From positions 1 through 34,083 of IMG/VR virus record IMGVR_UViG_3300020044_005404: 34,083 nucleotides of DNA; one strand, written 5' to 3'. Position 1 is the first letter of the stretch, and each line of letters opens with the position of its first letter. Source of the stretch: a virus (Duplodnaviria > Caudoviricetes). The position numbers were made by a program, and so were the translations under genes. The notes under the pieces are model-generated. The model did not search any database. It was given only the letters and a program-made list of their open reading frames with translations, and was not told the DNA's origin. Below, piece after piece: positions 1-34,083 of this stretch.

Positions 1-109
1 TGATAAGACCTAACAGGTCATCGTTTACACCTTCCAAGATACCGTTAGCACCGGAAAGGATGATATCCAACAGTTCAGCAGAAGCACCGCCGATAGGACC
101 GCCGGGGAT
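1..109 (-). repeat. Inverted copy of major capsid gene segment 33077-33185 (probable chimeric contig end)
   Basis: Reverse complement of 1-109 aligns to 33077-33185 with 5 third-position mismatches. The junction lies in a 9-bp microhomology, GCCGGGGAT. Confidence 0.95.
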
Positions 110-243
110 AAGCTTCAAATCTATTGAACAACTGGCAGACGCTGAACAGCAGACATACGTAGGAGTTTGGAACGATGTCCAACTAAGAGCTACCAAGAAA
201 CTTGAACTAATGCTGAATATGGAGCTGTCAAAAAACCATAAGG
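101..243 (+). repeat. Terminal direct repeat, left copy (circular overlap with 33941-34083)
   Basis: 143 bp, 6 mismatches (positions 128, 140, 141, 182, 186, 236). Confidence 0.95.
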
Positions 244-956
244 TAAAGACGGCCCAATACAGCGTTAATACACCAAAGAGTACAACCGCTACTATCGTTA
301 ACCTCGGTAGTAACGCCGCTATAAAATTCTCTCAGAAGTGCGTAAGTCCTTTGCAAGGACATTACATTCAGACCGTTACCATCCGTAAACAAGATATTGG
401 AGACGATGCGTATCTGGCTATCTATGATGCCGATACCAATGAGTTGCTGTATTCTGATACAATATTTACTGATGCTGTTAATTCAGATATCACCTTTCAG
501 GTACATAAGACTTTCACCAATGAGAATATATTGGTGACAATGTCCGTCAATAGTGGTATCTTCTATACTGAAGATGCTGATAATATATACCGTGACTGCG
601 TGTATATCGAATACGGTAACACCGCCAACACCTTCACCAATACGGGACTTAACTACGGCCTTTCGGTAGTCTATGGCCTACGATGTTCTTTGACCAACCT
701 TGCCTGTTACGCTAAGGACTTATTTGCTTTGCCACTATGGTATATGCTAGGGTCTGAGATGATGATGGAACGCATGACATCGGAACGTATCAATAAGTGG
801 ACGGTGGACCGTAAGCAAGCCGAAGAACTCAAAGCGTTCTACGATGCTGAAGCTGAAAAGGCACTCAAGGCCGCCATTGCCGGTACGGCTATTAACGACT
901 GCGACTGCTGCTTAGAATGTGACCCACCAATAGCTGTAAGAGAGGCACGACTGTAA
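101..956 (+). CDS. Head-tail connector/adaptor-like virion protein, 3' part (true start at 33861; about 311 aa across the circular junction)
   Basis: Follows the capsid gene when circularised. The track's N-terminus MISNSSAEAPPIGP comes from the inverted chimera. Cys-rich C-terminus CDCCLEC. Function inferred from position. Confidence 0.6.
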
Positions 957-1429
957 TGCTAACGATAACCTCTAACCTCAAAGACGTAACCTCCGCCCTT
1001 ATGGGTAGGCTTAAGGCCGTTGCTGACCCTAACGGGGAAGTTAGAGACAAGATGCTTCGTACCATTGCCTTGGATACCGCCGCTCAAATGAAGGTCCGTA
1101 TCCACCAAGAAGGTAAGAATAGCGAGGGTGGACAGATAGGGGAATACTCCAACGCCTATCTTAAGGTTCGGGAAAAGAACCGGCGGGGTACGGATAAGAA
1201 GGTTATCCTTTCCCTTACCCGGCAGATGGAGAATGATTTCGGTATCGTTTCAGGAACGGGTGCTACGGGTTACGCCCTTGGTTTCAAGAACCCTGATAAT
1301 GCCGATAAAGCCAGTTGGGCTGAAGACCGCTATGGCGATGTCTACAAGCCTACGGAAATGGAAGTAGCTCACATGAGAGTGGTGGCTGAACAATTTATAA
1401 CAGACGTACTGAACGGTGAAACTGCTTGA
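956..1429 (+). CDS. Virion morphogenesis/neck protein (Mu gpG / tail completion-like)
   Basis: 157 aa; pattern RIHQEG..G..IG.YS.AY...R and V.L.LT.QM resembles virion morphogenesis proteins. TAATG coupling to the upstream gene. Confidence 0.6.
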   Translation: MLTITSNLKDVTSALMGRLKAVADPNGEVRDKMLRTIALDTAAQMKVRIHQEGKNSEGGQIGEYSNAYLKVREKNRRGTDKKVILSLTRQMENDFGIVSGTGATGYALGFKNPDNADKASWAEDRYGDVYKPTEMEVAHMRVVAEQFITDVLNGETA

Positions 1430-2006
1430 TAAGATAATAGACGAACTCAACGACCACCTTATGGATGGTGTCCTGAACGAACAAGCGTTTCAGAATGCCG
1501 CTATCTATGGTCTATCGTACCTTACAGTTCCAAAGGATGACAGCCCACAACGTCCGTACACTTGGGATGGTGATAATATCAAAGAGGTCGCTAACCCCGA
1601 TGACAGCTACGCTTTTAGCATCTACCATCGGTGCAATAGCATAGCCTACAAGGATGCTCCCAACCTTACCTTTGGAGACGGGAACGGAATGATACAGATG
1701 GTCTGCGAGATGACCGCCATAGTCTATTCCGACCGCTATAAGACTAACTATACTCAGGAAGATATCCTGATGAAGATATCAGCCGGACTGAACCATACGT
1801 TCACACGTGACCAACTGGGGACTTCTGGCTTACAGAAAGTGAGGGCTACCGTGCTTCGGGCGAATAACAATAGCACGGCGGTTTTTACGGGCGAATACGG
1901 TCAAGAGGCTAACTGCCCCTTGGCAATGAACTCTGTCTACTTTGGTATCGTGTACCAATTAGAAATTACTGCTAACAGCTCTTGTTTGAGCTGCACCAAC
2001 TGCTAA
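1416..2006 (+). CDS. Putative tail terminator/completion protein
   Basis: GTG start, 196 aa, between neck gene and tail tube candidate; ends CLSCTNC. Positional inference. Confidence 0.45.
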   Translation: MKLLDKIIDELNDHLMDGVLNEQAFQNAAIYGLSYLTVPKDDSPQRPYTWDGDNIKEVANPDDSYAFSIYHRCNSIAYKDAPNLTFGDGNGMIQMVCEMTAIVYSDRYKTNYTQEDILMKISAGLNHTFTRDQLGTSGLQKVRATVLRANNNSTAVFTGEYGQEANCPLAMNSVYFGIVYQLEITANSSCLSCTNC

Positions 2007-2018
2007 AACAGACTAACT

Positions 2019-2588
2019 ATGTCTATCTACTATCCTTCATCTTCATGCGGTGGTGGTTCTATTCCTGACTACTACTGTAACCCGTGCCTTGACTCATCTG
2101 TCATCGAGTACGGTCGTGTTCGTTCAATCGCTTTGATTAAGAACACCTATATCGCTACCTTGTTGGCCAACCCGACATCTTCATCCGTATGGTCTACCGG
2201 TATCAATAACGCTGACATCATCGTTATCTATCAGACACAAGGTTCTTACGATGGCGGTACTACGGCTGAACTGACGGGCTTTGGAGACAGTGTAACCTAC
2301 AATGGTAACACTACTCACATCCTGACTTATAAAGACCCTTTCGCTGCTGATAACTGCGACTTCTACAACGCTATCCGTAACTCTACGGATTACACCATCG
2401 CTTTCCGTACATCTACGAAGACATGGTTCGCTGAGGAGCCAGTTACCTTCACCCCGAAAAATGCTATTGCTGACGATGTTCAGTCCGCTATGGCATGGGA
2501 GGTTCAGTGTAAGTGGCAGAACTCCGATAGCCCTTGTGGTTACACCACTCCAACGGGTATCTTCGATAACTGCTATATTCACGCATAA
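2019..2588 (+). CDS. Putative major tail tube protein
   Basis: 189 aa, beta-rich, Thr/Ser/Gly-rich. Codon usage resembles the capsid gene (high expression). Followed by a terminator hairpin. Confidence 0.6.
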   Translation: MSIYYPSSSCGGGSIPDYYCNPCLDSSVIEYGRVRSIALIKNTYIATLLANPTSSSVWSTGINNADIIVIYQTQGSYDGGTTAELTGFGDSVTYNGNTTHILTYKDPFAADNCDFYNAIRNSTDYTIAFRTSTKTWFAEEPVTFTPKNAIADDVQSAMAWEVQCKWQNSDSPCGYTTPTGIFDNCYIHA

Positions 2589-2593
2589 TTAAC

Positions 2594-2622
2594 AGGGCAG
2601 CCCCGTAAGGTTGCCCTTATTT
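2594..2622 (+). terminator. Intrinsic terminator
   Basis: AGGGCAGCC-ccgtaa-GGTTGCCCT 9-bp stem followed by TATTT. Confidence 0.7.
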
Positions 2623-2647
2623 AATCACTAAAAAACAAACCTAAAAA

Positions 2648-3043
2648 ATGTCATCTACTTGGATTTCAATGCCAGTTGAGAACGCTAAAGAAGTCGTTCA
2701 GCGGCAAATACAAGCTCTATCAGGAACGTTAACCAACTACACAAGTTCTACCGTTACCTATGAAGCTGACTGTGAGGTATACTTTGATACCAACTATCTT
2801 ACCAACTTATTTACCTATAACCAAGATTATGTGTACTTTGGTTATTGGTACTTTGCAACCGATACCGTTATTCCTGAGAATACTATGCGTATCAATATGG
2901 ATGACAATCAAGCTACTACGGATGTCTTTGACTCATCAATCTATCCGGTATCACAGTCGCACGCTCCATTCGTTTGGAATAATGTGGTAGCGGCTCCCAT
3001 AACTCCAGTATCTTTTATCGGATATAAATTCAAGCTAGTATAA
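2648..3043 (+). CDS. Hypothetical protein (possibly virion-associated)
   Basis: 131 aa, A-rich initiation region, coupled to the next gene. Confidence 0.6.
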   Translation: MSSTWISMPVENAKEVVQRQIQALSGTLTNYTSSTVTYEADCEVYFDTNYLTNLFTYNQDYVYFGYWYFATDTVIPENTMRINMDDNQATTDVFDSSIYPVSQSHAPFVWNNVVAAPITPVSFIGYKFKLV

Positions 3044-3237
3044 TGGAAACATCTAAAATCATTCAGGAAATCTTCAGCAATGAAGACTATACCAAGGCTG
3101 CTATAACAGCCTACCTTTTGACGGGTGAATCTATGTGGTCTATGCTTGAAACCATAGCTAGTGACTGCAATGAAGAAGCCGATTGCCTCGAAGAAATTTA
3201 CCATCGTTTACGTTTGAAAATCTCTGACAATGTTTAA
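3043..3237 (+). CDS. Hypothetical protein
   Basis: 64 aa, TAATG overlap with the upstream gene. Confidence 0.6.
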   Translation: METSKIIQEIFSNEDYTKAAITAYLLTGESMWSMLETIASDCNEEADCLEEIYHRLRLKISDNV

Positions 3238-3763
3238 GACCTACCTCACCGCCGTAGCCATCATTGCTACCCTTTCCGTTCAAGCCCAAAAGGCACGGAA
3301 GAAACCTACCACCACCACGGTAACCACTACCACCACCACCACGGATACCTTATATACCCGTTGTGAGATGACACCAGTGGCCACCGGGTGGATAATGCCT
3401 ACCGTCAACATCACCAATATCGATACGACACATCGGTTATCCTTTATCCATGATCCCGCTTTCGGAGCTATCATGAAGGATGCCCTTGTAATCGCTTTCG
3501 ATGCTGTCAACGTGCCGGGTAAGACCGTCAAAGGTTATATGCTACTTGCAGGACCATGTGAAGGTCGTGTGGGATGCGGTACCGCCAATGGTCTTTATGC
3601 CGCTCAAGTAACCTATGAGGTGACACAGCCCCGCTTCGATATCCTAATGGGATTGTCATGGCTCGGTACTGGCATCTATGATGGTATCATATCGGTATCC
3701 TTTACCGATAACTGTATCATGTACTCACAACCGTTTAAATTTCGTGGCCCTGCCATCTACTAG
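3230..3763 (+). CDS. Secreted retropepsin-like (clan AA aspartic protease fold) protein with poly-Thr linker
   Basis: Signal peptide ending VQA-Q; TANG flap motif; DILMGLSWL matches the clan AA 'LLGMSFL' motif; catalytic position reads DPA rather than DTG. Confidence 0.55.
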   Translation: MFKTYLTAVAIIATLSVQAQKARKKPTTTTVTTTTTTTDTLYTRCEMTPVATGWIMPTVNITNIDTTHRLSFIHDPAFGAIMKDALVIAFDAVNVPGKTVKGYMLLAGPCEGRVGCGTANGLYAAQVTYEVTQPRFDILMGLSWLGTGIYDGIISVSFTDNCIMYSQPFKFRGPAIY

Positions 3764-3765
3764 CC

Positions 3766-4023
3766 ATGGCTAAAGTTCAGCGGTCGGACCGTGAGGGTAA
3801 GAAGTACAAGGTAGTCGTTGGTGACAAAGAGATACACTTTGGTGCTAGTGGCTACCGTGTTAAACCCGGCACGCCTGCTGGAGACTCTTACTGCGCAAGA
3901 AGTGCGGCGATTAAAGGTGCTAATGACCGCACCACCCCAAACTATTGGGCTAGGAAACTATGGAGCTGTCGTGGCACCAAGTCTGTATCTGATAAACCAT
4001 TCTTTGGAGACCAAACTATATGA
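3766..4023 (+). CDS. Small basic protein, DUF5754/Tlr6F-like
   Basis: Motifs KKYKV, IHFGASGY, SYCARS, NYWARKLW. Confidence 0.55.
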   Translation: MAKVQRSDREGKKYKVVVGDKEIHFGASGYRVKPGTPAGDSYCARSAAIKGANDRTTPNYWARKLWSCRGTKSVSDKPFFGDQTI

Positions 4024-4190
4024 AAAAAGCAATCTTATTCCTTTCCCTCGTAGCCGCTTCATGCGCTACCCCGTCCGCTCCTACTACGGAGACCGTTGAC
4101 ACCGTGACCATCGACACCGCTATCGTAGTAGATACCGTGGTAACCGCTGACACCGTAATAGCCGATACCAATGAAGTCGTGGTACAATAA
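4020..4190 (+). CDS. Small lipoprotein (56 aa) with D-T-[V/A] repeats; not in the ORF track
   Basis: Translated by hand: MKKAILFLSLVAAS-CATPSAPTTETVDTVTIDTAIVVDTVVTADTVIADTNEVVVQ. Lipobox Cys15; ATGA overlap with the upstream stop. Confidence 0.85.
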   Translation: MKKAILFLSLVAASCATPSAPTTETVDTVTIDTAIVVDTVVTADTVIADTNEVVVQ

Positions 4191-4938
4191 CACCCTTGAC
4201 GATACCGTTAGCACATCCGTTACGGCCACTAAACAGGACGTAGATTGGATGAACGCTAACCGTTTCAGCCCTACGGAGACCCAATATGCTTCGCTGTATA
4301 TTGCTTCATCCTTGGTCAAACACGCCAACTTCCCCGGCATCGTTGGCTACGCATCCACCAAGAACATTAAGATGGGACTGGCTTACAGTAGTACGTCTCA
4401 GATCGATACGCTGTTAGCCTATAACAAGGCTCAAACGGATATCACAAAGAAGCTAGTCTATGCCATCACGGAGCTTGAACCCTATAACACGGGTGACTAT
4501 GCCGGGATGACTACCAAGATGCAGTATGCCTACCCTAAACTCAAGGCTGCAGGACTGAAGCACCTTGTTTACATGGGATGGCCTACCGATAGCTATTGGG
4601 CTACCATCGTTCAGAACTGCGATGAGATCAACCTACATTGCTACCGAACCTCCGCTGACATGACCCCTAGCGGAATTTGGGGCTACGTTCAGAAACGCCT
4701 CGGACTTATCGCCGATGCCTGTAAGGCTCAAAATAAGCTCCTAAAGGTCAACATCCTGTATTCCTGCGAGCCTTCCTTCGCCTACGACTGGTTCAAGGCT
4801 AACGGATGGAACGCCGCACATAACATCTTCCTAGGCCAATACGCTACCAAGGCTACGGCAAATATGAAAGCCTTTCTCAATGTCAATGATTTTGCTATCT
4901 TTGTAAGTAAGTATGGCAAGCAGATAAAGCCGTTATGA
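4171..4938 (+). CDS. Putative TIM-barrel glycoside hydrolase-like protein
   Basis: ITELEPY and DEINLHCY resemble GH18-like beta4 (DxEP) and beta6 (D.INLM.Y) motifs; alternating beta/alpha pattern. Confidence 0.45.
   Translation: MKSWYNNTLDDTVSTSVTATKQDVDWMNANRFSPTETQYASLYIASSLVKHANFPGIVGYASTKNIKMGLAYSSTSQIDTLLAYNKAQTDITKKLVYAITELEPYNTGDYAGMTTKMQYAYPKLKAAGLKHLVYMGWPTDSYWATIVQNCDEINLHCYRTSADMTPSGIWGYVQKRLGLIADACKAQNKLLKVNILYSCEPSFAYDWFKANGWNAAHNIFLGQYATKATANMKAFLNVNDFAIFVSKYGKQIKPL
4896..4903 (+). promoter_or_regulatory. Candidate Bacteroidota -7 promoter box upstream of lysis genes
   Basis: TATCTTTG matches TAnnTTTG, 31 nt before ATG 4935. Confidence 0.35.
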
Positions 4939-5210
4939 CCGAAACCGATGTCCTCTCCGTTATCTATAAGTTTGCTACACCTATCCTTATTGGTGTGGTC
5001 TCTTATTTCCTTAAGGGTATTGGCAAGACAGTCCGTCAGATTGAGTCAGACATTACACGCTTCCGCATTGAATATGAAGGCCACCGTGTCATACTGCAAG
5101 AACACAAAGAAAGGCTTGAGAAAATCGAGAACAAGCTCGACCAGAACGATAGAGACCTCAAAGTATTCTACATGGAATTTGCTTCAGACCTTAAAAAAAG
5201 ACAATCCTAA
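4935..5210 (+). CDS. Single-TM coiled-coil protein (holin/spanin-associated)
   Basis: N-terminal hydrophobic helix followed by a heptad-rich segment; lies upstream of the lysis genes. Confidence 0.55.
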   Translation: MTETDVLSVIYKFATPILIGVVSYFLKGIGKTVRQIESDITRFRIEYEGHRVILQEHKERLEKIENKLDQNDRDLKVFYMEFASDLKKRQS

Positions 5211-5225
5211 AACCATAAAAGTAAA

Positions 5226-5588
5226 ATGAAAAACAAATCACTCGTAGTACAAATCCTTTCCATGGCTGTCGTATTAGCCGGTATCTATGGCGGTTTCTTT
5301 GGTCCTACAGGACAGGCCGCCCTTGGTGTTCTTTCGTTCGCCATCACCGCCCTACTTCAGTCTCCTATCCTGTCATCAGGCACATGGCCTACGGGATGGG
5401 AAAAGTCTATCTGGGTTGCACAGATTGCCGGTGTGGTTATTCAGGTAGCTAACTTCGCAGCTGAGTCATCCGTTATCGACCCTGCCGTGGTTAACATCTT
5501 CGTCCTTACCCTGAACGCTTTCCTCACGACCTTCGTGAAGGACTTCGGATCAGGAAGCATGGTGTCTGCTAAGACCCCCTGCGAATAA
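5226..5588 (+). CDS. Multi-pass membrane protein (about 4 TM), holin-like
   Basis: Four hydrophobic segments arranged as two similar halves. Confidence 0.6.
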   Translation: MKNKSLVVQILSMAVVLAGIYGGFFGPTGQAALGVLSFAITALLQSPILSSGTWPTGWEKSIWVAQIAGVVIQVANFAAESSVIDPAVVNIFVLTLNAFLTTFVKDFGSGSMVSAKTPCE

Positions 5589-5619
5589 TACCTTTTGGGT
5601 TCTCTCTGTTGTGTTCATG

Positions 5620-5651
5620 GGGCGGTTGGTAGAAATACCGCCGCCCTTTTT
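5620..5651 (+). terminator. Intrinsic terminator with GAAA tetraloop
   Basis: GGGCGGT-t-GGTA-gaaa-TACC-GCCGCCC followed by TTTTT. Confidence 0.85.
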
Positions 5652-5662
5652 ACTTATTAACT

Positions 5663-6082
5663 ATGGCCATTCCCGTACCTATAATTGATGCAGCCCTTAA
5701 GATTATTGAAAAGGTCATCCCCGACAAAGACGCTAGGGAGAAAGCTAAATTGGAACTTCTTAAAGAGGAAAACCGTAGTGCTCTTGAGGAAGTTAAGACC
5801 GATTTATCCGCCATCGTAGCTGAAGCCAACAGCAATGACAAATGGACCAGTCGTGCAAGGCCGTCATTCCTTTACTTGATGTACTTCTGTATCCTGCTAT
5901 GTTTCTTTGGGGCCATCGTAGGAATATGGTTTCCTACCCATGTAGAAACTGCCGCCTATAATCTGCAGAACCTATTACTGGCTATCCCCGAATCCCTTTG
6001 GTGGCTCTTTGGTGCCGGATACCTTGGTTATACGGGCGGTCGTACCTTTGATAAATGGAAACAAACCAAAGTAGGAAAATGA
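5663..6082 (+). CDS. Holin, 3TM (GTA-type) family
   Basis: Motifs IEKVIPDKD, EANS..W.SR.RP and W.LFG..YLGY..GR..DK; directly upstream of the endolysin. Confidence 0.8.
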   Translation: MAIPVPIIDAALKIIEKVIPDKDAREKAKLELLKEENRSALEEVKTDLSAIVAEANSNDKWTSRARPSFLYLMYFCILLCFFGAIVGIWFPTHVETAAYNLQNLLLAIPESLWWLFGAGYLGYTGGRTFDKWKQTKVGK

Positions 6083-6561
6083 CCGAGGCAGAAAAATACA
6101 ACCGCCTGATAGCTCGCTATGGTAACCCAATGCGTAATCCAAAGGCTTTTGAGGCCGAATGGATGATAATGTGGAACGTCCCCATGTGGATAGATACCCA
6201 CATCCCGGCACTGCCTAACCGTATGTATGTCAATAAGGATATCGTTCCCGTCCTAGAACATACCCTTAACAATATCATAAGCCTTGGAGCTTACAAAGAG
6301 ATTAAGACCTATGACGGAATGTTCAATATCCGTTACATCCGAGGCTCAAAGACAAAGCTTTCAATCCATTCTTGGGGACTGGCAATAGACCTTAACGCCG
6401 CTAACAACCCGTTGGGGAAAACTAAGGCCGAATGTATTGCTTTGGGACTCAATCCTTTTACTACCTTGTTCGATGAAGTTTGGCGGGATGCCGGATGGAC
6501 CTGTGGGATAGACTTTAAACGAGGGGATGGGATGCACTTTGAATACACAGCACACCTATAA
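6079..6561 (+). CDS. Endolysin, peptidase M15 family
   Basis: SIHSWGLAIDLN (SxHxxGxAxD) and DGMHFE Zn-binding motifs. Start placed at 6079 because of the ATGA overlap with the holin stop. Confidence 0.9.
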   Translation: MTEAEKYNRLIARYGNPMRNPKAFEAEWMIMWNVPMWIDTHIPALPNRMYVNKDIVPVLEHTLNNIISLGAYKEIKTYDGMFNIRYIRGSKTKLSIHSWGLAIDLNAANNPLGKTKAECIALGLNPFTTLFDEVWRDAGWTCGIDFKRGDGMHFEYTAHL

Positions 6562-6878
6562 TGATTATCACCTGTAACCGTATCATTTTCCCGCCATCGT
6601 TAGAAGATGATGATGAGGTTATTCGTGAGGCCAAGATACGGCAGAACGCTAAGAACATCCGTAAGCGAAAGTTCACCTTCCACATCGAAGATGTCGAGAA
6701 GTACGGTGAACATGAAGACAATAGATTTACAGAGCTATGGTTCTATTATGAGACCATTGTCATAGAGATGACATTTGAAAAGTTTGACCAAATGTACCGG
6801 GAATGGTACGAAGAAGCACAAATTCAAGAAGACGAAGACCATGATGACGGCTTTCGCTTTTGGATACCTCTAAACTGA
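6561..6878 (+). CDS. Hypothetical acidic protein
   Basis: 105 aa, translationally coupled on both sides. Confidence 0.65.
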   Translation: MIITCNRIIFPPSLEDDDEVIREAKIRQNAKNIRKRKFTFHIEDVEKYGEHEDNRFTELWFYYETIVIEMTFEKFDQMYREWYEEAQIQEDEDHDDGFRFWIPLN

Positions 6879-7897
6879 TGGGAGTAAACACAACCACTAA
6901 AGGACATATAGTAGTTCAGTATCTTAAAAAGTTCGGCGGACTATCTCACAAACAGATAGGTAAGAAAATCTTTGAAGACCATCCGACCGTCTTTACCGAT
7001 GTTACCCATGCCTATAACATGGTCCGCTACTATGCAGGTACCAAAGGTAAACACTCTAGAAAATGTCTAGGCAAAAACGAGACTACCATGATAGCTAAAC
7101 AGAATGCCGATGTACTCAAACGATGGGGACTCCAAAAGTCAAAGGCCAAAGGAAAAAAGTTTTATCAAATCCCGGCAGATAAAGATAAGGTTCTTTGGAT
7201 TTCGGATATACATATTCCTAATCATGACGAAACAGCGCTGACCACAGCACTGGAGTACGGACTAGCCAATAAAGCCAACTGTATCGTTATTGGTGGCGAC
7301 CTATTGGATAACGCCCCGTTTACCCGTTTCCGTACCCCACCTAATAAGAAAAGAGCCAGAGAATACTTTGACATGGCTACGGACTTCCTATCGGCTCTAC
7401 GTCTCAACTTTCCAAAGGCCCTGATCATCTACATGGAAGGCAACCACGACCGTTGGTATGTGGACTGGCTGATTGACCATTGCGCCATCGTATTCGATGA
7501 CCCTCACTACCAGTTGGAGACCCGCCTAGGACTAGCGGACCTGAATATAGAGTACCTAAAGGAAAGCGTTATCGTTAAGGCAGGAAAGCTCCCGATGCTG
7601 CATGGTCACACCATCGTTAGGGGTGTCTTTGCGCCTGTAAACGCCGCCCGTGGCGCTTACGTCCGTAGTAAACATAACCTATTGATAGGACATACGCATC
7701 AAGTCTCTATGCACTCTGAAAAGGATATAACAGGCAAAGCAACCAAGACTTGGAGTACCGGCTGTCTGTGTACCTTATCGCCTGACTACGACCCGCATAA
7801 CACAAAGCACGGTCATGGTTTCGCCTTTATAGAGACCGAACCGTCAGGGGCGTTTACGGTAAAGAATTTCGAGATTGTGGATGGTATAATTCGGTAG
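6878..7897 (+). CDS. Calcineurin-like metallophosphoesterase with N-terminal helical/basic extension
   Basis: Motifs SDIH, GDLLD, GNHD, HGH, GHTH. Start placed at 6878 (TGATG overlap). Confidence 0.9.
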   Translation: MGVNTTTKGHIVVQYLKKFGGLSHKQIGKKIFEDHPTVFTDVTHAYNMVRYYAGTKGKHSRKCLGKNETTMIAKQNADVLKRWGLQKSKAKGKKFYQIPADKDKVLWISDIHIPNHDETALTTALEYGLANKANCIVIGGDLLDNAPFTRFRTPPNKKRAREYFDMATDFLSALRLNFPKALIIYMEGNHDRWYVDWLIDHCAIVFDDPHYQLETRLGLADLNIEYLKESVIVKAGKLPMLHGHTIVRGVFAPVNAARGAYVRSKHNLLIGHTHQVSMHSEKDITGKATKTWSTGCLCTLSPDYDPHNTKHGHGFAFIETEPSGAFTVKNFEIVDGIIR

Positions 7898-7945
7898 TTG
7901 TAACCATAATTGTTTAGTTTCGTTGAACCCTAAAAATTCAACACA

Positions 7946-8098
7946 ATGAGACTAGAGAACATCCTGATTATCTTTGCTATTATTTTACTTGCAACAGCTG
8001 CTATCGGATTGGCTGAAAATTCGACCGCTTTATTCTGTATCCCAATGGCTCTTTGCGCCGTGGTTTGGATAGTAGATATGCGCTACCGCCGCAAATAA
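7946..8098 (+). CDS. Small 2-TM membrane protein (50 aa); not in the ORF track
   Basis: MRLENILIIFAIILLATAAIGLAENSTALFCIPMALCAVVWIVDMRYRRK, with a basic C-terminal tail. Confidence 0.7.
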   Translation: MRLENILIIFAIILLATAAIGLAENSTALFCIPMALCAVVWIVDMRYRRK

Positions 8099-8166
8099 GT
8101 TGGTGGACTACCACTATAGAGAGTAAATTAGCGCAAATTCGCATAATAAATGAGGGTGTATACCTA

Positions 8167-8197
8167 TTTCATTAGGCTAATTCTACATGTACATTTG
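8167..8197 (+). promoter_or_regulatory. Probable early promoter (Bacteroidota sigmaA type)
   Basis: TACATTTG at 8190-8197 (-7 box) with TTTC 19 nt upstream (near -33 TTTG). Lies in the intergenic gap before the early operon. Confidence 0.65.
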
Positions 8198-8228
8198 TAT
8201 ATACACAAACCCCAAAAACATTACCACC

Positions 8229-8486
8229 ATGTCCTACGACGATTACAAACTCGACAACCCGTACTCAGAACGCTACGAACGTGAACCTGACTACGATGCT
8301 ATCTTTGAGCAACGCCGTGAAGCTGAACACTTCCGTAAGATTGCAGACTACCATGACTTCATGCAGTCAGTTATCCGTAAAGAGTTTGATGCTGCCAACT
8401 ACGACCTTCAAAAGTTCATCATCCAGATGGCCATCTACTTTGGATACCGTGAACTGGCAGCAGAGATGGAAAGGGACATCCAATGA
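8229..8486 (+). CDS. Hypothetical early protein
   Basis: Start moved to ATG 8229 (MSYDDYK), which is downstream of the promoter and behind an A-rich leader. Confidence 0.7.
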   Translation: MSYDDYKLDNPYSERYEREPDYDAIFEQRREAEHFRKIADYHDFMQSVIRKEFDAANYDLQKFIIQMAIYFGYRELAAEMERDIQ

Positions 8487-8743
8487 TGTTCCCTTACGAC
8501 CAAAGGCGGTTGAAAAGGATGCTCGATAAGCATAAGCACCAATTCAACCGCTCACTGATGCTTCAGAAAGCAATCGAGAATATGCCTACCAATACCATCG
8601 AGTACGAATACGCTTTCCGTGACCTTGTAAACGCCCGGCTCGAATGTATTGAAACAGATAAAAAGATTTACCAAAACTTTATAACAACCCAAGAACATGA
8701 ACAAATCAGAAACAATCAACGAACTAGCGACAGCCTTGAGTAA
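8483..8743 (+). CDS. Hypothetical protein
   Basis: 86 aa, ATGA overlap. Confidence 0.6.
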   Translation: MMFPYDQRRLKRMLDKHKHQFNRSLMLQKAIENMPTNTIEYEYAFRDLVNARLECIETDKKIYQNFITTQEHEQIRNNQRTSDSLE

Positions 8744-9272
8744 GGCTCAAGCCGCTATTAAAGGTGCTATCGAAGACAGCACGAACCCACATTTCCGCAG
8801 TAAGTACGCCTCCCTGCAGTCATACATCGATGCCGCTCGTGAGCCGCTGACAAAGAACGGACTGGCAATAACCCAACTGCTTACCGACATCAACTGCGAG
8901 AGCATGAACCTAGTAACCATTGAGACCGTAATGATGCACTCATCGGGGCAATGGATAAGCTCTACCTTTAGCGTTCCCGTCTCCAAGGCAGATGCCCAAG
9001 GTTTCGGTTCTGCCGTGACGTATGCACGCCGCTATTCCTTTGCCGCTATCGTAGGTATCGCTCCGGTGGATGATGACGGGCAAGCGGCTATCCAACAGCC
9101 AGTGCCGGTAGCTAAGTCCACCAAGCTACCTGCCAAGGTATCCGTAGCTATCAATGCCGCTCAAACCATCGAAGAGGTTAACGCCGTGGCTAAGACCATG
9201 CCGGAATACCACAACCATCCCGATTTCCGTAACCTAGTACAAAAGAAAAGAGAAACCCTAACCCAAAACTAA
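8697..9272 (+). CDS. erf: ERF-family single-strand annealing recombinase
   Basis: NPHFRSKYASL, HSSGQWI and GSAVTYARRYS signature motifs. Confidence 0.92.
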   Translation: MNKSETINELATALSKAQAAIKGAIEDSTNPHFRSKYASLQSYIDAAREPLTKNGLAITQLLTDINCESMNLVTIETVMMHSSGQWISSTFSVPVSKADAQGFGSAVTYARRYSFAAIVGIAPVDDDGQAAIQQPVPVAKSTKLPAKVSVAINAAQTIEEVNAVAKTMPEYHNHPDFRNLVQKKRETLTQN

Positions 9273-9279
9273 TAACATC

Positions 9280-9711
9280 ATGAGCCTCAAAAATTTATTT
9301 GCAGAATACTCGATTGAGTTATCCAAAAAATACCATGATCATCTAGAGTTTTTAATAGATTATATTGATGAAAAACCATTTTACCAAATTATTACATCTG
9401 AGAAAATTATTCATGAATTAGAAATAAATGGTTTCAGATTACCTAGTAAGTCGAAAAAAACAATTCTTTGTAAAATGATGAAAGCTATTAGAAAAATTAA
9501 TTATGTGAATTATTTTCCAGTTGCTAATAGTCATGGATATACTAAGATAAACCAAACGGATGAAGGTTTAGCATGGAGGCAGAGCATGAAAGAAAGGGCT
9601 ACTTCAATGTTAAGTCAAATCAAAGCATTTGACAAAAAGTTTAATTATCAGGAACCAAATGAAGATAATCAAAACCTAAAAATCACATTCGCTCATGAAT
9701 CTCACGCCTGA
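9280..9711 (+). CDS. Hypothetical, possible winged-helix DNA-binding protein (AT-rich gene)
   Basis: Basic helical region, PVANSHGY wing-like motif, then S...R..S helix. Visibly lower GC than its neighbours. Confidence 0.45.
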   Translation: MSLKNLFAEYSIELSKKYHDHLEFLIDYIDEKPFYQIITSEKIIHELEINGFRLPSKSKKTILCKMMKAIRKINYVNYFPVANSHGYTKINQTDEGLAWRQSMKERATSMLSQIKAFDKKFNYQEPNEDNQNLKITFAHESHA

Positions 9712-10468
9712 CATCATCTACCCTATCAGTAACAGTCGGTTGACCGCTTTCAAGCGGTCGCCACTTCACCTGATACACTACCTGACTAAGCCTAAAGAGT
9801 CTACCCCAGCAATGACCTTCGGTTCTGCCTTCCACGCCTACCTACTCGAACCCGATAAGTTCAACAGCCTTTACGCTGTCGCTCCAGATGTTGACCGCCG
9901 TACCAAAGAAGGGAAGTTGGAGTTTGATAAGTTCGTCTATGAGTCCGATGGTAAGACCGTGTTGACAAATTCTGACAAGTCAAAAATTGTCAACATGGCT
10001 GAGGCGGTCTACGCTAATCCTATCGCCGCTGAACTGATGCAGCAGCTCGTAGCTACCGAGGTGTACCGGGAGTGGACCAGTGACGGCCTTAAGCTACCAA
10101 TGCGTGGTATTATCGATGGCATCGCACCTGACTTCATGCTCGATATCAAGACCTGCATGGATGCCACTCCTAACAAGTTCCAACGGGATGCGTGGTTTAT
10201 GTCCTACCACCGTCAAGCCGCTATCTACCTTGACAGTGATCACTCCATCAAAGACTTTTACTTCATAGCCATCGAGAAAGATGCCCCCTACGGAGTATCA
10301 GTTCATAAGGTTACAGATGGAATGCTTGATAAAGGACGTGAAGTATACCTTGACCAACTTATTGAATACAAAGCGTGGGCTGATGCCGGTTGCCCTGCCG
10401 CAGGATATGAATACTGGCATTACTCAGGAACCCACGAATGGGAACTACCAACCTACTTATCTATCTAA
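9695..10468 (+). CDS. PD-(D/E)XK exonuclease, RecE/ExoVIII-like (DUF3799)
   Basis: S.S.L, FGSAFH..LLEP, RRTKEGK, G.ID, DIKT, YHRQAAIY, F.FIAIEK..PY. Confidence 0.9.
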   Translation: MNLTPDIIYPISNSRLTAFKRSPLHLIHYLTKPKESTPAMTFGSAFHAYLLEPDKFNSLYAVAPDVDRRTKEGKLEFDKFVYESDGKTVLTNSDKSKIVNMAEAVYANPIAAELMQQLVATEVYREWTSDGLKLPMRGIIDGIAPDFMLDIKTCMDATPNKFQRDAWFMSYHRQAAIYLDSDHSIKDFYFIAIEKDAPYGVSVHKVTDGMLDKGREVYLDQLIEYKAWADAGCPAAGYEYWHYSGTHEWELPTYLSI

Positions 10469-10470
10469 TA

Positions 10471-10710
10471 ATGAAGACAAAAGAAGACCTTGAAAAGCGT
10501 TTAGAGTGGGCCAACGAACAGTTCATGGACGCTCAAATTAACCTAGCCCGTAAGAACCGCATAGGAAACCACAAATCAATTCAAACCGCCCGTATGGATA
10601 TCGTTAGCTTCATGATGGAGATTAACGTCCTAGAATGGGTACTCAACACCAGAACCGATGAAGAAAGTGGATACAACAAAGCCGCAAATGGCGACAGCCC
10701 TAACGATTAA
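10471..10710 (+). CDS. Hypothetical protein
   Basis: Start MKTKEDL immediately after the upstream stop; ends with an LEWVLN motif. Confidence 0.65.
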   Translation: MKTKEDLEKRLEWANEQFMDAQINLARKNRIGNHKSIQTARMDIVSFMMEINVLEWVLNTRTDEESGYNKAANGDSPND

Positions 10711-10765
10711 CTCCATGTTAATAATAGCCATCTATTACTTACTTAAAGCCATCCAATACACATGA
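10658..10765 (+). CDS. Small single-TM protein (35 aa); not in the ORF track
   Basis: MKKVDTTKPQMATALTINSMLIIAIYYLLKAIQYT; fills the gap and has an ATGA overlap with 10762. Confidence 0.5.
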   Translation: MKKVDTTKPQMATALTINSMLIIAIYYLLKAIQYT

Positions 10766-10965
10766 AAAGAGAAAAAATAAGAGCCGTCATGATACTCAAC
10801 GAAGTAGAAGTCGACATCGCCCGTATCGTTAAGTTTGACCCGGACTTTAATAACCTAAAGGAAAAGATTGCAGAAGTCCGTGACATCATCCTGCAAGAAG
10901 AGTTTCCACAAACACTCCAGACCGCCCCTGAATTGGACTGGGATAAAATGAAGGAGATATACTAA
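10762..10965 (+). CDS. Hypothetical protein
   Basis: 67 aa, translationally coupled. Confidence 0.6.
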   Translation: MKREKIRAVMILNEVEVDIARIVKFDPDFNNLKEKIAEVRDIILQEEFPQTLQTAPELDWDKMKEIY

Positions 10966-11156
10966 TGGATAAGATACCTATCACCAAAGACGTATGTATG
11001 GACTACGTAGTCGAGGAAATGGCAATCGGAAACCCTATCGTTTGGTCCATGTTCGAATATGAACTAGAAAAAAGTGGGGATTTTTGGATAACTTTTGCTA
11101 CTTTTGACAAAGTTGCTGAAATAGTTTACCAACACGCTATTAAATACGACATCTGA
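10965..11156 (+). CDS. Hypothetical protein
   Basis: 63 aa, TAATG coupling. Confidence 0.6.
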   Translation: MDKIPITKDVCMDYVVEEMAIGNPIVWSMFEYELEKSGDFWITFATFDKVAEIVYQHAIKYDI

Positions 11157-11157
11157 C

Positions 11158-11472
11158 ATGGCGAAAGTAATCATCTTTGACTTTGACGGAACAGCCAACA
11201 CCCGCAAAGGAGCTGAAACTATTGACCGTTGGTTAGCTGGTGGCGATATCATCCACATCGTTACAGCCCGTACCCGTGGCATGGAAGAAGTATATGAGTG
11301 GGCTGAATCACACGGCATACTTAAGAGCCGGGTACACCAAGTCAACCGGGGAGAAAAGTGGAAGCTAGTCCAACGCCTAGGAGCGGAAAAGCTAATCGAT
11401 AATAACCCCGATGAACTCGAACTTGTAAGAAAGAATACTAATGCACTGGCATGGTCGCCAGAGAGACTATGA
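11158..11472 (+). CDS. Minimal HAD-superfamily phosphatase
   Basis: FDFDGT motif I, IVTAR motif II, K motif III, IDNNPDE motif IV. Confidence 0.8.
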   Translation: MAKVIIFDFDGTANTRKGAETIDRWLAGGDIIHIVTARTRGMEEVYEWAESHGILKSRVHQVNRGEKWKLVQRLGAEKLIDNNPDELELVRKNTNALAWSPERL

Positions 11473-11723
11473 AAGGAAATCACAACCAACCAAAGATAGC
11501 ACGAGCTTTACAGATGATGTTCTTGTTATCAGATACTAAAAGTGGATATTCCGTAAAGTATCTATCTGAAATTACCGGAATAACAACCAGAAGCATTTAC
11601 CGATATCTTAATATGTTCGAGACTATCGGTTATCAATTAGAAAAAAATCATAATAAATTTAGAATCATTAACTTCAAAATCAGTCCTAACAATGGAAACA
11701 ACCAAAAAGGTTTACCTAGCTAA
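11469..11723 (+). CDS. Stand-alone winged HTH resembling the N-terminus of WYL-domain regulators
   Basis: QPKIARAL..., YSVKYLSEITGITTRSIYRYLNMFETIGY; no WYL domain follows. Confidence 0.75.
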   Translation: MKGNHNQPKIARALQMMFLLSDTKSGYSVKYLSEITGITTRSIYRYLNMFETIGYQLEKNHNKFRIINFKISPNNGNNQKGLPS

Positions 11724-11967
11724 CCTAAAAAGCTTTGGAAATTTCGGTTCTATAAAAGGTCGTATCTACGCCGATAAAACCGCTGAACACTGGCAGACCG
11801 ATGATAAAGGTCGTAAGTACCTACCTATCATCATCAATGTCAACAAAGAGCCTGATCAGTACGGTAACACCCATGCCGTAGTCCTTGACACATGGAAGCC
11901 GGAGACTCAACAGGCACCTGTTAGTAAGTCAAAGACGGAGACAGCTCCTAACGACCTTCCTTTCTGA
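11692..11967 (+). CDS. Putative single-stranded DNA-binding protein
   Basis: Short beta-rich domain (GRKYL, DQYGNTH), flexible linker and SSB-type C-terminal tip NDLPF. Confidence 0.7.
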   Translation: METTKKVYLANLKSFGNFGSIKGRIYADKTAEHWQTDDKGRKYLPIIINVNKEPDQYGNTHAVVLDTWKPETQQAPVSKSKTETAPNDLPF

Positions 11968-11976
11968 TATTTGACA

Positions 11977-12060
11977 AACTCCGTGCAGGGAGTTGGTTTT
12001 GGTTAATCATCTTTACCCTATTGCCCGAAGGTCTGCACACCGGAGGGTAGTAGGGTTTTT
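11977..12060 (+). ncRNA. Candidate structured RNA: two hairpins with complementary 6-nt loops, ending in an intrinsic terminator
   Basis: Hairpin 1: AACTCC-GTGCAG-GGAGTT. Hairpin 2: 12-bp stem, GAA/GGA internal loop, 3-bp stem, loop CTGCAC; then a T-tract. Confidence 0.7.
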
Positions 12061-12072
12061 AATATAAATACC

Positions 12073-12336
12073 ATGGAATATAAACAAACAGCCGTACAAT
12101 GGCTATGGAAAGAATGGAGCGATTTAATGAAATCATCTATTGACAGCTACGGTAGGTTTATTATATCAGAAGAGCAATATATTGATAAGTTGGTGCAACT
12201 ATTTAACATTGCTGATAAACAACTTGTAGAAGATTTAATAAATGGAATTGATAAAGCAAAAGTTAATAGTATTGAAGGTAAGAAATATGTAAAAGATACT
12301 TATGGTATTCATATTGAAAACATATATCTAAACTAA
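12073..12336 (+). CDS. Hypothetical protein (KQTAVxWL-type, AT-rich)
   Basis: 87 aa, A-rich initiation region. Confidence 0.65.
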   Translation: MEYKQTAVQWLWKEWSDLMKSSIDSYGRFIISEEQYIDKLVQLFNIADKQLVEDLINGIDKAKVNSIEGKKYVKDTYGIHIENIYLN

Positions 12337-12764
12337 TGTCTAAACGCTACACCCCGGCAATGGTTGACCTTCTGAACAAGGCAATGGAATACAGTAAGAC
12401 CAACTATCCTTCCATCCCCGACCATGCACGTCCAAAGCCTTCCTACAAGACCACCGATGCCAATGGACTTACCAAAGCCATAGTAGAATGGATAGACCTT
12501 TCTGGCGGTTGGGCAACACGGATCAGTACCGAAGGACGTTATATCGAGTCACTCGGTAAACGTATCCATTCATCAGTAAAGAAAGGAACAGCCGATATTC
12601 ATGCCGTCTGGAAAGGGATGCACCTATCCATAGAGGTTAAGATAGGAGCCGATAGGCAGTCACCTGAACAGAAAGCCATAGAGACCGATGTCAAGGCCGC
12701 CGGGGGGCATTACTTCATAGCTAAAGACTTTGACACATTCTATAATTGGATAACAACACTATAA
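12336..12764 (+). CDS. VRR-NUC domain nuclease (Holliday junction resolvase-like)
   Basis: GTADI, IEVK, QSPEQK, GG.YFIA motifs. Confidence 0.85.
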   Translation: MSKRYTPAMVDLLNKAMEYSKTNYPSIPDHARPKPSYKTTDANGLTKAIVEWIDLSGGWATRISTEGRYIESLGKRIHSSVKKGTADIHAVWKGMHLSIEVKIGADRQSPEQKAIETDVKAAGGHYFIAKDFDTFYNWITTL

Positions 12765-12767
12765 CAC

Positions 12768-13046
12768 ATGATAACCAGAGAACAATACCTACAAGCACTA
12801 GAGATAGCCGATAAGTATCATCGGCAGTTCCTTCCGGCAGAACGTGACCCTTCGAAACTAACCATACGGGAATGGCTGAACCTCAACTCAGGTAAGGTAT
12901 CAACCCGCCTAGAACGAGCGTTGATAACCCTTGTTGAAAAAGGATTCATCTATATATCAGACATTCACGAGTTCGATATGATGAGACTACACGCTGTAGG
13001 TAGCAACACATGGAGAGAATTTATAGCTTTACGAGGTCACCAATGA
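12768..13046 (+). CDS. Small protein with RNA polymerase alpha-CTD-like HhH domain
   Basis: VSTRLERAL...DMMRLHAVGSNTWREF resembles alpha-CTD LSVR..N.L...DLLK..NLG.KSL.EI. Confidence 0.5.
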   Translation: MITREQYLQALEIADKYHRQFLPAERDPSKLTIREWLNLNSGKVSTRLERALITLVEKGFIYISDIHEFDMMRLHAVGSNTWREFIALRGHQ

Positions 13047-13120
13047 GCTGTATCTACTACCCGCCGCCAAAGCCTAAGAAGCCACGGTCTATTAAGATAG
13101 GGCATCTGATAAACTCTTAA
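13043..13120 (+). CDS. Putative 25-aa leader peptide upstream of the primase; not in the ORF track
   Basis: MSCIYYPPPKPKKPRSIKIGHLINS; ATGA-coupled to the upstream gene; stop codon 13 nt before the primase ATG. Confidence 0.5.
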   Translation: MSCIYYPPPKPKKPRSIKIGHLINS

Positions 13121-13133
13121 CCAAAACCAAACC

Positions 13134-15638
13134 ATGAACCAACTTATTACAACGGCTAGACAATACCTAGCCAGTGGGATATCTGTCACCCTAACAGATA
13201 ACCGTAAAGTATCACTCCTTAACTGGAAAGATTTCCAAAGCCGTCTAGCTACTGAAGATGAGCTTCAGAGCAAAGCCGATAAGGCACAAGGCATAGCCAT
13301 CATCTGCGGAGCTATCAGCGGTAATCTTGAAGTCATTGACATCGATACCAAGTACGACCTGACAGGTAAGCTATTCGATAACTTGATGGTTTTTCTTGGA
13401 GACCTAGCAGATCTGTTAGTCATCGCACGTACCAAGTCAGGCGGTTACCATCTTTACTACCGATGCGATACCGTACAAGGTAATCAGAAGCTCGCACGTA
13501 GGCCCGTGTCGGACGCTGAAGCATCCGACAACCCACACGTCAAGGTAATGGTACTAATAGAGACCCGTGGCGAAGGTGGATACATCGTAGCACCACCAAC
13601 GGATGGCTATTCTTGGATACATAACGATTGGCAGGATATCCAAACCATAACCACCGAACAGCGGGATGCTATCTTTGAAATCTGCCGCTCCTTCAATGAG
13701 TACCTCGAAGAACCTGTAATCCTTAAGAAGTCCGATGCAGAGTCAGGGTTCGGAGTGTCACCCATCGATGACTTTAACAGCCGAGGTGACGTTCTTGCAC
13801 TACTTCAGAAACACGGATGGACAAAGGTCCGTAATTCCTGTGACCGTACCTACCTACGCCGTCCCGGCAAAGAAGATGGTATAAGTGGCGACTTTCTGCA
13901 TTCAAAGCGTTGGTTCAGTGTCTTTACCACATCCAGTCAGTTTGAGCCTACCAAAGCCTACTACCCGTCAGCCGTTTATGCAATCCTTGAATGTAATGGA
14001 GACTTTAACGAAGCCGTCAAACGACTGGCATCGGAAGGATATGGCGAAGACATTAGCACCCATAACCGTAAGAAGATACTCGATAACTTTATCAAGAAAC
14101 TCCGTGAGAATAACCACGATGATGATGATATCGAGACTATCCTAATACGTGAAAAAAACCTAAAGCCCAAACAGGCAAAGAAAGCCGTTCAGGATAGCTA
14201 CAAGATGACAGAGCCGTCTGGGGCGTTCTGGAGTCGTAACGATAAAGATAAGCTCGAAATCAACAAGGCTAAACTTATCGAGTTCCTTGTAAACAATGGT
14301 TTTTATCTTATGGCTTATGATGCCAATGGTAACGATATGCGCCTTGTTAACGTCAAGGACTTCATGATAGAAGAAAGCTCCATCGAAAAGGTAAAGAAGT
14401 GCATCATAAACTACGTCAAGACCATCGACCAAGAAGTCGAGGATTGGATAATGAACCGGCCTAACCTTATCAATGAAGCATTTTTGGAATTCCTTCCAAA
14501 GATAGAACCCAAACTTTTAGAAGATACCAAAACAACCGCCTACTTTCCTTTCATCAATAAGATAGTTAAGATAACCAAGGACGGCATAGAATTAGTTGAC
14601 TATGGCGATATAAAAAAACACATCTGGCGGTCGGCTAAGATTGACTATGAGATAGAGATAGAACAGATACTCTTTGATGATGAGTTCCGTATAGACCCAG
14701 AGATGGATGTCTATGCTCAATTTATCAGACTTATCTGCAATGAGAATACCGACCGTTGGTTTGCCGTCAACACTCACATCGGGTACCTGTTACACAAATA
14801 CAAAGACCCGACATTGGCAGTAGCCGTAATCCTTGCTGAAGAAACCGATAACGATGCCAAAGGTGGCGGTACAGGAAAGGGAATCTTTGTCAAAGCCATC
14901 GGCGAACTGGTCAAAGGTGAGACCATCGATGGTAAGAACTTCAAGCTCGATAAGTCCTTTGCCTTCCAACGAGTCGGACTCGATACCCGTATCCTTGCTA
15001 TTCAGGATATTCGGGCAAAGGTGGACTTTGAGGGATTCTATTCCATTATAACCGAGGGGATAACCGTTGAAAAGAAAGGGCAGGCTGAAATCTTTATTAA
15101 CTACGACAGGTCGCCAAAGATTATATTCACCACAAACTACATGGTTCCAAATATCGGCAACCACGCAAAACGCCGCCAACGGGTTATCCCTTTCTCCGAC
15201 TTCTTCAGCCCGGAACGCACTCCGATGGATGTATTTCAACATCAGTTCTTTACCGGGTGGGATAAGGGCCAATGGAAGCTATTCTATAACTACCTTTTTG
15301 CCTGTTGTCAGTACTATCTTCGTAAAGGACTTATAGAGGTTCCGGTCACGGAAGGTATGCAGCTAAAAAGCCTTAAAACCGCATTTGGTGAAGAATTTAA
15401 GAAGTGGTGGGTAGACTTTATTGCCGATGGATTGAACGTTGAGCATGAGTTCAAGGTCTTGTATAATTCCTTTCTGTCAGCATCCGAGATGCCAGAACAT
15501 GAGTACAGCCGTAAAAGATTCCGGAAGGGATTGGACACGGCATCGACCATGTTCGGACTAGAAATCAAGCATCACAACCATGGACCGATAGGTGGAAGGA
15601 TGGTTTCTTTCATTAAAAACGCATCAGTTAATGTATAA
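13134..15638 (+). CDS. Bifunctional Prim-Pol (AEP) primase fused to SF3/D5-like helicase
   Basis: N-terminal VIDID, TKSGGYHLYY and RGEGGYIVAPPT; C-terminal Walker A GGGTGKG and motif C FTTN. Confidence 0.92.
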   Translation: MNQLITTARQYLASGISVTLTDNRKVSLLNWKDFQSRLATEDELQSKADKAQGIAIICGAISGNLEVIDIDTKYDLTGKLFDNLMVFLGDLADLLVIARTKSGGYHLYYRCDTVQGNQKLARRPVSDAEASDNPHVKVMVLIETRGEGGYIVAPPTDGYSWIHNDWQDIQTITTEQRDAIFEICRSFNEYLEEPVILKKSDAESGFGVSPIDDFNSRGDVLALLQKHGWTKVRNSCDRTYLRRPGKEDGISGDFLHSKRWFSVFTTSSQFEPTKAYYPSAVYAILECNGDFNEAVKRLASEGYGEDISTHNRKKILDNFIKKLRENNHDDDDIETILIREKNLKPKQAKKAVQDSYKMTEPSGAFWSRNDKDKLEINKAKLIEFLVNNGFYLMAYDANGNDMRLVNVKDFMIEESSIEKVKKCIINYVKTIDQEVEDWIMNRPNLINEAFLEFLPKIEPKLLEDTKTTAYFPFINKIVKITKDGIELVDYGDIKKHIWRSAKIDYEIEIEQILFDDEFRIDPEMDVYAQFIRLICNENTDRWFAVNTHIGYLLHKYKDPTLAVAVILAEETDNDAKGGGTGKGIFVKAIGELVKGETIDGKNFKLDKSFAFQRVGLDTRILAIQDIRAKVDFEGFYSIITEGITVEKKGQAEIFINYDRSPKIIFTTNYMVPNIGNHAKRRQRVIPFSDFFSPERTPMDVFQHQFFTGWDKGQWKLFYNYLFACCQYYLRKGLIEVPVTEGMQLKSLKTAFGEEFKKWWVDFIADGLNVEHEFKVLYNSFLSASEMPEHEYSRKRFRKGLDTASTMFGLEIKHHNHGPIGGRMVSFIKNASVNV

Positions 15639-15840
15639 GAGATTGATAATCAATGAGTATAACCAAAATACCGATTTTACTCAATTCCCTATACTCTCTC
15701 TCTCTCTTTTTATTATTATAATTATTACTATTATAGAATATAGAAAAAATCAGTTAATCAGTTAATAAGAATATAACTATATAACATTCAATATATTATA
15801 GAGTTAACAGATTTTAACCGATTCACTAAATCAGTTAATC
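15622..15840. other. Putative replication origin: AT-rich region with AATCnGTTAA iterons
   Basis: Direct copies at 15748, 15756 and 15829 (near copy at 15622); inverted copies at 15804 and 15814; palindrome ATTGAT-A-ATCAAT; immediately after the primase-helicase. Confidence 0.65.
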
Positions 15841-16071
15841 ATGAGAAAGAACCTAAAAAACGCAGGATTCAAGTTGGTGACCAGCTCCAATAGCTTTGAA
15901 TTATGGGTTACGCCCAAAACTGGGCGTATTTGCTACATTGGGCGTTATGATGCCATCGCTACCGCCATTGCGACCAACGGCGGTATAACAGTCGATAAAG
16001 ACGCTCCAATCGAGGCCGTTATCCATCAACTAAATTCGGATGAACATTACCTGATTGATAAAATGCTTTAG
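15841..16071 (+). CDS. Hypothetical protein
   Basis: 76 aa ORF after the origin. Confidence 0.55.
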   Translation: MRKNLKNAGFKLVTSSNSFELWVTPKTGRICYIGRYDAIATAIATNGGITVDKDAPIEAVIHQLNSDEHYLIDKML

Positions 16072-16113
16072 GACGTGCCTAACGTTCGATTTAAGACACT
16101 ATCTTTGCTACTG

Positions 16114-16716
16114 ATGACAAACTACTCACAAAACGATGAACAGGCCGTTATAACTGCTTATTTTGGCTCAAATGTTGGACACTTTCTCGATATCGGGGCC
16201 TACGATGGCGTAAGGCTCTCAAATACAAGGGCTTTGCTCGAAAACGGATGGACCGGTGTACTGGTAGAGCCGTCACCAATGGTATTCCCTCAACTGATGG
16301 CCAACACCGTGGACTATCAGGATAAGGTAACCCTAGTCAACGCAGCCATCGTTACCGAGACCACCGACCCGGTAGAATTTTGGGACTCGATGGGAGATGC
16401 CATCAGCACCACCGACCCGAAGCACTTGGAGAAATGGAAGTCTCACCAATCATGGCGTAAGTTCTGGATCATGCCGCTGCGGGCGCAGAAGTTCTGCATG
16501 GTCTTTGGATTCGACTGGGACTTCGTATCCATTGACGTGGAAGGACAGAACCTGAACGTTCTTCGTTCCTTACCCCTTGGTAACTTCGATAAGATGAAGA
16601 TGCTTTGCGTTGAGTTCGACATGGATGCCGGAAAGATTATCGACTGGGTCACAGGCCTAGGTATCGGAATGAAGCTTGTTCACCGTAATGCGGAAAACCT
16701 TATCTTTGCTAAATAG
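16114..16716 (+). CDS. FkbM-family SAM-dependent methyltransferase
   Basis: YSQN, FLDIGAYDG..SNT..L...GWTGVLVEP, SIDVEG, CVE. Start moved to ATG 16114, behind TATCTTTG (16100-16107). Confidence 0.9.
   Translation: MTNYSQNDEQAVITAYFGSNVGHFLDIGAYDGVRLSNTRALLENGWTGVLVEPSPMVFPQLMANTVDYQDKVTLVNAAIVTETTDPVEFWDSMGDAISTTDPKHLEKWKSHQSWRKFWIMPLRAQKFCMVFGFDWDFVSIDVEGQNLNVLRSLPLGNFDKMKMLCVEFDMDAGKIIDWVTGLGIGMKLVHRNAENLIFAK
16701..16708 (+). promoter_or_regulatory. Candidate -7 promoter box for the terminase operon
   Basis: TATCTTTG, 34 nt upstream of the terS ATG. Confidence 0.45.
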
Positions 16717-16742
16717 TTTGTTCACATCAAATTCCATCAAAA

Positions 16743-17078
16743 ATGGGTTTACCAAAGGGTAAGACAAACAATCCTAAGGGCCGTCCCGTTGGCATACGCA
16801 GCGAGAAAGCCGTTCAATGGGATATGATAAAGGAAACATTCATGACGGCTCACACCGAACGAGCGAACCGTGTACTGGCATCCCTTGACGATGAAAAGTT
16901 TTTGGATGCTTACATGAAGATGCTCGAATACTTTAAGCCTAAGTTGGCACGGAGCGAAAACACGAACACAAACGATACTAAAGTCACCATCGAGGTGAAT
17001 TGGGATAATGACCAAAAGTTTATCCATACAGCTCCAAAAGCCTCACTTCAATCAGGACAGGGTACTGAAGGAAGCTAA
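16743..17078 (+). CDS. terS: Terminase small subunit
   Basis: N-terminal KG.TNNPKGRP motif and Y.KPKL; overlaps terL. Confidence 0.75.
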   Translation: MGLPKGKTNNPKGRPVGIRSEKAVQWDMIKETFMTAHTERANRVLASLDDEKFLDAYMKMLEYFKPKLARSENTNTNDTKVTIEVNWDNDQKFIHTAPKASLQSGQGTEGS

Positions 17079-18231
17079 ACGCTTCAACCTACTTAAGTGT
17101 GGACGAAGATTCGGGAAGTCAACACTATCCATCTACAAGGCAGCTGAAGCCTTGGTGAAAGGGGAGTCAGTAGCTTACTTTGCCCCTACCTACAAGGACG
17201 CATCGGAATGGTGGAGTGAGATAGGTTGGAGACTGCAACCGATGATAACATCCAAGGACTCGACCCTTAAGCAGATAAAGACCATGACGGGTGGTAAGTT
17301 GGACGTTTGGTCCTTTGATAATCCTGACAGCGGTCGAGGTCGTAAGTACCATTTGGTTCTTATCGATGAGTGCGAGAAAGGCGGTAACTTTGAGGTAGCT
17401 TGGAAGCAATCCATCCGACCTACCCTAACGGACTACAAGGGTTCGGCATGGTTCTTTAGTACCCCACAGTTCGGACGGACGTTCTTTAAGGAGCTATTCG
17501 GTTATCAGGAAAGGTTAGACGATTGGAAGTCTTGGAAGTTCACCACCTACGATAACCCGTACATCGACCCAGCTGAGGTTGATGCGGCTAAGAATGAACT
17601 GGACCCGTTGACGTTCGCCTGTGAGTACATGGCCGAAGATGTCGACCTATCCAATAAGCCGTTCGCCTATTGCTTTGATAAGACTAAGCACGTCAAGCCT
17701 GTCAGGTATGAAAGTGGTCATTATTTATACATGAGCTTTGACTTTAACGTAGACCCTATCACTTGTGTTGCCAGTCAGTACATCAACGGAGAGATACGTT
17801 TCATCCGTGAGTTCAGGCTATCCAACTCCAATATCTACGAGCTTTGCGACCAAGTACGGGCGGTCTATCCCGATGCGGTCTACATGGTTACAGGTGATGC
17901 CAGTGGTCAGGCACGGTCAGCATTGACCATTGGAAACATTAACTACTACTCAGTAATCCGTGAGAAGCTCCTACTTAATAAGGGACAGTTCAAGGTGCCA
18001 ACGGTTAACCCGGCTATCAGTGACTCTCAGGTATTGACCAACAGTATCCTTCAGAACCATACCGTTTACTTTGACCCATCGATGACGTGGACTATCGATG
18101 ATATGCTTTACGTGGAGGTGACGGATACGGGGGGCATCGATAAGGCTAAGGATAAACATCGGTCTCACTTATTGGATGCTGTTCGATATACTTTTAGTAC
18201 CTTTCACAAACATTTAATTAAGGTCTTTTGA
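17008..18231 (+). CDS. terL: Terminase large subunit
   Basis: Walker A GRRFGKS, Walker B LIDE, STP coupling motif, nuclease DFNVDP and HLLDAVRY. Confidence 0.95.
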   Translation: MTKSLSIQLQKPHFNQDRVLKEAKRFNLLKCGRRFGKSTLSIYKAAEALVKGESVAYFAPTYKDASEWWSEIGWRLQPMITSKDSTLKQIKTMTGGKLDVWSFDNPDSGRGRKYHLVLIDECEKGGNFEVAWKQSIRPTLTDYKGSAWFFSTPQFGRTFFKELFGYQERLDDWKSWKFTTYDNPYIDPAEVDAAKNELDPLTFACEYMAEDVDLSNKPFAYCFDKTKHVKPVRYESGHYLYMSFDFNVDPITCVASQYINGEIRFIREFRLSNSNIYELCDQVRAVYPDAVYMVTGDASGQARSALTIGNINYYSVIREKLLLNKGQFKVPTVNPAISDSQVLTNSILQNHTVYFDPSMTWTIDDMLYVEVTDTGGIDKAKDKHRSHLLDAVRYTFSTFHKHLIKVF

Positions 18232-18232
18232 G

Positions 18233-18418
18233 ATGCCTACCTATTACGATAAGGTATTCTATGTCTATCCCGACAGCAAGCAGCCGGAACGGGCAAGGAT
18301 TGACGGGGTGTATTGTAACCTATTCTACCAGTTTAGCAGCTATGGTGAGGCATGGCTATTCCTATTAGAGAACCACATCAGACGTATTGAAGAGTACAAG
18401 CACGATGATAAGAACTAA
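18233..18418 (+). CDS. Hypothetical protein
   Basis: 61 aa, tightly packed. Confidence 0.55.
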   Translation: MPTYYDKVFYVYPDSKQPERARIDGVYCNLFYQFSSYGEAWLFLLENHIRRIEEYKHDDKN

Positions 18419-18836
18419 ACCATTCTGCCAGTTCCTTTACGATATGCACGACCGCCCGGCAAAGGATGCGGTCTATCGCTTTCTACTCAAGTGGTATGCA
18501 TCGGACATCCATCCGGACCAACAGCCTAACGAGTACGGACGTTACGACTTCATAATGTACAAGGGAGACGATGAGGTAAAGGTCGAGGTTCAACGTAAGC
18601 TCGGATGGACGGAACGGGGCAGATGGCAGCGGAACTTCAACAGCATCGACATCGAATACCGTAAGCTAAAGAGTGAGGCGGACTTGTTCTGCATCGTTAA
18701 CGCTACCATTGATACGGTCGCCATCATCCGTAGGGATGTGGTTATGCGAAGCCCTGTCACTGAAAAGGATACCCGTTACGGTCGTGAGCCTTTCTTTAAT
18801 ATACCTATCTTTAAAGCCTATATCTCTATCATATGA
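18405..18836 (+). CDS. Putative PD-(D/E)XK-fold nuclease
   Basis: YD....(K)VEVQRK..W spacing resembles restriction-endonuclease-like active sites. Confidence 0.45.
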   Translation: MIRTKPFCQFLYDMHDRPAKDAVYRFLLKWYASDIHPDQQPNEYGRYDFIMYKGDDEVKVEVQRKLGWTERGRWQRNFNSIDIEYRKLKSEADLFCIVNATIDTVAIIRRDVVMRSPVTEKDTRYGREPFFNIPIFKAYISII

Positions 18837-19621
18837 AAATCCTAGTGAAGTGGCCGACACGGTCACGCCCTAATAAGTTTCTCAAGACCTTGTACCTGTA
18901 TCAGTCTTTGCGGTCTACGGAAACGGTTGACTTCCTGATTACCATCGATAGCGATGACCATAGGATGTTACAGCGTGATGTGGTCAATACCTTAAGGCAG
19001 TGGGGCAACCTACGCTATGAGATTATCGAGCCATGTGGTAAGATAGGTGCTATCAATAGCGGCGTGGAAGCTATCAGTAGGCAGTACGACATCATTGTAC
19101 TGGCATCGGATGACATGATACCGGCGGTCAAGGAGTGGGATAAGCGGATAGCCGATGACATGGAGCGGCTCTATCCTGATACGGATGGGGTGCTGTGGTA
19201 TAACGATGGGTATGTTGGTGATAAGCTTAACACCCTTTGTATCCTTGGCACTAAGTACTACCGCCGTTTCAACTACATCTACCATCCGGATTATCAAGCA
19301 CTTTGGTGCGATAACGAGTTTATGGAAGTGGCTTCTATGTTGGGGAAACAGACCTACTTTAAAGACGTTATCATCCGCCATGAGCATCCTATTCACGGTC
19401 ACGGACGGCAGGATAACCTAAACCATAGAGACAATCATTTGTATTATGAAGACAAACGAACCTACGACCTTCGAAAGTCCAACAACTTTGGAATCACAGC
19501 CATTACTAAGCCTATTGATACCGACCCTTCAGAACCGGACGGAGCTGTTCGGCAAGTTGCTCAAGGAGATAAACAGCCAGATAGCAAACCTAAACGCAGA
19601 AGGAAAGGTTCAAGTGTGTAG
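18833..19621 (+). CDS. Glycosyltransferase (GT-A fold, GT2-like)
   Basis: PTRSRP, IDSDD, GKIGAIN, ASDDM (DxD-like), WCDNE, H.HP. Confidence 0.88.
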   Translation: MKILVKWPTRSRPNKFLKTLYLYQSLRSTETVDFLITIDSDDHRMLQRDVVNTLRQWGNLRYEIIEPCGKIGAINSGVEAISRQYDIIVLASDDMIPAVKEWDKRIADDMERLYPDTDGVLWYNDGYVGDKLNTLCILGTKYYRRFNYIYHPDYQALWCDNEFMEVASMLGKQTYFKDVIIRHEHPIHGHGRQDNLNHRDNHLYYEDKRTYDLRKSNNFGITAITKPIDTDPSEPDGAVRQVAQGDKQPDSKPKRRRKGSSV

Positions 19622-20078
19622 CCTTTCGGATAACAGGCAGATGTCCATCGGGGATAAGCGTAACCGCCTGATGGCAATGGCTACGGGTAAGTACATTGCC
19701 TTTATCGATGATGATGACACTATCCACCGTGACTACCTACGTCATGTTTTACGGGCGTTGGAACTTGATCCTGATGTGGTTGGTTTGGTGGGAGAGATAA
19801 CCATGCAGGCAACCGGCAGGGGGACTATCCGTAGGAAGTTCTTCCATACCATCCGTAACGATAGGTACTACCAGTCCCAACGTGGATACGAAAGACCGCC
19901 GAACCATCTGAACCCGATGCGTAAGAGTATTGCTCAAACGTTTGAATTTGTGGATAAAAGCCACGGAGAGGATACGGATTGGGCGATGCGAATATGTAAG
20001 TCAAAGGTCCTTAAGTCTGAGGTCATGGTGGATAATATACTTTATTTCTACAACTTCAATCCCAATAAAAAGTATTAA
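19446..20078 (+). CDS. Glycosyltransferase family 2
   Basis: LSLLIPT, IGDKRN.L...A.GKYIAFIDDDD, GEDTDW. Confidence 0.92.
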   Translation: MKTNEPTTFESPTTLESQPLLSLLIPTLQNRTELFGKLLKEINSQIANLNAEGKVQVCSLSDNRQMSIGDKRNRLMAMATGKYIAFIDDDDTIHRDYLRHVLRALELDPDVVGLVGEITMQATGRGTIRRKFFHTIRNDRYYQSQRGYERPPNHLNPMRKSIAQTFEFVDKSHGEDTDWAMRICKSKVLKSEVMVDNILYFYNFNPNKKY

Positions 20079-20088
20079 CTTTGTAGGT

Positions 20089-20445
20089 ATGAGCATCAAT
20101 ATCTGTGATTTATGTTATGAAGTTACCGTTCCTGCCTGTCAGGATACGTACACTTTTGACACTGGACTAACGGCGGCCACCTATTATACGCTGATTTTAG
20201 AGGATATTAACGGCAACCAGTACAACTATATCAGCACCCCGGCAGGCGGTTCAGGAACATGGACACTGAATACATCCTACTTTCCTGATGGTATGTTCAA
20301 CCAATGGTCGGGCAGTTATAGGATTACGTTTAGTGCCGATACTAGCGGTGACGCTACGGTCGGTGATGAAGAGCTTACAATCGATGGCAGTAGTTATTTC
20401 TGCATCATTATGAAGATGGTCAAATCTACATTGGTATACGATTGA
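20089..20445 (+). CDS. Hypothetical beta-rich, probably virion protein
   Basis: Start moved to ATG 20089 (MSINICDLC), 5 nt after the TAACTTTG box at 20076-20083. Confidence 0.6.
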   Translation: MSINICDLCYEVTVPACQDTYTFDTGLTAATYYTLILEDINGNQYNYISTPAGGSGTWTLNTSYFPDGMFNQWSGSYRITFSADTSGDATVGDEELTIDGSSYFCIIMKMVKSTLVYD

Positions 20446-20819
20446 TGGAATGGTCTGAACTCTTTGCGATGGCTTTGGCCAATAGTCTTGTTATCTTTGG
20501 GATTAACAAGGCTACCGCTTTTGAGTTCTGCCATCCCGATGACAACGGCTCGGAGTTCTGCGATGGTGACGGGGTGGATAAGGATAGCAAGATGGTGCTG
20601 TATCGTTTCCGTCTATGGTCGATACAATCCCTTGGTAATTTCTGGAGTAAGCCGCTGTTCACCTGTCCGCCGTGTATGGCATCCGTTCACTCGACCTACT
20701 TCTATTGGGGACTGATGCCAGCCACTCAGGAATCGTTAATACTTTACCCCTTGTACGTCTTGGGGCTTTCAGGGTTAGTAGCACTAATCAATTCAGTAAC
20801 TAAATATGGAAATACTTAA
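20445..20819 (+). CDS. Membrane protein with CxxC (DUF1360-like)
   Basis: 2-3 hydrophobic helices, KPLFTCPPCMAS motif and a loop Cys pair. Confidence 0.65.
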   Translation: MEWSELFAMALANSLVIFGINKATAFEFCHPDDNGSEFCDGDGVDKDSKMVLYRFRLWSIQSLGNFWSKPLFTCPPCMASVHSTYFYWGLMPATQESLILYPLYVLGLSGLVALINSVTKYGNT

Positions 20820-21093
20820 GGAAGCACTGGAAAGAAACGGGTTTGAATACATTGGACCTTGTAAGATTTGTGGCGGTCGGGGCTTTGAGTATAAGCTAAA
20901 CAAGACCATTGCCAAGATTAAAAAGGATGACCAAGGTAGGGAGCTAAAGGTTACCCTAAGCGGATGGACACAACAGGGACGGCGGATAATACCAACACAG
21001 ATAGAGAGAAAGAACCCGAACCATATAGAGAATATAGATACCCTAATAAGAAAACATTCAGGTCTAGATGACAATTCAAGCACAGAACAATAA
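20806..21093 (+). CDS. Hypothetical protein with CxxC
   Basis: 95 aa, contains CKICGG. Confidence 0.6.
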   Translation: MEILKEALERNGFEYIGPCKICGGRGFEYKLNKTIAKIKKDDQGRELKVTLSGWTQQGRRIIPTQIERKNPNHIENIDTLIRKHSGLDDNSSTEQ

Positions 21094-21691
21094 CGACCAT
21101 TGGGTAGTAGACGAAGGTCACGTCATCGTCCCGGCATTTATGTCGGGTGGCGTTCAGTACTACCAGATGAAGGACATCTTCAACAGCTTTGCCGGACGGG
21201 CATTGGATGCTATGGCCATCTACGAAAAGTGGTCTATGCGTACCAGTCCGGAGTTCATGACGGCATGGCTAACGGCTTTGGAGAATACTATCAACGCTAA
21301 TCCTATTAAGATTACCGAGGTCGCCGACATGATTAACGTGATGCGTGAGCGTATCAACTTCGCTATCCCTACGGAGTCTATCATTTGGGAACTGGCAGCC
21401 GTGGCGTTCTTTGACCGTAATGAGTCACCATACCGTTACGACCCTGAGTACGCTAAGGATAAGATATCCCGATGGAAAGAGGATGAGGGCTTGCCCGCTT
21501 TTTTTTTCAAGACCCCACTAAAGGATATGGTCAGCTTTCCCGACTTATCGGAGAAAGGTTTAGAGACTTATTTGAAGGCGGTGGAGGCGGTATCAGGGAA
21601 ACAGTTAGAGAAAGTGCTATCAAAAGTTTTGTCCGGTCAGCTGAATCCCGGTTTATTATCAGTGTTAGAATCCGAACGGAGTTTGGTTTAG
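21068..21691 (+). CDS. Tail assembly chaperone (gpG-like)
   Basis: Immediately upstream of the tape measure gene; contains a T9 slippery run. Confidence 0.65.
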   Translation: MTIQAQNNNDHWVVDEGHVIVPAFMSGGVQYYQMKDIFNSFAGRALDAMAIYEKWSMRTSPEFMTAWLTALENTINANPIKITEVADMINVMRERINFAIPTESIIWELAAVAFFDRNESPYRYDPEYAKDKISRWKEDEGLPAFFFKTPLKDMVSFPDLSEKGLETYLKAVEAVSGKQLEKVLSKVLSGQLNPGLLSVLESERSLV

Positions 21692-21777
21692 ATGCTAACA
21701 AACTTAACGTTTATGAGTATTACCTGCTCTTGGAGCAGTTAGAAAAGTTAAGTCGTGGCAGAAACAGTCGTCATTAA
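21499..21777 (+). CDS. -1 frameshift extension of the tail chaperone (gpGT-like, about 236 aa fusion)
   Basis: T TTT TTT/T TTT TTC slippery site at 21499-21508. The -1 frame is open to TAA 21775-21777, filling the gap and overlapping the TMP start. Confidence 0.75.
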   Translation, partial: FFFQDPTKGYGQLSRLIGERFRDLFEGGGGGIRETVRESAIKSFVRSAESRFIISVRIRTEFGLDANKLNVYEYYLLLEQLEKLSRGRNSRH

Positions 21778-24160
21778 CATAGAGGCCAATACTCAGGGGC
21801 TTCAGTCTACAATCGATTTACTAACCAAGTTAGGAGTCGTTGAGCAGAAGGTCGCCGATGAGTTCCGTAAGACTAACGAGCAGAACGTAACGTCCTTGAA
21901 CAAGGGCGTTCAGGCTACTACCAAGGAGTTCGAGAAACTTGACAAGGCTGTCAAGGGTATCAAGGCCGACAATCAGTTGGCCAAGGGTTTGGATGCCAGT
22001 AAGGAAGTAGCCAAGACTGGTGCAAGTGTTACAAGTCTACGTAAACAATTCCAACAAGCTACCAAAGAGGTTGAACAGCTCACAGAAAAGTTTGGGGCTT
22101 TAGATGCACGTACATTGGCTGCGGCTAAACGTGCAGGAGAGTTAGGTAGTGAGATTGATAATATCAATAAGCAGATAGCGGCACTTACTCCAGAGGGTAA
22201 GTTTCAAGCCATTCAGAATCTCGGAGCATCTATTGCCGGGGTATTCCAAGTGGCTACGGGAGCGTTACAAGCGTTCGGAGTAGAGAGTGAACAGGCTACA
22301 AAGATAGCCCAACAGTTCCAAGGGGCGTTGAACATCTTCGGCGGATTGTCACAGCTATCTCAGTTAAAGGATAGTCTGACGGCGGTTAAAGGCGCATTGG
22401 GACTAACTACGGCGGCAACGGCAGGGGCAACGGGTGCTACTGAATTACAGGCGGCGGCTAATGAAAAGGCTGCTGTTAGTCAAACTGCTTTAAATACAGC
22501 AGTATTAGCTAACCCTTATGCTATTGCTTTAGCAGCTTTAGTAGCATTAACGGGAGCAATAGTATTGTTTACTCAGAACTCATCAGATGCTGCTGAAGAA
22601 CAAGAACGATTAAATAAGGCATTGACTGATGTAAATAATCAGGCTAATGAAAATGTAAGCGAACTCACTACCGGAATTCAATTACTTACACAAGAATATC
22701 AGAATGCCAATACTACTCAAGCCGAACGATTAGAAATATCACAGAAGCTAAATGAGTTAGCCCCTGAAACTATCGGATGGTTTGATGCTGAAGGCAATGC
22801 AATCGTTGACCTAACAACAAATACTCAAAATTTAATAGCCGCTAAAATCCGTCAGGCGGAAGCTGAAGTTCTTGTTAAGGAGATTGCCAAACTTAATACC
22901 GAAAATGTCAAGACGCAAAATTCAGCGCTTGAAGATAACATAAGCTTTTTTGACCAGATTACTGCTGGCTTAAAAAGTTACATTACAACAGGAAATCTAC
23001 TCAATACACAGGTAAATCTAGTTGCAACAGCTTTAGATAATAAAGGTGAAAAGCTAAAGGATAATAATTTCCTTATTGCAGGTTATACTAAACGTCTTGA
23101 AGAGCTTGGTGGTGCTAGTACAGCTTTTGCGAATACAGTAGAAAAGAATAACGAGAAGATTGACAAGAGCAATAAGAAGACTACTTTTGTACCGCCACAA
23201 ACGGAAGCAATTACTAAGGCTCCGACGGCAGCTCCTATCACTGAACTTCCGGTTCAATTACCAGAAACAAAATTAGATGTTGAGGTAAGTTATAATGTTA
23301 ACCCCGAAGCCCAAAAGGAATACGAGGCTAACGTTCAGTCAGCGAAAGATCAACTTGAAGACCTAAAGGCTTCAGTCGGTCAGTTGGCTTTAAATACCGG
23401 GTTAGACATTGCCTTTCAGCAGATAGATAAAATCTTTGAAGAGCAGCTAGACCGTGTTAATAGATTAAAGGAAGCTCAACTAGAGGCTATCACCGAAGAA
23501 GAGGAAGCCCTTACGGAAAGCTATGAGAACCGTAAGATAGGTAAGCGTGAACTCGAAGAAGAACAGGAACGGTTAGCACGTCAACGTATTGCCGCTGAAA
23601 AGAAAGCCGAAAAGGAAGTTAATGAGATAAAGAAGAAACAGGACATCGCCAACCGTGCTGCTGCCTTGTTTAACATCGGTATCAATACATGGGTAGCTAT
23701 ATCCAAGACTACCGCTGAACTTGGTGCTGTCCTTGCCGCTCCTTTGATACCACTATTGATTACCCAAGGTGCTATCCAAGCCGCTGCCGTCCTTGCTCAA
23801 CCGCTACCTAAGTACAAGAAAGGTACGCTATCCGTTGGCGGGGTTGGTTCAGAAGATAGTGAATTGGCACTCCTTCAGCCGGGTGAGGCGGTCATTCCTA
23901 CGGATACCAACCGCCGATACCATCCTGCTATTAAGGCTATCTACCACGGTAAGATAAAGGCTGATGATATCAATAACTTTGTCAACCTTAAACTCCGTGG
24001 CGACTATTCGGCATCGGACGCACGCCCGGTAACGGCAAAGATGGACACATCCGACCTGTATGCACTGGGACGGATAATGAAGAAGAACGATGGCGTTTAT
24101 GTGAGGAACATAGGCGAATTAGCCGCTTTGATTACTGACAGTTATAATCCAAGAAGATAG
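21755..24160 (+). CDS. Tail tape measure protein
   Basis: 801 aa, Ala/Gln/Leu-rich helical protein with hydrophobic segments and a C-terminal KYKKG...L.PGEAVIP motif. Confidence 0.88.
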   Translation: MAETVVINIEANTQGLQSTIDLLTKLGVVEQKVADEFRKTNEQNVTSLNKGVQATTKEFEKLDKAVKGIKADNQLAKGLDASKEVAKTGASVTSLRKQFQQATKEVEQLTEKFGALDARTLAAAKRAGELGSEIDNINKQIAALTPEGKFQAIQNLGASIAGVFQVATGALQAFGVESEQATKIAQQFQGALNIFGGLSQLSQLKDSLTAVKGALGLTTAATAGATGATELQAAANEKAAVSQTALNTAVLANPYAIALAALVALTGAIVLFTQNSSDAAEEQERLNKALTDVNNQANENVSELTTGIQLLTQEYQNANTTQAERLEISQKLNELAPETIGWFDAEGNAIVDLTTNTQNLIAAKIRQAEAEVLVKEIAKLNTENVKTQNSALEDNISFFDQITAGLKSYITTGNLLNTQVNLVATALDNKGEKLKDNNFLIAGYTKRLEELGGASTAFANTVEKNNEKIDKSNKKTTFVPPQTEAITKAPTAAPITELPVQLPETKLDVEVSYNVNPEAQKEYEANVQSAKDQLEDLKASVGQLALNTGLDIAFQQIDKIFEEQLDRVNRLKEAQLEAITEEEEALTESYENRKIGKRELEEEQERLARQRIAAEKKAEKEVNEIKKKQDIANRAAALFNIGINTWVAISKTTAELGAVLAAPLIPLLITQGAIQAAAVLAQPLPKYKKGTLSVGGVGSEDSELALLQPGEAVIPTDTNRRYHPAIKAIYHGKIKADDINNFVNLKLRGDYSASDARPVTAKMDTSDLYALGRIMKKNDGVYVRNIGELAALITDSYNPRR

Positions 24161-26127
24161 TGTTTAGGTTCTTTTTAAACGGTACTGAGATAACGGACCA
24201 GCCCGAAGGATGGGACGGCATGACTAGTAGCATCAAGCGTGATGACCTTACGGGTGGTCTTATCTTCGATGCTGACATCAAGTTCAAGAGCTACGGCGGA
24301 CAGGACTTGTATGTGGCTCTAAAGACGGCATGGGATGCCGATAAGTTTGGCAAGTCGACACTGGATATCTTTCAGCGGTCGGGTACTGCCGGTTACGTTC
24401 TTATCCATGCCGGAACTATTTTCCATAGCGACCTTAAATGGAAACTCATTAACAATGCTGTCGAGTTCAAGGTCGAGGATGCTTCGTTCTATTCCAAGAT
24501 TAACGCTAACAAGTCAGTGGAGTCTAACGTGGATGTTACGTTAAGCAAGAACCTAGTACCGATTACCGCCCCGACATTCTTTCAACTTGAATGTCATAAG
24601 GTTTCCAACGGTACTTACTATGCCCAAAAGAGATACGCTTACAAGCTATACGATGTCATAAAGTATTACATCGACTTTATGTCGGACGGTACGATAGGCT
24701 TTGAGTCGGATTGCTTTGGCGTTGGCGGTATCTACGAAGGTTATTGTTTGGTCGATGGGAAAGAACTATACGACCATCTTCATATAACTAGTCCTCGATT
24801 GAGTTTCCAGAAGTTATTCGAGGACTTACGTAAGCGTTTTAACGTAAGGTTCAGCATGGTTGGAAGCATTACGAGTCCTATCATGAAGCTCGAACCCAAT
24901 GCTTTTTGGTTTGAGTCAGCCGATGTATACACTATTCCAGAACCGCCTGATGAGGTGGTTATGAATGTCAACCAATCGTTGCTTTACGCCAATGTCAAGG
25001 TAGGCTCTGAAAAGTATGAGACCACATCGGCCATGACGTTTCCTGACGTTCAGTCTTTGGTGGCCTTCCGTGAGGAAACCTTCCACTTTGAAGGAACGAA
25101 TAACGTAGACAATACGCTAGACCTTGTAGGCTCTTTGGTTATCTCCAATAGCTCTATCGACCTTTGTTTGGAACTACTTTCGGGATATGATTCTTATAAT
25201 GAAGACGTATTCCTTATCCATTACGATACTGTTACCAATAGGACTATAAGTTCCGACTGGTTAGGTCTTGGTCACCATTTCTATAATGAGACGCTTAATA
25301 ACGTCAACATCCTGAACCGTTGGTCGGATAGCTTACCCAATAACATTATCGCCAACTTTGCCAATACGAATGATAACCGCTTTGAGGCTATAATGACAAA
25401 TGTATCTATTCAACCAATTATAAATGTTGGTGGTGGTATGGGTGACGTAATAGGAGGTCCATTGAGATTTGACGATGATTATACTTTGGGAAATGACCTT
25501 GGAGAAAACTATGGAGGTTCAACGGCACAAGGATCACCAGTTAGTCAGGCTAATAGTATATATACTGCATCAGTTAATGGAAGATATACATTTACAGCTC
25601 AAATATTACTAGCTTATACTGGAAGCAATATTAGAACAACTAGAGCGCAAGTTTATTTTCAAAAGTTTGACAGCACAAATAATCAAATAGATGATTTTTA
25701 TGCTGGACGTATTTTTTTGACAGCTGATGGCAATTATTCTTTTTCTGGTAGTTGGACAACTTATATGTTAGCAACTGAATATGTTGCAGTGTATATTAAT
25801 TTTGGTGGTAGTGTAGGTTTCCCATATAATTTTACCTATCAAATACTACCATTCCAGACAAAGTTTAGATGTGATGCTATTAACTTGGGTGGTGGGGTGC
25901 TATCGGCGGTGAATCCTGAAGCCTATAAGTGTGTGAAAATGGATTTCAAGTACCCGATGACACTTTCTGACTATCAGTCAATTAGAGCATCGAAAAGTGG
26001 AATAATTGAAGTACCTTTGTTAAATAATCAGTCTATCCGTGGATGGATAGAAAATGTAAAATTCGACCACTACGGTGGGGAAACATCATTTTCGTTAGTT
26101 ACCGATGGCAATACAATTTATAGATAA
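24160..26127 (+). CDS. Tail tip/hub protein with inserted C1q-like domain
   Basis: Follows the TMP; GTG start; IYTASVNGRYTFTAQI resembles the C1q/TNF FTAP..G.Y.F motif. Confidence 0.6.
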   Translation: MFRFFLNGTEITDQPEGWDGMTSSIKRDDLTGGLIFDADIKFKSYGGQDLYVALKTAWDADKFGKSTLDIFQRSGTAGYVLIHAGTIFHSDLKWKLINNAVEFKVEDASFYSKINANKSVESNVDVTLSKNLVPITAPTFFQLECHKVSNGTYYAQKRYAYKLYDVIKYYIDFMSDGTIGFESDCFGVGGIYEGYCLVDGKELYDHLHITSPRLSFQKLFEDLRKRFNVRFSMVGSITSPIMKLEPNAFWFESADVYTIPEPPDEVVMNVNQSLLYANVKVGSEKYETTSAMTFPDVQSLVAFREETFHFEGTNNVDNTLDLVGSLVISNSSIDLCLELLSGYDSYNEDVFLIHYDTVTNRTISSDWLGLGHHFYNETLNNVNILNRWSDSLPNNIIANFANTNDNRFEAIMTNVSIQPIINVGGGMGDVIGGPLRFDDDYTLGNDLGENYGGSTAQGSPVSQANSIYTASVNGRYTFTAQILLAYTGSNIRTTRAQVYFQKFDSTNNQIDDFYAGRIFLTADGNYSFSGSWTTYMLATEYVAVYINFGGSVGFPYNFTYQILPFQTKFRCDAINLGGGVLSAVNPEAYKCVKMDFKYPMTLSDYQSIRASKSGIIEVPLLNNQSIRGWIENVKFDHYGGETSFSLVTDGNTIYR

Positions 26128-28078
26128 TCAGCCGCTTACTTGGCGTACCGACTGGCCTACCGATAGCGACTGTAAAACGCCATACGATAGAGCTTGTACA
26201 CTCTATACCACTAACGACTACATCATGTCGCAATGGAAGCAGACTCCTTGTGGTGCAGGTACTAATGAAATTTGCGACCCTACTTTCCCCAATACCAATT
26301 CCGAGTTAGTCACCAACGGTAGCTTTACTACTAACTCAACAGGATGGACACTAGTGGGATGCACACGGGATGCCACTAACAAGCGTATTCAGTTTGCCTC
26401 ACAAAGTGAGTCCCTTGAACAGACAGGGGTAGTGAGTGCAGGGGTGACCTATGACGTTACCTTTACCATCGGTGGCAATAACCGTACATCGCTGAAGTTA
26501 TACCTTGGCGGTACGCTTCACCCTACCTACTTCAACGCACCGGGAACTTATCGGGTGACTATGGTTGCCGGTGGTAGTAATACTAAGATACGTTTTGAGA
26601 ATTACCTACTTCCACCTGCTTACAACGGATGGATAGATGATATCAGCGTTAAGCAGAACTCATGGAGTGGCGGATGTTGGAATACGGCTAACCCTACGCT
26701 ATGGCTTAACAATGGTGACGGAACTGTAACCAAAGTACCGGGAACGGCTTCAGACCTTATCAGTACTGTCAATACCTTACCGTTAGGGGCTTACGTTCGT
26801 ATCGGTATATCAGTAACTAACCAGACGGCGGGTTCTTTAGAGATTGTCACCGATAGTAATAAGGGAACGATAACAGCCAACGGAACGTATTACTTTTACG
26901 ATGACGATTACAATAACGATATGGTCACTCTTTCGGCGGATGCTGACTTTGACGGGACTATATCTAACGTATCGCTTATCGTTTATTCCAACTACTTTAA
27001 TGTTATACTAAAAGATACCAAAGGAGCTACGGATTACGACCTTAGTAGCTATCTGACTTATGATGAAGACTGGGTGACACTTAACTACCAACTTGGTAGT
27101 GTTGACCCCGGCTGTTATGAGCTTTGTTTCTATGATGCCTGTGGATATAGTGTTAATCAAGAACTGATTTCAGATACTGGCTTTACTCAAGCCATCGGCG
27201 GAGCGGCATGGCCTTCATCCGTTACGACATCGGGTAGCATAGCCATCACGGGCGGTGAGCTTGTGGTAACGCAGTCGGGCATACCTTTGACAGCTTATGT
27301 AGAGGCTAACCCAATCACATGGCAGTCTTTTAACGGCAATACCCTAACGGTTATTGATTACGACTTTACTACATCTACAGTTCAATATACTGGCTTTACC
27401 CGTATTCAGATTTACGATAGTGCAACGGGCTTTGAGCTAACATTGGTAACAAGTCCGGCAGCGGGAACGCAATACCAAGGTACTGTCAGTTGGCCTTATG
27501 CCATCGGCAATACCTCTAAGCTAGCCATCCGTATCCAGTCTACAGGAGTAGCGGGTACTAAGATAGAGCTGACGGATATGTCGCTTATCGTTCAGGCTTA
27601 CGTGCCGGGACAAATGGATGAGTATTGCTCTAACTGCGTAGAGATTACTGATGATGCAGGATGCTCGGTATGGGTAGGCGGTTCTAACGGCTCGGATGCT
27701 TTCGGCTTCCACTTCGCCAATAGCTTCCAAGTAGGTGCAAGGGTTCGTGCTATGCTTATCAATCCTAAATATCAGGGAGAAAATAACCGCTATGCAGATG
27801 CCAACGGAAAGTACACGGTCACAAGAGCAAATACGGGAAAGGTCTACACGCTCTTTATCGATTATACGGATGAGCATACTCACGATTGGTTACGGGTGGC
27901 CGTACTGTCTGACACTGTACGAATCGGATCATTCACCAACACCAATAACTACTACACCGCTCTTGACGGTGGATACGAACCAGAGTGGCCGGACGCTATA
28001 GGTAACTGGCCATCGGCACAGGCCCGTATCGATGTTCAGAAGCAAACGGACGAACTATATAATAACAATGCAGGATAA
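26105..28078 (+). CDS. Tail protein with carbohydrate-binding-module-like domains
   Basis: ELVTNGSFT....GW...IDDISVK, DFDGTISNVSL and ELISDTGF...W resemble repeated CBM4/9-like jelly rolls. Confidence 0.65.
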   Translation: MAIQFIDNQPLTWRTDWPTDSDCKTPYDRACTLYTTNDYIMSQWKQTPCGAGTNEICDPTFPNTNSELVTNGSFTTNSTGWTLVGCTRDATNKRIQFASQSESLEQTGVVSAGVTYDVTFTIGGNNRTSLKLYLGGTLHPTYFNAPGTYRVTMVAGGSNTKIRFENYLLPPAYNGWIDDISVKQNSWSGGCWNTANPTLWLNNGDGTVTKVPGTASDLISTVNTLPLGAYVRIGISVTNQTAGSLEIVTDSNKGTITANGTYYFYDDDYNNDMVTLSADADFDGTISNVSLIVYSNYFNVILKDTKGATDYDLSSYLTYDEDWVTLNYQLGSVDPGCYELCFYDACGYSVNQELISDTGFTQAIGGAAWPSSVTTSGSIAITGGELVVTQSGIPLTAYVEANPITWQSFNGNTLTVIDYDFTTSTVQYTGFTRIQIYDSATGFELTLVTSPAAGTQYQGTVSWPYAIGNTSKLAIRIQSTGVAGTKIELTDMSLIVQAYVPGQMDEYCSNCVEITDDAGCSVWVGGSNGSDAFGFHFANSFQVGARVRAMLINPKYQGENNRYADANGKYTVTRANTGKVYTLFIDYTDEHTHDWLRVAVLSDTVRIGSFTNTNNYYTALDGGYEPEWPDAIGNWPSAQARIDVQKQTDELYNNNAG

Positions 28079-28913
28079 AAGAGGCATACTCTTATTGGCT
28101 ACGGGTCACCCGTATTACGCTCACATGGCGGTCAACTTGCTCGTTAGCTTACGGAGCTTCGAGCCTGAACTGCCCGTGGCTATCCTGCATGACGGTCAAG
28201 GGTTCAAACTATTGGAAGGATGGCAACAGGACTACTTCACCAAAGCCATCGAGCTACCGGCAAAGCTCACGGGTGGTGACCCGTATCGGGTAAAGTTGCA
28301 TCTGGATGAATTGACACCGTTTGAACAAACTATGTTCATGGATGTCGATATGCTTTGGAATAATTTCCACACCCCGATGGACCTATTCAATGACCTTGAT
28401 GGTATCGAGTTCACCATGATTAACAGAGGTCGGGTGTCATCGGCTGACAGCACGTTGAGCCGTTGGGTGAACCTTTCCGAAGTTGGAGACGCTTACAAGC
28501 TCGATGAGTTCTACGATATTAGCAGTGAGATAATTTACTTTGAAGGTAAGGCTAAAGTCTTTGCTGAGGCGAGAAAAGTATATAGCAAGCCAAAGGTCAA
28601 GGTATCGGAGTTTGGCTCTGGACTTCCCGATGAGGCTTTCTTCATGATTGCCATCGAGAAACTAGGCATTAAGCTTCATGAGTCACCATGGGAACCATCG
28701 TACTGGGAGCCACGGTACTTCCCGAAACAGCATAACCGTAGCCACGTGACTAGTTTCTATGCCCTTTCTGTTGGCGGTGCTTTCACCTCTAATCACATCA
28801 AAAAGATATACGACAGCCTTTGCAGTCACTATTATAGCTCTTTGGGTATCGCTTCCAAGCCTTACCAATTACAAAATAAAAGCCGAATAATTAAAGAACG
28901 TAGGAAAATCTAA
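28068..28913 (+). CDS. Glycosyltransferase (GT-A fold, GT8/GT71-like)
   Basis: RGILLLA, SLR....LPV, K......PFEQTMFMDVD (DxD), PDE..F..A. Start moved to ATG 28068. Confidence 0.8.
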   Translation: MQDKRGILLLATGHPYYAHMAVNLLVSLRSFEPELPVAILHDGQGFKLLEGWQQDYFTKAIELPAKLTGGDPYRVKLHLDELTPFEQTMFMDVDMLWNNFHTPMDLFNDLDGIEFTMINRGRVSSADSTLSRWVNLSEVGDAYKLDEFYDISSEIIYFEGKAKVFAEARKVYSKPKVKVSEFGSGLPDEAFFMIAIEKLGIKLHESPWEPSYWEPRYFPKQHNRSHVTSFYALSVGGAFTSNHIKKIYDSLCSHYYSSLGIASKPYQLQNKSRIIKERRKI

Positions 28914-30664
28914 TGGCTATCATCGACATCAGCCAATACCACACGGGTGGTAAACGTCATCAGTTTTATGCTGAAACGGTTAAGCAATATCATTCTATTA
29001 AGACCCACGCCCTTGGTGAGTTCCCCAAGGAGCTGATTTCCGAACGCCGTCCCGGTGAGTCGGAGACCATCAAGCGGTATCGGGAAAAGATATACGTACC
29101 AAAGACTCAGGCGGCGGTTACTAAGATATTCAACAGCCTTCAGAAGATACGTAAGTCAACCGACTATCTGATAACCTTTAACGAGACGGTAGTACCGCCA
29201 ATGGTTATCCGTGAGGAACGGCCATCGTATTACATGACCGATGAGTTCCCCAAGTATCGCTCTTTGGATAACTGGTTCTGGTCCGTAGCCTTTAATCAAT
29301 ACTTGATGGATGCTAACGCTGTCATCATGGTAGCACCTCTGAACGTGGTTAAGGAGTCCAATGAATACTTTAAACCGTATCCTATGCTGTTCAATAGTCC
29401 GCAGGTATTGGACTATGTTCATGGACAGTACGCCGTTCTTAAGTCCATCGAGGAAAGCACCTACCGTAGCGGCAACCGCAACTACAAAGGGGCGGTTTAC
29501 TATTCTGTTGACCGTGAGTCCATTGTCAAGTATGAGCAGATAAACGCCAAGGGAGACTTTTCCGCTACTGAGTTCCTGCATGGTTTGGGTTACAGCCCGT
29601 GCCTAAAGACCTTTGGTATTATCCTTCAGGATGGCGTGGATGATGCGCTGTATTCTAGCCGTATCGCTCCTGTCGTTCCGTCCCTTAACGAAGCGGCAAG
29701 GGAGTGGAGTGACTTACAGGCTGAAGTGGTTCAGCATATCCACAGCACCATGTGGGCCATTCAGGGTAAGGAATGTAATGCCTGCCATGGTACTGGAGTC
29801 CTACCTAAAGCGGGTGCCAGTCCGATTGAATGTCACGACTGTAACGGCAAAGGGTTCTTTCCGTTCAATCCTTACGAACACATTACAGTTAAGCAGTCAT
29901 CTTTAGGAGACCCTACTACTCCTATCCCCCCTGCCGGGTATCTTACAAAGCCTATTGATATTGCCAAACTGCAAGACCAGCGGGTTCATGACCATATCTA
30001 CCACGCTCTGTCATCGCTGAACATGGAGTTCCTTGCAGCTGTTCCTTTGTCACAATCGGGGACGGCTAAAGAGGTTGACCGTGCAGAGCTGAATAACTTC
30101 GTTTATTCTATCGCTGAAGATTGCGTCCGTATCTTGGATGAGATTGCTGAAATGGTTATCGACTATCGCTATGGCGGTATCGTTCCTGACTATGAAAGCC
30201 GTGAGCAGTTACGTCCTAGTATCACCGTTCCTGAAAAGTACGACATCCTTCCTGAAGGTTACTTGGTGGATGAGATTGCTAAACTGCGTACAAGTAAAGT
30301 TAGTCCTTTGATTGTCAACGCCGCTGAGTTGGAGTATGCTAGTAAGAAGTTCAATACCAATAAGAAGATAAAGGAGCGGTTACAAGACATCTACGCTCTT
30401 GATCCGTTGGCAGGTATGAACATCGAAGAGATATTGGTAGCGGTTTCCAATAACGCCATAAGTAAAAAGACCTATATCATTCACAGTAATATCCGTGAGT
30501 TCGTGGATATGGCGCATGAAGATGACTCTGAGTTCTACCAGTTACCGATGATGGATAAAAAGGCTGTCATCAGTGCTATGGCGGATGCGTGGATAATGGA
30601 AGAACGTCCTAGAAATATCATGGACGGTTCTGAAGGCATGGGTAACATCAGCATTGGAGTTTAA
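28913..30664 (+). CDS. Portal protein with inserted DnaJ-type zinc finger
   Basis: 583 aa, upstream of the minor head gene; QSGTAKEVD portal-type motif; CNACHGTG...CHDCNGKG. Confidence 0.82.
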   Translation: MAIIDISQYHTGGKRHQFYAETVKQYHSIKTHALGEFPKELISERRPGESETIKRYREKIYVPKTQAAVTKIFNSLQKIRKSTDYLITFNETVVPPMVIREERPSYYMTDEFPKYRSLDNWFWSVAFNQYLMDANAVIMVAPLNVVKESNEYFKPYPMLFNSPQVLDYVHGQYAVLKSIEESTYRSGNRNYKGAVYYSVDRESIVKYEQINAKGDFSATEFLHGLGYSPCLKTFGIILQDGVDDALYSSRIAPVVPSLNEAAREWSDLQAEVVQHIHSTMWAIQGKECNACHGTGVLPKAGASPIECHDCNGKGFFPFNPYEHITVKQSSLGDPTTPIPPAGYLTKPIDIAKLQDQRVHDHIYHALSSLNMEFLAAVPLSQSGTAKEVDRAELNNFVYSIAEDCVRILDEIAEMVIDYRYGGIVPDYESREQLRPSITVPEKYDILPEGYLVDEIAKLRTSKVSPLIVNAAELEYASKKFNTNKKIKERLQDIYALDPLAGMNIEEILVAVSNNAISKKTYIIHSNIREFVDMAHEDDSEFYQLPMMDKKAVISAMADAWIMEERPRNIMDGSEGMGNISIGV

Positions 30665-31566
30665 TGGCGTTAGACGACTTAAATAAGATTGTCCGTACCC
30701 TTGACGGCTCTGTCGAAGAGTTCGTCAAGGACCTGCCACTATCCGAGCAAAAGATATGGCAGAAGGTTCTTTCCTTAACCCGTCAGCTTGACGTTGACGG
30801 CATGGGTAAGGTGACTAATAACGTCAATAACTTGCGTATCCTTAATGACATCAATAAGGAAATAAACGGCATCGTTCTGACGGATGAGTATAAGCAAAAG
30901 GTCGAGAGGTTTACCAATGTATTTGCCGACCTAGAGACGCTTAATAACAAGTATCTGTCATCCGTATTTACCCAGTTCAAGCCATCACGGGTCCTAAAGG
31001 AGTTGACAAAGGTGTCAATAGACATTACTATTGACCAACTTCAGGAAACGGGAGTAGCTTCATCACTGGCATCGGAGCTAAAGGATATCCTAAAGCAGAA
31101 CATCACTACGGGTGGTAACTATGCTGACATGACCGAACAGCTACGTACTAGCATCCTTGGAGACCCTCAAACGCCGGGCGGTCTTACCCGCTACGCCCGT
31201 ACCTTTACTACGGATGCTATCAATCAGTATTCAGCTACCTATACTAAGACGGTAGCTTCCGACTTGGGTGCTGTATGGTACCGCTATACCGGCTCAAACA
31301 TGGAGACCACCCGACCGTTCTGCGAGCATCTCACTAAAAAGGATGGCGGTTACTTCCATGTCAATGAAATACCGGGATTTCTTAAGGGTCAAGTGGGGGA
31401 TCAGAAAGTTCCTATCTATGCTAAGTACAATCTGCCACAGGGCATGAATGAGAATACCACAGCAGATAACTTCCTTGTATTACGGGGTGGCTATAACTGC
31501 GGACATCAGATATTCCCAGTCTCCAAAGCATCCGTTCCACCTTCGCTACGGGCTAGGTTCGAGTAG
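30664..31566 (+). CDS. Minor head protein (SPP1 gp7/Mu gpF-like)
   Basis: WYRY.G, TRPFC and GGYNCGH motifs; follows the portal. Confidence 0.8.
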   Translation: MALDDLNKIVRTLDGSVEEFVKDLPLSEQKIWQKVLSLTRQLDVDGMGKVTNNVNNLRILNDINKEINGIVLTDEYKQKVERFTNVFADLETLNNKYLSSVFTQFKPSRVLKELTKVSIDITIDQLQETGVASSLASELKDILKQNITTGGNYADMTEQLRTSILGDPQTPGGLTRYARTFTTDAINQYSATYTKTVASDLGAVWYRYTGSNMETTRPFCEHLTKKDGGYFHVNEIPGFLKGQVGDQKVPIYAKYNLPQGMNENTTADNFLVLRGGYNCGHQIFPVSKASVPPSLRARFE

Positions 31567-31727
31567 TTCCATTCACGGATAATCCTATCGATTATCTGTT
31601 GGCGACCTCTGAACTTTCCTTTCTTAAGTAGTTTGGATTGCTCTTCAAAGATGATAGCGGCGACTTCATCGCACATCTTATAGGTGAAGGCATGGCAGTC
31701 GTAGGCACTACGGTTCTTTAGTTTCAT
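31506..31727 (-). CDS. Small putative DNA-binding regulator (ribbon-helix-helix-like); only credible minus-strand gene
   Basis: MKLKNRSAY...FTYKMCDEVAAII...QQIIDRIIREW shows a strand-helix-helix pattern. Fills an otherwise empty gap and has its own TAnnTTTG box. Confidence 0.55.
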   Translation of the reverse strand: MKLKNRSAYDCHAFTYKMCDEVAAIIFEEQSKLLKKGKFRGRQQIIDRIIREWNYSNLARSEGGTDALETGNI

Positions 31728-31728
31728 G

Positions 31729-31794
31729 TTGTATAGGTTATACAAATATAAGTTTATAAAGTCTTATTTCCTACGCTTTTAGGTTTGACCTTTG
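31729..31794. promoter_or_regulatory. Divergent promoter region with operator-like palindrome
   Basis: TTGTATA-ggt-TATACAA (31729-31745); minus-strand TATATTTG (31750-31743); plus-strand TAGGTTTG (31780-31787) before the scaffold gene. Confidence 0.55.
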
Positions 31795-31814
31795 TAACTT
31801 AAACTGGCTAACTT

Positions 31815-32711
31815 ATGGCAACTACCGCAGGTGAATTTATCACAAAACTGGCTACAATGGCAGGGCTGTCTACATCAGACCCGGACATCGTAAGCATCCT
31901 ATCCAATTCCGAATTTAGTAACTATCGTCTCCCTGAAGGAGTTTACTCCAAAATCAATAGCTCTCTATTGACATTGGACTCCGCACGGAATAACGAAAAC
32001 TTACGCCGCCACTACCATGCTGAAATACTCAACGGTCTCGACAATAACATCGAGTCCATGTTGGAGCGTTTCGGTATAGATGGTGAAGTGGCTGACACGG
32101 TACGTCAAGAAAAGAAGACTACCGAAAAGTACAACCGACTCATCGAGCGGTTAAACGACCTTCACGCTAAAAAGGCTCAAAGCACTACCAAGAGTGACAA
32201 AGCCGAGTTAGAGAATGAAATCTCAAAACTAAACAATCAGGTGAAGGAATTGAACACCAAACTGCAAACAGCACCCGTAGAACGTGACCAGTTCTGGACA
32301 GAAAAGCTCAAGACAAAAGCTGTCCAAAACTTACTCACATCCTACAACTACGCAGGGGAAAAAGACATTCCGAAAGATGTTCTAATTGAGACAGCATCCG
32401 TTCTGCTTAACCGTAAGCTCAACGAGTCCAAAGTCCGATTAGAGTATTCTGCCGATAACGATAATATCAGTCTGAAAACCGAGTCAGGCATGGATTTCTA
32501 CAAGGATAATACGCCCATATCCTTCAAGTCGTTCGCCGACCAAGTGTTAGCAGAAAGTAAGCTCTTAGCTATCCCGGCCTCTCAAGGGGCAACTCAACCC
32601 GCCGCTTCTTCACAGCCTATGCCTTCTCAAACCATCGTACAAGGTAACGGGCGTGTCCAAGATGCTTCCAGATACCTAGCGGCACTGGATGACATTGCAT
32701 CAGGACGTTAA
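31815..32711 (+). CDS. Capsid scaffolding protein
   Basis: Coiled-coil-rich with a low-complexity linker and short C-terminal helix; directly upstream of the MCP. Confidence 0.7.
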   Translation: MATTAGEFITKLATMAGLSTSDPDIVSILSNSEFSNYRLPEGVYSKINSSLLTLDSARNNENLRRHYHAEILNGLDNNIESMLERFGIDGEVADTVRQEKKTTEKYNRLIERLNDLHAKKAQSTTKSDKAELENEISKLNNQVKELNTKLQTAPVERDQFWTEKLKTKAVQNLLTSYNYAGEKDIPKDVLIETASVLLNRKLNESKVRLEYSADNDNISLKTESGMDFYKDNTPISFKSFADQVLAESKLLAIPASQGATQPAASSQPMPSQTIVQGNGRVQDASRYLAALDDIASGR

Positions 32712-32725
32712 TACTAATCTAAACT

Positions 32726-33841
32726 ATGGCAAACGGTCTTGCTCCATATTTATTGAACGACATGAAGTCGTTAGTCGGCGGTGCCTATCCCGGCCACAAA
32801 GTCGACCTTAAGGGTTTCCTCGCTATGCTTACCTCTGGTAACGGCGCAAACCCTATCCAAACTTCTAACCTTGCAGGTCACAAGAAAGAAGTACGTTTCT
32901 GGTATCGTAACCGTAACACCAAGCCGCAGACTGATACGTCAGCATCATGCGACAATGTGTTAACTCCTGCTCGTAAAGAGTACACGGTATCCGTTGGTAA
33001 CACCCGTCAAATCGCATGGCACTTGCCTGATGAGTTGGTGGCTTCTTACATGGATGAGGCTTCTGCCCGTGTAAACATCCCCGGCGGTCCTATTGGCGGT
33101 GCTTCTGCTGAACTGTTGGACATCATCCTTTCTGGTGCTAACGGCATCTTGGAAGGTGTGAACGATGACCTGTTAGGTCTTATCACTTGGGGTAAGAACA
33201 AGGTAAGCGGTTCTAACGCTGCTGTTACCTTGAATATCTCTGCTGATTCTTCAGTTCAGAAGTTGACCACTGGCTTCCCTAAACTGTTGGGAGACTACAA
33301 GAAGAATAACCTCTCTGGTGTTCCTAACATCGTTGGTGCTGGTCTGTTCTACTCTTATATGCTGTCTCAGCCTTTCAAGAGCCCTGATCAGTCAGGTATG
33401 AACAGCATGATGGCTGCGGGTGGTGTGAACTTCTTCGCTGACCAAGACTTCGCTGATACCGTTGGTGCTGACCAAATCGGTGTATTCGAGCCGGGTTCTA
33501 TCCAACTTGTTGAGTACCTTGAGTACACTGGCTTCAAAGCAGGTGTTAAGCCGGGTTCTTCTGAGTTCGGTGTTATCGCTCTCCCTGCTGTTGCTTCTGA
33601 TGGCTCTCTGTTGCCTGTGAAGTTCGACTGGCAGCTGAAGTACATCGACTGTCCTACGACCTTGACGGACGCTTACAGCGGTCAATCGGCTACCTATCAG
33701 AAAGGTTGGAGCTTCATCATGAAGAAAGACTTCGGTCTGTTCCAATTGCCTTCTGACAGCTACCGTCAAGAAGATGGTAACTATTCAGTTAACGGCGCAT
33801 TGCGTTACAACGTAACGAACGCTTGCGACACTTGTTCCTAA
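32726..33841 (+). CDS. Major capsid protein
   Basis: 371 aa, strongly biased codon usage (GGT/GCT/TCT/TTC), canonical position after portal, minor head and scaffold genes. Confidence 0.8.
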   Translation: MANGLAPYLLNDMKSLVGGAYPGHKVDLKGFLAMLTSGNGANPIQTSNLAGHKKEVRFWYRNRNTKPQTDTSASCDNVLTPARKEYTVSVGNTRQIAWHLPDELVASYMDEASARVNIPGGPIGGASAELLDIILSGANGILEGVNDDLLGLITWGKNKVSGSNAAVTLNISADSSVQKLTTGFPKLLGDYKKNNLSGVPNIVGAGLFYSYMLSQPFKSPDQSGMNSMMAAGGVNFFADQDFADTVGADQIGVFEPGSIQLVEYLEYTGFKAGVKPGSSEFGVIALPAVASDGSLLPVKFDWQLKYIDCPTTLTDAYSGQSATYQKGWSFIMKKDFGLFQLPSDSYRQEDGNYSVNGALRYNVTNACDTCS

Positions 33842-33860
33842 TAGTGCCTAATCAATCACG

Positions 33861-34083
33861 ATGAATTGTCTAATCGACTATATCGGACTTACTGGATGCG
33901 GGGCTTCAAGCCCTGCATCCGGTTTGTTTATTAACTCCCTGCCGGGGATAAGCTTCAAATCTATTGAGCAACTGGCAGATTCTGAACAGCAGACATACGT
34001 AGGAGTTTGGAACGATGTCCAGCTACGAGCTACCAAGAAACTTGAACTAATGCTGAATATGGAGCTGTCAAAAAAACATAAGG
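33861..34083 (+). CDS. 5' part of the head-tail connector gene (continues at 244 after circularisation)
   Basis: MNCLIDYIGLTGCGASSPASGLFINSLPGISFKSIEQ..., in frame with ORF 60-956 through the terminal repeat. Confidence 0.85.
   Translation, partial: MNCLIDYIGLTGCGASSPASGLFINSLPGISFKSIEQLADSEQQTYVGVWNDVQLRATKKLELMLNMELSKKHK
33941..34083 (+). repeat. Terminal direct repeat, right copy
   Basis: Matches 101-243 at 137 of 143 positions. Confidence 0.95.

What the first reader, a model, noticed from the sequence alone, without database searches (positions are those of the whole stretch)
11977..12060. Kissing-loop RNA after ssb whose linker is a perfect 14-nt antisense to the primase-helicase initiation region
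Seen: the hairpin 1 loop GTGCAG (11983-11988) is exactly complementary to the hairpin 2 loop CTGCAC (12033-12038). Hairpin 2 has a 12-bp stem, a GAA/GGA internal loop and a T-tract. The segment TTGGTTTTGGTTAA (11993-12006), mostly in the linker between the hairpins, is the exact reverse complement of TTAACCAAAACCAA (13117-13130), which ends 3 nt before the primase ATG. A one-mismatch -7 box (GATATTTG, 11966-11973) lies just upstream. Known: Bacteroidota initiate on unstructured A-rich leaders without SD, and antisense RNAs control replication initiators in plasmids and phage P1/P4 regulatory circuits. Inference: a compact sRNA, locked by a loop-loop pseudoknot, that displays an anti-initiation strand to tune phage DNA replication; the kiss may also modulate termination. 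I do not recognise it as a known family. The target is low-complexity, so significance needs testing.
Basis: partly seen in the sequence, partly recalled or inferred. Interest (0 to 1): 0.85.

Follow-up and report, generated by a model that had tools for sequence, protein, structure and literature searches.

The report
Kissing-loop gate before phage replication genes
This freshwater phage carries one copy of an uncatalogued family of roughly 80-base folded RNAs, whose two hairpin tips keep matching letters across many phages and which likely gate read-through into DNA-replication genes; the perfect match between its spacer and the primase start is real but was seen only in this phage and its near-twins, and may or may not be used.

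Summary
Every feature described is in the sequence. The element belongs to a family, absent from Rfam 15, in phages of Bacteroidota: promoter box, short hairpin, A/U-rich linker, long terminator-type hairpin with an internal loop, U-tract. In a scan that left the loops free, 81 of 81 distinct copies with a long stem had a 6–9-nt loop-loop match, in 27 different words, so the kiss is supported by covariation. Copies mostly head replication genes, also in cultured Olleya, Flavobacterium and Cellulophaga phages. The topology is that of the guanidine-IV riboswitch, where the kiss blocks termination, so a kiss-gated attenuator is the best reading. The antisense-to-primase idea is not a family trait: 43 other copies show no excess pairing, and a syntenic relative lacks the match. 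In this lineage alone the linker is G/U-rich and matches 14–15 nt at the primase start (shuffle p about 0.002), while promoter and U-tract are degenerate; a lineage-specific antisense role stays open (about 30%). No expression data. The 'ssb' label is unconfirmed. This scan reported what looks like the same family earlier on other DNA.

The parts
11692..11967 (+). Upstream gene, 91 aa, putative ssb (acidic DLPF tail); its stop codon overlaps the -7-like box
   Evidence: identity as SSB not confirmed
11966..11973 (+). Degenerate Bacteroidota-type -7 box (one mismatch to TAnnTTTG), at the family's spacing; absent in relatives L420 and L024
   Evidence: consensus recalled, not from a call
11977..11994 (+). 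P1 hairpin (4 G+C-rich pairs, up to 6 with flanking A-U) carrying loop 1
11983..11988 (+). Loop 1 (kiss word)
11993..12014 (+). Linker; G/U-rich here, A-rich in the family; 11993-12006 is complementary to the primase start region
12015..12056 (+). Terminator-type hairpin: P2 12015-12026/12045-12056, GAA/GGA internal loop, P3 12030-12032/12039-12041
12033..12038 (+). Loop 2, complement of loop 1
12056..12060 (+). U-tract, 5 T here, shorter or interrupted in population variants and relatives
12336..12764 (+). Downstream nuclease gene (PHROG endonuclease / Holliday-junction resolvase-like)
13117..13130 (+). Start region of the primase-helicase gene, complementary to the linker; predicted unpaired; 15-nt match in the twin strains
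13134..15638 (+). Primase-polymerase/helicase gene (Prim-Pol + DUF5906), 834 aa

Best explanation
This is one copy of a conserved phage RNA family in which the tip of a short 5' hairpin is complementary to the tip of a terminator-type hairpin, and it likely works as a kiss-gated attenuator: when the tips pair during transcription the terminator would fail and RNA polymerase would read on into the replication genes. Shown here: the family, stem and loop-loop covariation, a promoter box and U-tract in most members, and the position ahead of replication genes. Inferred: that the RNA is made, that it terminates, and that kissing is the ON state (by analogy with the guanidine-IV riboswitch, and because in a subset of members loop 2 can instead pair with a copy of loop 1 at the next start codon, which the kiss would free). 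In this phage the promoter and U-tract are degenerate, so the copy is likely read as part of the upstream early operon and acts as a leaky gate between the recombination/ssb genes and the nuclease-primase genes. The signal that flips the switch is not identified; folding kinetics, or a protein binding the single-stranded linker, is the default guess.
For: Kiss covariation with loops unconstrained: 81 of 81 distinct copies with a stem of 7 bp or more (of 97 distinct matches among 120 loci) have a 6-9-nt match in 27 words; 42 of 42 distinct tips against 9% in cross pairs. On a 70-sequence alignment the kiss helix is 94.6% paired with two-sided changes in 4 of 4 pairs, P2 96.6%, P1 79%. Architecture tracks the promoter without being selected for: 24 of 40 distinct matches with TAnnTTTG have it, 1 of 33 without. 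Initiator, primase or helicase within 2 kb downstream in 28 of 45, first gene in 17; 15 downstream against 6 upstream among 30 with both sides (labels). Loop 2 pairs 6 nt or more with the own replication-gene start in 13 of 43 against 0.8% cross. Same topology acts by antitermination in guanidine-IV (passages of PMC11611296 and PMC7736828). Element unchanged in population contigs that carry 16 changes in the adjacent gene. Cultured phages carry it ahead of replication genes.
Against: No transcript, termination or probing data. In this lineage the U-tract is short or interrupted, the promoter box is imperfect or missing, the family's A-rich linker motif is absent, there is no third site, and the gene right after the hairpin is swapped between strains (three sequences, one a tRNA), so this copy may no longer terminate. 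About a third of members have no recognised replication gene within 2 kb downstream and some lie after those genes. The kiss columns were chosen after viewing the alignment, and many members are related. The attenuator reading does not explain the 14-nt match.
Confidence: 0.5

Rival explanations
1. One reading: the kissed RNA, released from the 3' end of the ssb transcript, displays its G/U-rich linker as an antisense strand that would block primase translation. Compatible with the family being attenuators elsewhere.
For: 14-nt perfect match (15 nt in twins) covering about -17 to -4 of the primase start, predicted unpaired; net binding about -15 kcal/mol; best of 19 start regions tested; chance 0.0017 by shuffles and 2-5 x 10^-4 by Markov models for any start region. 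The linker departs from the family's A-rich consensus exactly here. L420 keeps 16 linker letters unchanged while its neighbouring genes are about 78-82% identical. Other members pair with replication-gene starts through loop 2. Bacteroidota initiation depends on structure and upstream A residues, not SD (abstract of PMC6847099).
Against: No covariation: 0 of 43 other members exceed 9 nt; syntenic L024 has 5 nt. L420's contig ends before its primase start, so its target is unseen. The match was picked after the fact, is low in complexity, and five other perfect inverted pairs of 14 nt or more occur in the window. Part of the linker is predicted to self-pair.
Confidence: 0.3
2. Trans feedback with an address code: the short terminated RNA uses its free loop 2 to capture loop 1 of nascent leaders (forcing termination) or the third site at the start codon, giving copy-number control or exclusion of phages with the same word, as P4 CI RNA does with seqA/seqC.
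For: 27 kiss words; a covarying third site in five words; one copy per genome in those searched; P4 precedent (passage of PMC4825925).
Against: Kiss columns are better conserved than the stems and one word is shared by unrelated phages, so no sign of diversifying selection. No integrase or repressor hit among 94 proteins scanned from the window and four genomes (part of their genes only). The window copy has no third site.
Confidence: 0.15
3. Ligand- or protein-sensing switch: a nucleotide-type metabolite or a protein (for example the neighbouring ssb product) binds the conserved A-rich linker or the AGUA/GAA internal loop and tips the kiss-terminator balance.
For: A-rich motif in 64 of 74 linkers and a narrow kiss-to-internal-loop spacing (median 34 nt); downstream genes are non-homologous and include thymidylate synthase and PRPP synthetase.
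Against: Loop letters vary, unlike the conserved ligand-binding loops of guanidine-IV; the window copy lacks both the A-rich motif and AGUA/GAA; AGUA/GAA was fixed by my pattern.
Confidence: 0.12
4. Ordinary terminator or RNA-stabilising hairpin with chance complementarities.
Against: Loop-loop covariation in 27 words and P1 covariation.
Confidence: 0.03

Closest known systems
Guanidine-IV (mepA / GGAM-1) riboswitch
   Same: 5' hairpin loop kisses the loop of a Rho-independent terminator hairpin; the kiss is reported to hinder the full terminator and promote read-through (passages).
   Different: No Rfam match; loop letters vary rather than being conserved for ligand binding; long stem with internal loop; phage replication genes, not guanidine exporters; no ligand known.
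Phage P4 CI RNA with seqA/seqC (and P1/P7 c4, recalled)
   Same: Leader-derived short RNA, premature termination ahead of replication genes, one sequence with two complementary partners (passage of PMC4825925), like loop 2 with loop 1 and the third site.
   Different: No Rfam c4 match; no processed three-stem RNA; no sign of lysogeny; the window copy has no third site.
Rfam RT-14 motif (RF02921)
   Same: Weak resemblance in one member: short hairpin, A-rich linker, stem with UAGUA/GAA loop (30.4 bits, E = 0.72).
   Different: Below the gathering score of 48.1, 1 of 20 loci, model tip is not a kiss partner, no reverse transcriptase seen nearby.
FopS / GibS sRNAs of Bacteroides
   Same: Bacteroidota sRNAs with a single-stranded seed that binds near start codons, followed by a terminator (passages of PMC11697453).
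   Different: FopS has a single-stranded 5' end and one hairpin, is multicopy and chromosomal; no pseudoknot or kiss in the main text searched.

Membership tests
Any Rfam 15 family | Covariance-model match at the gathering score | tested here: not met
   Window and relatives: (only a tRNA at gathering level; RT-14 at E = 0.72)
Guanidine-IV riboswitch | Kiss between 5' hairpin loop and terminator loop | tested here: met
Guanidine-IV riboswitch | Highly conserved loop nucleotides and Rfam model match | tested here: not met
   27 kiss words; no Rfam hit
Guanidine-IV riboswitch | Upstream of sugE/mepA-type exporter genes | tested here: not met
   Downstream genes are replication and nucleotide genes
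Guanidine-IV riboswitch | Ligand-dependent read-through | not testable with these tools
   Needs transcription assays
P4 CI / c4 antisense RNA | Match to the c4 model | tested here: not met
P4 CI / c4 antisense RNA | One RNA sequence with partners upstream and downstream | tested here: inconclusive
   Third site in 13 of 43 members, none in the window
P4 CI / c4 antisense RNA | Acts in trans to give immunity | not testable with these tools
   Needs experiments
Trans-acting antisense sRNA against a replication initiator | Guide and target covary across relatives | tested here: not met
   the one informative close relative (L420) lacks the target region
Trans-acting antisense sRNA against a replication initiator | Discrete RNA is expressed | not testable with these tools
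   No RNA run listed
FopS sRNAs | Single-stranded 5' seed, one hairpin, 12-15 copies per genome | tested here: not met
Kissing-loop phage leader family (this scan, uncatalogued) | P1 + complementary loops + P2 with internal loop + U-tract | tested here: met
   Window scores 44.1 bits with model R1 (it was in the training set); found unrelated members from its own sequence
Kissing-loop phage leader family (this scan, uncatalogued) | Exact promoter box and A-rich linker | tested here: not met
   One-mismatch box; linker 17% A

The most novel reading that the evidence does not exclude
A widespread phage RNA switch in which a variable loop-loop code gates termination and initiator translation, and which this lineage has rewired into a guide-bearing scaffold: the pseudoknot holds out a new antisense strand that silences the primase 1.1 kb downstream, so that ssb-operon transcripts feed back on DNA replication.
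Probability: 0.25. Interest if true: 0.85.

Novelty: new variant of a known kind. Interest (0 to 1): 0.62.

Why it matters
How phages of Bacteroidota time and limit DNA replication is largely unknown. A covariation-supported RNA gate ahead of unrelated initiators, primases and helicases, present in cultured phages with named hosts, makes that testable, and offers a second natural case of the kiss-versus-terminator mechanism proposed for guanidine-IV. If the linker-primase pairing is used, it would catch a regulatory RNA in the act of gaining a new target.

Tried and rejected
Rfam at gathering and E-value thresholds: nothing, RT-14 sub-threshold. FopS: different architecture. Linker-anchored pattern scan: 3 hits, none with the structure. 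Bacterial genome scan by pattern: 120 listed hits, none with the architecture, mostly GC-rich chance. Bacteroidota samples: 0 of 5, 0 of 132 (model) and 0 of 401 (pattern); samples without a positive control, so not found in those searched, not absent. An early scan with fixed CC/GG stems suggested invariant loops (4 of 4); this was overturned. Linker against all start regions of 24 genomes or contigs: only the window stands out. Operator-like repeats of the 14-mer: one further 2-mismatch site only. Linker length against stem length: no correlation. No RNA holder listed among sequencing runs. ssb fold searches gave no match above Z 2.7. L002 (ssb 66% identical) has other hairpins and no model hit. 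L025/L026/L035 and L030 matched the pattern but not the model and were left out of all counts. Paper searches listed no description of this motif; the supplement of PMC5737381 could not be read, and files 1, 2 and 4 of PMC10690425, which may hold the alignments, were not searched, so an unnamed candidate there cannot be excluded. Variation at linker and target in more distant strains was left unexamined beyond four runs.

Full report
Observation. All coordinates and complementarities hold, and the two hairpins are the predicted fold (z = -3.57). The window is a 34-kb phage record with nearly all genes on one strand; the element lies between a putative ssb and a block of small gene, nuclease, small gene and Prim-Pol/DUF5906 primase-helicase. 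Sequencing runs holding the region are mostly freshwater. Rfam gives no match.

A family. Pattern scans of IMG/VR and metagenomes found the same layout in unrelated phages. In the scan that fixed loops but not stems, 24 of 40 distinct matches preceded by an exact TAnnTTTG box had the full architecture, against 1 of 33 without it (119 loci, 73 distinct). The TAnnTTTG consensus for Bacteroidota and the name loop E / sarcin-ricin for AGUA/GAA are recalled. A scan that fixed promoter, internal loop and U-tract but left the loops free stopped at 120 loci of about 200. Of 97 distinct matches, 81 had a stem of 7 bp or more, and all 81 had a 6-9-nt Watson-Crick match between the 5' head and the tip, in 27 words; 42 of 42 distinct tips matched their own head against 9% of cross pairs, and 5,000 permutations reached at most 14. 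On a 70-sequence model alignment the kiss helix is 94.6% paired, P2 96.6% and P1 79%, with two-sided changes in all their pairs; I chose the kiss columns after viewing the alignment, and the sequences are related, so the loop-free count is the cleaner test. An earlier scan with fixed CC/GG stems had returned only the window's word (4 of 4).

Context. Members sit mostly just upstream of DUF6291 or DnaD-like initiators, primases, helicases, thymidylate synthase or PRPP synthetase. With those proteins as queries, 28 of 45 distinct members with enough sequence had an initiator, primase or helicase within 2 kb downstream, 17 as the first gene; among 30 with both flanks, 15 downstream and 6 upstream (35 of 80 lacked downstream sequence and were dropped). 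Cultured phages carry it: Olleya phage Harreka_1 clearly (48.9 bits), and longer variants with 7-8-nt kisses in Flavobacterium phages lillamy9-3 and elemoC and Cellulophaga phages phi19:3 and phi13:2 (weak model scores, 19.8-23.8 bits; 5 of 5 loci fetched). This supports Bacteroidota hosts for the family; the window's own host is inferred. Samples of bacterial genomes gave no match.

Third site. The window has no such site.

The antisense claim. Family linkers are A-rich (56% A, 7% G; motif in 64 of 74), the window's is not (17% A). In 43 other members the linker pairs with its own replication-gene start no better than with others' (mean 5.3 nt in both, maximum 9; p = 0.73). L024 has the same gene order, a different kiss word and an A-rich linker with a 5-nt match. 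Against dismissal: 169 of 100,000 shuffles reach 14 nt in a start region, Markov estimates give 2-5 x 10^-4, and 0 of 2,824 foreign start regions reach 12 nt; the target is predicted open and binding is about -15 kcal/mol net; twin strains have a 1-nt deletion that makes the match 15 nt; L420 keeps 16 linker letters while flanking genes are about 78-82% identical, but its contig ends before the primase. For dismissal: selection after the fact, low complexity, five other perfect inverted pairs of 14 nt or more in the window, and partial self-pairing of the linker. I put a functional pairing at about 30%.

This copy is atypical. The promoter box has a mismatch and is missing in L420 and L024; the U-tract is 5 T here and shorter or interrupted in variants; three different sequences follow it, one a tRNA gene. 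Yet the element was unchanged in contigs of three runs that differ at 16 places in the adjacent gene (the last 60 nt of that gene were also unchanged, and the fourth run gave one read), and its stems and loops show compensatory change in L420 and L024. The fold is therefore kept even where promoter and terminator look decayed, which is the main unexplained point.

Mechanism. The closest tested system with this topology is the guanidine-IV riboswitch, where the kiss is reported to hinder the complete terminator and raise read-through (passages read in PMC11611296 and PMC7736828). Loop 1 is made about 45 nt before loop 2, and prefix folding lets the two pair before the last stem strand appears. 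Kiss as ON also fits the third site, since kissing would free the start codon. I commit to a kiss-gated attenuator (0.5); expression, termination, polarity and the trigger are all inferred. Rivals: lineage-specific antisense guide (0.3), trans feedback of the P4 CI type (0.15; passage of PMC4825925), ligand or protein sensing (0.12); these overlap in part.

Novelty. Not in Rfam 15 and not described in the listings of ten paper searches. Seen in passages only: PMC11697453, PMC2864571, PMC5737381, PMC10690425, PMC11611296, PMC7736828, PMC4825925; abstract and outline only: PMC6847099. Unread supplements of PMC5737381 and PMC10690425 may hold an unnamed candidate. Earlier notes of this scan describe what appears to be the same family on other DNA; none of four look-ups returned the linker-primase match. 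Verdict: real, uncatalogued, a new variant of kiss-controlled terminators; the headline antisense claim is unproven and not general. Interest 0.62.

Noticed in passing
window 1-109 and 33077-33185: 109-nt inverted copy (95%) of part of the ORF at 32726-33841 at the window's start; in the twin genome the window's end runs on into position 101, so the first 100 nt look like an assembly artefact.
   Followed up: partly
L001 6382-6455; L002 about 6365-6460: A tRNA gene with an odd anticodon arm follows the element in the twin (ARAGORN Ala-CGC, Rfam 43 bits); a similar tRNA-like sequence in L002 is not called.
   Followed up: no
window 12057-12335: The slot right after the hairpin holds different genes in different strains; the switch point is at the U-tract.
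   Followed up: partly
L466 8069-8170 (-): G021 has a second, longer promoter-hairpin-terminator leader directly before its DUF6291 initiator, besides the typical member further upstream.
   Followed up: partly
L025/L026/L035 about 4980-5055 (-): A 53% GC phage has the same two loop words and a 9-bp stem after a 320-aa gene, without promoter box or U-tract; no model hit.
   Followed up: no
L002 6237-6330: The ssb relative without the element has two other strong hairpins in the same place, without complementary loops.
   Followed up: partly
window 11451-11723: Small HTH_11 gene overlapping the ssb start; absent at that place in the twin.
   Followed up: no
window 18833-20078: Two glycosyltransferase-like genes after the terminase.
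   Followed up: no
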